In this document: positions 1-64,000 of the stretch, piece after piece | Layout of the letters: every line of letters begins with the position of its first letter | Numbering within the stretch: position 1 is the stretch's first letter | Source of the DNA: a virus | Reading direction: 5' to 3' (one strand) | IMG/VR virus record: IMGVR_UViG_3300036818_000070 | Span: 1 to 64,000 of that record | DNA: 64,000 nucleotides | Notes under the pieces: model-generated | Database searches by the model: none | What the model was told of the DNA's origin: nothing | What the model saw: the letters and a program-made list of their open reading frames with translations, nothing else | Made by a program: the position numbers and the translations under genes

Positions 1-38
1 CGCGACCGCGGACGCGGGTTCAATTCCCGCCGTCTCCA
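1..38 (+). ncRNA. ssrA: 3' end of tmRNA (or tmRNA-derived att core); truncated by window edge
   Basis: GGAC-GCGGG-TTCAATT-CCCGC-CGTCTCCA: T-arm plus acceptor 3' strand with U70 (Ala identity), preceded by GGAC as in tmRNAs; no encoded CCA. Confidence 0.75.
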
Positions 39-150
39 CTCAGTAACGACGCCCCGCAAGAGGGCGAATCACCCCGCCAGCCCTAGTGAAATAGGGCGAA
101 ACGGGGCGAAGACTTCCGAAGCCGGGAACCCCGGAAACACTGGGGATTGG

Positions 151-200
151 GCAGCTTGCTACCGAAGTGCCGGTAGCAAGCTGCTACCGGCTGCTACCGG
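151..200. repeat. 14-bp perfect inverted repeat plus tandem CTGCTACCGG repeats (TGCTACCG x4)
   Basis: GCAGCTTGCTACCG(151-164)/CGGTAGCAAGCTGC(171-184); direct copies at 157, 182, 192. Confidence 0.85.
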
Positions 201-479
201 CTGGTCAACTATTCGGCCGAATAGTTGGCACCCCCCCGATTCCGGTCAAGTTGTCTTGCCCCCCCACCTGGCGCGCGAGGGTTTGCCCGTTCCTGATACG
301 CGGGCCAACGGCGCAGACGCCCCCGACTCGCTGGCACGCGGTCGGGTAGCGGCCCGTGCTCTTGCGCGTAGCGCGCCCGGCCGCTCCGTTGCCGAGCGCT
401 TCCTTGACGCGCTCGTGTTTGGCGACGGGCGGCCGGGCGACCCCCCTGACGAGGCCGTCGAGCGCGCACGAGAGGCGGC

Positions 480-1046
480 GTGCTGGTGAGCCGGTTCAGC
501 GACGAGTACGAGGAGGACGCCTGGTACGCCAACGCGGGGGCGCTCTGGCAGGCGAACCTGCGCCGGGCGCTTGTGGGTCGGCGTGGCCAGCGCGCGCTCA
601 GGGAGCTGCGCGAGGCGCTGCTGGCGCTGCCCGAGAAGCGGCTGATCGCCGGGGCGCTGTGCACCGTCGGCGCCCGCACTCGACCCGAGCCGGACTACGG
701 CGAGTTCGGCCTGAAGTGGTACCGCAAGGGGCTGGAAGAGACGCTTGACACCGAAGGCGAGGGCGTCTGCGCGATCGGCGCCTACCTCTGGCATCGCAAG
801 GTCAAGTCCGGCGTGGACCCCGAGCGGGCGTTCGAGGAGCTGCCGATGCTGCTCGGCTCGGAGGGTGGTGGCGATTACGAGACAGCACAGGCGGGCGCAG
901 ACGCGGGCCTGACCTTCACTCTCGCCTGGGGGCTTGCCTACCGCAACGACGCGCTGCTCGAAGCGGCCACGCCGGAGGAGCGCTACGAGTCGTTCCTCGC
1001 ATGGATTGACGACCAGCTCATCGAGCCGGAGGTAGCTGTCAAGTGA
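480..1046 (+). CDS. hypothetical phage protein
   Basis: 188-aa ORF, GC3-rich codons, GAGG upstream. Confidence 0.7.
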   Translation: MLVSRFSDEYEEDAWYANAGALWQANLRRALVGRRGQRALRELREALLALPEKRLIAGALCTVGARTRPEPDYGEFGLKWYRKGLEETLDTEGEGVCAIGAYLWHRKVKSGVDPERAFEELPMLLGSEGGGDYETAQAGADAGLTFTLAWGLAYRNDALLEAATPEERYESFLAWIDDQLIEPEVAVK

Positions 1047-1188
1047 CTTGCAGCCAGCAAGGGGACGCGCTGCGTCTCGTCAACGCAACAGAGGAGGAAG
1101 TGAGCCACCGTTCTACGGCGGCCCGTCTGAGGCTGGACGGGCGAGGCAAGGTAAGAAGTCGCCGAAGCCGCAGGGCGCGGTCAACACT

Positions 1189-1602
1189 ATGTGGAGCCTA
1201 CTCAGAGTGTCGGTGGCACTCGCCGCAGCCAGCTTCTCGCTGGGGCACGCGGCACACAAGCCGCATCACCACCCAAAGCCAATCGACCCTATGGCCCAGC
1301 TCGCGGCCAAGCACGGCTGGGGGGCCGCGCAGGTTCGATACGAGTGGGACGTGCTCTGGCGCGAGTCCCGCTCGACGTCCGGTCATCTCAACTTGTGGGC
1401 CACGAACGGTCACTGCTGGGGCTCGGGCCAGCTCAGCGACGTTGGCAGCGCTTACGGGGCGACTGCCGTCTATCGCTACTACGGGGGCAACTACGCAACC
1501 GTCCGTGGCCAGGAAACCGCTGACCTCAACTACATCGTGCGCCACGGCTACGGCACACCAGAACACGCATGGGAGCACGAGCTGGCGTACGGCTGGTACT
1601 AG
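1189..1602 (+). CDS. secreted lytic transglycosylase-like (lysozyme-fold) protein
   Basis: Signal-peptide-like N-terminus; LWRES...WGSGQL...YIVRHGYGTPEHAWEH...GWY matches actinobacterial transglycosylase C-terminal pattern. Confidence 0.7.
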   Translation: MWSLLRVSVALAAASFSLGHAAHKPHHHPKPIDPMAQLAAKHGWGAAQVRYEWDVLWRESRSTSGHLNLWATNGHCWGSGQLSDVGSAYGATAVYRYYGGNYATVRGQETADLNYIVRHGYGTPEHAWEHELAYGWY

Positions 1603-1671
1603 AGATCACGATGATGCCCGGCGCGCTGAGTGTGGAGCGAGCAGCGCGCCGGGCCGCGAGAGGGGAAACAC

Positions 1672-1926
1672 ATGAAGCCAGTCCACTTCGACGGCGAGAC
1701 TGACGTCTTCCACGTCATCCAGCACGGCGAGATCGTGCCCGACACCGAGCTGCCACTGGCCATCGTGGACAGTGCGGACCACGGCAAGACGATGACCAGC
1801 GTCTGGATGCTGGACGACGCCGAGCGCGAGGCCGTCGCGAACGGCGCCAACATCGAGCTGCGCACCTACGGCCCAGCGACCCCGCCGGTGTCACTGGCGG
1901 TCTCGACCCGCGAGGTCACGTCGTGA
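1672..1926 (+). CDS. hypothetical protein
   Basis: SD GAGGGG, overlaps next gene. Confidence 0.65.
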   Translation: MKPVHFDGETDVFHVIQHGEIVPDTELPLAIVDSADHGKTMTSVWMLDDAEREAVANGANIELRTYGPATPPVSLAVSTREVTS

Positions 1927-2264
1927 GCCGAGGCAAGCGCAAGCACCCGCACGCGCCATACAAGGCGCCGGAGTCCTTCGAGGAATACAACGCGCTCTAC
2001 CTCAAGAACACGGAGATCACGGGCTTCGGCTTCGACGTCACCCAGCACTTCCCATGCCCATGCTGCGCGGCGCCGGATTGGCTCGTCGTCAGGCTGCTCG
2101 ACTTCCAGCAGGACCACATCGCGACGTGCCGCGTCTGCAAGCGTACCGTCCAGCTTCAGTACGACAGTACGCCGGGCGGCTCCGAAATGCGGGCCATTCA
2201 GACCGGGGGAGATGACCTGCCCGGCTGGTTCCCAACCATTATTCCGCGAGGCGTGGCTCGATGA
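1923..2264 (+). CDS. zinc-finger-like hypothetical protein
   Basis: CPCC and CRVC pairs. Confidence 0.6.
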   Translation: MSRGKRKHPHAPYKAPESFEEYNALYLKNTEITGFGFDVTQHFPCPCCAAPDWLVVRLLDFQQDHIATCRVCKRTVQLQYDSTPGGSEMRAIQTGGDDLPGWFPTIIPRGVAR

Positions 2265-2461
2265 TCTCAGGTGACTGGACGGAGCTGAAGCCCTACCGGG
2301 TCGAGTGGCGTGCGGACCTGATCTGCGGGTGGGTGCTCGCCAAGTCCTGTGACACCCACGACGAGGCGCGTGAGAAGATGAAGGAGCAGCACGAGCAGCA
2401 CGGCGGCCAGGTGCGCGTCGTGACCCAGCACGCCATCGACGCAACGGGGCTCGGAGCGTGA
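2261..2461 (+). CDS. hypothetical protein
   Basis: ATGA/GTGA coupled overlaps. Confidence 0.6.
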   Translation: MISGDWTELKPYRVEWRADLICGWVLAKSCDTHDEAREKMKEQHEQHGGQVRVVTQHAIDATGLGA

Positions 2462-2865
2462 CCGAGACCTACGAGATCACCGTGCATGAGGCGCCGCACT
2501 CCAATAACCGGGGTGGCGGCGGCTCGCGCAGCAACAAGTACGTGGCCGCCAAGGAAAAGAAGCGCTGGGAGGGCCTGTTCCTCGTGGAGTTCATGGTCGC
2601 CAAGGTACGCAAGGGCATGACGTTCTGCGCGGTCGAGATCGAGCTTCACTTCCCACGCCCCAACCACCGCGATGAGGAGAACTTTCGTCAGTCCGTAGTG
2701 AAGCCGCTCGCGGACGCGCTCCAGCAGGGCGGCTACCTGCCGGACGACACCAGCGCCGAATTCAAGGTGCGCGACCTCAAGCTGGTAGAGGGCGAGAAAC
2801 CGTGGCCGTACGGCCCGTTCGTGCGGGGCTACACGAAGATCAGACTGGAGGCGACCTACGCATGA
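2458..2865 (+). CDS. rusA: RusA-like Holliday junction resolvase
   Basis: RDEEN...KPLADAL..GG.LPDD motif. Confidence 0.7.
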   Translation: MTETYEITVHEAPHSNNRGGGGSRSNKYVAAKEKKRWEGLFLVEFMVAKVRKGMTFCAVEIELHFPRPNHRDEENFRQSVVKPLADALQQGGYLPDDTSAEFKVRDLKLVEGEKPWPYGPFVRGYTKIRLEATYA

Positions 2866-3032
2866 GCTTCTGGGCCTACGTGGGCGTCGGCGTCCTCGTC
2901 TTCTATGCAGTTCTGGCGCTGCTGATTATGACGGACCCCTGGCGTCATCGCCGCTTCATGCGGCGCGAGGAACGGCGCTTCAACGAGAACTTCGACACGG
3001 AGGTTGGGGAATGGCTGAAGCCGAGACAGTGA
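2862..3032 (+). CDS. small membrane protein
   Basis: One hydrophobic helix, ATGA overlap. Confidence 0.6.
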   Translation: MSFWAYVGVGVLVFYAVLALLIMTDPWRHRRFMRREERRFNENFDTEVGEWLKPRQ

Positions 3033-3211
3033 CCGGCGAGCGTCCACCGCTGACGCTGTCGCAGGACCAGATGCAGAACGCCTGCCCGACGGTTGGCCCG
3101 AAGACGCAGATGGCGATGATCGGCCGAGCGGTGTACGTCAAGCACGCGGGCGAGTGGCTACTGCTCGACGCCGACCGGCACGGCTACCCGCCACTGGGTC
3201 ATGGCTCGTGA
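3011..3211 (+). CDS. hypothetical protein
   Basis: In-operon ORF. Confidence 0.5.
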   Translation: MAEAETVTGERPPLTLSQDQMQNACPTVGPKTQMAMIGRAVYVKHAGEWLLLDADRHGYPPLGHGS

Positions 3212-3374
3212 CGCCGAGCCACAGCCAAACGAGGAGGCCGACGCGGAGGACGTCCACAGCGGGCTCAACGGCTACGTCAACACCCAGCACCCGTCGCTCG
3301 GTGGCATCGACTGGCCCTTCACCATCTTCGACCTGATCGGCAAGGACGCCGACCGACGCTACGACGACCGATGA
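3201..3374 (+). CDS. small acidic hypothetical protein (57 aa, below ORF-track cutoff)
   Basis: Translated by hand: MARDAEPQPNEE...YDDR; ATGA overlap with next gene. Confidence 0.55.
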   Translation: MARDAEPQPNEEADAEDVHSGLNGYVNTQHPSLGGIDWPFTIFDLIGKDADRRYDDR

Positions 3375-4036
3375 CAGCGATACCCACAGAATCAGTGACA
3401 CTTCAGGAGCTTGCACAGTTCATGCAGGACGGCGCGTGGCTGGACCTCGGCACCGAGGACGGCGTGCTTGAGCGCGTGCGCATCACGGAGATCAGAGTGC
3501 GCCCACGCGGCGACGACCTCATGCTCCGGCAGGAGTGGGTGATCGCCGACCAGCGGCTTCATCGCGAAATCGAGATCGACGCCGAGTCGGTGTGGCGCGC
3601 TAAGCCGACCAGACTGGACATCTTCGAGGTCAGGTCGCCATACAAGGCGCGCGATGGCGTCGCCAAACCCGACGCGGCGTTCGGGGCAATCACCACGGCT
3701 ATCGCCATGCACGAAGGGTTCGATATCCAGCAGCTCACCGGGATGGCCCCAGTCGGCGAGTTCGAGTTCGGCAGACTTATCGCCTGTCGTCATGTCGGAA
3801 TCTTGCTTCAGTACGGCATGACAGCAGAGTCGATGACCGAGGCAAGCTTCCGCTTCGGCTACAGCTCGCCACAGCCGTACTACACGGCCAGGGAGAAGCT
3901 CGAAAAGAACGACGGCGGCATCGCGACACTGCTACGTAAGTGCGTGCAGACCTGTGCCCATCAGCTCGGCGGCGTACCGTGTAAGCCACTGCTCGATCGA
4001 GACTTCCCTGAGCTTGCCGGAGTGCTCGGCGGATGA
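3371..4036 (+). CDS. hypothetical protein with C-terminal DnaA-domain-IV-like HTH
   Basis: RLIACRHVGILLQYGMTAESMTEASFRFG...AREKLEK resembles the DnaA DNA-binding domain. Confidence 0.45.
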   Translation: MTAIPTESVTLQELAQFMQDGAWLDLGTEDGVLERVRITEIRVRPRGDDLMLRQEWVIADQRLHREIEIDAESVWRAKPTRLDIFEVRSPYKARDGVAKPDAAFGAITTAIAMHEGFDIQQLTGMAPVGEFEFGRLIACRHVGILLQYGMTAESMTEASFRFGYSSPQPYYTAREKLEKNDGGIATLLRKCVQTCAHQLGGVPCKPLLDRDFPELAGVLGG

Positions 4037-4227
4037 TTCCCGACACACCACAGCAGGAGTGGGTGGAGTGCACCGTCAAGGACGGCCACAAGCAGCTCGG
4101 TTACTGGCGCAGGCACCCGCGCAGCCAGCGCATCATCTGCGTGAAGTGTCACCCGCCAGCGACACGCGAGCTAACCACCGTGAAGCGGCTCGATGCCATC
4201 GCTAGGGCCGCTGGAGCGCGACGATGA
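4033..4227 (+). CDS. small Cys/His protein
   Basis: CVKCH motif, coupled overlaps. Confidence 0.55.
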   Translation: MIPDTPQQEWVECTVKDGHKQLGYWRRHPRSQRIICVKCHPPATRELTTVKRLDAIARAAGARR

Positions 4228-4367
4228 GTAAGCGCCGGAAGGTCAGTCCCTACAAGGTCGCCTGCCCGCGCTGTGGCGCCGGGCGCGGCGAGCGCTGTCG
4301 CCGGAAGGTCAACGTCCCGCACGCCGCGCGAGGGGTCGCTGCGAACGGGAAGTGGAGGCGCTGGTGA
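4224..4367 (+). CDS. small zinc-finger protein (47 aa)
   Basis: Translated by hand: ACPRCGAGRGERC...H; GTGA overlap with nuclease. Confidence 0.5.
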   Translation: MSKRRKVSPYKVACPRCGAGRGERCRRKVNVPHAARGVAANGKWRRW

Positions 4368-5581
4368 AACTCCCCAACGACAGCATTGGCATCTCGGACA
4401 TCAACGAGTACCGCGACTGCCCGCAGAGCTTTGTGTTCGGCATGCGTCGCCACGTCGAGCTGCCAGAGCGGCTCCAGCTAGAGCCTGGCGAGCGCGACGA
4501 GGCGCCGGAGTCGGTCGCGGCATCCACCGTCTACGGCTCGGCCATCCACGAGGCCATCAGCCACGTCGAGACCGGGCATACTCACGAGGTCGCGATCGAC
4601 CTGGCGCTCCAGGTCTACGGCACATGGCTGACACCCGACGACGTCCAGCTCCTGCGGGAAGACCTGGACACCTACGAGCTGCGGCATCCGCGGGACGCCG
4701 AGCTGGTGGCCTGCGAGCGCGACATGCGTGTGCCGCTGTTCGTTGACGATGACGGTACGCAGATCTACTACAGGTTCAAGCTGGACGTACTGTTCCGGCT
4801 AAAGGCGCACCCCGACGTCTACATCCACCGTGACTACAAGTCCTCGGCGCATCGCAAGACGTCGGTCGAGGTTCATAAGGACCCGCAGATGTGGTCGTAC
4901 AACTGGGCCATCCACGAACTGTGGCCGGAGTGCCGACAACTGTTCCAGGAATACGACCAACTCAAGTTCGGCGTCGAGCGCACATCGAAGAACGATCAGC
5001 AGCGGGCGCAGATCAAGCAGTGGCTGATCGACAACGTCAAGATCATCTTGCGCGACGAGACCTTCAAGCCGAAGATCAACGAATGGTGCCGATGGTGCCC
5101 GCTCGTGGTCACCTGCCGGGAGACGCACCGCGCCACCGAATTCTGGCGCGGCAGGCTTGCCCTCACGGCCCCCATGACCAAGGAGGGCGCCAAGGTGAAG
5201 GTCGCCCTACTGGACGAGGGGCTGGAGCTGGAGCGGCTGATACGCGACGAGCTGCCGCGGATGCAGCAGGCCCGCAAGCACATCGAGCACGTCGAGAAGC
5301 TGCTGAAGTCCGTCATCGAGGGGATGAGCCTGGAGGAGCGCGAGCGCGTCGGCTGGCGGATCAGCGAGCGCCGGTCCAAGACCATCCCGCCGGAGGCTCT
5401 CCGCGAGCTGCACAGCATGCTCGGTGACAGCTTCTATCACTTGGTCTCGATGTCGATGAAGCGGCTCGAAGATTTCGTAGGCGCGCCGAAGAAAGGGGAG
5501 CCGGTTCCGGCTGAACTCCAGTTGGCGCGAGACATGGCATTGGAGGACACCACCAGTTCGACCCTGGTTGCCGCAAACTGA
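4364..5581 (+). CDS. PD-(D/E)XK (RecB/Cas4-like) exonuclease with Fe-S cysteines
   Basis: ISDINEYRDCP, GSAIH, KLD...DYKS, CRWCP...C; SD GGAGG. Confidence 0.85.
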   Translation: MKLPNDSIGISDINEYRDCPQSFVFGMRRHVELPERLQLEPGERDEAPESVAASTVYGSAIHEAISHVETGHTHEVAIDLALQVYGTWLTPDDVQLLREDLDTYELRHPRDAELVACERDMRVPLFVDDDGTQIYYRFKLDVLFRLKAHPDVYIHRDYKSSAHRKTSVEVHKDPQMWSYNWAIHELWPECRQLFQEYDQLKFGVERTSKNDQQRAQIKQWLIDNVKIILRDETFKPKINEWCRWCPLVVTCRETHRATEFWRGRLALTAPMTKEGAKVKVALLDEGLELERLIRDELPRMQQARKHIEHVEKLLKSVIEGMSLEERERVGWRISERRSKTIPPEALRELHSMLGDSFYHLVSMSMKRLEDFVGAPKKGEPVPAELQLARDMALEDTTSSTLVAAN

Positions 5582-5588
5582 GAGAAAA

Positions 5589-5880
5589 AGACGGACTGTT
5601 CCGCCGCGTGGCTGGTTACAGTTCGTCTACAAAGAGCAACAGCCCCACTGACGACCCGGAGTCTGGCGGACGAAGGTCGGAGCGAGGCCGTTGCAGGGAT
5701 GATGTGCGGTTCCGAGGAACCCGAGACCCACTAGGGGTGATTCGGGTTTCTTCGGGGCCGAACGCTGTTGAGAGTAGCAAGCGGTCGGACGGAACCGCAA
5801 CTGGCCTGGCGGACAGTTGCAAAAGGGATGATGAAAGTGACGAATAGCGGGGAAACTGTGCGCGCTCCGTTCGGGGCGCG
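5589..5880 (+). promoter_or_regulatory. structured intergenic leader upstream of replication initiator
   Basis: At least five stems in ~290 nt; see findings. Confidence 0.5.
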
Positions 5881-5883
5881 GCG

Positions 5884-6837
5884 ATGAGTATTGAGGCTCT
5901 GTGTTGGGCCTGGAAGCAGGAGCTGCCCAGCGCGGGTCGCAAGCTCGTTCTCGTCGCCCTCGCCGACGCAGCCCACGAGGACGGCGAATGCTGGCCGAGC
6001 TACAAGACCCTCGCCAAGAAGACGGGACTGGCAGCCGCCACGGTGCGCGGCTACGTGACCGACCTCGGTGACGCTGGACTGTTGAAGAAGGAGGCGCGAG
6101 AGCGGTCTGACGGCTCCCAGACGAGCAATCGCTACTGGCTCCAGATCGAGGGTGCGGACGGGTCGGCAGGCCCTGGCGACGCGCAGCGTAGTGCGGACGG
6201 GGCCGCGGCCGTGGGTGCGGACGGGTCAGCACCCCACTACGTTGAACCCAAAGCTGAACCAACAACTAAACCCAACGGGCAGGAGTCGCTGCTACCGAGC
6301 GATGTCCCGCCCCCCAAGACGAGCCCCGTCGCCGAGATCTGGGCGCACTACCAGACGGTCGTCCCCAATGCCCAGCGACGCGTGCTGGACGGTCGGCGCA
6401 GGCGCATCATCGAGAAGGCGTTGAAGGTGCGCACCGTCGAGGACTGCATCGGGGCGATCACCGGCCTCTCACGGTCGGACTTCCATCGAGGCCAGAACGA
6501 TCGGCGAAAGGCGTACCTGGACATCGAATACGCGCTCGGGCTCCAGTCGGAATCGCCAGACAAGCGCATTGATGACTGGCTGGAGAAGCTCGGGCAGCGC
6601 GGCTCGGCGCACGATGCCGTGCAGGCGCGGCTCGCCGACATCCCGCAGGACCGCAAGCACATCGTCAGCACTGACATTCAGCGTGTCAAGGCCCGCTTCT
6701 CTCGGCCGCAGCACGAGCCCACTGTCCGCATGGGGCGAGAGGCAGAGGCAGCGCTGCGCGAGTACCCAGGCATCGAGGTCATCGAGAACGAGGACGGCTC
6801 GTTCGCAGGCTGGAGGCTAGTCAATGACCCAATGTAA
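5884..6837 (+). CDS. phage replication initiator (N-terminal winged HTH)
   Basis: MSIEALCWAW...KLVLVALADAA...CWPSYKTLAKKTGL...TSNRY; upstream of DnaB. Confidence 0.8.
   Translation: MSIEALCWAWKQELPSAGRKLVLVALADAAHEDGECWPSYKTLAKKTGLAAATVRGYVTDLGDAGLLKKEARERSDGSQTSNRYWLQIEGADGSAGPGDAQRSADGAAAVGADGSAPHYVEPKAEPTTKPNGQESLLPSDVPPPKTSPVAEIWAHYQTVVPNAQRRVLDGRRRRIIEKALKVRTVEDCIGAITGLSRSDFHRGQNDRRKAYLDIEYALGLQSESPDKRIDDWLEKLGQRGSAHDAVQARLADIPQDRKHIVSTDIQRVKARFSRPQHEPTVRMGREAEAALREYPGIEVIENEDGSFAGWRLVNDPM
6152..6276 (+). repeat. putative origin: GTGCGGACGGG iterons x3 plus A-rich tract
   Basis: Copies at 6152, 6191, 6215; A/C-rich 6241-6276. Confidence 0.55.
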
Positions 6838-7195
6838 ATCGCGGCGTAAGTGGAAGCCGAAGTGGATTGGCAAACGGTTTAGCCCACGCAAGTACGAGCA
6901 CCATCACGAGCTGCACACCTACGAGGAGGCTCTTGTCCTCCGCGTCATCGCGGAGCGTGGCGGCTACGGCGACCCGCCACAGTGGTGCCGCGACGAGCCC
7001 GAGCGCTGGAACCGCAAGCAACTCGACATGACGTTCGAGCGACTCCGGCGCAAGGGGCTCGTGACCTTCCACGGCCGTCGGATCAGCCGCAACCGTTTCG
7101 AGGTCCGGGTCCACCGGATCAGCCGCAACCGTTTCGAGGTCCGGGTCCACTATGACTACCGCCTGTTGCGCGTCGGCGCGAGGGAGGACGCGTGA
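6824..7195 (+). CDS. basic hypothetical protein with internal duplication
   Basis: RISRNRFEVRVH x2. Confidence 0.6.
   Translation: MTQCKSRRKWKPKWIGKRFSPRKYEHHHELHTYEEALVLRVIAERGGYGDPPQWCRDEPERWNRKQLDMTFERLRRKGLVTFHGRRISRNRFEVRVHRISRNRFEVRVHYDYRLLRVGAREDA
7079..7150 (+). repeat. perfect 36-bp tandem duplication
   Basis: 7079-7114 identical to 7115-7150. Confidence 0.95.
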
Positions 7196-8610
7196 GCGAC
7201 ATGCTTCCGGTCGCCGCTGGCGGCAGCATGCTGGTGGCGCCGACGAACACGGCTGCCGAATGGTCCGTGCTCGCGCACATGCTCTATGACCAGGCGTTGA
7301 TCGGCGAGGTTGTTGGGGTGCCGCTGGAGACGGGCGACTTCAGTCAGCCTGACACCCGGCTGATCTACGGCGCAACGATCGGCCGCTACTACGCCAACGA
7401 GTCTGTGGACCCGTTGATCGTCGGCGAGCTGGTGCGCGAGGAGCTGGCCAGCTACTGGGGCGCGGACCCATCGAGCGTGGCGCAGCTCCTGCGCAGGCGC
7501 GCCGCCGACGCGCGGGTCTCGGGCACGGTGCTGGAGCACGCCGCTATCGTCAAGCGGCTCTCGACGTCGCGCAAGCTGCTTGAGGCGTGTGTGCATGCGA
7601 TCGGCGCGATCAACAGCGGCGAGCTGACACCAGAAGAGATCGGCGACAAGCTCTCCGGCGAGGCGCTCCAGGTCACGGCCGGGATGGTGAAGCGCACTGA
7701 GATCAGGGACTGGATGACGGTCGGCCGCGACTACGTGCTCCAGCTTCAGCGCGTCATCCAGGCCAAGCAGCAGGGGCTAGAGATCGGCGTCTACACCGGA
7801 CTCCCGTTCATTGATGACTGGACGACCGGCATCGGTCCGGGCGAGCTGTGCTTCCTGGCGGGCGACCCCGGTGGCGGCAAGACGGCGTTGGCGTGGTGCG
7901 CCGGGATGGGCTTCGCCTATCGACAGGCGCGTCGGCCGACCGACCAGCAGGTCGGAACACTCGTGCTGTCGATGGAGATGAACGACTACAGCTCGACAGC
8001 GCGACTGGTGTCCAACATCACCGGCATCGACGGGACGGTGCTACGCGAGGGTGCGATCACCCAGGAGATGTACCGCTCGATTCTCAGCGAATGGAAAAAC
8101 CGCGAGAACCTGCCGATCTACTTCAACTTCTCGCCGAACTTCCGGCTGTCACAGATGCGAGCCCTCATCGCCGAGGCGATCAGGCGAGCGAACGTCGGCT
8201 TCATCATCATCGACCACTTCAAGATGATCGACACGGATCGGCACTACCAGAACTCGAACCAGGAGGACGAGGCCAAGGTCCGTTTCATCAAGGAGAACAT
8301 TGCGCGAGAGCTGAACGTCGCTGTCATGTGTATCGCGCACACAGTGAAGGTGGGACGTGGACAGGGCGGCGAGTCACCGCGCCCACGTCTCAGCGACCTT
8401 CGAGGCTCTGGCCAGATAGCGGCATTCGCCGACTTCGTGGCTATGGCCTGGAACCCGAACGCCTACACGTCGGACGACGCTCGGGATCTACTGGACGCAC
8501 CAAGTGATGACGGGGCGCGAGAACTGCTCTGGGTCAAGAACCGCTTTGGCACACCGTCGTCGGCGCCCTACAAGTTCGACGCCCCACGTATGCGCGTGAC
8601 AGCGCACTAA
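7192..8610 (+). CDS. dnaB: DnaB-like replicative helicase
   Basis: Walker A GDPGGGKT, SMEM, IIIDH, LSDLRGSGQI, KNRFG. Confidence 0.93.
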   Translation: MSDMLPVAAGGSMLVAPTNTAAEWSVLAHMLYDQALIGEVVGVPLETGDFSQPDTRLIYGATIGRYYANESVDPLIVGELVREELASYWGADPSSVAQLLRRRAADARVSGTVLEHAAIVKRLSTSRKLLEACVHAIGAINSGELTPEEIGDKLSGEALQVTAGMVKRTEIRDWMTVGRDYVLQLQRVIQAKQQGLEIGVYTGLPFIDDWTTGIGPGELCFLAGDPGGGKTALAWCAGMGFAYRQARRPTDQQVGTLVLSMEMNDYSSTARLVSNITGIDGTVLREGAITQEMYRSILSEWKNRENLPIYFNFSPNFRLSQMRALIAEAIRRANVGFIIIDHFKMIDTDRHYQNSNQEDEAKVRFIKENIARELNVAVMCIAHTVKVGRGQGGESPRPRLSDLRGSGQIAAFADFVAMAWNPNAYTSDDARDLLDAPSDDGARELLWVKNRFGTPSSAPYKFDAPRMRVTAH

Positions 8611-8627
8611 AGCAACGAGAGGACAGC

Positions 8628-9581
8628 ATGGCAGACCCAACTGAAGACCCATTTGCGGGCGGCGTCGAGATCAGCGACGGTTCAGACCCGTTCGCAGGCG
8701 ACGAGTTCGCAGGCTTCGAGGACATCAACAAGCCGGTCGCGGCAGAGCCCGAGGCGGCAGTCGCCGACGCGGCGGCCGACGACCTGCCAAGCGCTGACGC
8801 TCCAGCAGCGGAGACAACCGCCGATCTTCCGGTGGTCGATAAGGAGGGCAACGCAGTAGACCCGGCGCTGGCTGCGGAGCGCGAGGCGAAGCTCGCCGAG
8901 ACGGCCAAGTTGACCCCGGAGGAGGCGGCCAAGCAGTCGATGGACAACCTCCGCGAGATGCGCGAAGCGGAGGAGCAGCAGGCCCGCCTGCGCGAGGTCG
9001 CCCAGCGCGAGGCTGCCGAGACCGTCCAGCAGGCGACAGCAGCGGCAGCGGCCGAGCTGGCGGCATCACTACGGCCAGATAGCCCGCAGGACGAGGGCTA
9101 TCCGACAGGGGACGCACCCGCAGCCATGGAACCTACACCCCCGGCGTCGGACTCGGGTGGGGAGAGTGGCTCGGCTACTGAACCCGCTCCGCCAGCGCCG
9201 AAGCCGACCGCAAAGGTCGGCGAGCCTGCGCCCGAGCCTGAGCCGGAAGACGCGCCGCCGCCGGAGGAGAAGAAGGACAAGAACGACAAGGTCACGATGC
9301 GGCGCTATTACATCATGCGCGTCGCGGGGCCAGGCAAGTTCGAGCAGGTGTTCTGGTACGAGCTTGACGGCAAGATGGTGAGCAAGGGCACGCCTGGCTG
9401 CAAGCGCCAGACCGTGTGCCTGTCGCGCGGCGCCGAGGGGGCGCTCAAGGTCGGCTTCGCCGCACTCGGCGCGCCACAGGACGGCGTGAAGCTCGTCGCT
9501 GTCGCGGCGCTGCACTTCCAGCCGAAGACCATTCGTCCCGCTCCGGTGGTGCCACAGCGGGTGCGGCTGGAGATCAGCTAG
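8628..9581 (+). CDS. acidic, Pro/Ala-rich hypothetical protein
   Basis: 317 aa, SD GAGG. Confidence 0.7.
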   Translation: MADPTEDPFAGGVEISDGSDPFAGDEFAGFEDINKPVAAEPEAAVADAAADDLPSADAPAAETTADLPVVDKEGNAVDPALAAEREAKLAETAKLTPEEAAKQSMDNLREMREAEEQQARLREVAQREAAETVQQATAAAAAELAASLRPDSPQDEGYPTGDAPAAMEPTPPASDSGGESGSATEPAPPAPKPTAKVGEPAPEPEPEDAPPPEEKKDKNDKVTMRRYYIMRVAGPGKFEQVFWYELDGKMVSKGTPGCKRQTVCLSRGAEGALKVGFAALGAPQDGVKLVAVAALHFQPKTIRPAPVVPQRVRLEIS

Positions 9582-9670
9582 CCCTACTCGGGAGTGGCGC
9601 GCGGTCCTTGCGCGCACCGCGCGCCGCGTGTGCGGACCTTACGAATGGACTCAAGTCGGCTGGAGAGCTA

Positions 9671-10174
9671 ATGACGGACGAGCAGGGAGCACAACAACAG
9701 CAGAAAAAGCCAGCGTCGAAAGATATGACGCTGCGTATCCAGGCTTGCCGCCAGGTTTACGCGGGCGTCAATCCGCGTGGGGATCGCTACACCATCTTCG
9801 AGGTCGATGCCGTCACGCAAAGCGGCGTCGAGATCAGGGAGCCGGACGGCACCAGCGCGAAGCTGCGCGCGTTCGAGCCATTGCCGGTGGGGCAGCTCGT
9901 GGAGGTGACAGTGTCGGTCTTCCATTCTGAGCGCCACGGCAAGAGCTACACGCTGTCGCGGCGCGGGCACGGCGGCGGCCCGACGACATCTGAACAGGTG
10001 GCGAACCTGGCCGAGAAGGTCAAGGAGCTTGAGGGCAAGGTGGGCAGCTTGACGAACGTGGTGCGCGGGCTCCTCGACGCCCAGCAGCACGCGCCCACCG
10101 ATGCTCAGCTCGAAGCCGCCACCCAGTCGGTGACGTTCGAGGACGCGCCACCGAGCGACGGGCTGAACTGGTGA
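9671..10174 (+). CDS. possible OB-fold ssDNA-binding protein
   Basis: Beta-rich N-domain, acidic tail ending in W, position in replication module. Confidence 0.4.
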   Translation: MTDEQGAQQQQKKPASKDMTLRIQACRQVYAGVNPRGDRYTIFEVDAVTQSGVEIREPDGTSAKLRAFEPLPVGQLVEVTVSVFHSERHGKSYTLSRRGHGGGPTTSEQVANLAEKVKELEGKVGSLTNVVRGLLDAQQHAPTDAQLEAATQSVTFEDAPPSDGLNW

Positions 10175-10220
10175 CTTTCGAGCAGATTGGAGTTTCGTGG
10201 TTGTGGTAAGTTCCGACACA

Positions 10221-10787
10221 ATGGCGTCTGGCGGACGGCTTACGGTTGATGTGTCGGTGACACTCGCCTCCTTCGAGGGGCTCATCTTCCGCACGTCGCA
10301 GATGTACGCGGCACAGGTCAAGAAGGACCCGGACGACCTCGCGCAGGAGCTGCGCATCAAGACGTGGAAGGCTCTTGGTCGCTATAGCCCGGCGCGCTCG
10401 AAGATGCCCGTGGAGCGGTACGTGTTCATGGTCATCACCAACAAGATCAAGGACTACAAACGCGATGCAGCTCGCGCCGCCCAGCGGCCGACAGTGCTCT
10501 ACATCGAGGACATGCGCCAGGCCAATCCAGGCCAGGGTGACGAGCGCCCGACGCAGGAGCGCTTCGATGGACTGTTCAACCACATCGAGCGGGACGTCGT
10601 GTACTCCGGCGTCGATAATCGCTACCAGCTACCGCCAACTGTGACGGAGCCTGAGCGCAAGGTGCTCATGCTGCTAGTTGCGGGCTGCACACGACCCGAG
10701 ATAGTTGCACTGCTTGGCGTCAGACGCAGCAGCGTGGATGGTGCGGTGCGTGCGCTCAGGGAGAAGCTGGAGCCACTGCGGTCCTAG
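10221..10787 (+). CDS. sigma-70 family (ECF-like) RNA polymerase sigma factor
   Basis: Region 2 DDLAQELRIKTWKALGRY...ITNKIKDYKR; region 4 EIVALLGVRRSSV. Confidence 0.8.
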   Translation: MASGGRLTVDVSVTLASFEGLIFRTSQMYAAQVKKDPDDLAQELRIKTWKALGRYSPARSKMPVERYVFMVITNKIKDYKRDAARAAQRPTVLYIEDMRQANPGQGDERPTQERFDGLFNHIERDVVYSGVDNRYQLPPTVTEPERKVLMLLVAGCTRPEIVALLGVRRSSVDGAVRALREKLEPLRS

Positions 10788-11155
10788 CGGAAGAACTTCG
10801 TGTGCACGCGCTCACCGTCTCCGGTGATCTCCTGCTGGATCAGGCCGTCCTCAAACAGGAACTGGAGCGTCGTGCCGACACGCTTGCGTGCGTGACGGTG
10901 CGAGATCGTGAAGGCGGTGTCCGGCGGCAGCCCGTTCATCGCCAGGTAGATGGCCGACGCTGAGCGCGGCTCGTCCGTGACGGCGGCCAGCACGGTCTCG
11001 CGACTGATCTCGACAGCGTGCTGGTGGTCGGGACGATCGCAGCAGCTCGGCGGGCACACAACCCAGCCGACGCGCTTGCCCCCCTCGTCGGCGTCACAAC
11101 CACAGTCGTCGCCGATGGCGGCGGCGAACTCCTCGAACGAGTCGAAGTGGATCAC
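10784..11155 (-). CDS. hypothetical protein, possible winged helix
   Basis: Overlaps recombinase stop; C-terminal wHTH-like pattern. Confidence 0.55.
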   Translation of the reverse strand: MIHFDSFEEFAAAIGDDCGCDADEGGKRVGWVVCPPSCCDRPDHQHAVEISRETVLAAVTDEPRSASAIYLAMNGLPPDTAFTISHRHARKRVGTTLQFLFEDGLIQQEITGDGERVHTKFFR

Positions 11156-12177
11156 GCTACCGCCCCGAGCCCAAGCCGACTGTTGAACTGCTCCTCGGCA
11201 TCGAGCACGGCCTGCTCGACGTCCTGCTCGGCGATCTTCGCGTAGGCGAGGGTCTGTTCGATGCTGGCGTGGCCCATCATCACGCGCAGTTTCTCAATCG
11301 GCATGCCTGCGCGCAACCACTCGGTCGCCGCGGTGTGCCGGAGTCGGTGCCATTCCCATTCGCCGTCGAGCGGCTGGAGCGCGCGGGCGAACGCCGCGAG
11401 CGTCTGCGGCGCGATCTGCGCGGCCTTGTTGCCGTTCATGTTCAGCATCAGCCAGGGCCGGTCATGCTCGACGCCGATGATGTAGCGGAAGTCGAGCCAC
11501 TCACCGATCGCGCGGCGCGCGTGCGACGTGAACGGCACCGTGCGGTTGACCTCGGCGCCCGGCCCCTGCTTCGCGGTGCGCACGACGACGTGAGCGTTGT
11601 CGGGGTGGATGCTGTCGAGCTGAATGTGGACGATCTCAGTGCGCCGAAGTCCCAGCTCGACGGCGAGCGCGATCTGCGCCTCAAGCTGTAGGCGTTTGGC
11701 CTGGCGCCGGAGCGCGTGCCGGAGGTAGGGGACCTTGCCCTTGGTGAACAGTCGCATCTCGTGCGAGTAGCGCCCGTAGTGTGGGGCCATCGGGTAGCGC
11801 TGGGCGACCGCGATTCGCAGTGCGGCCACTTCGGCTGGCTTGTACGGCTTCGGCGCGCTCCGCGCGGCGCTTCCGCGGGGATTACGGACCAACTGTCGTT
11901 GGCCGGTGACGGTCATCACGTCGGCGCTCTCGGCCCACCGAAGGAATGAGCGAATCAGGCCAGCATGGAAACGGCCGGTGTTCGGGTGCAGGCCGTCGGC
12001 CAACTCGGCACCGATGAATCCATTGACCTCGGCGGCAGTCAGCTCGGTGAAGGGATGGTCGAGGCTGGCGGCGAGCTTGCGTAGCAGGGAGAACTGTGCG
12101 CGCCGCCGTGCGTCGCTGACGCTGTTCAGTTCGAGGTACTCGCGCTCAAAGCGCTGGAGAAGAGTGTCGAGGTCCAT
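11152..12177 (-). CDS. tyrosine recombinase/integrase
   Basis: GLRRTEI (R), TAK (K), HRLRH, MGH, TLAY catalytic set. Confidence 0.92.
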   Translation of the reverse strand: MDLDTLLQRFEREYLELNSVSDARRRAQFSLLRKLAASLDHPFTELTAAEVNGFIGAELADGLHPNTGRFHAGLIRSFLRWAESADVMTVTGQRQLVRNPRGSAARSAPKPYKPAEVAALRIAVAQRYPMAPHYGRYSHEMRLFTKGKVPYLRHALRRQAKRLQLEAQIALAVELGLRRTEIVHIQLDSIHPDNAHVVVRTAKQGPGAEVNRTVPFTSHARRAIGEWLDFRYIIGVEHDRPWLMLNMNGNKAAQIAPQTLAAFARALQPLDGEWEWHRLRHTAATEWLRAGMPIEKLRVMMGHASIEQTLAYAKIAEQDVEQAVLDAEEQFNSRLGLGAVA

Positions 12178-12277
12178 AGTGAAGCTCCGTCAGTTTTTCG
12201 GTTGCGAGGGGTTATTCGCTCGCGGAGTGAAAAAGCACGGACGGCCGCATAACCCAGCCAGCCGCCCGTGCAGAGTT

Positions 12278-12364
12278 CTACCAGCGCCGCGGCGTTCCGC
12301 TGAGCACGAGCCCAATGAGGAACGCCAGTAGCGCGATGATCGCGATGATCGCCCAGAGAGGCAT
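12278..12364 (-). CDS. 28-aa single-TM peptide MPLWAIIAIIALLAFLIGLVLSGTPRRW
   Basis: AGGAGTCTGGC directly before ATG; translated by hand. Confidence 0.6.
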   Translation of the reverse strand: MPLWAIIAIIALLAFLIGLVLSGTPRRW

Positions 12365-12423
12365 GCCAGACTCCTGTCCCGGTTGGGGATGGTTCGTCTG
12401 GCACTACCCCGCACGGCGATCAC

Positions 12424-12996
12424 CTACGCGGCCGGTTCCTGGGCGGCCGTCGCGTCCGGCTTGGCGGCAGCGGGCTTCGCCGCGCTCTTGCTGGCGGCCT
12501 TGCGTCGAGCGCTTGCGCGCTTCGCGGGCGCCTTCGGCGCGGGCGTCAGCGCCGGGCGCCGGAATAGCTCCTCAGCCTTGTCCAGCGACTTCAGCTCGTC
12601 CTGGTGGCGCTTGTTGACGGCCGTCGAGTGCTCCCTGGCGCCGACCAGTGCGCGCTCGGCGTCCAGCACGGACTTCTCGGCCGCCTTCAGCTCGTGCTCG
12701 ATGACTTCCTTGCGGGCGCGGATCGCCTGGAGCGGGGTGGCGATCCGCACCTGCTGCTCGGGTACTAGGACGGGCTTCGGCGTTCCGGTGTTGCGCGAGC
12801 GGCTGTTGCGTGAACGGCTGACCGTCCGCGGCTTACTGCCGACCTTGTGACCGTTGTTCCGCATGCGGCGGATGTGCTGGTACACGGCGTTCTCGGTGAT
12901 GCCGAGCGCCGTGGCAATCTCACCGGGCGTCTTGTTGTCGTCCAGTAGCGCCTTGATCTCCTGCTGGCGCTCTGTCAGTTCAGCGGTTGCTGACAT
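12424..12996 (-). CDS. HTH DNA-binding regulator with coiled coil and histone-H1-like Lys/Ala tail
   Basis: LTERQQEI...EIATALGITENAVYQHI; PAKRASARRKAASKSAAK; SD GAGGAGG. Confidence 0.75.
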   Translation of the reverse strand: MSATAELTERQQEIKALLDDNKTPGEIATALGITENAVYQHIRRMRNNGHKVGSKPRTVSRSRNSRSRNTGTPKPVLVPEQQVRIATPLQAIRARKEVIEHELKAAEKSVLDAERALVGAREHSTAVNKRHQDELKSLDKAEELFRRPALTPAPKAPAKRASARRKAASKSAAKPAAAKPDATAAQEPAA

Positions 12997-13141
12997 GTGC
13001 TGGTCCTCCTCGTTGGTTTGATGTTGCACACTACTACAGGGAAGCGGCGCTGGGGGTTATTCCGCGAGCGCCTCCTCGGCCTGCTTTACGGTCAGACCGT
13101 AGTTGTCCACTAGCGCCGACACCTGCTCGGCATGTGGGTAC

Positions 13142-13561
13142 TCAAGCTGCCGCAGGAACTGGATCGCCAGCGTCATTGGCATGGGCTTCTACCTCCTCTC
13201 GGGCAGCGGCAGCGGCTTCTTCGGCCGCCAGGTGGACGCGCAACGCTTCACGCTCGGCCTTCTCGAACTTGAGCGCGGCGTCGGCAAGCTGGTAACTGAA
13301 GGGCTCCAGGACTTGGAGCTGGGTGCGTGCTCCGAACTGTGCGGTGACAGCTTCGGACTGTGGCTCACGCGGGATCATCCACGACCCCGAGCGGCGATGC
13401 ACGTAGATGGGCTCGCTGCCACTGACCGTTACCTGCGCCTGCAAGTAACCCTCACGATGACGGCCGAACCGCAAGATCTGGAACTGCTGTGCCGCGCGGT
13501 CCCAGCGCAGCGCTTCATTGACCGCCCGGTTGACCTCCGAGACGGCTCGACTTGTACTCAT
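13142..13561 (-). CDS. hypothetical protein
   Basis: GGAGTCTGGCGA-ATG start. Confidence 0.7.
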   Translation of the reverse strand: MSTSRAVSEVNRAVNEALRWDRAAQQFQILRFGRHREGYLQAQVTVSGSEPIYVHRRSGSWMIPREPQSEAVTAQFGARTQLQVLEPFSYQLADAALKFEKAEREALRVHLAAEEAAAAAREEVEAHANDAGDPVPAAA

Positions 13562-13735
13562 TCGCCAGACTCCCTTGTTCGATGTTGATGCCGTTCGTGG
13601 ACTCGCCACACCCCCGGCATCGAGGGCAATGAATGCGCAGGCTCGGCTCCCCGATCGTGCCGAGCCCACAACACCTTGGACAGACGACGATCGCCACTCC
13701 GGCGAGCGCGCGACGAAGCAGTAGCTCGCCGCGCG

Positions 13736-13945
13736 TCATCGCAGAATCACGACCCAGACCAGAAACGCGCCGATCGCGGCGCAGCAGATCTCCTTGCCCT
13801 CCTTCTTGACCTTCGCGTCCGAGCGTGTCGCCAGGACGACGCCGAGCACAAGCCCGATGAACGGGATCACGAGTGCGGTTACCCAGCCCGCGACGATGAG
13901 GCCCTTGTCCGACCGCTCCTGCTCAGTTGTGACGCTGCTCTCCAT
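13736..13945 (-). CDS. small two-TM membrane protein
   Basis: Hydrophobic segments, SD GGAGG. Confidence 0.6.
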   Translation of the reverse strand: MESSVTTEQERSDKGLIVAGWVTALVIPFIGLVLGVVLATRSDAKVKKEGKEICCAAIGAFLVWVVILR

Positions 13946-14420
13946 GAGAACCCTCCGTGGTAGTGGCTGACGTCCCTGTATCGGCACCCCCGCGCCGACC
14001 CCATAACTCTCGCCGCTCGGCTCGACGTACGAGCTTTCCGATCGTCCGTTGCGCTTCCGCGCCGGGCTCCGTGACCTCGGCGATGCCGTGGGCTGCGGCC
14101 TCGGCACCCGATGACCACAGCGGGATGGGCGAGACGTAGTCGAGCGCCTTCTCGACCTCCTCACCGGCAAGTAGGCCGGACATCGCTGCCATGCGCAGCC
14201 CCAGCGACTGGTCCATGTCGTGACAACCGACCCAACCGGCGCACAGGTGACCGTTTTGCTGGTGACAGAAGAATGCTGCCGGAGGCTGAGCGAATGTCTC
14301 GCGATCGAACGGCGGCAGCTTGGCGTACTCGCTGGCATGCCAGACGCCGCTGGGAACATCACGACGGTATGGACATGACGCACACGGATACGGCGCCGGT
14401 CCCTTCACCGCATCGCTCAT
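13923..14420 (-). CDS. DUF6283-like Cys-rich protein
   Basis: PCASCPYRRDVPSGVW..EY.KL; CH...CAGW. Confidence 0.6.
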   Translation of the reverse strand: MSDAVKGPAPYPCASCPYRRDVPSGVWHASEYAKLPPFDRETFAQPPAAFFCHQQNGHLCAGWVGCHDMDQSLGLRMAAMSGLLAGEEVEKALDYVSPIPLWSSGAEAAAHGIAEVTEPGAEAQRTIGKLVRRAERRELWGRRGGADTGTSATTTEGSHGEQRHN

Positions 14421-15034
14421 GGCGCCGTCCTGTTCGGGTCGTATGTGCGCGTCAGCACCGGGTAGTTGTCGAGCAGTCCGATCTCGTCGGGATGCCACCT
14501 GCCGCGCAGGTCGGCCAGCTCAGCCGGGAGCCGCTCCAAGATCACGCCGCCATCGGTGAGTTCCGCGTGCGCGACGACATACTCGGCGGTAAAGGTGACG
14601 CCGTAGTAGGCCCAGTGGGGATAGTCGAGCACCGGCAGCTCGGGTACGCCTGGTGTGCCGATGCCGGGGCTGTAGCGTGTCTCAACGACGCCGTCGTCGG
14701 GCCCGATACACCATGCGTGCAGCCACGGCGTGCCGCGCCCGAGCGTGCAATAGCCCTGACAGTACGTGAGAGATGGATCGGAGATCGCCGCCACGGAGGC
14801 ATTCTCGAAGCACTGACCCTCCGGGCTGAAGAACTGCTGATAGCCGTCCGGCGTCGGGCGACCCACCCGCAGCTTGCCGTGCTTCAGCACAAGGTCGGCG
14901 CTGCCGCGATAGAGCGGCGGGACCTGCGCTGACGCTGGCCTCCACAGCTCACGCTGCAACTCAAGATCACGCGTAAGCGCCTGTCCGGCGCGATCTTCCG
15001 GCGTGCCAAGGTCGAGGCCACCGAGGAAGCTCAT
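14417..15034 (-). CDS. hypothetical protein, possible Cys-His (transglutaminase-like) fold
   Basis: QCFENA...YCQGY...HAWC. Confidence 0.5.
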   Translation of the reverse strand: MSFLGGLDLGTPEDRAGQALTRDLELQRELWRPASAQVPPLYRGSADLVLKHGKLRVGRPTPDGYQQFFSPEGQCFENASVAAISDPSLTYCQGYCTLGRGTPWLHAWCIGPDDGVVETRYSPGIGTPGVPELPVLDYPHWAYYGVTFTAEYVVAHAELTDGGVILERLPAELADLRGRWHPDEIGLLDNYPVLTRTYDPNRTAP

Positions 15035-15603
15035 TGTTCCGCATCAATTCCGCGGGGAGCGTTCAGCTCCTCGCTCTCGACGTCGAGCGCACGGTCGCTA
15101 TCGGGGGACGTTGATTGATAGACCGGGCCGGTCGAGATTCCCGCCTGCCACGGACGCTGCCGCGCTTTCGACAGCCGGTCGGGGTCGTAACCGAGGCCGA
15201 CCGCAAGGTTCATCATGTCGCCCTGCTCGCCGACCATCCGCTCGCGGTAGCCGACCTCCAGTTGAATGCCAGCGCCCACCACCCAGAGGTGGGTCTGGTT
15301 GGCTGAGTCCACCAGACGACTCTCGGCCGGGAACAGCTCGATCGCCTCGCGCTCGGCGCCAGCGACCTCATTCTTGATCGCCTGCTTGTGGCGCCAGTCA
15401 TAGACCGGCTCGCGGTCAAGCCGTTTGATGGACAGGTGCAGCGGCCCGTTGCGAGGGCTCTGCCGTGCGCCCTCGATATAGCGCACGAAAACCTCGTACT
15501 CGTCATTGCGCCAGACCTCATCGACACGCTCCCGGCTGTCAAGGACACTGAGATGCTCAGGCACCTCATAGGCTTGTAGTGGTTGCCAGACTCCTGTTGT
15601 CAT
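15031..15603 (-). CDS. conserved phage hypothetical protein
   Basis: HLSIKR.D...WR..Q.IKN...E.FP.ES.LVD.AN..HLW motif. Confidence 0.65.
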   Translation of the reverse strand: MTTGVWQPLQAYEVPEHLSVLDSRERVDEVWRNDEYEVFVRYIEGARQSPRNGPLHLSIKRLDREPVYDWRHKQAIKNEVAGAEREAIELFPAESRLVDSANQTHLWVVGAGIQLEVGYRERMVGEQGDMMNLAVGLGYDPDRLSKARQRPWQAGISTGPVYQSTSPDSDRALDVESEELNAPRGIDAEQ

Positions 15604-15609
15604 GTGACG

Positions 15610-16230
15610 CTATTTCCATCCCTTCGACCAGTTGTATTGCGCAATGCCCTGCACGATGGCCCAGCAGCACCAGAGGTACTGCCAGTCCCACTCGTTGAAG
15701 TCGAAGTCCCAGGGCTCGTAGATTTGAATGTTGCCGTGCTTGAAGTCGCGGAGACGCTCAATGGCCTCGTGTGCCGAGTCGGGCGCCCCCCAGCTAAATA
15801 CCTGATCTTCGAGCGCCTGATGCAGCGAGCCAGCCTCGTCCGGCTCGTACTCTGACTGCTGCATGTACCACTCCAGCACGCGCGGCTTGAATCGGTCACG
15901 GCTATAGCGGCGGGTGCCGTCTCGCTCATCCGGGTTGACGAGCTTGCCGCTCCAGTAGTCGGGACTGATGCGGACCTCGCCACTGCTGAACCAGTTGAAC
16001 ATGTCCCACGTGCGAGCGAAGGTGTACGCGCCACAGTCGCCGCTGATCGCGAGATGGCCCGGCCATGTCACAAGGTCATAGCCGTAGGCCCACGCGCCTA
16101 GCTCTGAAAAGCGCAGGTGGCGGTAGACACCGTGGTCATGGAGCACGCGCATGCGGTGGTTGGCCGTCTCCTGCTCGAAGCGCTCCTGGATGTGCGCCTC
16201 TTGCCCAAGGTCGGTAGTCAACATCGGCAT
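15610..16230 (-). CDS. conserved phage hypothetical protein
   Basis: YRHLRF...DLVTWPGHL.ISGD.G; SD AGGAG. Confidence 0.7.
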   Translation of the reverse strand: MPMLTTDLGQEAHIQERFEQETANHRMRVLHDHGVYRHLRFSELGAWAYGYDLVTWPGHLAISGDCGAYTFARTWDMFNWFSSGEVRISPDYWSGKLVNPDERDGTRRYSRDRFKPRVLEWYMQQSEYEPDEAGSLHQALEDQVFSWGAPDSAHEAIERLRDFKHGNIQIYEPWDFDFNEWDWQYLWCCWAIVQGIAQYNWSKGWK

Positions 16231-16241
16231 AAGCTCAGCTC

Positions 16242-16895
16242 CTAGTACGGACAGTTGCCGAGCAGGTCCTCGGCCTCCTGCATCGCAGAGTCCAGAAGGT
16301 CGGCGTTCTCAGCCTCCACGCGGGCGGTCTCGTCGCGCTCGTGGTCGGACCGGCGGCCCTCTAGGTCCTCCTCTAGCTCGGCGAGCTGGTCCTCGTCAAG
16401 CTCGGCCGAGTTGTCAACGCCGAACAGGTCCAGGCATAGCTCCGCGCGCTCGCCGCCCTCATCGAAGTCCTCGGGCTCGATCTCCTCCTCGGGCGAGAAG
16501 GACTCAAGCTCGGACTGCCAGCTCTCCAGTTCGTCGGCGCGCTCGGCGTTCTCGCCTTGGCCACCGAACGACTCGGCGGCCTCGCGGTACTCCTCAACGA
16601 CGGAGCTGACGCTCTCTGCGACCCGCTCGACGGCTTCCCGCACCTGCTCCACCATCTTGGCCTGCCCGATATCGTCCTCGGCCGCCTCGATCTCTGCGTA
16701 GACCTCGGACATCTTGCCCTGGGTCAGCTCTGAGCGCTTCGGGTAGTGGTCAGAGCACCGGAAGTGCGCGCCGCCGTAGCGGAACTCCCAGGTGAAGTAC
16801 TTCTCGCCGGGCTGGATGACATGGCCACAGCCGGACGCACCACAGCGGCGCTCTCGGCCAGCCTTGTTCTTGGTGTGGGTATGAACGCGGGGCAT
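16242..16895 (-). CDS. Zn-finger plus acidic coiled-coil protein
   Basis: CGASGC..C..H; very acidic C-half. Confidence 0.7.
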   Translation of the reverse strand: MPRVHTHTKNKAGRERRCGASGCGHVIQPGEKYFTWEFRYGGAHFRCSDHYPKRSELTQGKMSEVYAEIEAAEDDIGQAKMVEQVREAVERVAESVSSVVEEYREAAESFGGQGENAERADELESWQSELESFSPEEEIEPEDFDEGGERAELCLDLFGVDNSAELDEDQLAELEEDLEGRRSDHERDETARVEAENADLLDSAMQEAEDLLGNCPY

Positions 16896-16922
16896 TCGCC
16901 AGACTCCTCGTTGCTTCGGTGG

Positions 16923-17240
16923 TTAGGTAAGTTCGATCGGCTCCGGGGCGCCCTCGCGGTTCGCCCAGAAGTCGTCCTGCGCGCGTCGCACGGCCGCCAG
17001 CGCGGCCCTCAGCGATATGTCGTAGGTCTTGGCCATGCGCTTCGCGCTGCGTCGCGCCAGCCGGTCACGGTCGCCACGCTGGATCAGCGCATGACACGGC
17101 GGACACGCCGCCCAACCGCCAGCGCTACCCCAGTCGGGGATCTCCGATGGTGTCTTGATGATGAAGTCGCGCGCCGGGTATGCGTAGCGCACGTCCGGCG
17201 ACGAGCAGAAGTCACACTCTCCGTTCGGGTCCTTCTTCAT
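16923..17240 (-). CDS. zinc-binding hypothetical protein
   Basis: CDFC, CPPC. Confidence 0.65.
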   Translation of the reverse strand: MKKDPNGECDFCSSPDVRYAYPARDFIIKTPSEIPDWGSAGGWAACPPCHALIQRGDRDRLARRSAKRMAKTYDISLRAALAAVRRAQDDFWANREGAPEPIELT

Positions 17241-17704
17241 GCCGCAACCCTCCGGTTCGCCCACGGGTCAGGCTCCGGACGACGCCGACCACCCTCCCCG
17301 TCGTCCTGACTAGGCGGCCAACTCTGCGCGCTGTCCGCCTTCACGTACCAGACCCACACACCGGTCCAGCCCTCAATCGGCGTGGACGCTCCCGTCTCCT
17401 CGTCCACGACGTAGACGATGCTGCGACGAATGCCGAGTAGCTCGAAGCCATAGTCGGTGGGCACGACGACCACACGTTCGTGCGCGTGGATGTCGTTAGG
17501 CTTGACGAACCGTGCGTAGTGACCGCGATAGCGACGTTCGTAGGTGACGCAGCCAGCCTGCATCCAGCGGTGATCTGGCCCGTGGTCGGTCCTGTCGGCC
17601 AGGTGCTTGCCTTGGCGGTGCGTCGCGGCCAGGTAGTGACGCTGGAACCGTGAGAGTGACGCCCACCACTCGGGTGTGGCGCCGGGGCCGTAGGTGATCT
17701 TCAT
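17237..17704 (-). CDS. hypothetical protein
   Basis: ATGA overlap with ruvB stop. Confidence 0.55.
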   Translation of the reverse strand: MKITYGPGATPEWWASLSRFQRHYLAATHRQGKHLADRTDHGPDHRWMQAGCVTYERRYRGHYARFVKPNDIHAHERVVVVPTDYGFELLGIRRSIVYVVDEETGASTPIEGWTGVWVWYVKADSAQSWPPSQDDGEGGRRRPEPDPWANRRVAA

Positions 17705-18873
17705 TGAGCCAGCTCCAGTGCTCGTGTGATTCCGTCTTCGGTGAGTTGGCGACCGCCGTGCGTGACACACACGAGGCCCTCGCCGATAAGGTAGGGCTCG
17801 ACAAACAGCGAGACAGCCTTGGTGTCGCGCGAGTGGCCGAGCGCGGTGGCGATCGTGTTGACCGACGCCTGGTAGACGACCTCGCCGCGGCCCTTGGTTC
17901 GGCGCGAGCCGAGGAGCGTCGTAAGCATGCGCTGCATGTCGATCGTCAAGCCGTCCCACGTGCAGCCGTTCAGGTCGAAGACGACCTCGTCGGCCACGTG
18001 AGCGTCGAGTATCGCGCCGGGCGCCATGATGTCCTGCGCATTGCGCACGAACGTGTTGAGCTGGCGCGGGATGCGACGCGATGCACGGCCGAGCCGGATG
18101 GCGGCGACGTCGGTGATCGTTAGGCCGAGCGCGTGAGCGTTGGCTATGGCCATGTCGCGCATGTCCTCCCACGTGTAGGGGTCGAGCACTAGCCGCAGCG
18201 GGAAGCGGTTCAGGAACGCCTCGGGCAGCAGGCCCTCGTCGGTGGTGGCGCCGACGAACGTGACAGCAGGGAAGGGCAACATGTGACCCTCAACCGGTAG
18301 TCGGCGGTCCTCCATGATGTGGTAGAAGTCCTCCGGATCGGCAGCTTGCGAGACGCCGCGTCGATCTCCACTGACTTGCTGGTGGATCTCGTCCACGATG
18401 ACGACGTCGCCGTCCTTGAGCTGGCGCTGCATCTGGCGCAGCACGGCGTGCGTGACTGGTGCCTTGACTTGGTACACCGTGCGGCCGAGTTCGTGTGCGG
18501 CGACCTGAGCGATCGTCGTCTTGCCGGTGCCAGACGCGCCAGTGACCATTGTGTGACTGAGTGGACGGCCGGACGCCTGAACGTTGGCGACAATGCGCGC
18601 CATCAACGTCTTCAGACGGTGCTGCCCGATCATCTGGTCGAACGTCGCCGGACGCAGCCGGTTGGCTGAGCGGTCATCGAACTCCAGCGGGCGCAGCTCG
18701 ACGTGCTCGTCGCCATTGCGCAGATTGGCAGCGGCGCGCTGGTAGGCGGCGTGATAGGCGATCTCGCCGTAGCCGGTTGGCAGCGGCACGGCCGGTTGGC
18801 AGCGGCGCGCTTCGCGGATCGCGTGAGCCGCTGCGTGGTGCCCTGCGTGCTCAGCTACTGACTCGTGGGACAT
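17701..18873 (-). CDS. ruvB: RuvB-like Holliday-junction branch-migration AAA+ ATPase
   Basis: LRPATFDQMIGQ, GASGTGKTT, VDEIH, VGATT..GLL, NRF, EPYLI...GR. Confidence 0.85.
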   Translation of the reverse strand: MSHESVAEHAGHHAAAHAIREARRCQPAVPLPTGYGEIAYHAAYQRAAANLRNGDEHVELRPLEFDDRSANRLRPATFDQMIGQHRLKTLMARIVANVQASGRPLSHTMVTGASGTGKTTIAQVAAHELGRTVYQVKAPVTHAVLRQMQRQLKDGDVVIVDEIHQQVSGDRRGVSQAADPEDFYHIMEDRRLPVEGHMLPFPAVTFVGATTDEGLLPEAFLNRFPLRLVLDPYTWEDMRDMAIANAHALGLTITDVAAIRLGRASRRIPRQLNTFVRNAQDIMAPGAILDAHVADEVVFDLNGCTWDGLTIDMQRMLTTLLGSRRTKGRGEVVYQASVNTIATALGHSRDTKAVSLFVEPYLIGEGLVCVTHGGRQLTEDGITRALELAQ

Positions 18874-18935
18874 GGCGCCTCACTCAGGAATGGATGGGGT
18901 AGAAGTGTAGCATCGTGCGACAGAAGATGGGACTG

Positions 18936-19919
18936 CTAAACGCCCAGCAGTTGGCGGAGTTGAGCGTTCAGCACGTCCAGGTGAGCGGTCACGTCGTCCT
19001 GCTCCTCGCGGAGCGCTTCGGCGTACTGCGCAGCGCGCCGCTTGAGCTGCTCAAGGCGGCGGAAGTGGTGCTGGCGAACGTTGTCACGAACGCCGCGCTT
19101 GCGGTCCTCGCGCAACAGGTCGCGAACCTCGCCGATCTCCTCCTCGATGTCGGCGAGACTGTTGGCCACGTGCTGGCGACGGATCATGTCACGCTCGGTC
19201 GCCCCGTCGGCCATCGGCACCGAGTACAGACCGGCGCTGGCGTGGTCGGGGTACATCTCCGACAGGAAGTCGGCGAGCGATGCGACCTGATCGGCGTAAC
19301 GGGCAAGCACGAAGTACACACCGCCAGCCTTGCCGCGCATGTTCTCGCCGCTCAGCCCGACCTTGCCCGCCTGCTCGTCGTCGTCGTTCTTGAGGTAGTC
19401 GCGGACGAGCGAGCGCACTTTAGCGCCAGTGATCGCCTTGACATTGGCCTCGAACCGCTCCTGGATCGACTCCATGATCGGCAGGACGTCCTTGCGCGGG
19501 ATCTCGCCGAGGGCGTCGAAGTCGGTGTCACGACGCTCGGGGTGGTACTTGACTCGCAGCGCCTTGGGGTAGCTGACGAGCTGCTCGTCGGCGTCCTTGA
19601 CGACGCGGCTGAGCTGGTAGACGATGTAGCCGTCGTTGGTGGGGATGTCGCGGACGTCCGTTTCCATCACCGTGCCGTCGGGTAGCGCGATGCGGCCCTC
19701 CTCGCCACGCACGGCGCGACGGAAAGCGTTGACCTCGCCCGGCGCCTTCGGCAGCGGCTTGGGGTCGAGCCCCGAGAGCTGCCAGACTCGGCGCAGCTTG
19801 CGCACCGAGACGTCCACGTCTGGCACCGAGTACCAAACGATGTAGCCGAGCGGCGTTACGCCACTGTCGGCGCTGATCGCGACCATCTGGCGCGGATCAG
19901 TCAGTGTGGTGGGAGTCAT
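18936..19919 (-). CDS. DUF6744-like protein
   Basis: LGYIVWYSV N-terminus, GGVYFV, helical C-terminus. Confidence 0.55.
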   Translation of the reverse strand: MTPTTLTDPRQMVAISADSGVTPLGYIVWYSVPDVDVSVRKLRRVWQLSGLDPKPLPKAPGEVNAFRRAVRGEEGRIALPDGTVMETDVRDIPTNDGYIVYQLSRVVKDADEQLVSYPKALRVKYHPERRDTDFDALGEIPRKDVLPIMESIQERFEANVKAITGAKVRSLVRDYLKNDDDEQAGKVGLSGENMRGKAGGVYFVLARYADQVASLADFLSEMYPDHASAGLYSVPMADGATERDMIRRQHVANSLADIEEEIGEVRDLLREDRKRGVRDNVRQHHFRRLEQLKRRAAQYAEALREEQDDVTAHLDVLNAQLRQLLGV

Positions 19920-19984
19920 CAGCGGTTAGCTCCTGTTACGGATGAATGGAAGTTGCAGCGTAACAGCCGCTGCGGTCGATCTGG

Positions 19985-21676
19985 TCAGGTGATGTGGGTG
20001 GCCAGCTCGGCGGTTGCCTGGCTGGGGTCCTGTAGCTCGAAGTCGTGCACTGGCACGACCGCCGAGCAGTAGTCGGCTAGGTACTTGAAGGGGCCGTTAC
20101 CGATCGCGATGCCGAACAGTCGCACGCCCATCTCTATGAGCTGGTCGCGCAGCCGCTTGTCCTCGGGACCGAAGCTGGCCTCGCCGTCGCCGATCATCAC
20201 AAGATCGGCCTTACGGAAGTCGGCAGCGTCCTCCATGATCTTCACGGCGCCAGCGACACCTTGGATTGGTGATGTGCCGCCGCCGAAGAAGTGCGACGCC
20301 ATGTCAACGATCTCCTGCGCGCCGAGCGCCTTCTTCGCGGGCATGACCCACGCCTCGACCTGTCGGGCGTCAGCGAACTCCACGCAAGCGAAGTCACGCT
20401 TCTCCAGCCGCGCGATGTGAAGAAGACACATGGCCACTGCGCGAGCCCAGATGTTGCGCTCGCCGTTCATTGAGTAGCTGCCGTCCACGACGACCACAAT
20501 CGGGCCGCGTCCGGCATGCTCCTCGCCGACGGTGGCGAAGCACAGCAGCTCCTGGCTGGCGTAGCGGACAAGAAAGTCGTCCTCGGTGTCCTCGTCGGCC
20601 AGCAGCGCCAGCTCAGCTGGCAGCACGCGCTGAAGGTTGTCGCCGAACTCAACGTCAACGATCTCGTCGTTGCCGCCGACGACTCGCTTGGACCGCTGGA
20701 AGCGGATGTCACGGTCAAGCCGACCGAAGCGCTCAGCCATCGCTCGGAGCTGCGGGTTGTTCGCCCACATCTCAGCGATCGTCAGCGCCTGCTCGGGCGA
20801 CTCGTACGTCGGCTCTCCGGCGCCGAAGCCAGCACCGAAGCTCGGGATGCCAGCGGCGCCGCTTGCGGCCTCGCCAGCCGCAGCAGCAGCAGCCTGGATC
20901 GCCTGCATCGCAGCCGCCGACATCGGCGTCTGGCTTGCGGCAGCGCCGAGCGCCGCCTGCTGTGCTGCGCGTCGCTCCTGCACCGCTGCGCCGATCTGCT
21001 GCTTGAGCACGTCGGGGACAGGCAGTCCCTGCTGGTGCAGGTCTTTGGCTTGCTGGCGCATGAAGTCGAGCTGGTCGCTTGCGTCCTGCGCCTGCTGCGC
21101 GTGCTGCTGATACTCCTCGGCCTCGCGCATCTGCTGCTCAAGCTCGTCGCCGAGCACTTGCTTCAGTGCGTTGACGGCGGCCATTGTCGCGATAGCTGCC
21201 GTGGTCGGATTGTCGCGCGTGATGTTGCGCGCCTGCGCGTGATCGTCGGTGGTCATCAGCTTCGGCATGACACGCTTGTGCAGTTCGACGCCCGGATCAA
21301 CGGGCTCGACCAGCTCGGGCATGTCATGCGTGTGATAGCTGTAGAACACGTCGCGCGTCAGCTTGTCCCAGACGCTATAGGTGGGCGCGTTCTCTCGTGC
21401 CTCGCGAGCGGCCTTCATCGCCTGCTGATAGGCGACGAACTCGTCGGGCGACGCTGTGGTCATGTCGATCGGGTCAGGGTCCGGGACATCTGGCGTGACC
21501 ACTGGAGCGTCCTCGATCGCGATGCGACGAAACCTGGGGGAGTCGTCGGTGTAGTTGTCGAACTCCATCGAGTCGATCGAATCGTGGGTCACCACGCTAT
21601 CGGGCAACTTCAGTCGCGACGTACCGATCTTGCGACCGCCGCGACCAAGAAAGTCGGTCAGTGAAATGATCGGCAC
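19985..21676 (-). CDS. VWA-domain protein (ViaA/CoxE-like)
   Basis: MIDAS DGSYSM, GGGT, IGDG. Confidence 0.85.
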   Translation of the reverse strand: MPIISLTDFLGRGGRKIGTSRLKLPDSVVTHDSIDSMEFDNYTDDSPRFRRIAIEDAPVVTPDVPDPDPIDMTTASPDEFVAYQQAMKAAREARENAPTYSVWDKLTRDVFYSYHTHDMPELVEPVDPGVELHKRVMPKLMTTDDHAQARNITRDNPTTAAIATMAAVNALKQVLGDELEQQMREAEEYQQHAQQAQDASDQLDFMRQQAKDLHQQGLPVPDVLKQQIGAAVQERRAAQQAALGAAASQTPMSAAAMQAIQAAAAAAGEAASGAAGIPSFGAGFGAGEPTYESPEQALTIAEMWANNPQLRAMAERFGRLDRDIRFQRSKRVVGGNDEIVDVEFGDNLQRVLPAELALLADEDTEDDFLVRYASQELLCFATVGEEHAGRGPIVVVVDGSYSMNGERNIWARAVAMCLLHIARLEKRDFACVEFADARQVEAWVMPAKKALGAQEIVDMASHFFGGGTSPIQGVAGAVKIMEDAADFRKADLVMIGDGEASFGPEDKRLRDQLIEMGVRLFGIAIGNGPFKYLADYCSAVVPVHDFELQDPSQATAELATHIT

Positions 21677-21679
21677 GGG

Positions 21680-21880
21680 TCAGTCCTCGCTATAGGGTTG
21701 TAGGGGTTGGCGGTCGATGTAATGGCGCCAGGCGTCCTGCGCGCCGCGATTGAATGGCGTGGCACTCATGCTGCGCAGGTGCTGTTCGAGCCCGTGCCTG
21801 GCGACGGCGAGCGACGGTTGCTCGTGCGCGAGCCACTCGCACTGCGCGTCGTAGCCACGCGCGTATTCGTCGCGTGCCAT
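21680..21880 (-). CDS. hypothetical protein
   Basis: Fills the gap between AAA and VWA genes. Confidence 0.55.
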   Translation of the reverse strand: MARDEYARGYDAQCEWLAHEQPSLAVARHGLEQHLRSMSATPFNRGAQDAWRHYIDRQPLQPYSED

Positions 21881-21885
21881 GCGTC

Positions 21886-23106
21886 TCAGTCCTCGTCGTC
21901 GTCCGCGCCGGAGAGCTGTTGCTGCGCCCACTCGTCAATGCGCTTGATCTCGGACGCGACCTCTTCGAGCATCGTGACGTCCTGGCCCTGGTCTTTGCCG
22001 GTGCGGATCTGCGAGTTGACCTCCTTGCCCAGCGTTCGTGCCTGGCGGATCAGCTTGAAGCCTTCGCCGAGCAGGTCGCCGGTCGCAGTGTCGTCGCCCT
22101 GGGCCACGACCAACTTCGGGCGCAGCTCCTCCATCTGGGCGAGAATCGGTTCGAGTGCCTCGCGCGCACGCTCAGCCTTGCGGGTGAACACGCTGGCGAA
22201 CTCCAGCACGACCTCGCGGGCGCTGTCGGCGTCGTCGGGGTGGTTCCAGGCCATGTGCTGGCACGGCAGGAAGTCATCGGCCACAACATCGTCGCGCCCG
22301 TGCATCCATGCGTGAGCCTTGACGACCTTCCACATCTGACCAATGCGGCGCTGTGATGGCGGATGACCGGCCTCGGTCCACTTCTGCTGCGCGTCCACCA
22401 TGATCTGGCGGCACGCGTCGTTGACCGTGACCTTGTGGATCTCGGTACGGATCGCCTTGATCTCGTCCAGCGTCAGCGGCTCAAGGTTCGATGTGTCCAG
22501 CCCGTTGAGCTGGAAGTCGAGCTGAAGATCGGTGACAGCACGCCGACCCTCTGGCGTGCGCACTTCGCGCACGAACTTGGTGATGCCGATACGGTCACGG
22601 AACGCCTGCAAGTCCTCGCGGTCCGGTAGTTCGTTGCTCGACATGAAGATCGTCAGGAGCTGCGAGCAGTCGAGCACCGTGCCGCCGGTCTTCAGCACAC
22701 GGTTCGCGAGCAGGTCGAGCAGCGGGTTGAGCATCGGCGGCGACGCCTTGAAGATCTCGTCCGCGTAGCCGAAGTTCGCCGACGGCAGGTAGCCATCGGT
22801 CAATCGCGCGATCTGACCAGCCTTCATCGCCATGATGTCGCGCGGACCGAGCACCTCGTCGGCACTCTGGTCCTTCGCGAAAAGGTGCGAGAACAGCTTC
22901 ATGTCGGTCAGGCAGTGATCGACCAGACCTTCGATCATCCACGTCTTGCCGGTGCCAGGAGGGCCGAGGAAGAGCGTGTCAACGCCCGAGACGAGCGCGA
23001 CCATTGCCAGGTCGATGTCCTCGTTGCGCTCGACGTTGTGAGCCTTGAGCCAGCCCGTGATTTCGTTGAATCGGGTGAGCATGGGGGATGCAGCGGTTGT
23101 GGCCAT
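21886..23106 (-). CDS. MoxR/RavA-like AAA+ ATPase
   Basis: GPPGTGKT, DEVLGP, GYLP, DEIFKA, SNELP, DR. Confidence 0.88.
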   Translation of the reverse strand: MATTAASPMLTRFNEITGWLKAHNVERNEDIDLAMVALVSGVDTLFLGPPGTGKTWMIEGLVDHCLTDMKLFSHLFAKDQSADEVLGPRDIMAMKAGQIARLTDGYLPSANFGYADEIFKASPPMLNPLLDLLANRVLKTGGTVLDCSQLLTIFMSSNELPDREDLQAFRDRIGITKFVREVRTPEGRRAVTDLQLDFQLNGLDTSNLEPLTLDEIKAIRTEIHKVTVNDACRQIMVDAQQKWTEAGHPPSQRRIGQMWKVVKAHAWMHGRDDVVADDFLPCQHMAWNHPDDADSAREVVLEFASVFTRKAERAREALEPILAQMEELRPKLVVAQGDDTATGDLLGEGFKLIRQARTLGKEVNSQIRTGKDQGQDVTMLEEVASEIKRIDEWAQQQLSGADDDED

Positions 23107-23148
23107 TGTCGCCAGACTCCAGTTCGTTTGTTGTAGTGTAGCGCTACG

Positions 23149-23859
23149 CTACAGCCGGATGGATGTTTCGTGTGACTGTGCGAGGGAGCCGACTGTCACA
23201 ACGTCGGCGCAGGCCCAGTGAAACGCCTCGGCCTGCTCGCGTTCGATCAGCGTGCGCTGCCAGTTAGCGGATGACAGCCCCTCGTGGCGCACGCCGCCGA
23301 TGTCCTCCGACCACACGTCGCCGATGAAGCCCCAGCACGAATCGAGCGTGCCTCCGTCCTCGTCTTTGACCACGTAGCCGTAGACCTCGCCGTTGTACCA
23401 GTGCGCGAACTCCTCGGCGTTCGCTTCGACATAGCTGCGAGCCATCGCCGGGTCGCCGGAGAATTGACCGAGCAGCTCGTCGGCCGTGAACATCCACGCC
23501 AGGTTCGCGCGCTCGGCATCGTCGGTCACGTCGAGCGACGCGGTACCCGAACCGTGGTTGTTCGACGCCCAGTCGAGCAGCACGACAAGTTCGACGTCGT
23601 GGTCGGCGCCGAGCGCCTGTTCGAGTGTGCGCGCCTGCCAGTCTTCGCGCTCGAAGTCATCGCTGACGTCTATCTCAAGCTCCGGCTCGGCGATCTCCTC
23701 GAAACCGTCCGGCACGTGGCCGTTATAGCTGTGATCGCCCCAGCCGACGCGCTTGCCGACCTCGTCGCGCTCGACTAGCGGGTTGTCCATGCCGCCCTCG
23801 TCGTAGTACAGCTCGACCGTGAGCCCTGCGTGCTCGAAGGTGTCGATGGGCTCCATCAC
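23149..23859 (-). CDS. acidic conserved phage protein
   Basis: W.NGEVYGY...DSCWGFIG. Confidence 0.7.
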   Translation of the reverse strand: MMEPIDTFEHAGLTVELYYDEGGMDNPLVERDEVGKRVGWGDHSYNGHVPDGFEEIAEPELEIDVSDDFEREDWQARTLEQALGADHDVELVVLLDWASNNHGSGTASLDVTDDAERANLAWMFTADELLGQFSGDPAMARSYVEANAEEFAHWYNGEVYGYVVKDEDGGTLDSCWGFIGDVWSEDIGGVRHEGLSSANWQRTLIEREQAEAFHWACADVVTVGSLAQSHETSIRL

Positions 23860-24191
23860 TCGTCCTCCGGATCATCGGCAAACTCCAGCACCGTGCGGAA
23901 GTTCGCGTAGTCATCGTCGCTGCCCTCGCGAAAATGCCGGAAGACTCCGTAGTGGTTGCCCGGTTCGTCAACAGCCGGGTCGCCGGTCAGGCCGAGATAG
24001 ACGAACACGTTGCTCAGCGGCTGGTCGTAATCGTCGTCCTCGCTGGACGGATTGAAGTACAGGTACGCGGGCGTCTCAACACTCGGGTGCGTGCAGATGT
24101 AGCCCGCGCGGCCACGTTGGTCGATGTATGGGGTATAGGTGGTCCCGTGCTCGTCGGTAGTGGCGCGAGACGGAAAGCGCGTGATCTTCAT
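23856..24191 (-). CDS. hypothetical protein
   Basis: GGAGTCTGGC start motif. Confidence 0.65.
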   Translation of the reverse strand: MKITRFPSRATTDEHGTTYTPYIDQRGRAGYICTHPSVETPAYLYFNPSSEDDDYDQPLSNVFVYLGLTGDPAVDEPGNHYGVFRHFREGSDDDYANFRTVLEFADDPEDE

Positions 24192-24215
24192 TAGTGCCAG
24201 ACTCCAGTTCGCTTG

Positions 24216-24380
24216 TTAGATCGGTTCGACGTCGCGGAAGACGGTCCAGTTGGTCAGCCAATCGCGGCCGGTCATTACCCACACGGCGCGCACATCGTCA
24301 ACGCGTTCGATGTCCTCGACCTCGGCCTCGTAGGTGAGTTCGACCACCGACACGACGCGCTCGGTGATGCGGACCTTCAC
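24216..24380 (-). CDS. hypothetical protein (54 aa)
   Basis: Translated by hand; GTGA overlap. Confidence 0.45.
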   Translation of the reverse strand: MKVRITERVVSVVELTYEAEVEDIERVDDVRAVWVMTGRDWLTNWTVFRDVEPI

Positions 24381-24616
24381 GACGTCACCAGTCCGTCGAT
24401 GTAGTCCTTGGCGCTCCTAACGGCTTGGTGCCAATGGGCAACCTCGTCCCGAGCAAGCGCGAGATCATGCGCGCCGGAGTTGGGTTCGTAGATCGACCAC
24501 TCCCACACCTTGACCAGCACGGACGATCGGGTCATCACGAGGCGGGTCTCGATCAGGTGGCCGCGATACTCGCCAGTCAGGTAAGTCGGCGAGCCGGTCG
24601 CGGACGGTTCGGCCAT
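24377..24616 (-). CDS. hypothetical protein
   Basis: In-operon ORF; start uncertain. Confidence 0.5.
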   Translation of the reverse strand: MAEPSATGSPTYLTGEYRGHLIETRLVMTRSSVLVKVWEWSIYEPNSGAHDLALARDEVAHWHQAVRSAKDYIDGLVTS

Positions 24617-24645
24617 GCGCCACTCGATGTCGTGGGCGAGCACCG

Positions 24646-25113
24646 CTACCACCCCGAGCGCGTGAGTTCGCGGCCGTCGCGGTGGATGAGTCGCCGACCG
24701 CCGTTGCTCGGGCTGCCGACGTAGTGCACGTCCGGTTCGCGGTCGGGTAGGTCGCACATCACGCGGAGTTGGTCGCGTTCGATCATGCGCAGCTCAATCG
24801 CGAAGTCGATCGGTCGTGACTCTCGCGCAACCCACTCGCCGCCGATGCGGCGCATGTGCCGATGAATGGCGCCGTTCGCTTGCGCGAGCGCCAGCGCGCC
24901 GCTGACGCCGCTCTGGTGCTGCGTGGTGGTCATCGAGAACTTGTGCAGCGTCTGACGGAACACCACGAGCCGCGAGCCGACGAGCTGTCGGTGGCAGATC
25001 GGCTCCTCGTAGCTGTAGAGCGCCAGACCGTGGGGCGCGTAGCGGATCGACAGGCTGTTCGCATGGCCGTGCTCGCCAGCGATAAATGCCTCGATCACGT
25101 CGTCGTTCGTCAT
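24646..25113 (-). CDS. hypothetical protein
   Basis: GGAGTCTGGC start motif. Confidence 0.65.
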   Translation of the reverse strand: MTNDDVIEAFIAGEHGHANSLSIRYAPHGLALYSYEEPICHRQLVGSRLVVFRQTLHKFSMTTTQHQSGVSGALALAQANGAIHRHMRRIGGEWVARESRPIDFAIELRMIERDQLRVMCDLPDREPDVHYVGSPSNGGRRLIHRDGRELTRSGW

Positions 25114-25129
25114 TGGGTCGCCAGACTCC

Positions 25130-25417
25130 TTAGTCGATGAGGGATTCGCCACAGTGCCCGCAATACGCGCCGTCTTCTTCGGCGTTACAGGCCAAGATGA
25201 CCTTCGGGAAGCCGCCCGAATCGAAGCTCTGTTCGTCGTCGCGGTCGATGCCGAATGCCTGCGCAATCTCGCCGAGATTCGCCTCGACGTTCATGCCGAT
25301 GGCAGTCGCCCAACCGTCGAAGCGCTGGCCAGGTCCCGTCGGCAGCGCCTCGATCACACAGAACGGGCAGTGGACGTCGGCTTGGTAGATGTAGCCAACG
25401 ATCGTGTCGCTTCGCAT
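25130..25417 (-). CDS. small Zn-binding acidic protein
   Basis: CPFC, CGHC; start motif. Confidence 0.65.
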   Translation of the reverse strand: MRSDTIVGYIYQADVHCPFCVIEALPTGPGQRFDGWATAIGMNVEANLGEIAQAFGIDRDDEQSFDSGGFPKVILACNAEEDGAYCGHCGESLID

Positions 25418-25450
25418 GGGTCGCCAGACTCCTGTTCGTAGGTGTGACAG

Positions 25451-25876
25451 TTACAGGCGGTAGTAGTAACTGTCGCCGTCGTACTCGATCAACGTGTAAT
25501 CGGTCGCCAGTTCGTTGGCTGCACGCTCCCAGTCGATACAGTGGAGTGGCCAGCCTGCCTGTGGGTCGATCGCGCCGATGTCCTCCGCCAGCTCGCGGGC
25601 GTAGTCTTGGAAGCCGCTTTCGGGGATCAGCGTCACCCCGTAGTTGTCCGCCGCCCACTCAAGGTCGTCGGGTCCCACATCGACGTTGGCGGTCAGTTCG
25701 CGGGCCAGCTCGACATACTTCTCAACCTGCTCGGCTTGCTCTGGCTGCGCCAGGAAGCGCTCCGTGGCATCGCTCAGTTCGCCCAAAGACATACCTTCGG
25801 TGTTGGGCACATTGCCCGACATCTCTTGGACGAGTTCGCGCCACTCGCTGGCGAGTTCGCGTAGGTCGAGCATCAC
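25451..25876 (-). CDS. acidic ArdA-like (antirestriction/DNA-mimic) protein
   Basis: DYARELAEDIG...IDWERAANEL..DY. Confidence 0.5.
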   Translation of the reverse strand: MMLDLRELASEWRELVQEMSGNVPNTEGMSLGELSDATERFLAQPEQAEQVEKYVELARELTANVDVGPDDLEWAADNYGVTLIPESGFQDYARELAEDIGAIDPQAGWPLHCIDWERAANELATDYTLIEYDGDSYYYRL

Positions 25877-26220
25877 AGTTCGCCTCCGTCGGCGACGGTC
25901 GCCCAGTGGTCGTACTCAGCGCGCGCGGAGATGAACACGTCGCGTGCCTCCTGTTCGGAGTCACACTCCTGCAAGGTAACGAAGCCCTGCGAATCGGTGC
26001 GGACAATCCAGCGTCCGAGGAGCGTGAAGAAGCCGGTAGGCGCTTCCGTCTCGCCTGCGGCGGCGTCGATCTCGCCATGCAGCTCCAGCTCGCAGATCGC
26101 CTCCGCGAGCGCCGGATCGCTACAGCGCTCAAACCGCCCCGGCATGCCGTCAGCGGCACGTTCGAGGCCATGCTGCTCGGCCATGCTAAGCACGGCGTCG
26201 CGCGTGAGTTCGCTGCTCAT
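25873..26220 (-). CDS. acidic hypothetical protein
   Basis: AAGGAGTCTGGCGACT-ATG. Confidence 0.65.
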   Translation of the reverse strand: MSSELTRDAVLSMAEQHGLERAADGMPGRFERCSDPALAEAICELELHGEIDAAAGETEAPTGFFTLLGRWIVRTDSQGFVTLQECDSEQEARDVFISARAEYDHWATVADGGEL

Positions 26221-26636
26221 AGTCGCCAGACTCCTTGTAAGTGTTCGCTGCATCATGTCACGGCTCGGCGCGGAATGCCACGCACTCCGCCCGTCTAAAA
26301 GTCGCCAACGAGCGGAGGCACGTGAACCGTGGTCCACGGGCCTCGCTCGCTACCTGCTGCTCTGTTCGTGGTCGGCGGTGAAGCGTTCACACAGAACCGG
26401 GCAACTCTCGACTGATCGCGCCCTAGTGCGGACGTCTAATTGCGAGACTGTGTGCGTTCGCTCCGGTGCCTATTTGGCCCGGTAGATAGCTCGCGGGCGC
26501 CAACGCAGTCTGTTCGCTGCGCTCGCGTCCGCGTGGCTACGCAAGTTCACTGCTGTTCGCTCTGTTCGTCGTGCGCGAGGCGCACACGAGCGAGCCCGGC
26601 CGCGCGAGCCCCCGTGGGCACTCGCGCGGCGCTTGG

Positions 26637-26924
26637 CTAGGCAGTGAGCGCGTCAAGCTCGGCGCGTGTGATGACGCCCGCCGCGATAGCAGCGCCGACG
26701 GCCGCGAGCGGTAGCGCGGTCTGCGTGCTGCCGTCTTGGACGAGCAGCACGGCCGTGCCGTTCTTCGCGTGCGCGCCGCGCGTGACGTACGCGGCATCGC
26801 TGACGGCCGGGACGAGCGCGCGCGTCGCGTCGCTCGCGGCCGTATACATCGGCGCGCGTCGCGCGCTTGTGCGGAAGTCCGCGAGAAGGTCGAGCGCGGG
26901 CGCGTCAACGGTTTTGGTTGCCAT
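26637..26924 (-). CDS. hypothetical protein
   Basis: SD AGGAG. Confidence 0.55.
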   Translation of the reverse strand: MATKTVDAPALDLLADFRTSARRAPMYTAASDATRALVPAVSDAAYVTRGAHAKNGTAVLLVQDGSTQTALPLAAVGAAIAAGVITRAELDALTA

Positions 26925-27156
26925 GCGTGTAGCTCCTAGTCTGCGCCACACGTGGCGCGTAGTTTCTGACTCTGCTTAGTCCATGCCGCACGCCTCCAAA
27001 TTTGTTACAGACAGTTTCCCGTCTGGCGGTAACACTTTGAGCGGTAAGCGGCATGGAATAGGTACAGGGCAACTACAGTTGCGCCGTACTCTGCTACAGT
27101 GGAACGCAGCGGCCACATACGAGCCGCAAGTAACCACTAGACAGGAGCGCGCCACT

Positions 27157-28221
27157 ATGGCCCGTAAGTCAGCAATCAGAATCTCTAACGCCGAGATTGC
27201 AGCCGTTGAGTATGCGAAAGCAGCGCGGCGCGATCAGTTGGCCGCTGAAAACGGAAAGCAGGGGATAGACCTACTGCACCGAATCGCGGCCGAGGATCGG
27301 CGCGAGCGACTTGGCCTTATGGCTGAGCGTGACCTTTTGAAGCGCGCAGCGGATGCCGCACGGCTGGAATTGCGCGGCGCGTCATTTTCGCCCGACGATA
27401 GGCAGGATGTAGCCGCGCAGATTGTTGCCGACGTACTGGAGATGATCGGCGGAGGCATGCCGCGCCACGATGATCGGCGCGTCAGTCTGACGGCGCTGTG
27501 TGACCGCGCGAAGACTTTGCGCCGAAGCATTGAGCGCCAGCGCGCCCGCGATGACATCTCGGCGCAGGATGACGCGAACCGCTATGCGACTAGCGCCGCC
27601 GCGCTTGGGATTGATACCGACGAAACGCCCGCCGAGCGCGCCGCGCTGCTGGCGGCCGAATCTGCGGATGCCGCCGCGCACGCTGCCAGCGCGCTCTGTC
27701 GGATGCTCCGGCTAGCGGCCGAGCCCGATAGCGCGGTCTGGTGTCACTTCTATGTGCTGGCGCGCGGCAAGTCGCCCGAGGATTGCGCCGCCGAGCGCGC
27801 CGTCAGTTGGGGCGCGTGGCGCGTGCGGATGTCTCGCGGCGCGAAGCTCATCCGCGCCGCCTACAGCGCGACCGAGCTAGTGCGTCGTCTCACGCTGGGC
27901 GCACAGTGGAGCGCGACAGGCGAACTCATCTACGTGCGCGAGGATCGCAGCGCCGAGGCTGGCAGCCGTACCCGGATGCTTGCCGACGTCAGCAGCGCGG
28001 AACACTGGCGCGACTATCAACCGACAGACTCGCCGATCACGGAGCGCGAGCTACCGAAGTCGGAGCGCGTCCACCATGTGACCGCACGCAAGCGGCGCGG
28101 CAGTGAGGCCGAGCAGGCGCAGCAGCGCGCCGACTCACTGCGGAGGATCGGCGCGCATTACGCCCGTGAGTCTCGACGCGAACGCTCAGTGGCGCGAACG
28201 TCAGCACTCAAAGCAGCCTAA
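27157..28221 (+). CDS. divergent sigma-factor-like protein
   Basis: DDRQDVAAQIVADVL (region-2-like); GKSPEDCAAERAVSWGAWRVRMSRG (region-4-like); SD AGGAG. Confidence 0.5.
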   Translation: MARKSAIRISNAEIAAVEYAKAARRDQLAAENGKQGIDLLHRIAAEDRRERLGLMAERDLLKRAADAARLELRGASFSPDDRQDVAAQIVADVLEMIGGGMPRHDDRRVSLTALCDRAKTLRRSIERQRARDDISAQDDANRYATSAAALGIDTDETPAERAALLAAESADAAAHAASALCRMLRLAAEPDSAVWCHFYVLARGKSPEDCAAERAVSWGAWRVRMSRGAKLIRAAYSATELVRRLTLGAQWSATGELIYVREDRSAEAGSRTRMLADVSSAEHWRDYQPTDSPITERELPKSERVHHVTARKRRGSEAEQAQQRADSLRRIGAHYARESRRERSVARTSALKAA

Positions 28222-28350
28222 CCCCACACGGTAGGCGAGCCGCTCAGTCGAACATGCGTCCAGGACGCTAACGGCTGAGCGGCAGTTTGCCGATAATGAT
28301 TGAACAGAGCGCGCCACACTGGCCCGCCACGATCACCGGAGGATGCCACT

Positions 28351-28641
28351 ATGGCCACCACCACGCAGACAATCGAGCAGCTGAGCGCACTGGCCGAGTC
28401 AGCCGAGGCACGCGCCGCAATTTTTGCCGAGGATCACGGCACCCACAGCGCCGACGCAAGGGCAGAACGCGCAGTAGCCAGAACGTACAGGCAGCGCGCG
28501 GCCGAGCTAGCCACGTTGCGCCAGCGCGCCGAGGCACGCGAGCGGCTGCACTGCCTGCCCACGCAGGGCGCGGCGCTCGCGGATAGGATCGCCACACGCA
28601 GCCGCGCGCTGGCGGCATGGGACCGGATCGGCTACCGCTAG
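28351..28641 (+). CDS. hypothetical helical protein
   Basis: SD GGAGG. Confidence 0.6.
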   Translation: MATTTQTIEQLSALAESAEARAAIFAEDHGTHSADARAERAVARTYRQRAAELATLRQRAEARERLHCLPTQGAALADRIATRSRALAAWDRIGYR

Positions 28642-28853
28642 CCCACAGGATCGGACACGGCCCACGCTGCCCGCCAGCGCGCCGCACACGCGGCCACAGC
28701 GGGCAGCGCAACCGCCAGCCCACCACCCACCGGAGCCCGACTCCCACGCTTCCCCAGCAGGCAGTTACAGCCCAAGGCGAGCGCGGTCGGGACGCGCGCA
28801 CCGTTGCGTCAAGCAAGCCAGCCCGAAAACCGGGCGCCTCACCCCGATGATTG

Positions 28854-28880
28854 GGTCACACTCCACTACGGAGTGTGACC
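28854..28880. repeat. perfect 11-bp inverted repeat
   Basis: GGTCACACTCC-ACTAC-GGAGTGTGACC. Confidence 0.85.
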
Positions 28881-28900
28881 TAGCCCCCGTTCCGCCAGGG

Positions 28901-28914
28901 CGAACGTGCGTTCG
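28901..28914. promoter_or_regulatory. LexA/SOS-type box
   Basis: CGAAC-GTGC-GTTCG. Confidence 0.65.
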
Positions 28915-29473
28915 GCCAAATCGCCTCACCACACCCGCACTCACACCAGCCCCCTTTTGGCGCTTTGTGGGGAACTCTTACCGGGTAGCGAGAGACTGTG
29001 CATAAATCTCCTGAAACTGTTGCCGACCCGCCTATGCCGCTGCTACCCTCTCGCCAACTGTGCGTGGCAGGTGGACTGGACCGTGGCGTGCGATGCGACC
29101 AGGCATCGAGGAAGCGGTCGGCCAAAATCCGGCGCACTGTGTATTGGTGGGGGCTGCACGGGCTCGCGATCCCTCTGCATGGACGCGATCCGATGGCTGT
29201 AGGTGCGCGCGGAGCTGGCAGGGATGTCCGGCCCGCGTGCGCTGATCCGACGGCGAAGGCAACAGTGAACCGGGGCCAGATGGAACTGATCCGGCGGAGA
29301 TAGAGGCGGAGTCGCTGGGGGGTGTGCTCGTGGCGTGGGACGTCTCGCTCCACACGTAGATCGAACACCTACGGGCGCACCCCCCAGCGGACGCCGGAGG
29401 AGGGCGTCGCCTCGATCCGGCTCACTGGGCCGTCGTCCCCCGGCCGGGGGCACAGATACTAGCCACGGCGAGT

Positions 29474-29487
29474 CGAACTCACGTTCG
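29474..29487. promoter_or_regulatory. LexA/SOS-type box
   Basis: CGAAC-TCAC-GTTCG. Confidence 0.65.
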
Positions 29488-29627
29488 GTCGCCGGGGAGT
29501 GCTCACAAGACGACACCCATGTCGGTTACCCGGTGTGGTAGTGTGCCACACGTCTTGGCGGACGACTAGCGGAGTCTGGCTACCCCTGTGGGAGTTCGCC
29601 GTGTTCACGCGAACCCCAGGAGGGGAG

Positions 29628-31687
29628 ATGGACCCATTCAAGTACCGCGACAGTGACGGCGACGAGCTGACACTGGTCGCCACCAGCGGCTTCGCGGAGG
29701 TCGTCGTCAACGGCGCGACCGTGCACCTGGCCGTCGCCGACGCCGAAGGCGCCGCAGACTGGCTCGGCAGCTTCGCGATCCAGCACGCGCCCACCGATCC
29801 CAACGCGGAGCCCACTCTCGCCCGGCGCGTCGTTGACGCGTTCAAGCGCTACGACACCGCGCTCGGGTCGGCGGCAGCCCACGGCGGTGACCGCGCGATC
29901 GTCGGCGACGAGCTACGCGCTCTCTCGCTGCTCATCAGCGAGCTAGACACGAGGCTCGGTGAGATCGGTGCCTGATCCCGCCACGTGGTACTGCAAGATC
30001 GGCGAGGTTCCGCGCGACAAGCTCCCGGAGGACTCCGACGAGCCGATGCGCGATGCCGTCGCCGCTGCCTACGAGGAGATGACGGGCGACGAACCTGTGT
30101 TCCTGTTTTCCGGCTGGGGTGCGGAGCTGACCGACGAGGAGCGCGCCGTGGTCGAGAACCGCGACCCCGGCCTCGCGGAGATCCCCGACTCCGTCACGCA
30201 GGCCGACGGCATCTACGTCATGGCCACCCGCTCGGGCGCGATGTGGCTGGAGACGTGGGAGGGCCAGGTTCGGACGGCGCTCAGCAGCGACGAGCTTACG
30301 CACGAACTGTCGCCGACCACCTACGCATTCGGCCCGTTCATCCCGGTGCCGAGTCCGCTGGACACGCTCGACGTCTACACGCGCTTCATCGAGGAGGTCG
30401 ATGCGCTCACGATCAACGCCGAGGACTCGGCGGTCTCTGTCGTCGGCGACCTGACGCGTGCAGTCAAGCGCGCGCAGCTCGTGCACGAGGGCAAGCTGGA
30501 CCCGGTCGCGCTGCGGGGTGGTGAGTGATGGCGGTCAACCTCACACACGCAGAGCGCGAGGTGCTCAAGAAGTACGTCGAGCTATCCAAGGAGGACCCCG
30601 AGGGCTCGTGGAACCCGTACTTCATCGACGTCGCGCAGGCAGCCGGTGGCGACGCTGACCTTGCCTACTCGATCTGCAAGCGCCTCAAGAAGGCGATGCT
30701 GCTCGAACACCACGGCGCCGCCGGGCGGTCACTCGCTGCATCGCCCGGTTACTGGCCGACTGAGGCTGGCGAGAAGCTGATCGCCGACCTGGAGGGCGAC
30801 GATGCCCAATAGCGCAATCGGCCACAGCCACAACCAGAAACCGGGCGAGTCTCCGTGGGACCTCACGATCACTCGCACCGTGACCGTCAAGAGCCCAAGT
30901 GGGCGACCGTCGCTGGAGCTAGAAGCCAAAGGCGACGACGTGATGGTCACTGTCCTGCCGCGCAACGGCAGCAAGCGCGAGCCGGTGAAGCTCGTCACCC
31001 TCCGACAGGCCATCGACGCACTCGGCGGTGACAGATGATGGTCGATGTCGGCATGCGGGACGGCCGCACCACGTTCCGCTTCAAGTCGCGCGCCACGGCG
31101 ATCGAGATGATGCAGCGCGACCCGCTGACTATGGATGAGTCGATGACGCGGGAGGCGTGGGTGCGCTGGCATCCGGAGTCGCCGTTCATCCCGGTGCGCA
31201 TGTGCCACTTCTCGAAGAACAGCATCTCCTACGTCGTACAGGTGCCACCGGAGCAGGCGCAGGCGTTCCTGGGCGGTGATGGACAGTGAGTCGCGAGATG
31301 GAGTACTCCGACGAGGACCGCGACACGCTGCTCCTCAAGGACAGCTCGGACGACCGCGAGCGTGGGGCAGTGATCTTCGCGATCAACCACACGCAGGCGG
31401 TCCACGTCCGCACCGAGGGCGTCGCCGCGATCCACCGGTGGCTCACCGGCTGGCTCTATGGGCGGGGCGTGCTGCCCAAGCCGCCGGACTCATATGAGCC
31501 GGAGGCGATGGACCTGCTCGACACGATCCGCGAGTACGCCGACAGCGATCATGGGTTCACTCCACCAGGGGCGTTCCTCAGATGGCGCAAGGTGCTCGAC
31601 GCAGCGGAGGCGTTGCGGCACGCGATGCTTACGGCTCAACTCAAGCCAGCCACTACGTTCGATGAGGAGGGCCACCACGATGCCTGA
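29628..31687 (+). CDS. run of six coupled small hypothetical genes (29628-29975, 29968-30528, 30525-30812 wHTH-like, 30802-31038, 31035-31289, 31286-31687)
   Basis: Head-to-tail overlapping ORFs with phage-like codon bias. Confidence 0.65.
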
Positions 31688-32381
31688 GTTGCGCAAGCTG
31701 TTCGTCACCCGAACCAGACTCGGCGAGCTGGGCGTCTCGGACGAGAACGGCCGCCAGGTCCTCCACGAGGTGGGGGGCGTCCAAATCGCCAGCACCGTCG
31801 AGGGCGGCGCTGTCGTCGGTCCGCTCATGGAATGGGCCGAGCCCGAGGTCGTGCCCGACGCCATGAGTGCGTTGCTGTACGAGGTGTGCGCCGAGACCGA
31901 GCGCCAGGACAACGCACACGGCGCCTTCAGTGGCACGCGCGTGGGCGTGTCACGTCTCGCGCTCGCCGTGCTCCAGGACGAGATAGACGAGGCACATGAC
32001 TGGTGGCGCGCGGAGAAGGGCGGCGCCAGCGGTGGCCCCGACTGGGAGCAGACGCGCCGGGAGGTCATCCAGGTCGCGGCCGTAGCGTTGCGCGCGCTGC
32101 GGGACGTGTTCCACGAGGACGCGCCGACGCGGCCGGACGACACCCGCTCCAGTGGGCTCACCAAGGCCCGGCAGCTTCTCGGCGAGGCTGAGGCGATCTG
32201 TGTCGATCACCAGGACGAGCACAATGACGGTACGGGTGGATACGACATCGTGCTCAACATGGGCAGCTCGGGTGACCACTGTGTCGCCGAGAGTCTCGAC
32301 CGGGAGGGCGCGCTCGGCATCGCCCATGCGCTCGACGCCGCGATCGGCGGTGGCGTTTACCTCGACGGGGAGCGTCAGTAA
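31680..32381 (+). CDS. protein with MazG-like NTP pyrophosphohydrolase domain
   Basis: LAVLQDEIDEA...REVIQVAAVALRAL. Confidence 0.55.
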   Translation: MPELRKLFVTRTRLGELGVSDENGRQVLHEVGGVQIASTVEGGAVVGPLMEWAEPEVVPDAMSALLYEVCAETERQDNAHGAFSGTRVGVSRLALAVLQDEIDEAHDWWRAEKGGASGGPDWEQTRREVIQVAAVALRALRDVFHEDAPTRPDDTRSSGLTKARQLLGEAEAICVDHQDEHNDGTGGYDIVLNMGSSGDHCVAESLDREGALGIAHALDAAIGGGVYLDGERQ

Positions 32382-32549
32382 TGGTGGTCCTGGCTGGCGA
32401 CTACGGCGTTCCGTGCCCAAGAGTCGGATGCGATGCGCGCAAGGGCGAGCGGTGCCTGGACATCCGGGCGAAAAGGTCCGGCGTAGAGCTTCCCAACTGG
32501 GAAGCGCACCCCGAGCGACACAAGCTGGCGATCAGGGAGGCGCATACGG

Positions 32550-32762
32550 ATGGACGGTAGTTCGGTCATAACAGAGGTGCGGCTGCTCCCGAGTCGGGGC
32601 GATGCGTTCGCTCGCTGGCTCAAGGAACAGCGCGACAACCAGAACCGCAACGTGGAACTGGGGCGCCAGCGCTGGGCCGCGATCGACGGCCTGCTCGACA
32701 CCTACCGGCTGCATGCCGACACCGGCACGCCGCTAGACCAGGAGGCATGCGAAGGTGGCTGA
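32550..32762 (+). CDS. hypothetical protein
   Basis: SD GGAGG. Confidence 0.55.
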   Translation: MDGSSVITEVRLLPSRGDAFARWLKEQRDNQNRNVELGRQRWAAIDGLLDTYRLHADTGTPLDQEACEGG

Positions 32763-33186
32763 CGTTGTGGTCACAGTGCCGAAGGCGCTCTGGTCAGAGT
32801 GGCTCGGCGAGGGCGACCTCGCGTACAGCGAGCATCTCCCAGAGGGACCGTATGGAGCAGTAGTACTCAACCCCCCGAGGCCGTGGGAGGGGTTCAACGA
32901 GTACGGCTTCAACGTCGGCCATCGCCGTCCGGCGATCGAGCGCGGCGAGCGCCTCTACATCGTCAGCCACGGTCGGCTGCGGGGGTACTCGCCCGTGGTG
33001 GGCGTCGAGCAAACGTTGCGGTTCGGTGGCCGCAACCACGGCAACTGGGCGATCGTCCGGCGCGGAGATGCGGTAGCCGTCACTGTGCCGTGGGAGATGA
33101 GGGGGTTCCAGGGCTACCACTATAGGACGTGGGCTTACAACGATGAGGTCCCGTTTCCCAACTGGCGCACAGAGGGCGTCATCTGA
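32755..33186 (+). CDS. ASCH/PUA-like hypothetical protein
   Basis: GERLYIVSHGRLRGY...MRGFQGY. Confidence 0.45.
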   Translation: MADVVVTVPKALWSEWLGEGDLAYSEHLPEGPYGAVVLNPPRPWEGFNEYGFNVGHRRPAIERGERLYIVSHGRLRGYSPVVGVEQTLRFGGRNHGNWAIVRRGDAVAVTVPWEMRGFQGYHYRTWAYNDEVPFPNWRTEGVI

Positions 33187-33798
33187 TGGCACGCAGGGCC
33201 GACGTACTGCTGGACGAGCTGGTGCTGGCGGAGGCACAGCGCATCACATGGTTCGGTGTGTTGGTCGCGTTCGGCGGATGGTTCCGGCCATTCCAGATCC
33301 GCCACTTTCACGAGGACACGACCGCCGAGGTCAAAGCACTGACACTCGATCAGATCGACTACAGGCTGCGCAAACTGGCGGCGCGCGGCGAGCTAGAGAA
33401 GAAGCCAGGCGAGAAGCTGTACCGCATACCACCAAGGGATGATCCACATGACATTGACACTGACGCCAACTGAGACGATGCGAGTCGGTATCGACACGGC
33501 GCGCAACGTGATCGACAACCTCGGCCCCGAGGGCGGCGTGTGGGCGATCACGACGTCGATGGCCCACTACCCGGAGCCGTCCGACGCACTGCTCATGGTT
33601 TGGCTCGCGCACGAGGTGGACGGCCTACGTGACGAGCACTTCGAGAACCTGCCGAACAACTGGCCCGACCGCTGCGTGAAGATGGCGCAGGCGCTCGGCC
33701 ACCTGGACGCCGACGGCCGCGCGACCGTGAAGGGCGTGGAGGCGGTGACCGCGTTTATCGACGCGACGCACCCCGCCGAAGGGACCAACGACAGTTAG
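33186..33798 (+). CDS. two hypothetical genes (33186-33473 wHTH-like; 33448-33798)
   Basis: Coupled ORFs. Confidence 0.55.
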
Positions 33799-33802
33799 CC
33801 GG

Positions 33803-33831
33803 TTGCAGCATCCACCGCCCCACGCTAAGAT
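33803..33831 (+). promoter_or_regulatory. housekeeping-type promoter
   Basis: TTGCAG-N17-TAAGAT. Confidence 0.55.
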
Positions 33832-33836
33832 CGCTA

Positions 33837-33930
33837 GGGGTAGCAACCAGGCTCAACTGGGTACGTCTCTCTCCGACGGCTCCTTGCGATACGGGGAAAC
33901 GGCCGCTCTTACCAGGGCGGCCGTTTCTTT
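33837..33930 (+). ncRNA. candidate small RNA
   Basis: Lies between promoter and intrinsic terminator; no ORF. Confidence 0.45.
33896..33930 (+). terminator. intrinsic terminator
   Basis: GAAACGGCCGC...GCGGCCGTTTC-TTT. Confidence 0.75.
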
Positions 33931-33931
33931 G

Positions 33932-33946
33932 CCCGGCGTAGATTAG
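33932..33946 (+). promoter_or_regulatory. putative late promoter motif, copy 1
   Basis: CCCGGCGTAGATTAG. Confidence 0.65.
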
Positions 33947-33982
33947 GTGGGCTAAGCACCCTCTTCGCTGCAAAGGAGCCCC

Positions 33983-34558
33983 ATGACCGTCAACATCGCT
34001 CGCTTCGAGGAGTCCAGCGAGATCGTCCTCGACAGCGAGACCATTGCCGCCGAGGTCAATGTCACCTTGTCGTACGCGAGCGTGATGCGCGTCGGCGCAC
34101 TCGTGGCAGTACACATCGAAGGCTCATACGTTGGGCCGACCGTCGCGCAGTTGTCCGCCGCGCTATCCACCGGGGGCGGCGCGATCACCGAGCTGCCGGT
34201 TGACGAGCTTGAGGCAGCGGTCGCCGCCGGAAGCTACGTGACCACCGACGGCGTCCATACCCAGACCTGGGTGACGACCGGAGCCGCCAAGAGCGCCACC
34301 GAGATTCCGGTGACCTCCCAGACGCCGACCTTCGACTTCCCGGTGGGACAGGACGTTGTGAGCGCGGCCGAGGCTGAGTTCGCCACCGCCCAGCTCCCCG
34401 CCGCATTCGCGCCCGGCGCGACGGTGACCCCGGTCTTCAGCGGCGACCTGACGGCGGTCAGCATCGACGCGGACGGAGTGCTGCACGTCACGCCGAATGC
34501 GACGGCTGGAGCCTTCGTCATCGACGCGACCTACGCCGCCGGGGTGGCCACACCCTGA
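33983..34558 (+). CDS. virion-like beta-rich protein
   Basis: Ala/Thr/Val-rich, acidic; SD AAGGAG; follows late motif. Confidence 0.6.
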   Translation: MTVNIARFEESSEIVLDSETIAAEVNVTLSYASVMRVGALVAVHIEGSYVGPTVAQLSAALSTGGGAITELPVDELEAAVAAGSYVTTDGVHTQTWVTTGAAKSATEIPVTSQTPTFDFPVGQDVVSAAEAEFATAQLPAAFAPGATVTPVFSGDLTAVSIDADGVLHVTPNATAGAFVIDATYAAGVATP

Positions 34559-34600
34559 CGGCGGGTCTTCCGTAACTTCCTCCCGGTTCCAGGAAGCGAG

Positions 34601-34640
34601 AAAGGCGGTGCGTTCTCAGCGGTGCGCATCGCCTTTTTTC
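34601..34640 (+). terminator. intrinsic terminator
   Basis: AAAGGCGGTGCG...CGCATCGCCTTTTTT. Confidence 0.75.
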
Positions 34641-34717
34641 GTACTTGAAACTCTCCGCGTACCTGTGTACGTTCGTCACAGGGATGATGTGACCGGCCGA
34701 CAGGAGGCCAGGGAGAA

Positions 34718-36690
34718 GTGACGGACGAGAAGCGGGCCGCTGGCGGCGCCCCGCAAGTAACAACGAAGCACGCTCAGGCCGACGCGGCGATCACACTGCT
34801 GCGCGACGCCGCGAAGCTGGTGAAGGTGACTGGCGACGAGGCGGCCTATGCCAAGGAGCGCATTGTCGAGCTGACCGATGAGATCGGCGATCTGCGCGGC
34901 GACCTTGATAAGGCGCACGGCGAACTCGGCGACCTGCGGGAGATGCGCAAGCAGCACGAACGCATCACAGACGGCATCCAGGACCTTCGGCGAGGCATCA
35001 TCGACCTCGATGAGCTGGTGAAGATGGCGGCCATCGGATGACACTCGACACGCACGACGCCGAGGAGCTGGCGATGCTTCTCCTCGCGCGCAAGTGGAAG
35101 GCTGGGGAACTGGGCAAAGTGCATCCCAGTATCGGCCGAATCTTCAACCGCAGCCTGCTGCTGGCGGGCGAGGAAGCGGTCCCGTTCGCTCGTGCGACCG
35201 ACGAATCAGCCCCCAGCGTACCTGAGCTGATTCTTCGTGAGCATATGTGTGCACAAACGGTGCAGATCGACCCCAAGATGGTCGCCGAGCGAGCGGTGAT
35301 AACCCCAGAACGGTCAAGGCGGCTGCAAAACGAGCAGGTGTGTGCATATGACAGCGGGTGACCACGAGGAAGCCCGCGCGCTGCTCATGGACGCGCGCCA
35401 CAAGCGGGGCGCACAGGTGATCGCGGAAACCAATGCGCGCGAGGCCACCATTCGGTTCATGGATTCCGCGCTCTTGGCGCTCTGGGGCTGGGACACGATC
35501 GGTAGGGAGCTGAACATCACGGCGACAGCCGCCCGTCGCTACTACAACCGCAACCGCCGACTGATGCGCCCCGGCGCTGCCATCGGCTGAATAGGAGGGG
35601 ACAGTGCACGACCACGACGCCGGAGTGAAGGCGACGGTAAACCGCATCAGTGCGGGAGCACACCACTATGTGGCGATCACGCGCAAGCGCATCGCCGAGG
35701 CGTTGGATGACCTCGACGCCGGAGAGTTCTGTGACGCGCTCAACAGCCTTCAGGAAGCCTGCCGCAGCGTGGGGCCGCTCGCTCACGCACAGTCGAACAT
35801 CGGCGTCGCTGGAGGGTCTGATCTCGTACGTGTCGGCGACCTCGCCGTTGGCATGGAACTGACCAACGTTGGTGAGATCACCGAGGTCGAGCAGATCGAG
35901 TGCGATGACCCCGACTGTGCCGGTCATGTCGTCGTTCGCGTCGGTGGACGCGAAATGACCCTGGACCCGGACCTGGAGGCGTTCGTTGTCGCGGCCGAGG
36001 AAGCGCCTCCGGAGTGAGCGCGCGCGCCGAGGCCCTGCTGGCCCGCGCGCTCGCCGCCGAGGAGGAGGTCGAGCGACTGGGGGGCGAGATGGAGAAGTTC
36101 CGCCGGGTGCTCGGCAACGTGATGGAGGGGGACCCTCACACCGCCGTGCAGGCTTTGGCGTATATCAAACGGTGTGAGACGGCCGAGGAACTGGTCAGGG
36201 ACGCCCTACAGATCATGGAGACGTGGGACACGGCCGAGTCCAGAGAGCGGCGCAGCGTCTGGCGGACGCGTGCCCACGCCGCGGTGAGCGCGATGCAAGT
36301 CGCCGATCGTGACGCCGAGGGCACGCTGCCGGACGAGAGCGAGTTCTGGCAGTCGGCGGCGGTACCGAGCATCAGACAGAGCCTTGGGCAAATCTCGCGC
36401 GACAGAAAGAGGCGACAGTGAACGCCGAGGCGGACGAGGTCAGCTACACCCAGTACCGCAACGCCTGCGCCGCGCTCGCGCGCATCGGCGAGCACCTTCA
36501 GACCGCTGACCCCGATGAGGCCGCCGAGCACTATTTGCCCGAGATGACACATCAGGTTGCGCTCATCTTCAGCTTCGTCGGCTCCAACATGACAGCGCGA
36601 CACGTCCCGCGCTACGCGCAAACTGTCGCTGAGTTGGAGGCCGCGAAGGACGGTACCCTTCCAACCAAACACCAATCGCAGGAGGAGTAA
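34718..36690 (+). CDS. run of small hypothetical genes (34718-35041 coiled coil, 35038-35361, 35348-35590 HTH-like, 35604-36017, 36014-36421, 36418-36690)
   Basis: Coupled ORFs. Confidence 0.6.
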
Positions 36691-36693
36691 GCG

Positions 36694-37275
36694 ATGGAAG
36701 CATCAGAGGCCGGGCTCACGCCCGAGCAGGAGAACGCACAGTCCACCGATGAGCTGGCCGCAGCCGAGCAGGAAGTGGCAGCGACCGAAGAGACGATCGC
36801 GACCGAAGAGGCGGCGACCGCAGGCGACGAGGGTCCGGCGCCGACCGACGGCGGCAGCGCGACCGACGGCGGCAGCGCGGACGGGGGAACCGACGGCGGC
36901 ACGACCACCGACGGTGGCGGCACGCAGGCGACCGGCGATACCTCGGGTGGCGATGGTTCCGATTCGGACGGCGCCGACGGCGGCAGCGGCTCGGACGGCG
37001 GCAGCGGCTCGGACGGCGGCGATGGCAGCTCCACCGAGGGTCAGGCCCCCGTCGCGACGGAGCGCGACAAGATCATCGTCGGCGACAGCGGCATGTTCGA
37101 GCAGCAGCCGATGAACCCGGACAACGACGCCGACAAGGTCCACCGCACCTCGGCGCCAGCCGCCGAGATGCAGAGCGGCGTGCCACTGGCCGAGGACCGC
37201 GCCGCTGGCGTGGAGCCCGGCCAGCCGAGCGGAAAGACTCCGCCGCAGGGACCGCCCGCCGAGCCGACGGCCTGA
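36694..37275 (+). CDS. highly acidic low-complexity protein with DGGS/T repeats
   Basis: SD GGAGGAG; repeated GACGGCGGC units. Confidence 0.7.
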   Translation: MEASEAGLTPEQENAQSTDELAAAEQEVAATEETIATEEAATAGDEGPAPTDGGSATDGGSADGGTDGGTTTDGGGTQATGDTSGGDGSDSDGADGGSGSDGGSGSDGGDGSSTEGQAPVATERDKIIVGDSGMFEQQPMNPDNDADKVHRTSAPAAEMQSGVPLAEDRAAGVEPGQPSGKTPPQGPPAEPTA

Positions 37276-37481
37276 TGCCGTTCGGACCCTACATCTCGGC
37301 CGTGTTCACGTTGCCGACGACGACGACGACGAAGGTGGGCGGCCGTAGGCGCGACAAGCGCAAGGCCCGCGCCGCGCGCGGCGCACGACGGCGCAATCGC
37401 TAGTCGCGATTCGTTGCACGTTGCGGGGAAGGCGTCCCTTGGGGCGCCTTCCGTCGTTCCGGCGCTGTAGCATGCCGCCAC

Positions 37482-38549
37482 ATGGCTGACCTGGCGGACG
37501 GCTCGGGCGCGGAGGACGCGCGCCTGAAGGAGAAAACGACCGATGCGTGGCATCGGGAACTCGACGGCGGGCGCATCGAAGTGATGTGCAAGGCCCCCGG
37601 CTACCGGATTCGCGTGACGGCTCCGGCGGAGGAGGCTTGGCAGGCCGTCGAGATGTTCGAGCGCTGGACCGGGCTCATTGTTCGCTCAGATCGCCGACCG
37701 CGGCGCACGCCTAGCGTGCCCGCCGGACAGCTATCAATGACCGAACTGTAGGTGGGCCGTAATGAGTGAATCGACGTGCCAGGCGTGTGGCGCGAACATC
37801 GACATCGCGACCGTTGTCGGGACGGAGGAGCGCGTCGCCCTGGAGAAGTACACTGACGCCAGCACTGATGCTCCGCGATACCGCATCGTGGGTGTCAACC
37901 CGCTGCGAGTCGAGAGGGTGCCGGATTCGGCGCCGGGCGACTTCTACCCTGACCACAACTTCGACTGCAAGGACTCAAATGCCGGGCGAACGTTCTGAGG
38001 CTGACCGCGTGCGGCTGCGCCTACGGGAACTCGGCCAACAGCGAGTGCAGCACGCTGCCGCTGGCGAGGAGCTTGCAGACGAGATCAAGAAGACGGTCAG
38101 GGAAGCTCAAAGCAGCAGCGTGCCTCTCGCTGAGGTTGCGCGCCTGCTCGGGCTCGATCGCTCGACGCTCTATCGGACCTATCTCGATGGCGGGGAAGGC
38201 TAGCCTTGCGCGCCCAGCCCGCACAGAGTACGAGACCCTAACCAAGCACGACGCGCTCGGGCGGCCGGTGCTGACCCGAGTCTCGCCGTTTAGCTTCATG
38301 CAGGTGCTCGTCCGGGGCGGCCTGGCGCTCAACGAGGTCCCAGATAACCACTGGGCTAAAGAGTTCATCGACGGCGGCGACTGCGCGCGCGTCAAATGTG
38401 CGTGTGGCTGCGAGCCGGTGGTCCATATCGCGGCGATGCCGACCAAGTGTGAGTGTGGACGCTGGTTCTTCTTCGACGCAACTGGCGTTTACTCGATGTG
38501 CAAGCCTGGGCAGCGGGCCGACGCGCCGGAGGAGCCCGCCCCGGCGTAG
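37482..38549 (+). CDS. four small genes (37482-37751, 37762-37998 Zn-binding, 37979-38203 HTH, 38187-38549 Cys-rich)
   Basis: CQAC; LAEVARLLGLDRSTLYR; CAC/CEC. Confidence 0.6.
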
Positions 38550-38554
38550 ATTAG
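38540..38554 (+). promoter_or_regulatory. putative late promoter motif, copy 2
   Basis: CCCGGCGTAGATTAG upstream of lysis cassette. Confidence 0.65.
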
Positions 38555-38664
38555 GAGCCGTGACGGTTGCAGGAGGGACTCAAAACCGTGCTAGGACAGG
38601 TCATTGGTGAAACCACTCAGCCCAGCGAACTCGTTGTCGCTCAACAGCCTCAGAGCAGGCCGGG

Positions 38665-39690
38665 ATGAACCGTCATCTGCCGCCGTTCCTTCTGCAACTG
38701 TTGGGTATCGCGATCTGCATAGCGAGTGTGGTCTACTACTTCGCGACACTGAACGTCAGCCTGTATATCACCGGGCTGGGGTTCAGTTTGGCCACGCTGG
38801 GGACGGTGCAGAGGTTGTTCTCGGCGGTCTACGACGAGGTAGCAGGGAACGCGACCGACTGGGAGAAGCCATCAGAGCACTCCCGGTACTCGTTGCCGCA
38901 GCAAGAAGTGCTTCCAGAAGGAGACGACGGGTCATGGGACGGGGGCGAGCTGCCTTGAAGCTTCGCGCCGTGATTCTCGCCGCGCTGCTTGCCGTGCTGG
39001 TCCTGCTACTGCTGTCCTCCATCGCTGCGCACAGTCCGCTGGCGCTGTTCGCCTTCACAGTGGCCGCTGTGCTCGTGATCGGGTTGGAGCTGCATGACTC
39101 TGCGCGGTGCATCCAGCGAGCGAGAAGGCGTCACCATCATGTCCGACGCTGAGCGTCGCCAGAACGAGCGCCGCTGGGTCGATCGACCCGGCGAAAGCGC
39201 CCAGCTTCGTGCCACGGTCGCGCAGCACATCCAGGACCTGCGCGAAGCCGGAGACGATGACCTCGCGGCGCTGATCGAGGCGGTCGCGGTCGAGTACCGC
39301 TACTACGCGAAGCGCAATTGGGCGAAGGTGCGACAGATCGGGACCAAGGCTAGCCGCTTCATGATCGCGGCCGGGGTCGTCCTGTGCTTCTACATCGCAT
39401 TCGAGGCCGGTCTCGCCGTCGAGGAGCTGCACTTGTCACACCAGACACGTCACACGCAGCAGCAGATTCAGCAGAGTCGCTACGCCAATGCGGTCGATTC
39501 ATGCCGAACAGACGACACCCGCAACGCGGACTTCGTCAAGTTGCTTCAGCACTACACGACGCCCGCCCAGCGGCAGGCCAAGAACTACACCGAGGTCTTG
39601 CTGTTCGTGGACGCGCTGGTGCCAGTCCACGGCAATTGCGTCGCCTTTGCGCGCGGCCAGGTGGCGCTACCCGCCGGTCCACGCAACTGA
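38665..39690 (+). CDS. three membrane proteins, holin/lysis-accessory candidates (38665-38958, 38955-39152, 39139-39690)
   Basis: 1-2 TM helices each, upstream of endolysin. Confidence 0.6.
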
Positions 39691-39724
39691 AGTCCGTCTG
39701 TAGGCTGCTGTACGATGCCACAGC

Positions 39725-40099
39725 ATGGCCCCCTTGACGACCGACCGACTGGCCGAAGCGTTGCAGCTCGCCCGCGACTTGCTCGACCAGGACTCGGCGC
39801 ACTACGAGCGCGGCCGGTTCGGCTTCGAGCTGGCCGCGGGCTGGCGGCTGGCGATTTCCCCGGACGATGCGGAAAGGCTTCGCGTCGAGGTTGTTTCCGG
39901 GGCGCAGACCTGCGGTACGATGTGGACCCGCGCGACCGATCATGAGCGACTGGCGGAGCTTGTGACGACTGCGCGAGATGAGGCACTAGCCCTCGAAAGG
40001 GATGATGATGCGGAAGGCACCTTGGTATCTGTGGGTCATCGTCGCCTGCGCGGCGGTCTGCTTGAGCCTATTCGGGCTCGGGCTCGCGGACGTCGGTAG
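39725..40099 (+). CDS. hypothetical protein (overlaps endolysin start)
   Basis: 124-aa ORF with good codon bias. Confidence 0.45.
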   Translation: MAPLTTDRLAEALQLARDLLDQDSAHYERGRFGFELAAGWRLAISPDDAERLRVEVVSGAQTCGTMWTRATDHERLAELVTTARDEALALERDDDAEGTLVSVGHRRLRGGLLEPIRARARGRR

Positions 40100-41180
40100 C
40101 ACCACCACCACCGTCACGAGGACGGTTACAACACCGTCGCGAACATCCACGACGGCGGCAGCGCAGCTCAAGGCACAAGCCGTGGCGCCGTGCGGCGCGA
40201 ACGACAAGGGCTCGATGGGCGGTTGTGCGCCGAGGACATTTTCCGGCGCGATCACGCAGCCCGCTGGCGTCCTGTTCTGTGACCGCAGCAACAACAACAC
40301 GCTTCAGTCAGGCGCCGCCCTCAAGGCCGAGGGCTGCCACGGGTTGATAGCCAAGGCGAACCAGGGCTCCTGGGACGACCCGACGACGGCCTCGTGGATA
40401 AACAACGCGCGGTCGGTCGGGCTCGCTGTCGGCGTCTACGACTTCGATGCCGACTACACGGTCGCGGAGGCGAAGGTGTTCGCTTCCGCCGCGCGTGCCG
40501 TCGCCATCACGCCGACGGCACGTAACACCTTCCTGCTCATTCTCGACGTCGAGTGGGGCTCGTTCAACTACACCGGCCTCAAGGCGCAGATCCACTACCT
40601 CGTGGGGCTCGGCTACCGGGTCGGCATCTACACGGGGGAGTGGTACTGGACGCCGCACGCTGGCGACATCTGGCCGACGAACACCTACGGCTGGCTCTCT
40701 GGCTACCCGGTCGCAGTGACGATCACCGGCATGCCGACGAACCTCTATGTCATGCACCAATACACCAGCTCGCCGCTCGACCAGTCGGTGTACTTCGGGT
40801 CCCTGGCGCAGTTCGAGGCGTTCGTGAACAACGCCCCCGTCCCGGTCAAGACGACCACCGCGACGACGGCGACCAAGACCTCGACCACGCCGACGAAGAG
40901 GCGCAACCCCAAGGTCAAGCCGAAGCCCACAATGCGCCTGGCCATCGTCGTTGGACGCTACCCGCACAAATCTGAGGTGCGCGTCCGGGCGGGATACGAC
41001 CGCCGGGGACTCGGCGACGGCTGGTGGGAATACGTACCGAACCGGAGCGCCGCCAAGGGGGCAACTCTCGTTGGCCGGTACGGGCGCAAATCGCAAGTGC
41101 CGGTCCGACGCGGTTCCACGCGCCGGGGACTCGGCGATGGCTGGTGGGAATACGTCAAGACCAAGGAGACGACGAAGTGA
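40002..41180 (+). CDS. GH25-type endolysin with N-terminal signal/TM and C-terminal repeats
   Basis: DRSNNN, KANQG, GVYDF, LDVE, GIYTG, HQYTS, DQS. Confidence 0.8.
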   Translation: MMMRKAPWYLWVIVACAAVCLSLFGLGLADVGSTTTTVTRTVTTPSRTSTTAAAQLKAQAVAPCGANDKGSMGGCAPRTFSGAITQPAGVLFCDRSNNNTLQSGAALKAEGCHGLIAKANQGSWDDPTTASWINNARSVGLAVGVYDFDADYTVAEAKVFASAARAVAITPTARNTFLLILDVEWGSFNYTGLKAQIHYLVGLGYRVGIYTGEWYWTPHAGDIWPTNTYGWLSGYPVAVTITGMPTNLYVMHQYTSSPLDQSVYFGSLAQFEAFVNNAPVPVKTTTATTATKTSTTPTKRRNPKVKPKPTMRLAIVVGRYPHKSEVRVRAGYDRRGLGDGWWEYVPNRSAAKGATLVGRYGRKSQVPVRRGSTRRGLGDGWWEYVKTKETTK

Positions 41181-42097
41181 GCGCCACCCAGGAACATCCC
41201 CATTTCGCGCGGATGAGGTACGAGGCCGAGCATCAGGGCCACTTCTTCGCCACGCAGCAGCACGCCGACCTCATCAAGCTCGTGCGCGCCGTCAACGCAC
41301 CCAGGCGCGTGCTCACGGCCGAGGAGCATCAGGTCCACCAGCCGAAGCTCGACCTGCGCAGCTACCTCGTTGGCGACAACGAGGCGCCCGCCTCCATCTC
41401 GCGCGTGCTGCCACCGTTCGGGGACGCGTGGCTGAACGACACGCTCGGCGACTGCGGGGAGGCGATGGCTCTCAACGGCATCCAGACCTTCCACTCGGCC
41501 GCTGGTACGGCGATTCCGCCCTTCGCCAACGCGGACGCCGAAACCCTCTATGAGCAGGTCGGGGGTTACGACCCGACCGCCCCGCTCGTGGACGGGCAGA
41601 ACCCCACCGACCAGGGCACCGACAACAACGTGCTCGTGGCGAAGTGGAAGAACCCAGGCGTGTCGTGCAAGGCCGACGGCAGCCGCCACCAGATCGCCGC
41701 CTCGCTGTTCATCGACCCAGCCGACACCAACCTGACCAAGCTGGCCATCTGGGAGTTCGTCGTCAACTTCCGTGCCTACGCGTTGCCGATCACGGCCGAG
41801 ACGCAGCAGGGCCAGTGGAGCGTCGAGGGCGACGGCCAGACCGGCGACTCAGCGCCCGGCTCATACGGCTACCACGACATCGCCCAGCAGGAATATGACG
41901 CGGCGGCCATACACATCAAGACGTGGGGCCTGCCGTGGCTGGTGGACTGGGACTTCGACACGACGTACGAGGTCCAGGGCTTCGTGGTCGTGACACGGGA
42001 GCAGCTCAGCCTGAAGGGCGTGAGCCCCGCGGGCGTTGACTGGACCGCGCTCAACGCGGACATCGCAAAGCTGCCCTCCAGCAATAGCAGCAACTAA
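41177..42097 (+). CDS. papain-like cysteine peptidase candidate
   Basis: NDTLGDC...GYH...TWG. Confidence 0.55.
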   Translation: MSATQEHPHFARMRYEAEHQGHFFATQQHADLIKLVRAVNAPRRVLTAEEHQVHQPKLDLRSYLVGDNEAPASISRVLPPFGDAWLNDTLGDCGEAMALNGIQTFHSAAGTAIPPFANADAETLYEQVGGYDPTAPLVDGQNPTDQGTDNNVLVAKWKNPGVSCKADGSRHQIAASLFIDPADTNLTKLAIWEFVVNFRAYALPITAETQQGQWSVEGDGQTGDSAPGSYGYHDIAQQEYDAAAIHIKTWGLPWLVDWDFDTTYEVQGFVVVTREQLSLKGVSPAGVDWTALNADIAKLPSSNSSN

Positions 42098-42134
42098 AAA
42101 CCGTCCTCGCAAGGACAAAGGAGTCAGGAGTCAC

Positions 42135-42707
42135 ATGGACGTCAAGTCTGAGGTCGCGACGGTGGAAGCAGCCGTCAAGCCGACCTTCACTCAAGTAGAG
42201 AAGTTCGTTGCGGCGTTCTCGCCGCTCATCGCCGTGCTCGTCGGCTATGTCGCCACGCTGGTCGCCAAGGACTTCCCTGGCGTCAGCATCAACCAGGACG
42301 AGCTGATCTGGGTGTTTATCGTGGCGTTCGCCGGAGTGGTGCTGCTCGTCATCCGCTGGCTGGAGGCGAAGCACAGGGCGATCTTGTCCGACATTCAGAC
42401 CGCCGCGCTGGCGCCAGTGCATTTCGCGGAGGGAATACTCGGCGATGTCACGTCGCCATTGACCGAGGCCGCTGTGGTCTCGCTCATCAAGAAGGAGCTG
42501 GAGTCACATTCCAGCGAGATCGACGCGATCATCACCGACCTGGAGAAGCAGCTCCCTACCCAGGTCGTGCAGGTGCTTCAGAACCTGCTGAAGGACGTCA
42601 ATCTCGGCGATCTGCTCAGCGGCAAGGTGAACCTCGGAGACCTCCTGGCTGCCAAGATTACCCCGGCACCGGTCGCCCCGGTTGCTGCACCCGTCACCCA
42701 GTCGTAA
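42135..42707 (+). CDS. holin-like membrane protein
   Basis: Two TM helices; SD AGGAG; follows lysins. Confidence 0.6.
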   Translation: MDVKSEVATVEAAVKPTFTQVEKFVAAFSPLIAVLVGYVATLVAKDFPGVSINQDELIWVFIVAFAGVVLLVIRWLEAKHRAILSDIQTAALAPVHFAEGILGDVTSPLTEAAVVSLIKKELESHSSEIDAIITDLEKQLPTQVVQVLQNLLKDVNLGDLLSGKVNLGDLLAAKITPAPVAPVAAPVTQS

Positions 42708-42712
42708 GGGGC

Positions 42713-43126
42713 ATGGCGCCCGGTATTCGCACGGAGTGGCACTTGGCTGAGCTAGTGACAACCGGAGACCCGTTCGAGGGCACCGCCTACTCGGGCGTCG
42801 AGATTCGTCTCGACGGCTCGGTGGCGGAGCTGTCGATCAACCTCCAGCGCCTGCTCGACCAGGAGGAGGGCCTGTTCAAGTTCGGGCTCACGTGCGACCT
42901 GAAAGACGCTGGGCAGGACTGCCGCTCCTGCCCGATGGCCACGGTCAACCCAGACGAGCGTCGGTCGGCGCTGTGTCGTCTCGGGAAGGACCAGTGCGCC
43001 CTGTCGGAGCGCATCGAGACGGTGCACGCTCCGCTGCAAGAGATCGGTGAACACGTCGGCGTGTTCATGGAGATGGGCCAGCTCGACGGCGAGTACGCCG
43101 AGCTGCTGGAGGCGGTGGGGCTCTGA
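42713..43126 (+). CDS. Cys-containing hypothetical protein
   Basis: C..CRSCP..C. Confidence 0.6.
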   Translation: MAPGIRTEWHLAELVTTGDPFEGTAYSGVEIRLDGSVAELSINLQRLLDQEEGLFKFGLTCDLKDAGQDCRSCPMATVNPDERRSALCRLGKDQCALSERIETVHAPLQEIGEHVGVFMEMGQLDGEYAELLEAVGL

Positions 43127-43282
43127 TGGACCCCATAGAGCAGCCCACCGCCACGGCTCCGCGTCCCGGCGGCCTGCCGCCATCCCCGGCTGCCCAGCGA
43201 GATCTCGCGCTGGCGCGACTCTTCACCGCGCTGGCTTCGCTGGCCAGCAAGGTGGAGAAGCTCGTTGATCGAGAGCTAACGG

Positions 43283-43810
43283 ATGCTGGTCGCTGAGCGC
43301 GATCAGATCGAGGCGCTCGACTCCGGCGCTCTGTTCTCACCCTGCCGCCGCTACAGGTACCTCCTGTGGCGGCGGTGGGACGAGAGCTTGCCGACGATGG
43401 CGCTCATCGGCCTCAACCCGTCAACTGCCGACGAGCAGAAGGACGACCCCACCATCCGGCGCTGCATCGGCTACGCCAGGGACTGGGGCTTCGGCGCGCT
43501 GCACATGCTGAACATCTTCGCATGGCGCTCGACAATGCCGAGCGTGCTGAGACAGCAGGGAGGCGCAGCGGTGGGGCCGCGCAACAACGAGTACATCGCC
43601 GAGGTCGTGGGCAACGCCCACACCACGGTCTGCGCCCGGGGGACGCACGGAGCGCTTCGTGGGCGCAGCGTGGAAGTACGGAAGCTCCTCGCTTCCCTTG
43701 GGGTAGTGCCGGTGGTTCTGAAGCTGACGAAGGACGGCTACCCCAGCCATCCGCTGTACCTGCCTAAGAACCTGACGCCGGTCGCATGGCCGTACCCTCG
43801 TGGCCTCTGA
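43283..43810 (+). CDS. DUF1643 family protein
   Basis: YRY.LWRRW, LNPSTAD...DDPTIRRC, HPLY. Confidence 0.85.
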   Translation: MLVAERDQIEALDSGALFSPCRRYRYLLWRRWDESLPTMALIGLNPSTADEQKDDPTIRRCIGYARDWGFGALHMLNIFAWRSTMPSVLRQQGGAAVGPRNNEYIAEVVGNAHTTVCARGTHGALRGRSVEVRKLLASLGVVPVVLKLTKDGYPSHPLYLPKNLTPVAWPYPRGL

Positions 43811-44243
43811 GCGCCAGCCACGCCATCAGGTGACGACCCGCTATCTCCGCGTGCCAGCGGAAGACTGGGCGGCCGTGCGCCAGGGCATCAAGACCGAGTT
43901 CCGCACGCGACCCCGCGAGGGCGTGCTCACCAAATGTAACGTGCCAACTCCAGTCGTGGCGTACGCGACACGGCGGGTCGCCGGGGCGACGCCGACCGCG
44001 CTCATGGTGCTGGAAGAGCGCCGCTACGAGCCACTGTTCTATCTGGCCGATGATGCCGACGGATTGGCGCGCGAAGGCTTCCCGACCTATGACCACTTTC
44101 GTCGCTACTGGCGCAAGCGAACGGGTGACAGCTACAGGCCGACGGCGCGGGTGTACGTCTGGCGCGTCCGGCCGTGGCGTGCCGGTGATGGCCACGCCTT
44201 CGGCGCCTCGCTGCTCCACGAACTCTACGGGGAGCATCTATGA
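43800..44243 (+). CDS. ASCH-domain protein
   Basis: G.KTEFR, AREGF...F..YW. Confidence 0.65.
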   Translation: MASERQPRHQVTTRYLRVPAEDWAAVRQGIKTEFRTRPREGVLTKCNVPTPVVAYATRRVAGATPTALMVLEERRYEPLFYLADDADGLAREGFPTYDHFRRYWRKRTGDSYRPTARVYVWRVRPWRAGDGHAFGASLLHELYGEHL

Positions 44244-44644
44244 CCGGCGTGCCGATCATCAGCAACCCGCAGAGCTTCTGGGAAGAGGCCCGATACCAGG
44301 CCGTCTGCGCCGTCTGTGAACGCGCTGGGCCATTCCACGCCCACCATGTGGTGTCCAAGAGCTGGCTGACGCAACGCGGGCTCCCTGAGTACGACACGCG
44401 CAACGCGCTTCGGCTTTGCTGCCACGACCCCAACAACTGTCACTTCAACTTCGAGTGGGGTGGCGTGGGCAAGGTCCAGGTGCTCGTCAGGCATCTCGTG
44501 CAGCTCAACCTCTGCTACGTGTTCGAGACGATGGGCGCGGGTCCCGGAATCGAGTTTCTGCGGCGCGAGTACCTGTACGAGGAGGGCACTGACGTGCGTT
44601 GGGAGCAGCACCTCACCAGCCGGTGCCCGTGGTGTCAGTCATGA
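44240..44644 (+). CDS. HNH endonuclease
   Basis: CAVC, HHVV, N.LRLC...CH. Confidence 0.7.
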   Translation: MTGVPIISNPQSFWEEARYQAVCAVCERAGPFHAHHVVSKSWLTQRGLPEYDTRNALRLCCHDPNNCHFNFEWGGVGKVQVLVRHLVQLNLCYVFETMGAGPGIEFLRREYLYEEGTDVRWEQHLTSRCPWCQS

Positions 44645-45297
44645 CCCAGATCGTGGACTACGCCGTCGAGCTGCCCGCTGGGGGCGTCCTGCACCTTCAG
44701 TCACCGGACGAGGTCGAGCTGTGGGAGACCTCACTCAAGCGGTACCGCGAGGAGTACCCGACGCTCATCAAGATGAACGATCTCATTACGCTGGGCAACC
44801 TGCTCCAGCAGCAGGTGGTGATCTTCAGGTGTCAGACCAACATCAACGGTATGGTGCCCGAGCTGGACGCGCAGAACGTGCCGACCGGCCGCTACCAGCG
44901 CCAGCAGATGACCGGCGCGGACCTGTCGGCCTATCAGCGAGCACTCACGGAGGCCGCCAAGGAGATGCGCAGCCTGGAGAAGTCGCTGGGCATTGACAAG
45001 GCGACGCGCGAGTCTGGGGGCGCTCACACCGTGGACAGCTACATCGCGACGCTCAAGCGCGCCGCTCATGCTCGCGGCATCCACATCGCAAAGCGCACAC
45101 TGGCCTACGAAGCGTTCGTGAACGACCTGCGCTGGCGCGTGCGCATGCTCTACCACTCTGACGCCGAGGACCGCGCCTACCACAACATCACACCGCGCAG
45201 CGTGCTCGACTTCGTCAATGATGAGCTGGTGAAGCTGGAGGACGTGGACAAGACGTTTGCGCATGAGAAGGGTCGCCTGTTCGTGGGCCAGCTATGA
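44641..45297 (+). CDS. putative terminase small subunit
   Basis: Helical, LEKSLGIDKATR; upstream of TerL. Confidence 0.5.
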   Translation: MTQIVDYAVELPAGGVLHLQSPDEVELWETSLKRYREEYPTLIKMNDLITLGNLLQQQVVIFRCQTNINGMVPELDAQNVPTGRYQRQQMTGADLSAYQRALTEAAKEMRSLEKSLGIDKATRESGGAHTVDSYIATLKRAAHARGIHIAKRTLAYEAFVNDLRWRVRMLYHSDAEDRAYHNITPRSVLDFVNDELVKLEDVDKTFAHEKGRLFVGQL

Positions 45298-45981
45298 GCC
45301 TCATCGCAGAGCTGTGCCGCGTCTTCAACGCCAGGCCGGAGGCGATCGGCTGCGCAATGCGCCACCGCCAGATCACCGTGGACGGCTACGTGATGCGTCC
45401 TGAGTACGACCGGCGCTGGTCGGAGCGACAGCTTCGCGGTCGCATGGCCGCGCTGAACTTCAACAAGGGCGGGACGAAACGGGAGGCGAGGCTTTATGGC
45501 TGAACACAAGTCGAATGGTAATGACGTTCTGGGCGCGCAGATCATGGTCACGCCGGAGCGCGTGTGTTGCGCCGCCCACCTAGAGCCGCTGCGCTGGAAG
45601 TGGCCGGATGGCTTCGCAACCTTCTCGCTGGCGATGCTGCAACCGGCGCTCGCCTCGGACGGCCTCCAGCGTGCGGTGCGAGCCCTCGTGAGGCGGCCCG
45701 GCGGCAAGTTGCCAGTGGAGATGGTCAATCAGGTCTTCGAGAAGCGCCCGATGTGCTTCTACCTGACGCGCGATGAGCTGCGAGACGCGCTCGTGGAGAG
45801 CGGTGTCACTCGCAAGCAGCGCTGCGACGTGTGCGGTCACATCGAGCGTGGGGCACCGTGTCGCGTCAAGATGGCGCCCGGTTCGGCTGCGGAGTTCGCA
45901 GAGCAGACACTGTGCGTCAACTGCTGGCTGGATGCCGGGGAGCTGGCCCACCGAGAGTGGGACGCCCGTGGCCGCGGGTGA
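45294..45981 (+). CDS. two hypothetical genes (45294-45503; 45496-45981 Zn-binding)
   Basis: Coupled ORFs; CDVC/CVNC. Confidence 0.55.
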
Positions 45982-47716
45982 GCTAGGAGTCATCGACGGC
46001 GCGCAGGAGATGCGCGCACTGGAAGGCTCGTGGCTATTCGATGAGGACGACTGGGCTCTGATCGCGCAGCTCCAGGACCCGATCTACATGGCCGAGCTGC
46101 TGTGGCAGGACCCGAAGAACAACGAGTACTCGGGCACCTATCACGTGCGCGATTACCAGTACCCGATGTTCCGGCCGACGACCAACTATGAGGGCTACCC
46201 GTGCGCCCGCGACGTCGGGAAGTCGGAGTCGATCAAGGCGAAGGCTGGCACGCACCCGTTCAAGCGAATGGGCGAGGACATGCTCATCACCGCGCCGGAG
46301 CTAATCCATCTTGAGGGCGTCACGCAGCAGGTCGAGCAGCGCCTCAGCGACACGCGGCTGACCAGCGACTTCCTGAAGAAGGAGAACGGCAAGACGGGCT
46401 TCACGCACAAGCCATTCCAGGTGGACTTCGCCGACGGCACGCGCATCGTCGGCCGCATACCAAAGCTCAACGGCACGGGCGTGAAAGGCCAGCACGTTCC
46501 CGACCTGCTCGTGGACGAGGGCCAGGACTACCCCGAGAACGGCTGGATTGAGGTCTTCCCGACCGTCATCAAGGACCACAAGGACGCCGACGGCAACTAC
46601 GACTTCACGTTCCACTTCTACGGCGTGCACAGCGGCGCTGGCGGCGGCCAGTTCGCGCAGCTATCAACCTCCGGTGCGTACAAGGTGACAGCGATCACGG
46701 CGCTGATGAAGCCCGGTTGGAACAAGCAGGAGAAGGAGGCCGCCAAGGCGATGTACGGCGGCTCCAACACTCCCGACTACCGGCGCAACATTCTCGGAGA
46801 GCGTGGCGCCAAGCTGTCACAGTTCTTCAGCACCGCGCGACTCATGGCCTGCATGGACCAGGACAAAGAGTCGCACTACAACACCGCGATCTTCAAGGAA
46901 CAGGAGTTCGAGGCCGAGCAGCTCGACACACTCATCGGGGCGGACGGCGACGTCGGCGACTTGCTCGACCTGCCGGAAGATCTCGGTCAGCAGGTCTTCT
47001 GCGGCATGGACGTCGGGCTCGTCACCGACCCGACTGTCATCACCGTGTGGGCGATCATGCGCCACGAAAGAAAGGCGCGGCTCGCGCTCGTCCGGATGAT
47101 TCACCTCTGGCGGTTCACCGAGAAGCAGATCAGGCAGGTCACGTACCGCATCGGACGCCAGTACGGACTGACGCTACGCAGCTTCGGGCAAGACATCACC
47201 GGCCTCGGCCTGCCGCTCTACCAGTCGATGGAAGCCGACGAGCAATGCCCGAAGCATCTCCGCGAGGTGTCACGCGGCTACGTCTTCAACGCCAAGGTTC
47301 CCGTCTCGGTTGACCCCAACTATGTCAGCGAGCAGGGCCAACAGATGGTCGATCAGTACGGGCATATCGTGCAGGTGGTCCGTGACAAGTGGACAGGCCA
47401 GGAGCGGCTCGTGGCGTTCATGTCGATGATCGAGGCCAGCACACGCTACCTCCGCAGCTTCGTGGATGAGACCTTCCTGCTGCTGCCGTTCCACGACAAG
47501 CTCATCCGTGACTTCCAGGGCGAAACAGAGCAGCGCGTTCGGGCGATGGCCGGGGTGCGCAAGAAGCCCAACGCGTTCCACATGCTCGACTCCGCGCGCG
47601 TCATGGCGATGGCCTACAAAGCGGGGGAGATGGAGGAGCAGGTTTACGCGCGCAAGGCCGGTCCGGTGATGGACAAGGCCGTGGACTTCAACATGGACGC
47701 GGTGGCGCTCGGATGA
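45968..47716 (+). CDS. terL: terminase large subunit
   Basis: ARDVGKS, LLVDEGQD, GMDVG, HMLDSAR; start could be 46010. Confidence 0.85.
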   Translation: MAAGELGVIDGAQEMRALEGSWLFDEDDWALIAQLQDPIYMAELLWQDPKNNEYSGTYHVRDYQYPMFRPTTNYEGYPCARDVGKSESIKAKAGTHPFKRMGEDMLITAPELIHLEGVTQQVEQRLSDTRLTSDFLKKENGKTGFTHKPFQVDFADGTRIVGRIPKLNGTGVKGQHVPDLLVDEGQDYPENGWIEVFPTVIKDHKDADGNYDFTFHFYGVHSGAGGGQFAQLSTSGAYKVTAITALMKPGWNKQEKEAAKAMYGGSNTPDYRRNILGERGAKLSQFFSTARLMACMDQDKESHYNTAIFKEQEFEAEQLDTLIGADGDVGDLLDLPEDLGQQVFCGMDVGLVTDPTVITVWAIMRHERKARLALVRMIHLWRFTEKQIRQVTYRIGRQYGLTLRSFGQDITGLGLPLYQSMEADEQCPKHLREVSRGYVFNAKVPVSVDPNYVSEQGQQMVDQYGHIVQVVRDKWTGQERLVAFMSMIEASTRYLRSFVDETFLLLPFHDKLIRDFQGETEQRVRAMAGVRKKPNAFHMLDSARVMAMAYKAGEMEEQVYARKAGPVMDKAVDFNMDAVALG

Positions 47717-47749
47717 GTAAGATTCGGCGTACGCAGTCGGCCGACAGGT

Positions 47750-47895
47750 CCCGGCGCCACGTTCCAACCTACACGCCGTCGCTGGCGAGCGGCCCGAAGC
47801 CCCGAGGTCATAGGCCGAGCATTGCGATTCGGATGGCACCGCTTGAGGGGCGGGTGCGGAAGGCGGAGGGGTTCGACTCCCCGCGTGGCGCCGGG
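47750..47895 (+). ncRNA. tRNA-like structured RNA
   Basis: 12-bp terminal stem plus GGGG-TTCGACT-CCCC T-arm. Confidence 0.55.
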
Positions 47896-47902
47896 GTCCG
47901 CC

Positions 47903-48325
47903 GTGGCTAAGACCTTCGAGGAACTCCAGGACGTGCTCCACCGAGCGCTGCCGATGCGGCCCCCGAAGTTCGAGCCGGGCACGTCCGGCCGCGAGAAGGT
48001 GTCGGCGATCGAGGACTACCTGCTGGAGTCCGCCTACATCCACGCCGAGCTGGAGGAGGCGCTGCATTGGCTCACGGCGCTCGTGGAGCACTTCAAGGAG
48101 CAGATCGACGCGATGCAGGGCTGGGAGGTTGGGCTGCCCAGCAAGCCGCGAGACAAGATCACCCGGCAGGACGTGCTTACGGCCAAACGGAAGCTGAACC
48201 CAACGCCGTTCGAGATCGGTGGCGATGCGCGCCGCACCCGCGACTCGGTGCTGCGCCAGATCGCTCGATTCGAGTACGACACGACTGTGATTTCGAGGGC
48301 ATACTCGGTGATCTCCGGTGCCTGA
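47903..48325 (+). CDS. hypothetical helical protein
   Basis: Good codon bias. Confidence 0.65.
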   Translation: MAKTFEELQDVLHRALPMRPPKFEPGTSGREKVSAIEDYLLESAYIHAELEEALHWLTALVEHFKEQIDAMQGWEVGLPSKPRDKITRQDVLTAKRKLNPTPFEIGGDARRTRDSVLRQIARFEYDTTVISRAYSVISGA

Positions 48326-48800
48326 GATACCCCTCCGCGCGAGGGATGGTTCGGTACGTGCGACGGTGACCGTCGATGACGCCGACTACGTCGAGCTGAG
48401 CAGGTACTCGTGGTGTCTGCGCGTCGGGACCACCGGCATCCGGTACGCCCAGCGCATGACGCCCCGCGACAGTGAAGGTCGGCAGACGACCGTCCTCATG
48501 CACCGTCAGGTCATGGGCTTCCCGGAGGCGAAGGTTGACCACATCAACGGCGACGGCCTAGACAACCGCCGCGAGAACCTGCGCGCAGCGTCCGACAGCC
48601 TCAACGGCTGGAACCGGCGGGGCGCCGACAGGGACAACGCCACGGGGTGCCGGGGAGTCACCAGGGCTCGGGGGCGGTTCCGCGCCCACGCGACGGTCAA
48701 GGGGCGCTATCACCACCTCGGTATCTACGACACGGCGGAGAAAGCGGCGCAGGTTGCGGCCGATTTCAGGGCCACGGTGCCCGATTTGGCGCTCTTATGA
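48318..48800 (+). CDS. HNH homing endonuclease with AP2 domain
   Basis: MHR, VDHINGDGLDNRRENLR; GVT...FRA...HLG.YDT.E.AA. Confidence 0.88.
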   Translation: MPEIPLRARDGSVRATVTVDDADYVELSRYSWCLRVGTTGIRYAQRMTPRDSEGRQTTVLMHRQVMGFPEAKVDHINGDGLDNRRENLRAASDSLNGWNRRGADRDNATGCRGVTRARGRFRAHATVKGRYHHLGIYDTAEKAAQVAADFRATVPDLALL

Positions 48801-48826
48801 CCCGATTTCAGGCAGCTAGTAGGCGT

Positions 48827-48841
48827 CCCGGCGTAGATTAG
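48827..48841 (+). promoter_or_regulatory. putative late promoter motif, copy 3
   Basis: CCCGGCGTAGATTAG; ATG 6 nt after TAGATT. Confidence 0.65.
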
Positions 48842-48845
48842 GCGC

Positions 48846-49097
48846 ATGGCACTCTTCACGCTGACCGAGCGCATCAACCTGTTGAACTCCCACCGTGGAG
48901 GGTTCGACCAGTACCAGATCGCCGCCATTCTCGGCGTCGACCTCGCCGACGTCGAAGGCGTGCTGAGCGACGCCGACTTCACGCCGACGGCGCCGCCGAC
49001 GCCGAGCCTCAACGTGAGCGGCATCCCGACGGCCGACCCGCACGTCGAGGGTGACGTCTGGTCCAACGACGGCGTGCTCACCGTAAGCGCGGGGTAA
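48846..49097 (+). CDS. small protein, paralogous N-terminus to 56391 gene
   Basis: GGFD.YQIAAILGVD.ADV. Confidence 0.7.
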   Translation: MALFTLTERINLLNSHRGGFDQYQIAAILGVDLADVEGVLSDADFTPTAPPTPSLNVSGIPTADPHVEGDVWSNDGVLTVSAG

Positions 49098-49101
49098 CCC
49101 G

Positions 49102-51660
49102 TTGGAGCCGTCCTTTCCGGCGGTCGCGCAGCCGCCGATGCGAAGCGAGCACCCGGTGGCGGGCGCCTCGGTGGTTATTGACAATCGCACGGACCTGCCG
49201 GACTCGCAGATTCGCGAGGTCGTGCGCGATCAGTGGACGGAGATCGCGGGGCTCCAGATGGGGCACCCGAACAACTTCCAGCTCTACGCAAATAACCAGG
49301 GCTCGATGCTGGCGCGCACACCGTTCCGCACGCCGTCGAGCGTCATAGATGAGATCAGGCTGGCGCGCAGCGTCGCCGACACCGATGATGACATCGGCGC
49401 GATCATCGGACAGATGAACGCCATCGCGTTCGGCGACGGACTTGTCAACCAGCATCGTGACGAGAAGACGCTGGAGTTCTTCAACCAGATCACGAAGCCG
49501 ACCGGCATGGACCTCCCGAGTGTCATGGAGGAGATGTATCGCGAGCTGCTGATCTCCTCCTCGGTCACAACGCTCACGGTCTTCAGTCGGAAGCGCATGC
49601 AGTACTGGCCACTGAAGAGTGACACCCCGATACAGGCACAGCTCCAGGTCCCGAACGTCGCCGTGCTCCCGGCCGAGAACCTTCGCGTCATCACCAACGA
49701 CATCATGCACTCCGGGCAGCTCGCCTACTTCGTTGAGGACCCGAGCCTGCGGAACTGGCTGAACGAGTACCTGGACGAGAACACCAAGGCGTCACGCAAG
49801 GCGTACATGGCGATGCAGGAGCCTGTGGTGGCCGCGCTGTTCACCGGCAAGTATCGCGTGCCGATGAACGACGGTGACATCACCTCGCGCGGGCAGACGC
49901 TCTACACACTGAACCAGGCGATGGTGAAGCGCACCACGATGCCGAAGGGTACGCAGCCGTACCCGCGCCCTCTGTTGACACGCAACTTCGCGCTCCTCGA
50001 AGCCAAGCGCCTGCTCAACATCATGGACTATGCGCTGCTTCAAGGTGGCACCAACTACATCGTTGTGGCCAAGAAGGGCTCGGACAATCTCCCGGCGCAG
50101 CAGGCCGAGGTTGACAATCTGGTCGAGCAGGTGCGTCACGCGTCACGTTCAGGCGTGCTCGTCGGCGACCACCGAGTGGACATCGAGATCATCACGCCGA
50201 CACTCACCGAGCTGCTGAACCCGAACAAGCGCAAGCTCATCGGACGCAAGCTGAAGATGGGCCTCATGCGCCAGTCCGAAGAGGTCCCCGGTGACACGGG
50301 GCCACAGGGCTCGATCAACGAGATGGAGCTGACCTCGCGCGTCATCGCCAGCGACCGCCGCAAACTGATCTCACACGCCCAGGCGACCTTCTTCGATGAC
50401 ACCGCGACGCGCAATCGCAGCGTGTTCCCGATGGGCGCGCCGCACATCTGGGCACCGAAGATCATTCTGACCAACGTCCAGCAGTTCTGGCAGATGGTCC
50501 TCAACGCCCGCGACCGCGGCGACATTCCCCGCCGCTGGGTGGTCGAGTCTCTCGGCTACAACTTCGACGCTGCCGTTGCCGAGCGCCAGCGTGAGATCGC
50601 CAATGGGGTCGATGAGATTCTCACCCCCGCGGCTGTGCCGTTCTCCAATCCCGGCGAGCCACAGGACAACGGTCCCGGACGGCCGCCCGGCACGAGCCCG
50701 AACAACGGCAGCAGCAGAGACCTGCCAGGTCAGGGCCGTGATGCTGCCGCGCCGACTCGTGTCATCCATCGCAACGCGGGGGAGACCGTGACGGCGTTCG
50801 TGGAGAACAACGAGGTCCACTACGTCGGCGAGCTGACCCGCAGGGTGCTGGAGCAGTATGGCGAGACGGCCGACTACAACGGCTACGTCGTGCAGGCCGA
50901 ACGAGACGCGATCGACTGGAACCAGACCGTCCGCTCCGGCAGCTCCGTCATCGTGCCGGTCAACCCCAACCAGCGCTGCCAGGAGTTCGCCAGCGTGAAG
51001 CTGGAGGAGGGGTTGCGCATGATCGTCGGACGCCGACTCGGCGACGGCGCGATGGTTGCCCGAGCGCTGCGCTTCCAGGAGCCGCGCTTCGATCTCAAGC
51101 GCGCCAGCGAGTACGCCATCCGCTGGGGCTTCATGGTCGCGCCGATGGTCGAGACCGCCGCGTCGAGCGCGCCGACCTGCACCAACTGCGGACTGCGACT
51201 GGACGACTACCCGACTAACCCGGTGTGTCCGTCCTGCGGCGCCGACAACACGCAGGGCGGCCCGGCCGTCGGCGAGTCATCAACCGGCGGCGTCGGGCCG
51301 TCATTGGACGACACGGCGGCCACCGACGACCTCGACCAGCGCGTCAGGACGCTTGCTGCGGAGGTCCAGCGACTGACCGTGCTACTCACCGGCAGCAGCC
51401 ACGCGCCGAGCGAGTGGATCAGCGACGCGAAGTGGCCGTACGAGAAGCGCGAGCTGGCGGTCCGTGCCGGTGACGCGCTGCCGGGCGGCCGCTTCCCGAT
51501 CATCGACCAGGAGGACGCCGACTTCGCTGCCGGTCACGCCGACCAGAGCACCATCCCGCGCGAGCAGGTCGTCTCCCACGTCATCGCAATGGTCAAGCGG
51601 CACGGACTGGAGATGCCGAAGGTCCTGGACGATGACATCAACCCACCAGACCGACAGTGA
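49102..51660 (+). CDS. portal protein with C-terminal extensions
   Basis: Position between TerL and protease/capsid; 852 aa; Pro/Gly linker, Zn ribbon, C-terminal domain shared with next gene. Confidence 0.7.
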   Translation: MEPSFPAVAQPPMRSEHPVAGASVVIDNRTDLPDSQIREVVRDQWTEIAGLQMGHPNNFQLYANNQGSMLARTPFRTPSSVIDEIRLARSVADTDDDIGAIIGQMNAIAFGDGLVNQHRDEKTLEFFNQITKPTGMDLPSVMEEMYRELLISSSVTTLTVFSRKRMQYWPLKSDTPIQAQLQVPNVAVLPAENLRVITNDIMHSGQLAYFVEDPSLRNWLNEYLDENTKASRKAYMAMQEPVVAALFTGKYRVPMNDGDITSRGQTLYTLNQAMVKRTTMPKGTQPYPRPLLTRNFALLEAKRLLNIMDYALLQGGTNYIVVAKKGSDNLPAQQAEVDNLVEQVRHASRSGVLVGDHRVDIEIITPTLTELLNPNKRKLIGRKLKMGLMRQSEEVPGDTGPQGSINEMELTSRVIASDRRKLISHAQATFFDDTATRNRSVFPMGAPHIWAPKIILTNVQQFWQMVLNARDRGDIPRRWVVESLGYNFDAAVAERQREIANGVDEILTPAAVPFSNPGEPQDNGPGRPPGTSPNNGSSRDLPGQGRDAAAPTRVIHRNAGETVTAFVENNEVHYVGELTRRVLEQYGETADYNGYVVQAERDAIDWNQTVRSGSSVIVPVNPNQRCQEFASVKLEEGLRMIVGRRLGDGAMVARALRFQEPRFDLKRASEYAIRWGFMVAPMVETAASSAPTCTNCGLRLDDYPTNPVCPSCGADNTQGGPAVGESSTGGVGPSLDDTAATDDLDQRVRTLAAEVQRLTVLLTGSSHAPSEWISDAKWPYEKRELAVRAGDALPGGRFPIIDQEDADFAAGHADQSTIPREQVVSHVIAMVKRHGLEMPKVLDDDINPPDRQ

Positions 51661-51669
51661 GGTAGTCAC

Positions 51670-52008
51670 GTGAAGCCAACACACAGCAGGCGCCGCACGG
51701 ACGCCGACATCCAGAGCGAGCTAGCCTCCGTCTTGGAGCGCGACGGCAAGGAGCTGGCGCGGCTTGAGGAGGAGTACGCGGCGCGCTGGCCGCAGGCGAA
51801 ACGCCTCCAGGCCGTGAAGGAGGGCAACGCGATGCCCGGCGGCCACTTCCCGATCGAGACGCAGGAAGACCTGAACAGCGCCGCGCGGCTCGTGGGTCGC
51901 ACGAAGCTCTCGCGCTCGGCGGTGATGACGCACATCAAGAAGATGGCCAAGAAGCACAGCCTCTCGCTGCCCGCCTCGTGGGGCGGCGGCGCCCCAGCTA
52001 CGGCCTGA
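51670..52008 (+). CDS. DUF6582-like small protein
   Basis: AMPGGHFPIETQEDLNSAARLVGR...HIKKMA. Confidence 0.6.
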   Translation: MKPTHSRRRTDADIQSELASVLERDGKELARLEEEYAARWPQAKRLQAVKEGNAMPGGHFPIETQEDLNSAARLVGRTKLSRSAVMTHIKKMAKKHSLSLPASWGGGAPATA

Positions 52009-52015
52009 CGCTAGT

Positions 52016-52030
52016 CCCGGCGTAGATTAG
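52016..52030 (+). promoter_or_regulatory. putative late promoter motif, copy 4
   Basis: CCCGGCGTAGATTAG; ATG 7 nt after TAGATT. Confidence 0.65.
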
Positions 52031-52035
52031 TGTCG

Positions 52036-53343
52036 ATGACCGCAACGCTGCTGGGCAGGCCGCATACATTCGAGCGCGGCGACAGGGTGTATCTCACCAC
52101 GCCGATTCGGATTGTTACGCCCTCGCAGCAGGAGGTCGAGGAGTTCGCGTTCGCGTCCGCGGTCAAGACGAAGGCGCCCAACGAGAACATCGGCTGGCTT
52201 GAGGGCCGCTACGTCGAGGCTGGCAATGCCAACCTCAATGGCGCGATGTGGCTCTCGAACGAGCTGGCCGTGAAGGCGCTTACGCCGATGCTCATGCCGA
52301 TCACCGTGATGCACGACCCGCGCACTGCCGTTGGCACAATCGCCGACTGCAAGCTGCAAAGCGAGACGACGTCGCGCATTGACACGGTGCTGGCGGTCTG
52401 GCGGCATCGCTTCCCCGAGGTGTGGGAGGAGGCGGAAGCGAATGTCGCGGCGGGCACGATGATGCAGTCGATGGAGTGCTACGCGCCGTGGTACACGTGC
52501 GCCGACTGCAACCAGCAGTACATCAAGCTGCCGAACGGCGCCGAGCGCGCCTCGTGGTGTGACCACCTACGGGGCAACGGCAGTTCACCCGGACGGCGTA
52601 TATTAGGCGACGTCTGCTTCACCGGAACTGGATTGATCTTCGGAACTCGGGGAGGGGTCGGCGCCTACACAGAGGCGTATCTCGACCACTTCCATGATGA
52701 GGTCGCGGAGTACCACGAACGGTCACACGCTGAGAGCACGTACACGCCGAACCACAGGAGCACAAGTCAAATGGGTCTTGTCCAGATTGAAGAGTCGGAG
52801 CTGGCAACCCTCCGCCGCGAGCGTGACGAGGCTCGTGTGGAGGCCGACACTCTGAAGAACAGCAACCGCGACCTGACGACCAAGGCCGAGCAGGCCGAGG
52901 CCGCACAGAAGGTCGCGGAGACGGCCGCCGAGGCCGCACAGAAGGCGCAGAAGGACTCCGAGGAGAAGGCGCAGGCCGCCACCCTCAAGAGCACGCGCCT
53001 GGGCGCACTCGGCGACGGCTTCATGGCCAAGCTGGGCGAGACCTCCAAGACGGTTCTCGGCGAGCTGGCGGGCACCGCTTCCGATGAGGCGTGGGAGCAG
53101 GCGGTCGCCGAGCGCGAGGAGCTGGTCAAGGCCAAGCGCGACGCCAAGGCCGACGGCACGCCCGCGCCGAAGGACGAGGGCGCAAGCACCACGGCGAACG
53201 GCTTCCAGGACGAGGAGGTCGCGAGCTTCATGGGCCGCGTCACCGCGCCGGAGGCCAGCGCCACCAACAACGACGTCAATGGCTCGACGGCCGTGCGGTC
53301 ACTCGCTCGCTCGTTCGCCAAGCCGAAGAAGACCGCCGCCTAA
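52036..53343 (+). CDS. prohead protease-scaffold fusion
   Basis: NLNG, H..R..VG, QSME, CADC..CDH; C-terminal coiled coil. Confidence 0.7.
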   Translation: MTATLLGRPHTFERGDRVYLTTPIRIVTPSQQEVEEFAFASAVKTKAPNENIGWLEGRYVEAGNANLNGAMWLSNELAVKALTPMLMPITVMHDPRTAVGTIADCKLQSETTSRIDTVLAVWRHRFPEVWEEAEANVAAGTMMQSMECYAPWYTCADCNQQYIKLPNGAERASWCDHLRGNGSSPGRRILGDVCFTGTGLIFGTRGGVGAYTEAYLDHFHDEVAEYHERSHAESTYTPNHRSTSQMGLVQIEESELATLRRERDEARVEADTLKNSNRDLTTKAEQAEAAQKVAETAAEAAQKAQKDSEEKAQAATLKSTRLGALGDGFMAKLGETSKTVLGELAGTASDEAWEQAVAEREELVKAKRDAKADGTPAPKDEGASTTANGFQDEEVASFMGRVTAPEASATNNDVNGSTAVRSLARSFAKPKKTAA

Positions 53344-53393
53344 CAGGCGCCAGGTCAAGGACCACGAGAGCCCGAGAGGAGCCCTGAAAGCAC

Positions 53394-54002
53394 ATGCCCG
53401 AGGCATTGACTCAAGTTGGCGCGTACCCGCTTCTGGGTGTTGGCCAGCTCCCCAACGTTTCCGTCGCCTCCCCTGGCGAGGTCTGGTCGCGGAAGCGCGC
53501 AAACGGGGTCATCGTCCCCGGCTCGTGCGTGCGTCCCGTCGAGGTCAACGGTGTCGATATGGTGCAGCCGGTCACGGCCGATGACACCGTCGTCGCCACC
53601 GGCAGCGGCATCCGCATCGAGCAGCTCTCCGTTGCCATGCGTCAAATCATGGTGCCGGACATCAACCCCGGCTCGCAGTACAACCCGCAGCTCGGCCCGA
53701 ACGAGATCGTCAACCTGGCGATTGCGGACAACGACTATGTCCGCGAGTACAAGACGGGTGTCCTGCACCTGACGCTGGTGAAGCCGGACGCGGACTACGC
53801 GGTCGGCGACATCGTCGGCTGGGACCCCGGCGCCGCCCGCCCCACCGGCAAGGCGACGGGCACCGGGGCCTGGGCGCGGATGGCCGACGACGAGAGCGTC
53901 GTCGCCAACACCGGCATCTTCGAGGTCCACACCAAGCCGCGTTACTACGGCTCAAACAACGAGTGCGTCCTGACTGTCCGCTTCCTGCGGAGCAACCAGT
54001 AG
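53394..54002 (+). CDS. capsid decoration/cement protein (putative)
   Basis: Position between scaffold and major capsid gene; beta-rich. Confidence 0.55.
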   Translation: MPEALTQVGAYPLLGVGQLPNVSVASPGEVWSRKRANGVIVPGSCVRPVEVNGVDMVQPVTADDTVVATGSGIRIEQLSVAMRQIMVPDINPGSQYNPQLGPNEIVNLAIADNDYVREYKTGVLHLTLVKPDADYAVGDIVGWDPGAARPTGKATGTGAWARMADDESVVANTGIFEVHTKPRYYGSNNECVLTVRFLRSNQ

Positions 54003-54051
54003 CGGCCACCACCACCGAGACGACGAGAGCCCGAGAGGAGCTACAGACGAA

Positions 54052-54990
54052 ATGGATGCCCTGGTAGAGCGCGCTCTTGCAGAGGTTGCGGCGGCCACAG
54101 ACGAGGACCGCCGTGCCCTGCTGATGAGCGAGTCCAACGGGGCGCTGGGAGCTTACTTCCGGCGCCACCCGCAGGAGATGGAAGAGGTCGCGTTCGCGCT
54201 GTTCGATCAAGCGTGGGCCGACATGATGCAGGAGGACATTCTTCCGCGCATCATCGACGTCAAGACCGTCGGGCTCGGCGAGGTTGACTGGGTGGATGAG
54301 GACCTGCGCGGCATGCACGCGTACTTCCAGGGCAAGGGCGGCCAGATTCTGTCCGACCTGCTCCGCTACCAGCGCACCCAGATGCCGCGCGAGGAGATGG
54401 CCATCGCCATCGACCTTCACCGTGACGAGATCGAACTGGACTTCTGGGGCACGTTCCAGAAGCTTCAGGACCAGGCCAACGAGAAGGTTCGTCAGCTCCC
54501 GGTCCGCCAGCTCATCACCCTGCTCCAGCAGGGCATCACGGCTGGTACGACGTTCGCCGAGGTCCCCGCCTCCACGTTGACCGCAAACAACGTGGACCCC
54601 GTGATCGACTTCGTGTCACAGCGCTCGAAGGGCAACGTCACGCTGATCGGCGCGCGCAACGCCGTCCGCGTCCTGTCCAACATCGGTGTGCAGTTCGGCA
54701 TGAACGTCGCCGAGCGCATCTTCAACGCCGGACAGGTCGGCGTCTACAAGGGCTACCCGGTGGTCGAGGTCGAGAACTTCGAGGACTTCGGCGGCAATCT
54801 CGTCGTCCCGGTCAACGAGATCTGGGTCGTCGGCCAGAACGCGGGCCGTCTGACCTACTTCGGCGCGGACCCGAAGGTGCAGCAGCTCCCCCGTTCGGGC
54901 TTCTACGTCCGCTGGGAGAGCGCACGCGACGCGGGCATGCTGCTCTACGGCGTCGGCCGCGGGCGCATCGGGCGCATCGTCTTCTCCTAA
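54052..54990 (+). CDS. major capsid protein (HK97-fold, putative)
   Basis: 312 aa, position, strong codon bias, GQVGVYKGYPVVEV. Confidence 0.75.
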   Translation: MDALVERALAEVAAATDEDRRALLMSESNGALGAYFRRHPQEMEEVAFALFDQAWADMMQEDILPRIIDVKTVGLGEVDWVDEDLRGMHAYFQGKGGQILSDLLRYQRTQMPREEMAIAIDLHRDEIELDFWGTFQKLQDQANEKVRQLPVRQLITLLQQGITAGTTFAEVPASTLTANNVDPVIDFVSQRSKGNVTLIGARNAVRVLSNIGVQFGMNVAERIFNAGQVGVYKGYPVVEVENFEDFGGNLVVPVNEIWVVGQNAGRLTYFGADPKVQQLPRSGFYVRWESARDAGMLLYGVGRGRIGRIVFS

Positions 54991-55036
54991 GACCTGACGA
55001 CAGACCGACCGTAGAACCAGAGAGGACTGACACCTA

Positions 55037-55432
55037 ATGAGCAGCGGAACTCCGCAGAACGTATGGGGCGTCAGCGCCGTCATCTCCATCGAGACGACAG
55101 ACGCGAGCGACGCCGCCACCGCCCTGACCACGGCCATCTCGGACATCAAGTCCGGGCTGACTTCGCTCGCAAACGGCACGGAGTTCTCGGTCCCCGAGAT
55201 CGACGGCTCGCCGCAGTTCGATGAGGCGGACGGCGCCAACGGCTCGTTCTCCCTCAGCGAATGCCAGCTCATCGTGGCCGCGGTCACCGAGGCGACCGCG
55301 CAGAGCGCGGCTGAGTCGGCACAGACCGCCATCAACACCGCCATCGAGTCGATCACGCCGACGGTCACCGTCACGCTGGAGCAGGAGACCGACGGGGCGC
55401 AGGGCGGCTTCGTCTTCGACCTCCTCCAGTAG
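55037..55432 (+). CDS. acidic virion-associated protein
   Basis: Follows capsid gene. Confidence 0.65.
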   Translation: MSSGTPQNVWGVSAVISIETTDASDAATALTTAISDIKSGLTSLANGTEFSVPEIDGSPQFDEADGANGSFSLSECQLIVAAVTEATAQSAAESAQTAINTAIESITPTVTVTLEQETDGAQGGFVFDLLQ

Positions 55433-55454
55433 CTCACAAGACGCACAGCACACA

Positions 55455-55499
55455 ACTTCCCCCCGGCAGCGTTCCGTCACTTCTCTGCCGGGGGGAAGT
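55455..55499. terminator. 15-bp perfect hairpin (terminator/processing site)
   Basis: ACTTCCCCCCGGCAG/CTGCCGGGGGGAAGT. Confidence 0.65.
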
Positions 55500-55534
55500 C
55501 CCTTGGTGAACACACCGCGAGAGGAGTAACGGAG

Positions 55535-56386
55535 ATGGACACAGCAGCAACACTGGCTATCGACAAGCTCGAATACCAGAACAACACGTCCGGCTGGATT
55601 GGCGTGGTCATTCTCGACCACGACGGCAAGCCGACCGGCGTCAATGTCGAGCCCGGTGGGACCATCTGGCTGTCCGAGCAGGAGGCCATTCTCACCGCCC
55701 GAGCGCCGCGACGCGCCGAGGACAACCCCTTTGAGGAGCGCGAGTACATCGTCATGAACGATGGTCGTCGCGAGCCGATGAAGATGCGTCCGCTTACGCT
55801 CGTGAGCGGCGACGCGCAGTCGGTCAAGCCCAACGACCGCTTCGTGCCCGGAGTCACGCAGGACGCCGAGGCGCGCGCTGAGATCGAGCGCGCGGCGCAC
55901 GACGGCTCACCGACCGCCATCCGCACCGACGCGCAAGTCCGCGCCGAAGCCGCCGTCACCGGCTCGACGCCCCAGCAGGGCGTGCCAGTACCACCCGCGC
56001 CGGTCATCCAGCCGGGCGCCCCCGAGGCCAGCGACGGCGAGACGGAGTACGAGGAGGGTCGCGAGAGCTGGACCGAGCCCGAGGCGCCCGGCCAGGTGCT
56101 CCAGGGAAGCCTCCAGGGCGACGACGGCGTCGAACCGGACCTGAGTGACCCGACCGAGTCAAAGCCCGGCGACGTCGTTCATCAGCAGCCCGCCGCAGTT
56201 GCGCAGACCGTGGGCGCGCAAGGCGCTCCCGAGGAGGAGCATGCGCAGCAGGTGGACCAGGGCATCGGCGAGGAGACCGGGGCCGCACGGCCCCCGGTCG
56301 GCGACCAGCCGGAGGGCGAGTACGCCATCCATGAAGAGGTCGGCACGCCGCTGAACGAGGACGACACCGAGGGCCTTATCGGCTGA
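55535..56386 (+). CDS. hypothetical protein with acidic disordered C-terminus
   Basis: SD GAGGAG/GGAG. Confidence 0.7.
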   Translation: MDTAATLAIDKLEYQNNTSGWIGVVILDHDGKPTGVNVEPGGTIWLSEQEAILTARAPRRAEDNPFEEREYIVMNDGRREPMKMRPLTLVSGDAQSVKPNDRFVPGVTQDAEARAEIERAAHDGSPTAIRTDAQVRAEAAVTGSTPQQGVPVPPAPVIQPGAPEASDGETEYEEGRESWTEPEAPGQVLQGSLQGDDGVEPDLSDPTESKPGDVVHQQPAAVAQTVGAQGAPEEEHAQQVDQGIGEETGAARPPVGDQPEGEYAIHEEVGTPLNEDDTEGLIG

Positions 56387-56390
56387 CGCT

Positions 56391-56768
56391 ATGCCGCCGA
56401 CGCTCAATGAGCGGGCCATCACTCTCTACAACCAGAGCGGCGGCTTCGACATTCAGCAGGTCGCCGCGATTCTGGGCGTCGATGCTGCCGACGTCGCGGA
56501 GGCGATCTACAACCCCGGCTATGAGATACCCGACCCCAACACTGGCGACAACGGTGGAGGGTCGGGTGCCGAGGTCCAGGTCTTCGAGTTCGAGGAGCCG
56601 TCGAGCGAGTGGGTCTGCCACCACAACCTCGGCAGGGACCCGCTCATCGCGGTGTATGACTTACAGGGCAACTTGCGTCCGTTCGTACCTGCGGAGCAGA
56701 GCGAGGACGACAACACCACAACGCTCACTCCGACTCCGCCCCTCGCGGGCAAGGTGGTAATCGCATGA
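56391..56768 (+). CDS. structural protein (HNLG-type domain)
   Basis: WVCHHNLG..P...VYD. Confidence 0.6.
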   Translation: MPPTLNERAITLYNQSGGFDIQQVAAILGVDAADVAEAIYNPGYEIPDPNTGDNGGGSGAEVQVFEFEEPSSEWVCHHNLGRDPLIAVYDLQGNLRPFVPAEQSEDDNTTTLTPTPPLAGKVVIA

Positions 56769-57580
56769 CTCTCGCCGTAGACAGCAATCTCGATTTCCAG
56801 AGCGTCAACACGGCGGTCAATCTGCCGACGCCGATCAGCTCCGGCGACGCTGCGAACAAGGCGTACGTGGATGCGGTGGCACAGGGCATCATCTACAAGG
56901 AGGCGGTTGCCGCCGTCTCCACGACGAACGTCTCGGTCGCGTCGCCCGGTGCCATCGGCTCAGCCTCGACGGGGGACCGCGTACTGCTCGCGGGGCAGAC
57001 GACTGAAAGCGAGAACGGTCTCTGGACTTGGAACGGCGCGACGTCGGCGCTAACCAGGACGCCGGACTTCGACACTGGGTCTACCCAGGAGCCGGGAACC
57101 TCGGTGTTCGATGAGGGCACTGACACGTCCTGGACACTCATCAATACCGGCAATGTGACAGTGGACACGACCGATCAGTCGTGGACGCAGACGACAAGCG
57201 CCGGGTCGCTGACCTTCGATGCGCCGCTGACACAGAGCGGAAGCACCGTGAGCCTCAACGGCGGCGACCCGCTCGATGTCACCGACGGCGGCACGGGCGC
57301 CTCGACGCCCGCTGGCGCGCGCTCGAACCTCAACGCCACCGGGAAGTATGCGACGACGGTTGGTGACGCTTCCGCCACCTCGTTCACCATTACCCACAAC
57401 CTCGGCACTACGGACATCCAGGTATCCGTGTACGACATGGCGACGGGTGCTCAGGAGCTGGTTGGCGTCACGGTCGATACCGTGAACACCTGCACGGTTG
57501 GTGCATTCGGAAGCGCTCCGGCCGCCGCCACTGGCACGATCGGCTCGGGCACGGGTAAGCGGGTCGTTGTCATCGGATGA
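56765..57580 (+). CDS. fibre-like virion protein
   Basis: DAANKAYVD, GDRVLLAGQT..ENG.W, GGTGAST..GARSNL, ITHNLGT. Confidence 0.7.
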   Translation: MTLAVDSNLDFQSVNTAVNLPTPISSGDAANKAYVDAVAQGIIYKEAVAAVSTTNVSVASPGAIGSASTGDRVLLAGQTTESENGLWTWNGATSALTRTPDFDTGSTQEPGTSVFDEGTDTSWTLINTGNVTVDTTDQSWTQTTSAGSLTFDAPLTQSGSTVSLNGGDPLDVTDGGTGASTPAGARSNLNATGKYATTVGDASATSFTITHNLGTTDIQVSVYDMATGAQELVGVTVDTVNTCTVGAFGSAPAAATGTIGSGTGKRVVVIG

Positions 57581-58428
57581 GCCTGCCGGTTGACACCCCG
57601 CTCGATCTCGGTCAGCTCGGGAGCAGCCCCTCAGCCCCGGCTTCGGGTCGCCTGCGCATATGGGCGGACTCGGATGGCTCCGTGTATGTCACGGACAGCT
57701 CGGGCACCACTACGCTCGTCGGCCCCGGCCTGACTGCGGCCGACGTCACTAACGCCGCCGACACCAGCTCGGACGACGTGCAGGAGTTCACGGGGTTCGT
57801 GGAGACGCCTGTGCTGATCTCCTCTGGATACGCGGGCGCGACCTATGGACTCGACGGCACCAACCGCTTCCTGGGGGCCACGAGTAGTGGGCCGCCGAGT
57901 GGCTACCCCATCTCGGGATGGCTGGAGGGCGACTGGTGCCTCGACCTGACGGGCGCGATATGGATGTGCACGACCGCCGGGAAGCCTGGCACCTGGACGA
58001 ACCTCACTAGCGCGGCGAACATTGGACTGGGCTCGGCCGCGATGATTCAGTCCTCCACAACGCAAGCGGTGACGGCAGCCACCTTCACGCCGATCACGAT
58101 GCCTTCGACCGTGTGGGACTACTCGTCCGGCGACGCGATGACCGCCACCGCCAGCCGGTTGACAGCCCCGGTGGCGGGTCTCTATCTCGCGACGGGCTGG
58201 ATTGAGTACCAGGAGGCCACTGAGGTCGCCCTTGAGGCGAACATACGCTGGAACGGAGCCACCTACGACCAGCCAGAAGAGGAGCCCGGAGTCTCGACAA
58301 GTCAAACGACCGGGCAGGCCACGGCCATGATGAAGCTAGCAGCCGGAGGGTATGCCGAGCTGGTGGGGTGGTCATCGGCGGCCGTAACCGTCCACTACGG
58401 GGCACTGCAAATGGCAAGAATCGGATGA
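57577..58428 (+). CDS. fibre/receptor-binding-like protein with C1q/TNF-like C-terminus
   Basis: W.CTTAG.PGTW; RLTAPVAGLY...LAAGGYAEL. Confidence 0.6.
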   Translation: MSLPVDTPLDLGQLGSSPSAPASGRLRIWADSDGSVYVTDSSGTTTLVGPGLTAADVTNAADTSSDDVQEFTGFVETPVLISSGYAGATYGLDGTNRFLGATSSGPPSGYPISGWLEGDWCLDLTGAIWMCTTAGKPGTWTNLTSAANIGLGSAAMIQSSTTQAVTAATFTPITMPSTVWDYSSGDAMTATASRLTAPVAGLYLATGWIEYQEATEVALEANIRWNGATYDQPEEEPGVSTSQTTGQATAMMKLAAGGYAELVGWSSAAVTVHYGALQMARIG

Positions 58429-58439
58429 GGCGGCTGTAG

Positions 58440-59363
58440 ATGATCGCGGCGACTATCGGCACGCAGTTCACGGCCTACACCGAAGAGGGTGTGACAGGGC
58501 TGGTCGGAACCATCGGAGTCACGCTCCAGGACGACCAGGGTAACGTCATCCAGGAGCGCACGACCGAGAACATCGCGGAGGTGGCGACCGGGTCCGGCAT
58601 CTACCAGTACACCGGCACTGCGCCGCTCAAGCCGGGGCCATATGTGGTGACGTGGGACACGGGTGGCGACCCGCCACAAACCTTCAACGAGATGATGCTC
58701 GCCACGCCAGCCGTCACCCACGGAGGCGAGATCGAGACCGTCGCCGACCTTACGGACCTCTTGGTGCTGGTGCCGTGGGCCAAACGCGCGTGCGAGGGGC
58801 CATACGGACCGCCCCCTGGACAGTCCACGCTGACCAATGATCTGCTGTATCCGATGGTCGCCGACGCCTGCTCCGAGATCATCTTGTACTCGGGGTCGCT
58901 GTTTGGCCACCAGCTTCATGTCAAGAGTCGTGACCCCACCGCGGGATTCCCGACGGGCTGGCGAACCGACAAGGTTCTCAACCAGTGGGAGGGCGCGGTC
59001 GTCATCTGTCAGGTTGCACTCGACTATCTGCGCTTCCTGTACCGCGACCTCAAGACCACCCTGTCCATCAAGAATGAGGGCACCGAGTATTCCTACTCGA
59101 TGTCACCGACCATCGTGGCGGCGTGGATCAAGCAGCTTCAGTCCGACCGCGACAAGGCCATCGACGGGCTCCGCGCGCACAACGTCGTGCTCGATCAGTA
59201 CGCCTCCAACATCCGGGTGCGCGACCCGGCAACTGTGGCGATCTTGGAGTGGTGGGACACCAACGAGTTTGACGGTGTCGGCTCGCTCGGAATGCCGGGC
59301 GGCCAGGAAGCGGCCGTCATTCCGTGGACCCCCGGCTGGTCTGGCCCAGGCTTCACGCCATGA
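58440..59363 (+). CDS. head-tail adaptor (putative)
   Basis: Position; Ig-like N-terminus. Confidence 0.5.
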   Translation: MIAATIGTQFTAYTEEGVTGLVGTIGVTLQDDQGNVIQERTTENIAEVATGSGIYQYTGTAPLKPGPYVVTWDTGGDPPQTFNEMMLATPAVTHGGEIETVADLTDLLVLVPWAKRACEGPYGPPPGQSTLTNDLLYPMVADACSEIILYSGSLFGHQLHVKSRDPTAGFPTGWRTDKVLNQWEGAVVICQVALDYLRFLYRDLKTTLSIKNEGTEYSYSMSPTIVAAWIKQLQSDRDKAIDGLRAHNVVLDQYASNIRVRDPATVAILEWWDTNEFDGVGSLGMPGGQEAAVIPWTPGWSGPGFTP

Positions 59364-59809
59364 GCTTCACGATCGGCACCGGAGACGTCGCGGACTTCGT
59401 AGCGGCACAGGACTCGCTCCGCGCGCAACTCGGCGCCGAGGTTACGTTCGGCGTCCCAACCGACCCGCAGTGGCCCGAGGGCACGGCCATCAACGCCGAC
59501 ACCGGCGTGCCGTTCGACGCAACGGTAGTTCAGTCGAACGCCGAGTTCGACTACACGACGATCACCTGCCTGGTCATCGAAAAGCAGGGGTCGCCGCTAC
59601 GACCACAGGCGGATACCTACTTCAACCAGTCGGGCTTTCGCTCTGGCATGGACATCATCTTGGACGTGGCCACTGCCGACTACGAGGCCACCGTGGCCAA
59701 CGCGACGACGTTCACGGTCGATGGAGACGACTTCTCGGTCGAGGAAGCCAAGCCCTTCTCGATCGGCACGACCATCTATCGGTACATCGTCTACGGAGCC
59801 GCCAAGTGA
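59360..59809 (+). CDS. head-closure/stopper protein (putative)
   Basis: Position, beta-rich. Confidence 0.5.
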   Translation: MSFTIGTGDVADFVAAQDSLRAQLGAEVTFGVPTDPQWPEGTAINADTGVPFDATVVQSNAEFDYTTITCLVIEKQGSPLRPQADTYFNQSGFRSGMDIILDVATADYEATVANATTFTVDGDDFSVEEAKPFSIGTTIYRYIVYGAAK

Positions 59810-60360
59810 GCACGAACACGCCCAACCTCCTGCGCGCCGAGTTGGTCGAAGCATCCGTGCGCCGCTGCCTCATCTCACTGCTGCCGAACTACGGCATGGT
59901 CATGCAGCAGGAGGGCTTCAGCGGCCCGGCGCCCAACGTCGTCTTCCGGGAAGCGTTCCCAACACCCGACGAGCGCGAAAGCGAGCTGACAGTAACCACC
60001 GTGTCCTTCGGCTTCAGTGTCGATGACGGCGGCGTCCCCGCCGAGCTGGGCACGACGCTGACGAAGTATGTCCACACGATCACGGCCTGGGTGTTCGCGC
60101 TTGAGCCGCGCTTCGGGCGCAAGGTCGCCTGGGCGATGCAGGCGGCGTCACGTATCGGCCCCGGTCCCTATGGGCTGCCGGACACCATCCCGTTACTGGA
60201 CTTCAACGCGGACCCAGACGACCCGCCGCAGATCGACATTCTTTGCACGCTCGGCTCCCAGGTAGCGCACCAGGGCAACAACAGCATCCGACCGTGGGAC
60301 AAGTACGTGTGGACGACGACGATCAACGTCCGCGACATCGCCGAGGTGGACGCTTCGTGA
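59806..60360 (+). CDS. tail terminator (putative)
   Basis: Position. Confidence 0.45.
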   Translation: MSTNTPNLLRAELVEASVRRCLISLLPNYGMVMQQEGFSGPAPNVVFREAFPTPDERESELTVTTVSFGFSVDDGGVPAELGTTLTKYVHTITAWVFALEPRFGRKVAWAMQAASRIGPGPYGLPDTIPLLDFNADPDDPPQIDILCTLGSQVAHQGNNSIRPWDKYVWTTTINVRDIAEVDAS

Positions 60361-61064
60361 GCTTCACCGTCCCAGGCGGGAGAAGCGACTTCCACGAGTT
60401 CGCCTTCGTGTGCTACGGCAAGGACATCCCCGACGTCATACGCAACGCCGTGGACATCCAGGCGGTGGCCGAGAAGGTCGGCTACGCCACCTACGCCGAC
60501 CGGCTCGGGCGCGCGCTGGACACGCTCACGCGCGACATGGAGCACCTCGGCGAGCAGATGGCCGTCCTCGGCACCCTCACGCTACGACAGATCGAGCGCG
60601 CCACCCGCGTCAGGCCGGAGGCTCACCGCTCCGGTCACAAGAGCCTCAACGACTCCCTCTATGCACGTCCGCTCGCGATACCCGGCGGCATTGGCATCGC
60701 CGACTTCGTCGTGCTCGATCGCGATGTCCGCTGGTGGCCCACCAACGAGTTCGGTTCCAACGCACGCGTCGGCGGCCGACTGTTCGGAACATTCACAGGC
60801 GGCTCGGGCGACTCGCCACCGGACCCCTCACAGTTTCGCCAGCACGCCATGTTCGAGTCCGGCGACGGCCCCGACGCAGGGCTTGGCATCATCACGAACC
60901 CGATACCGGCCAGGCACTTCATCGAGGAGTCCGTCAAGGTCATCGACAAGGAGTGGCGAGCCAAGTACGACGCGGTCGTCGGCGCGTTCAACTCACAGCT
61001 AGACGACCTCCTCAAAGAGGTCGCGCGCCAGCTCAAGGCACAACGGGCCGGGGGCCTGCCGTGA
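60357..61064 (+). CDS. neck/tail-completion protein (putative)
   Basis: NEFG...IPARHFIE motif. Confidence 0.5.
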   Translation: MSFTVPGGRSDFHEFAFVCYGKDIPDVIRNAVDIQAVAEKVGYATYADRLGRALDTLTRDMEHLGEQMAVLGTLTLRQIERATRVRPEAHRSGHKSLNDSLYARPLAIPGGIGIADFVVLDRDVRWWPTNEFGSNARVGGRLFGTFTGGSGDSPPDPSQFRQHAMFESGDGPDAGLGIITNPIPARHFIEESVKVIDKEWRAKYDAVVGAFNSQLDDLLKEVARQLKAQRAGGLP

Positions 61065-61408
61065 GCAGTCTTGCGCGCCAACGGCAGTCGGGTGGAAAGC
61101 GCCGAGCGGCGTATATTAGCCCCAACCCCAAGGGCGATAGGGGGGTGGACCTGGCGGCCACCCTCCACAGGCGGCGGAAGAACGCGATGATCTCGCTGCT
61201 CAGCGAGTTCGAGACCGAAATCCAGCCCCTGATCGCCGGGAACGAACAGGCAATCGAGCATTTCAAGAGGAGCTGTCGAGAGAAACTGAACGCGGTCACG
61301 TTCGAGGCCATTGAGCTGATGCAGCTCGGGCCTGGCGAGGAGCTGAACGAACTGGCGGTCGATCTCACAGCACGTCTTCAGTCCGGCGATAACGGAGGCA
61401 CCAAGTAA
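61061..61408 (+). CDS. hypothetical protein
   Basis: GTGA overlap. Confidence 0.5.
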   Translation: MSSLARQRQSGGKRRAAYISPNPKGDRGVDLAATLHRRRKNAMISLLSEFETEIQPLIAGNEQAIEHFKRSCREKLNAVTFEAIELMQLGPGEELNELAVDLTARLQSGDNGGTK

Positions 61409-62695
61409 ATGAGCGGCATTCCCGCAGGAGCAATCGTCCACGTCGGCGGCAAGACGGTCCTCAATCGTCTCCAGAACGTTGGGCTCCAGGACCCCAAGGT
61501 CCCCACCCAGATCGTCTACGAGACGGGCAACAACCTGGCCGTCGGCAAGATTCTGACCGAAGCCGACTTCCGCTTCCAGATGACGTCGTGGGATGTCTCC
61601 ACCGACCTGATGGCGTTGCTGACCGGCGAGTCAGCGACAGCCCTTGGCGACCAGATCAGCGGCGCCGACGACGCGGGCACCGTCTACAAGTGGGAGGACG
61701 TCGGCGCCTTCAACCTGACGTCGCCGTGGAAGTCGAACACCGGCAGCCAGGGCGGCAACATCGAGGCGGGTGTCATCATCCCGAACCTCTACCCGACGGC
61801 ACTGTCTTATCGCCTCGGCGTCACCGATAACGCCGAGATGCAGGTCACGCTCGCGTCGGGCTCGTACTTCATGGCGGAGAAGATGCCGCTGGAGGAGTAC
61901 GCGACGGGCGACGGCACCACGGCCGCGTTCCAGACCGCCAACACGGCTGGCACCTACCGCATCGGCGGCGCGGGCTCGACCAACTACATGCACGTCTTCG
62001 GCGTCATGGTGGATGGCGTCCAGCAGATTCCGGGCATCGACTACACCGAGTCGGGCGGCGCGAATGCCGACGTGACAGACACGAAGGTGACGATCACCTT
62101 CGCCGTGATTCCCGGCGACGGCGCGATCGTCAAGTACTGCTACTTCAGCGATACCGCCGCCGCCATCCCGCAGGACGACAACCTGCCCGCCTCGGCAACA
62201 CTCCCGGCCGCCGTCCGTGGTCGCGACATCACCCTGCTGGTGGGCGACCCCCACGGCACGGGCGACGACGCGCCGCTGTCACTGTACGGCGTTCAGACGT
62301 TCGAGCTTCAAGCGAGCGTCTCGGGTTCCCTGCTGCGCCAGATGGGGACGCAGGACCCGATCGGCTTCGCCAACACCGGCATCGACACCACGGGCACCGT
62401 CACGATCGAGCCCGCCTCGATCGAGAAGCTGTTCCAGTTCATGTCGGCCTCGATGGGGATTGCCGAGTCGGAGGTGTACGGGTACATCAACCAGTTCACC
62501 TTCCCGCTCACTGCGGTCATCCACGAGCCGGGCGGCTCCGACATCATCAAGTCGATCTTCGTGCCCGACGCCTTCTTCCAGGCGCCCGGCGAGAACGCCC
62601 GCGTTCAGACGGTGACCCAGTACCCGATCAGCTTCGAGTCAATGACGGGCACCTTCCACGAGGTCAAGGGCGACCTGCCGACCGTCGGGGAGTAG
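61409..62695 (+). CDS. major tail tube protein with inserted beta domain
   Basis: 428 aa, position, SD GGAGG; inserted GDGTTAAF...VMVDGVQQ.PG.DY module. Confidence 0.7.
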   Translation: MSGIPAGAIVHVGGKTVLNRLQNVGLQDPKVPTQIVYETGNNLAVGKILTEADFRFQMTSWDVSTDLMALLTGESATALGDQISGADDAGTVYKWEDVGAFNLTSPWKSNTGSQGGNIEAGVIIPNLYPTALSYRLGVTDNAEMQVTLASGSYFMAEKMPLEEYATGDGTTAAFQTANTAGTYRIGGAGSTNYMHVFGVMVDGVQQIPGIDYTESGGANADVTDTKVTITFAVIPGDGAIVKYCYFSDTAAAIPQDDNLPASATLPAAVRGRDITLLVGDPHGTGDDAPLSLYGVQTFELQASVSGSLLRQMGTQDPIGFANTGIDTTGTVTIEPASIEKLFQFMSASMGIAESEVYGYINQFTFPLTAVIHEPGGSDIIKSIFVPDAFFQAPGENARVQTVTQYPISFESMTGTFHEVKGDLPTVGE

Positions 62696-62697
62696 TC

Positions 62698-63117
62698 GTG
62701 AGCGGTCAGGTCATCACACAGGCGGCGGCGGCCGTCGCTGCGCCACAGGCATCCGTATCGCTCCCGGAGGCCACCAGCACCCTCGTGCTCGCAGCCAACC
62801 CGGAGCGCGCCGAGGCCATCATCAGCGTTCCGGCGGGAGACACGATCTTCCTCGGGCTCGGCGAGGATGCTGTCGCGACCACCGGCATCGCAGTGGTCGG
62901 CGGCGGCGAGCCGTTCAGGACCACGAACTGGAAGGGCGACATCAACGCGATCTCGGCCACCGCGATCGACGTCGCCGTCACCGAGCTGGTCTACAACGCG
63001 GGCGACCCGGACAGCAACAACGAGCTGGACGAGGGTGCCAGCACGTTCGTCCCGGAGGGTCCGTCAGATGGCCACCCGTCCACGGACGTTCCGACGTTCA
63101 ACGTCTTCGGGCAATAG
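62698..63117 (+). CDS. virion-associated beta protein
   Basis: VLAANPER..AII...IFLG. Confidence 0.6.
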   Translation: MSGQVITQAAAAVAAPQASVSLPEATSTLVLAANPERAEAIISVPAGDTIFLGLGEDAVATTGIAVVGGGEPFRTTNWKGDINAISATAIDVAVTELVYNAGDPDSNNELDEGASTFVPEGPSDGHPSTDVPTFNVFGQ

Positions 63118-63174
63118 CGCCCAGCGGTAGTTCGGCAGTACGACCGGGGCGCGAGTCCCACGAGAGGAGTTCAC

Positions 63175-64000
63175 ATGGAAGGTTCGGTCGCCACCAAGGA
63201 AGCGCCGCCGGAGCCCGCAGCATCGTTCGACGGCAACGCTGAGGCTACGCGCACCACCGAGGAGCTGTTCCAGTGGTCAACCTACGTGCACGTCGGCACG
63301 GGTGCGGCTGGGTGCAAGCATGGCGAGGACGGCGGCTGCGTTGACCCCCGCCACTTCCACTGCTGGCTGACGATGCCCAACGTCTTCCAGCAGCGCGATA
63401 TCCAAGACAAGGCGCAGGCAGCCAAGGCGCGAAAGCGGCGCACGCTACACGACGAAGAGTCCGACGCGCGCATCGTCCTGGAGGAGCAGATCGAGGCATG
63501 GGGGTCCACCGAGGAGTCGATGCGGCTGTTGATCGACCGGCTCGCGGACCAGCGCGTGCGACCGGAGTGGATTGAGATTCGCCACCGGCTCGTGGACACT
63601 GATCGCTTCGAGCACATCGACGCCGATATCGAGGAGTTGACGCGGCTGATCGCGGTCCCGGAGGACGAGCGGGACGCCGACGAGTTCGCGCGGCTGGACG
63701 AGCACGTCAAGGCATTCCGCGACGAGTACGAGGGGGCCATCGCCACACAGGTCGGCTCCGAAGTCGCGCGTCTCACCGCGATGCCGAAGGCGGAGGTCCT
63801 CGACCTGGAGCGCGCCAACGTGATCGACTACACGTGCGGCGAGTCGTTCCTCAACACGATGTATACGTGGACCTACTACGCCTGCGCCCGCAAGCCCGTC
63901 GAAAATGGGTACCCAGAGGAGCGAGCGTTCCCAAGACCCGAGAGCCTCAAGGCGGCACCGCCCGAGGTCGTCGTGGCCCTCCGTGACGCCTACCGGGAGC
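63175..64000 (+). CDS. tail assembly chaperone-like protein (partial, runs off window)
   Basis: GAGAGGAG SD, ATG 63175, no stop seen; position after tail tube gene. Confidence 0.55.
   Translation, partial: MEGSVATKEAPPEPAASFDGNAEATRTTEELFQWSTYVHVGTGAAGCKHGEDGGCVDPRHFHCWLTMPNVFQQRDIQDKAQAAKARKRRTLHDEESDARIVLEEQIEAWGSTEESMRLLIDRLADQRVRPEWIEIRHRLVDTDRFEHIDADIEELTRLIAVPEDERDADEFARLDEHVKAFRDEYEGAIATQVGSEVARLTAMPKAEVLDLERANVIDYTCGESFLNTMYTWTYYACARKPVENGYPEERAFPRPESLKAAPPEVVVALRDAYRE

What the first reader, a model, noticed from the sequence alone, without database searches (positions are those of the whole stretch)
47750..47895. ~146-nt tRNA-like RNA between terminase and portal genes
Seen: perfect 12-bp terminal stem CCCGGCGCCACG(47750-61)/CGTGGCGCCGGG(47884-95), with a T-arm GGGG-TTCGACT-CCCC(47868-82) one nt from the 3' strand. 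The ~105-nt interior has several hairpins (GCCGTCG/CGAGCGGC, CCGA/TCGG, GCACCGC/GCGGGTGC) but no canonical D or anticodon arm. Too long for a tRNA and too short for tmRNA. Inference: a novel tRNA-mimic ncRNA (decoy for anticodon nucleases, RNase P/Z processing signal in the late mRNA, or packaging-associated RNA).
Basis: partly seen in the sequence, partly recalled or inferred. Interest (0 to 1): 0.8.

Follow-up and report, generated by a model that had tools for sequence, protein, structure and literature searches.

The report
Orphan tRNA-like fold after phage terminase
A 186-base gap after the terminase gene of an uncultured soil-type phage holds a one-off RNA fold that copies the top half of a tRNA; it looks more than accidental, but no relative carries it, so whether it does anything is untested.

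Summary
The 12-bp stem extends with G-U pairs to 16 contiguous pairs (47747-62/47883-98) and stacks directly on a canonical 4-bp T hairpin (47868-82). No dinucleotide shuffle of the window (0/400) paired a T-arm with an adjacent stem of 9 bp or more.

The element lies in a 186-nt gap with no clear coding signal, between the large terminase and a conserved 140-aa gene, not next to the portal.

Default ARAGORN and Rfam find nothing. Relaxed ARAGORN finds a sub-threshold class-II tRNA-Leu(GAG)-like cloverleaf at 47814-92. Infernal gives 13 bits, which is noise level.

The same slot is empty in one related phage and holds unrelated small genes or an HNH gene in the others. No second copy was found anywhere, so covariation cannot be tested.

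A 65-codon ORF bridges the gap, overlapping both neighbours. It has no homologues and poor codon usage.

My best reading (0.42) is a lineage-specific tRNA-type element acting as a t-element-like RNase P/Z processing signal, possibly derived from an irregular "8/4" tRNA. Chance, a dead tRNA gene and a bridging ORF remain real rivals.

Earlier notes of this scan describe similar tRNA-like spacers in other phages.

The parts
47717..47902 (+). 186-nt gap between the large-terminase stop (TGA 47714-16) and the GTG start of the conserved 140-aa gene; a lineage-specific filling of a hypervariable slot
   Evidence: GC3 is flat across frames. The codon log-likelihood is negative in all six frames, whereas real genes score +0.13 to +0.66. 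The database gene caller starts the next gene at 47903 and calls nothing in the gap. The slot is empty in L047 and differently filled in L002-L005, L007 and L048/49.
47747..47762 (+). 5' strand of the closing (acceptor-like) helix; the perfect 12-bp core is 47750-61
   Evidence: Pairing probability is about 1.0 in 146-350-nt contexts.
47883..47898 (+). 3' strand of the closing helix (core 47884-95); it ends 4 nt before the GTG of the next gene and so covers that gene's ribosome-binding region
   Evidence: That it covers the ribosome-binding region is read directly from the sequence.
47868..47882 (+). T-arm: 4-bp stem GGGG/CCCC with a 7-nt loop UUCGACU (G53, T54, Psi55, C56, R57, A58 and C61 all canonical)
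   Evidence: It scores 12.1 bits alone against the T-arm of the mascRNA model. Forcing it costs 0.6 kcal/mol relative to the MFE, and its ensemble probability is 0.17.
47775..47793 (+). Hairpin of 7 bp with one bulged G and a CUGG tetraloop, in the extra 58 nt between the acceptor strand and the D-like region
   Evidence: It forms in both the free and the constrained folds.
47836..47857 (+). Anticodon-like hairpin: CCGC/GCGG stem (extendable across a bulge) with a 7-nt loop UUGAGGG; GAG is at 47845-47
   Evidence: Stem pair probabilities are 0.22-0.53.
47814..47892 (+). Sub-threshold class-II tRNA-Leu(GAG)-like cloverleaf using a second, imperfect 5' acceptor strand (GCCGAGC)
   Evidence: ARAGORN scores it 97.6, just under the default cut-off and the best sub-threshold hit in the window. 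Shuffles reach that score 0.13 times per 64 kb. The Rfam tRNA-Sec model gives 13 bits, which is noise level. This acceptor has pairing probability 0.00 when the upstream strand is present.
47713..47910 (+). 65-codon ORF bridging the gap (ATGA overlap with the terminase stop, 8-nt overlap with the next gene's start); very basic and Arg/Pro/Gly-rich
   Evidence: No homologues were found in 5.8 billion or 1.84 billion proteins, apart from a spurious match to a repeat protein. GC1/2/3 is 0.66/0.66/0.78 and the codon log-likelihood is -0.11.
45773..47716 (+). Large terminase subunit (the true start is probably downstream of 45773)
   Evidence: The translation shows Walker A (ARDVGKS) and Walker B (LLVDEGQD) motifs. 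It is 31% identical over 91% of its length to the annotated TerL of Caudovirales GX15bay. Pfam, PHROGs and PDB give no match.
47903..48325 (+). Conserved 140-aa gene of unknown function that follows the terminase in all relatives
   Evidence: Fifteen homologues besides the window's own copy, at 37-63% identity; synteny.

Best explanation
The gap holds a lineage-specific tRNA-type RNA element. A long acceptor-like helix (13 pairs, up to 16 with wobbles) stacks directly on a canonical 4-bp T hairpin, so it copies the acceptor/T 'top half' of a tRNA in the 8/4 geometry. This top half encloses an irregular body of about 105 nt, which contains an anticodon-like loop (GAG) and an extra hairpin between the acceptor and the D-like region. 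The gap has no promoter or terminator of its own, so the element would be transcribed within the late operon. Inferred mechanism: host RNase P measures 12 bp from the T loop and cuts near 47754/47755, and RNase Z or 3' trimming cuts near 47890-91. This would separate the terminase message from the downstream message. It would also free the ribosome-binding region of the 140-aa gene, which the helix otherwise buries, and release a tRNA-shaped RNA of about 137 nt. In short, it would work like a t-element (tRNA punctuation). It most likely descends from an irregular or class-II tRNA gene that landed in this cargo slot. The anatomy, the statistics, the context and the absence from relatives are shown. 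Transcription, cleavage and any effect on translation are inferred.
For: The T-arm plus adjacent 12-bp perfect stem occurred in 0 of 400 shuffles at 9 bp or more. In real viral DNA, T-arm motifs with adjacent stems of 7 bp or more are almost always tRNAs, 20 of 21. Four further pairs, three of them G-U, extend the helix on the + strand only. The T loop is canonical and lies on the sense strand of the operon. The helix has probability about 1.0, and the T hairpin costs only 0.6 kcal/mol. The location is one of about ten stretches of 180 nt or more in 64 kb without coding signal. There is no promoter or terminator in the gap. ARAGORN and Infernal both pick a tRNA-clan alignment starting at 47814. 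Replacing the poor proximal acceptor strand by the upstream one lifts the ARAGORN score to 101-102, above where the default cut-off lies (97.6-100.4, inferred). The 3' strand ends 4 nt before the next start codon. Known precedents are t-elements cut by RNase P/Z (PMC1920247) and irregular 8/4 tRNAs with an extra loop between the acceptor and D arms, described from peat and forest soil (PMC5389517, PMC7609411).
Against: It is a singleton. There is no second copy in its own 80-kb genome, none in IMG/VR by four exact 15-25-mers, none in GenBank phages, and none in 185,579 species genomes by a 21-mer, apart from one hit in a Prevotella MAG where ARAGORN calls no tRNA. All nine related loci lack it. 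So there is no covariation or conservation. The overall fold energy is ordinary, z = -1.3. The tRNA covariance models score at noise level: RF00005 finds nothing at E <= 10, and RF01852 gives 13 bits, matched by a 13.2-bit hit elsewhere in a relative. Across a scan of about 250,000 windows, a per-window chance of about 1e-4 still predicts some accidents. An intact ORF bridges the gap with coupling-type overlaps, which is unexpected for a pure RNA gene. No expression data could be obtained.
Confidence: 0.42

Rival explanations
1. Accident in a junk spacer. The gap is decaying DNA left by gene turnover in a hypervariable slot, and the T-arm-like hairpin and the 12-bp inverted repeat coincide by chance with no function.
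For: The slot content turns over freely among relatives, and one relative has no spacer at all. There is no conservation anywhere. The fold energy is not unusual. Covariance-model scores are at noise level. About 0.9 T-arm motifs per shuffled 64 kb, and 12-bp inverted repeats within 250 nt at about 3 per window by my estimate, are each common. The first 36 nt of the gap's ORF resemble the 5' end of the slot gene in L048 (56% identity, above the 99.9th percentile of random), which hints at a remnant.
Against: The joint event (T-arm abutting a 12-bp perfect stem) is about 1e-4 per window and occurred in 0 of 400 shuffles. It lies on the sense strand and in a non-coding stretch, which makes up about 5% of the window. 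The helix is extended by four more pairs on the + strand only. A 7-nt U33/purine-37 loop is also present.
Confidence: 0.25
2. The functional unit is the 65-codon ORF 47713-47910. Either it makes a small, very basic protein, or it is simply a translated bridge that keeps translational coupling between the terminase and the next gene across an insertion. The RNA features are then incidental.
For: The ATG overlaps the terminase stop (ATGA) by way of a rare GGA codon, which makes up 9% of Gly codons. The stop overlaps the next start by 8 nt. A frame open across the whole gap has roughly 20% chance on its own (my estimate). All five distinct filled slots in relatives hold small coupled ORFs. L048's ORF is also 65 codons long and starts MSKI. 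The ORF's frame scores better than the other two forward frames, -0.11 against -0.77 and -0.47. The helix buries the next gene's ribosome-binding region, so a ribosome passing through would be needed to open it.
Against: There is no homologue in 5.8 billion or 1.84 billion proteins; the only hit is a coiled-coil repeat artefact. The collection's gene caller did not call it. The codon log-likelihood is negative where real genes score positive (+0.13 to +0.66) and three of the five relatives' slot ORFs score +0.34 to +0.45. GC2 of 0.66 and 20% Arg are typical of out-of-frame high-GC DNA. Frame 1 is also open across the gap.
Confidence: 0.13
3. A dead tRNA gene: 47814-47892 is a decayed class-II tRNA-Leu(GAG) or allo-tRNA-like pseudogene, and the upstream 12-mer complement is fortuitous.
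For: The ARAGORN score of 97.6 is the best sub-threshold hit in the window and is reached 0.13 times per shuffled 64 kb. The fold has U33, G37, GG in the D loop, a variable arm, and discriminator G followed by CC. A GAG anticodon would read CUC/CUU, which make up 41% of this phage's Leu codons.
Against: Decay that spares a perfect 12-bp helix and a perfect T loop while wrecking the D arm, the anticodon stem and the proximal acceptor is not the pattern of neutral decay. The proximal acceptor never forms when the upstream strand is present, p = 0.00. No tRNA genes exist in this genome or in the four relatives' records searched. Nearly the whole Infernal score comes from the T-arm, 12.1 of 13.0 bits.
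Confidence: 0.12
4. A DNA-level feature: a 146-bp miniature mobile element with 12-bp terminal inverted repeats, or a pair of protein-binding half-sites.
For: The 12/12 repeat is perfect, with no wobble inside the core. The slot is a known insertion point, with HNH genes here or nearby.
Against: It is a single copy in the genome, and no other copy was found in any collection. The 12-mer is not enriched, with 6 hits at one mismatch or fewer against 2.6 expected. No target-site duplication is visible in the sequence. The T loop and the wobble extensions make sense only as + strand RNA.
Confidence: 0.05

Closest known systems
t-elements and tRNA punctuation (plant mitochondria, haloarchaea; Forner et al. 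2007, PMC1920247)
   Same: A tRNA-like fold with an acceptor-type stem and a T arm but no working anticodon branch, embedded between coding regions of a polycistronic transcript. In those systems it is thought to direct RNase P/Z cuts that create mRNA ends.
   Different: t-elements are organellar or archaeal, usually of tRNA size or smaller, and their mRNA ends were mapped experimentally. This element is 146 nt, lies in a phage late operon, is a single copy, and has no mapped ends.
Allo-tRNAs and 'irregular' 8/4 tRNAs with an extra loop between the acceptor and D arms (Mukai et al. 2017, PMC5389517; review PMC7609411)
   Same: It has a 4-bp T stem stacked on an acceptor of 8 bp or more, a variable-arm-like hairpin and extra structure between the acceptor strand and the D region. 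An (8/4) allo-tRNA with the same GAG anticodon is documented. Those RNAs come from peat and forest soil Acidobacteria and from phages, and some are thought to be non-translational.
   Different: Those RNAs are of tRNA size (my recollection, about 90 nt), with a long D stem and tetraloop directly after the acceptor, and mostly G73 or U73.
Stable tRNA-like RNAs of phage T4 (RNA C and D, species 1 and 2) and T5 (RNA1 and RNA2)
   Same: Phage-encoded RNAs of 120-140 nt with tRNA-like ends and a non-tRNA body, of unknown function. This rests on my own knowledge and on earlier scan notes, not on a test here.
   Different: Those RNAs sit in tRNA gene clusters and are conserved. This element stands alone in a structural-gene operon of a phage in which no tRNA gene was found.
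Canonical class-II tRNA-Leu (Rfam RF00005)
   Same: The T loop, a 7-nt anticodon-like loop UUGAGGG, a short variable arm, and a G-C-C sequence after the acceptor.
   Different: It fails RF00005 at E <= 10 and ARAGORN's default cut-off. The D arm and anticodon stem carry mismatches, the T stem has 4 bp, and bacterial tRNA-Leu uses A73 (established knowledge) where this has G or C.

Membership tests
Canonical tRNA (RF00005 / ARAGORN) | Covariance-model score at or above the gathering threshold (29 bits), or an ARAGORN default call | tested here: not met
   RF00005 gave no match at E <= 10 in the whole genome. ARAGORN's default run found 0 genes in all 80 kb. The relaxed run scored 97.6, just under the cut-off.
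Canonical tRNA (RF00005 / ARAGORN) | T arm with the G53-T54-Psi55-C56-R57-A58...C61 loop, adjoining the acceptor 3' strand | tested here: met
   GGGG-UUCGACU-CCCC lies at 47868-82 and abuts the helix with no spare nucleotide. The stem has 4 bp rather than 5.
Canonical tRNA (RF00005 / ARAGORN) | D arm and 5-bp anticodon stem, with a total length of about 70-95 nt | tested here: not met
   The D stem has a G-G mismatch and the anticodon stem an A-G mismatch. With the thermodynamically dominant acceptor strand the RNA is 137-146 nt.
tmRNA | G3-U70 in the acceptor stem, a tag reading frame, and detection by ARAGORN or RF00023 | tested here: not met
   No G-U at the third pair in any register. ARAGORN's tmRNA search at a 40% threshold found nothing. 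Rfam found nothing.
Allo-tRNA / irregular 8/4 tRNA (Mukai 2017) | 12-bp acceptor branch split 8/4 or 9/3 | tested here: met
   A 4-bp T stem followed directly by at least 8 pairs, C47755-U47762 with G47883-G47890.
Allo-tRNA / irregular 8/4 tRNA (Mukai 2017) | Long D stem with a tetraloop right after the acceptor, a long variable arm, G73/U73, and tRNA-like size | tested here: not met
   A long-stem tetraloop hairpin exists (47775-93) but lies 12 nt after the acceptor strand and 42 nt before the anticodon-like hairpin. The variable arm has only 3 bp. The discriminator is C47891 in the 8/4 register. The length is about 137 nt.
Allo-tRNA / irregular 8/4 tRNA (Mukai 2017) | Sequence or profile similarity to published members | not testable with these tools
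   No supplementary sequences are held. The tRNA-Sec model those authors used as bait scores 13 bits here, which is noise level.
t-element / tRNA-punctuation signal | tRNA-like acceptor and T-arm fold between coding regions of one transcript | tested here: met
   There is no promoter or terminator in the gap.
t-element / tRNA-punctuation signal | Cleavage by RNase P and/or RNase Z at the fold, creating mRNA ends | not testable with these tools
phi29-type packaging RNA (pRNA), Y-RNA-like YrlA, skipping-rope and other catalogued tRNA mimics | Match to the Rfam covariance model | tested here: not met
   All 4227 Rfam families were scanned at E <= 10 on 166 nt with permissive filters. Only chance-level hits came back.
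Miniature inverted-repeat mobile element | Multiple copies and a target-site duplication | tested here: not met
   Single copy; no other copies found; no duplication at the flanks.
Small phage protein gene | Conserved homologues and genome-typical codon usage | tested here: not met
   No true homologue. The codon log-likelihood is -0.11 to -0.21 against +0.13 to +0.66 for real genes. Translation as such remains untested.

The most novel reading that the evidence does not exclude
The element is a working, oversized irregular tRNA of about 137 nt. It would have an 8/4 acceptor branch, a GAG anticodon loop and a 58-nt extra domain between the acceptor and D arms, making it an extreme relative of the peat-soil 'E-loop' irregular tRNAs. 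RNase P/Z would excise it from the late mRNA, it would be CCA-tailed, and it would either be charged (reading or mis-reading CUC/CUU, 41% of the phage's Leu codons) or serve as a decoy for host tRNA-targeting defences.
Probability: 0.1. Interest if true: 0.75.

Novelty: new variant of a known kind. Interest (0 to 1): 0.35.

Why it matters
If real, it would be one more case of a phage borrowing the host's tRNA-processing enzymes to cut and activate a late structural-gene message. It would also show how such a module arrives as swappable cargo at a recombination hot spot next to the terminase gene. The link to the poorly understood irregular 8/4 tRNAs of soil bacteria would be new. As it stands it is a single sequence with no conservation or expression evidence, so on its own it cannot settle any open question.

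Tried and rejected
1. Known RNA families. Rfam at E <= 10 on 1.7 kb and on 166 nt gave only chance hits. ARAGORN's default tRNA/tmRNA run found nothing in 80 kb.

2. Search for homologues of the element.
- Megablast and blastn against GenBank phages gave nothing significant.
- Exact 25-, 21-, 21- and 15-mers in IMG/VR gave no related copy.
- A 21-mer in 185,579 species genomes gave one hit, in a Prevotella MAG, where ARAGORN calls no tRNA. This also rejects the idea that the 3' part is an attP-type copy of a host tRNA end.
- The scan's own index holds no look-alike.

3. Relatives found through the terminase and the 140-aa gene, in IMG/VR and JGI metagenomes. None carries the element, and ARAGORN at a 95% threshold finds nothing in their loci.

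4. tRNA genes elsewhere in this phage group: none. A 13.2-bit tRNA-Sec-model hit in relative G001 is treated as noise.

7. The HMMER hit P0017 for the 65-aa ORF is a repeat-driven artefact in a 950-aa coiled-coil protein.

8. A DNA-level repeat or binding-site idea was rejected because the 12-mer is not enriched.

9. A tmRNA-like reading was rejected because there is no G3-U70 and no detector support.

10. Programmed bypass or read-through was considered: the terminase's last codon GGA plus stop, a second TCGGATG 120 nt downstream, and a shared frame with the next gene. I dropped it because the relatives keep the two genes separate, and in L047 they overlap out of frame.

11. The gap after the terminase of Caudovirales GX15bay (256 nt) has no tRNA-like feature.

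Full report
**What is there.** The window belongs to an 80,165-bp IMG/VR virus record, 66% complete by CheckV and 65.5% G+C.
- The 'spare' nucleotide G47883 pairs with U47762, and three more pairs (U-G, G-U, G-C) extend the outer end.
- As + strand RNA the closing helix therefore has 16 contiguous pairs (47747-62/47883-98), and it stacks directly on the 4-bp T stem. On the minus strand the wobble pairs become mismatches.

**Context.**
- The upstream ORF (to 47716) is the large terminase. Walker A and B motifs are visible in its translation, and it is 31% identical over 91% of its length to the annotated TerL of Caudovirales GX15bay. Pfam, PHROGs and PDB do not recognise it.
- The next real gene starts at GTG 47903 and encodes a conserved 140-aa protein of unknown function. 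The collection's gene caller uses the same start.
- An HNH-AP2 endonuclease gene (48318-48800), an 83-aa ORF and an 852-aa ORF follow.
- The 186-nt gap 47717-47902 has flat third-position G+C and a negative codon log-likelihood in all six frames, while neighbouring genes score +0.13 to +0.66.
- The gap contains no sigma-70-type promoter and no intrinsic terminator.

**Is it more than chance?**
- On its own, a 12-bp inverted repeat within 250 nt is expected about three times per window at this G+C (my estimate), and a T-arm motif about 0.9 times per shuffled window.
- Together they are rare. In 400 dinucleotide shuffles no T-arm motif had an adjacent perfect stem of 9 bp or more, and 24 had 7 bp or more. 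My analytic estimate for 12 bp is about 1e-4 per window.
- The module is on the sense strand and in one of about ten stretches of the window that lack coding signal.
- Against this, the whole-element folding energy is ordinary (z = -1.30; minus strand -0.75). In a scan of about 250,000 windows, a few accidents of this kind must exist.

**How tRNA-like is it?**
- ARAGORN with default settings finds no tRNA or tmRNA in the whole genome, and RF00005 finds nothing at E <= 10.
- With relaxed thresholds ARAGORN reports a 79-nt class-II tRNA-Leu(GAG)-like cloverleaf at 47814-47892, scoring 97.6. This is the best sub-threshold hit in the window and is reached 0.13 times per shuffled 64 kb.
- That cloverleaf has U33, GAG, G37, GG in the D loop, a 3-bp variable arm and G-C-C after the acceptor. 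It also has mismatches in the acceptor, D and anticodon stems.
- Infernal's best tRNA-clan alignment (tRNA-Sec model, 13.0 bits) has the same 5' boundary. The T arm alone is worth 12.1 bits, and a 13.2-bit hit occurs elsewhere in a relative. So the cloverleaf body is not supported beyond noise.
- Thermodynamically the upstream strand wins completely. The outer helix has probability about 1.0 in contexts of 146-350 nt, the ARAGORN acceptor has 0.00, and forcing the T hairpin costs only 0.6 kcal/mol.
- Replacing the proximal acceptor strand by the upstream one raises the ARAGORN score to 101-102.
- The robust part is thus the acceptor/T 'top half'. The body (47763-47867) is irregular: a 7-bp tetraloop hairpin (47775-93), a poor D-like arm and an anticodon-like hairpin (47836-57).

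**Comparative evidence.**
- Relatives were found through the terminase (63-76% identity) and through the 140-aa gene.
- The position between these two genes is a cargo slot, and its content varies:
  - L047: the terminase stop overlaps the next gene's start, so the slot is empty.
  - L002 and L007: a conserved 56-aa gene.
  - L048 and L049: a 65-aa Cys-rich gene.
  - L004: a 108-aa gene.
  - L005: small ORFs.
  - L003: an HNH-AP2 gene plus small ORFs.
- None of these loci has the element or any tRNA-like hit.
- Exact-word scans of IMG/VR, blastn of GenBank phages and a 21-mer scan of 185,579 species genomes found no other copy and no host tRNA with this 3' end. The element is a singleton, so covariation cannot be tested.
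I therefore could not examine closer contexts or RNA reads.

**The bridging ORF.**
- ORF 47713-47910 (65 codons) overlaps the terminase stop as ATGA, through a rare GGA codon that makes up 9% of Gly codons. It overlaps the next start by 8 nt.
- Its first 36 nt are 56% identical to the start of L048's slot gene, above the 99.9th percentile of random comparisons, and both begin MSKI. The rest is unrelated.
- It has no homologue in 5.8 billion or 1.84 billion proteins. The single HMMER hit is a repeat artefact. The gene caller did not call it.
- It has GC2 of 0.66 and 20% Arg. Its codon log-likelihood is -0.11, although that is better than the other two forward frames.
- I read it as a possible translated bridge that preserves coupling, not as a conserved protein. 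It remains a genuine rival, and it is compatible with an embedded RNA signal.

**Mechanism proposed (inferred).**
- The element would be transcribed within the late operon and present host RNase P with a T loop capping a coaxial helix.
- Counting 12 bp from the T loop places the cut at about 47754/47755. 3' processing would fall at about 47890-91.
- The 3' strand of the helix reaches to 4 nt before GTG 47903, so the intact fold hides the ribosome-binding region of the 140-aa gene. Cutting the RNA, or a ribosome traversing the bridging ORF, would expose it.
- This is how t-elements are thought to create mRNA ends in plant mitochondria (PMC1920247).
- The 8/4-type geometry, the extra structure between the acceptor and D regions, the GAG loop and the likely soil origin of the related records recall the allo-tRNAs and 'E-loop' irregular tRNAs of peat and forest soil (PMC5389517, PMC7609411). 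Size, D arm and discriminator do not fit, and I could not obtain their sequences. That is a lead, not a membership claim.

**Earlier scan notes.** Notes of this scan (unchecked AI notes) describe acceptor/T-arm modules between genes of other phage operons, including a soil actinobacterial phage. I did not test those claims. They raise the prior that such modules are real, and they lower the novelty of this one.

**Verdict.** The most likely reading is a lineage-specific tRNA-type processing element (0.42). Chance (0.25), a translated bridging ORF (0.13), a dead tRNA gene (0.12) and a DNA-level repeat (0.05) are the rivals. Interest is moderate to low, because this is a single unconserved copy without expression data.

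Noticed in passing
window 47713-47903; L002:5700-5870, L003:2920-3750, L004:6719-7046, L005:4221-4410, L007:207-377, L047:2495-2505, L048:2317-2514: The junction between the large terminase and the conserved 140-aa gene is a cargo hot spot. It is empty in L047 and holds five different unrelated fillings (small genes or an HNH-AP2 gene) in the other relatives.
   Followed up: partly
window 48318-48800: An HNH-AP2 homing-endonuclease-type gene overlaps the end of the 140-aa gene. In relative L003 an HNH-AP2-type gene sits one gene earlier, in the terminase slot itself.
   Followed up: partly
window 47709-47715 and 47829-47835: TCGGATG occurs twice exactly 120 nt apart, the first copy containing the terminase's last codon GGA and its stop. 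The terminase frame stays open across the whole gap and is the same frame as the 140-aa gene. I considered read-through or bypass and judged it unlikely.
   Followed up: partly
window 47713-47748 vs L048:2317-2352: The 65-codon ORF and the unrelated 65-codon slot gene of L048/L049 share the start MSKI and 56% identity over their first 36 nt, then diverge completely. This may be a remnant of a replaced gene, or a conserved coupling context.
   Followed up: partly
L051:1501-1562 (G001:C1:59551-59612): A relative has a 62-nt mini tRNA-like fold in an apparently intergenic stretch about 15 kb from its terminase: a 5-bp T arm CGAGG-TTCGATT-CCTCG, a 6-bp closing stem ending in U-G, and a 7-nt CUCAACA loop. 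The tRNA-Sec model gives 13.2 bits, which is noise level.
   Followed up: partly
window 46001-47716: The large terminase of this phage group is missed by Pfam, PHROGs and PDB sequence search, although its Walker A and B motifs are plain. Its only GenBank phage relative is Caudovirales GX15bay from mangrove soil, at 31% identity.
   Followed up: partly
L053:6606-6861 (MK557849.1 21696-21951): GX15bay also has an unannotated 256-nt gap directly after its terminase gene. The Rfam scan gave only chance-level hits and I saw no T-arm in its sequence.
   Followed up: partly
A 7-mer this G+C-rich is expected many times by chance, so I did not pursue it.
   Followed up: no
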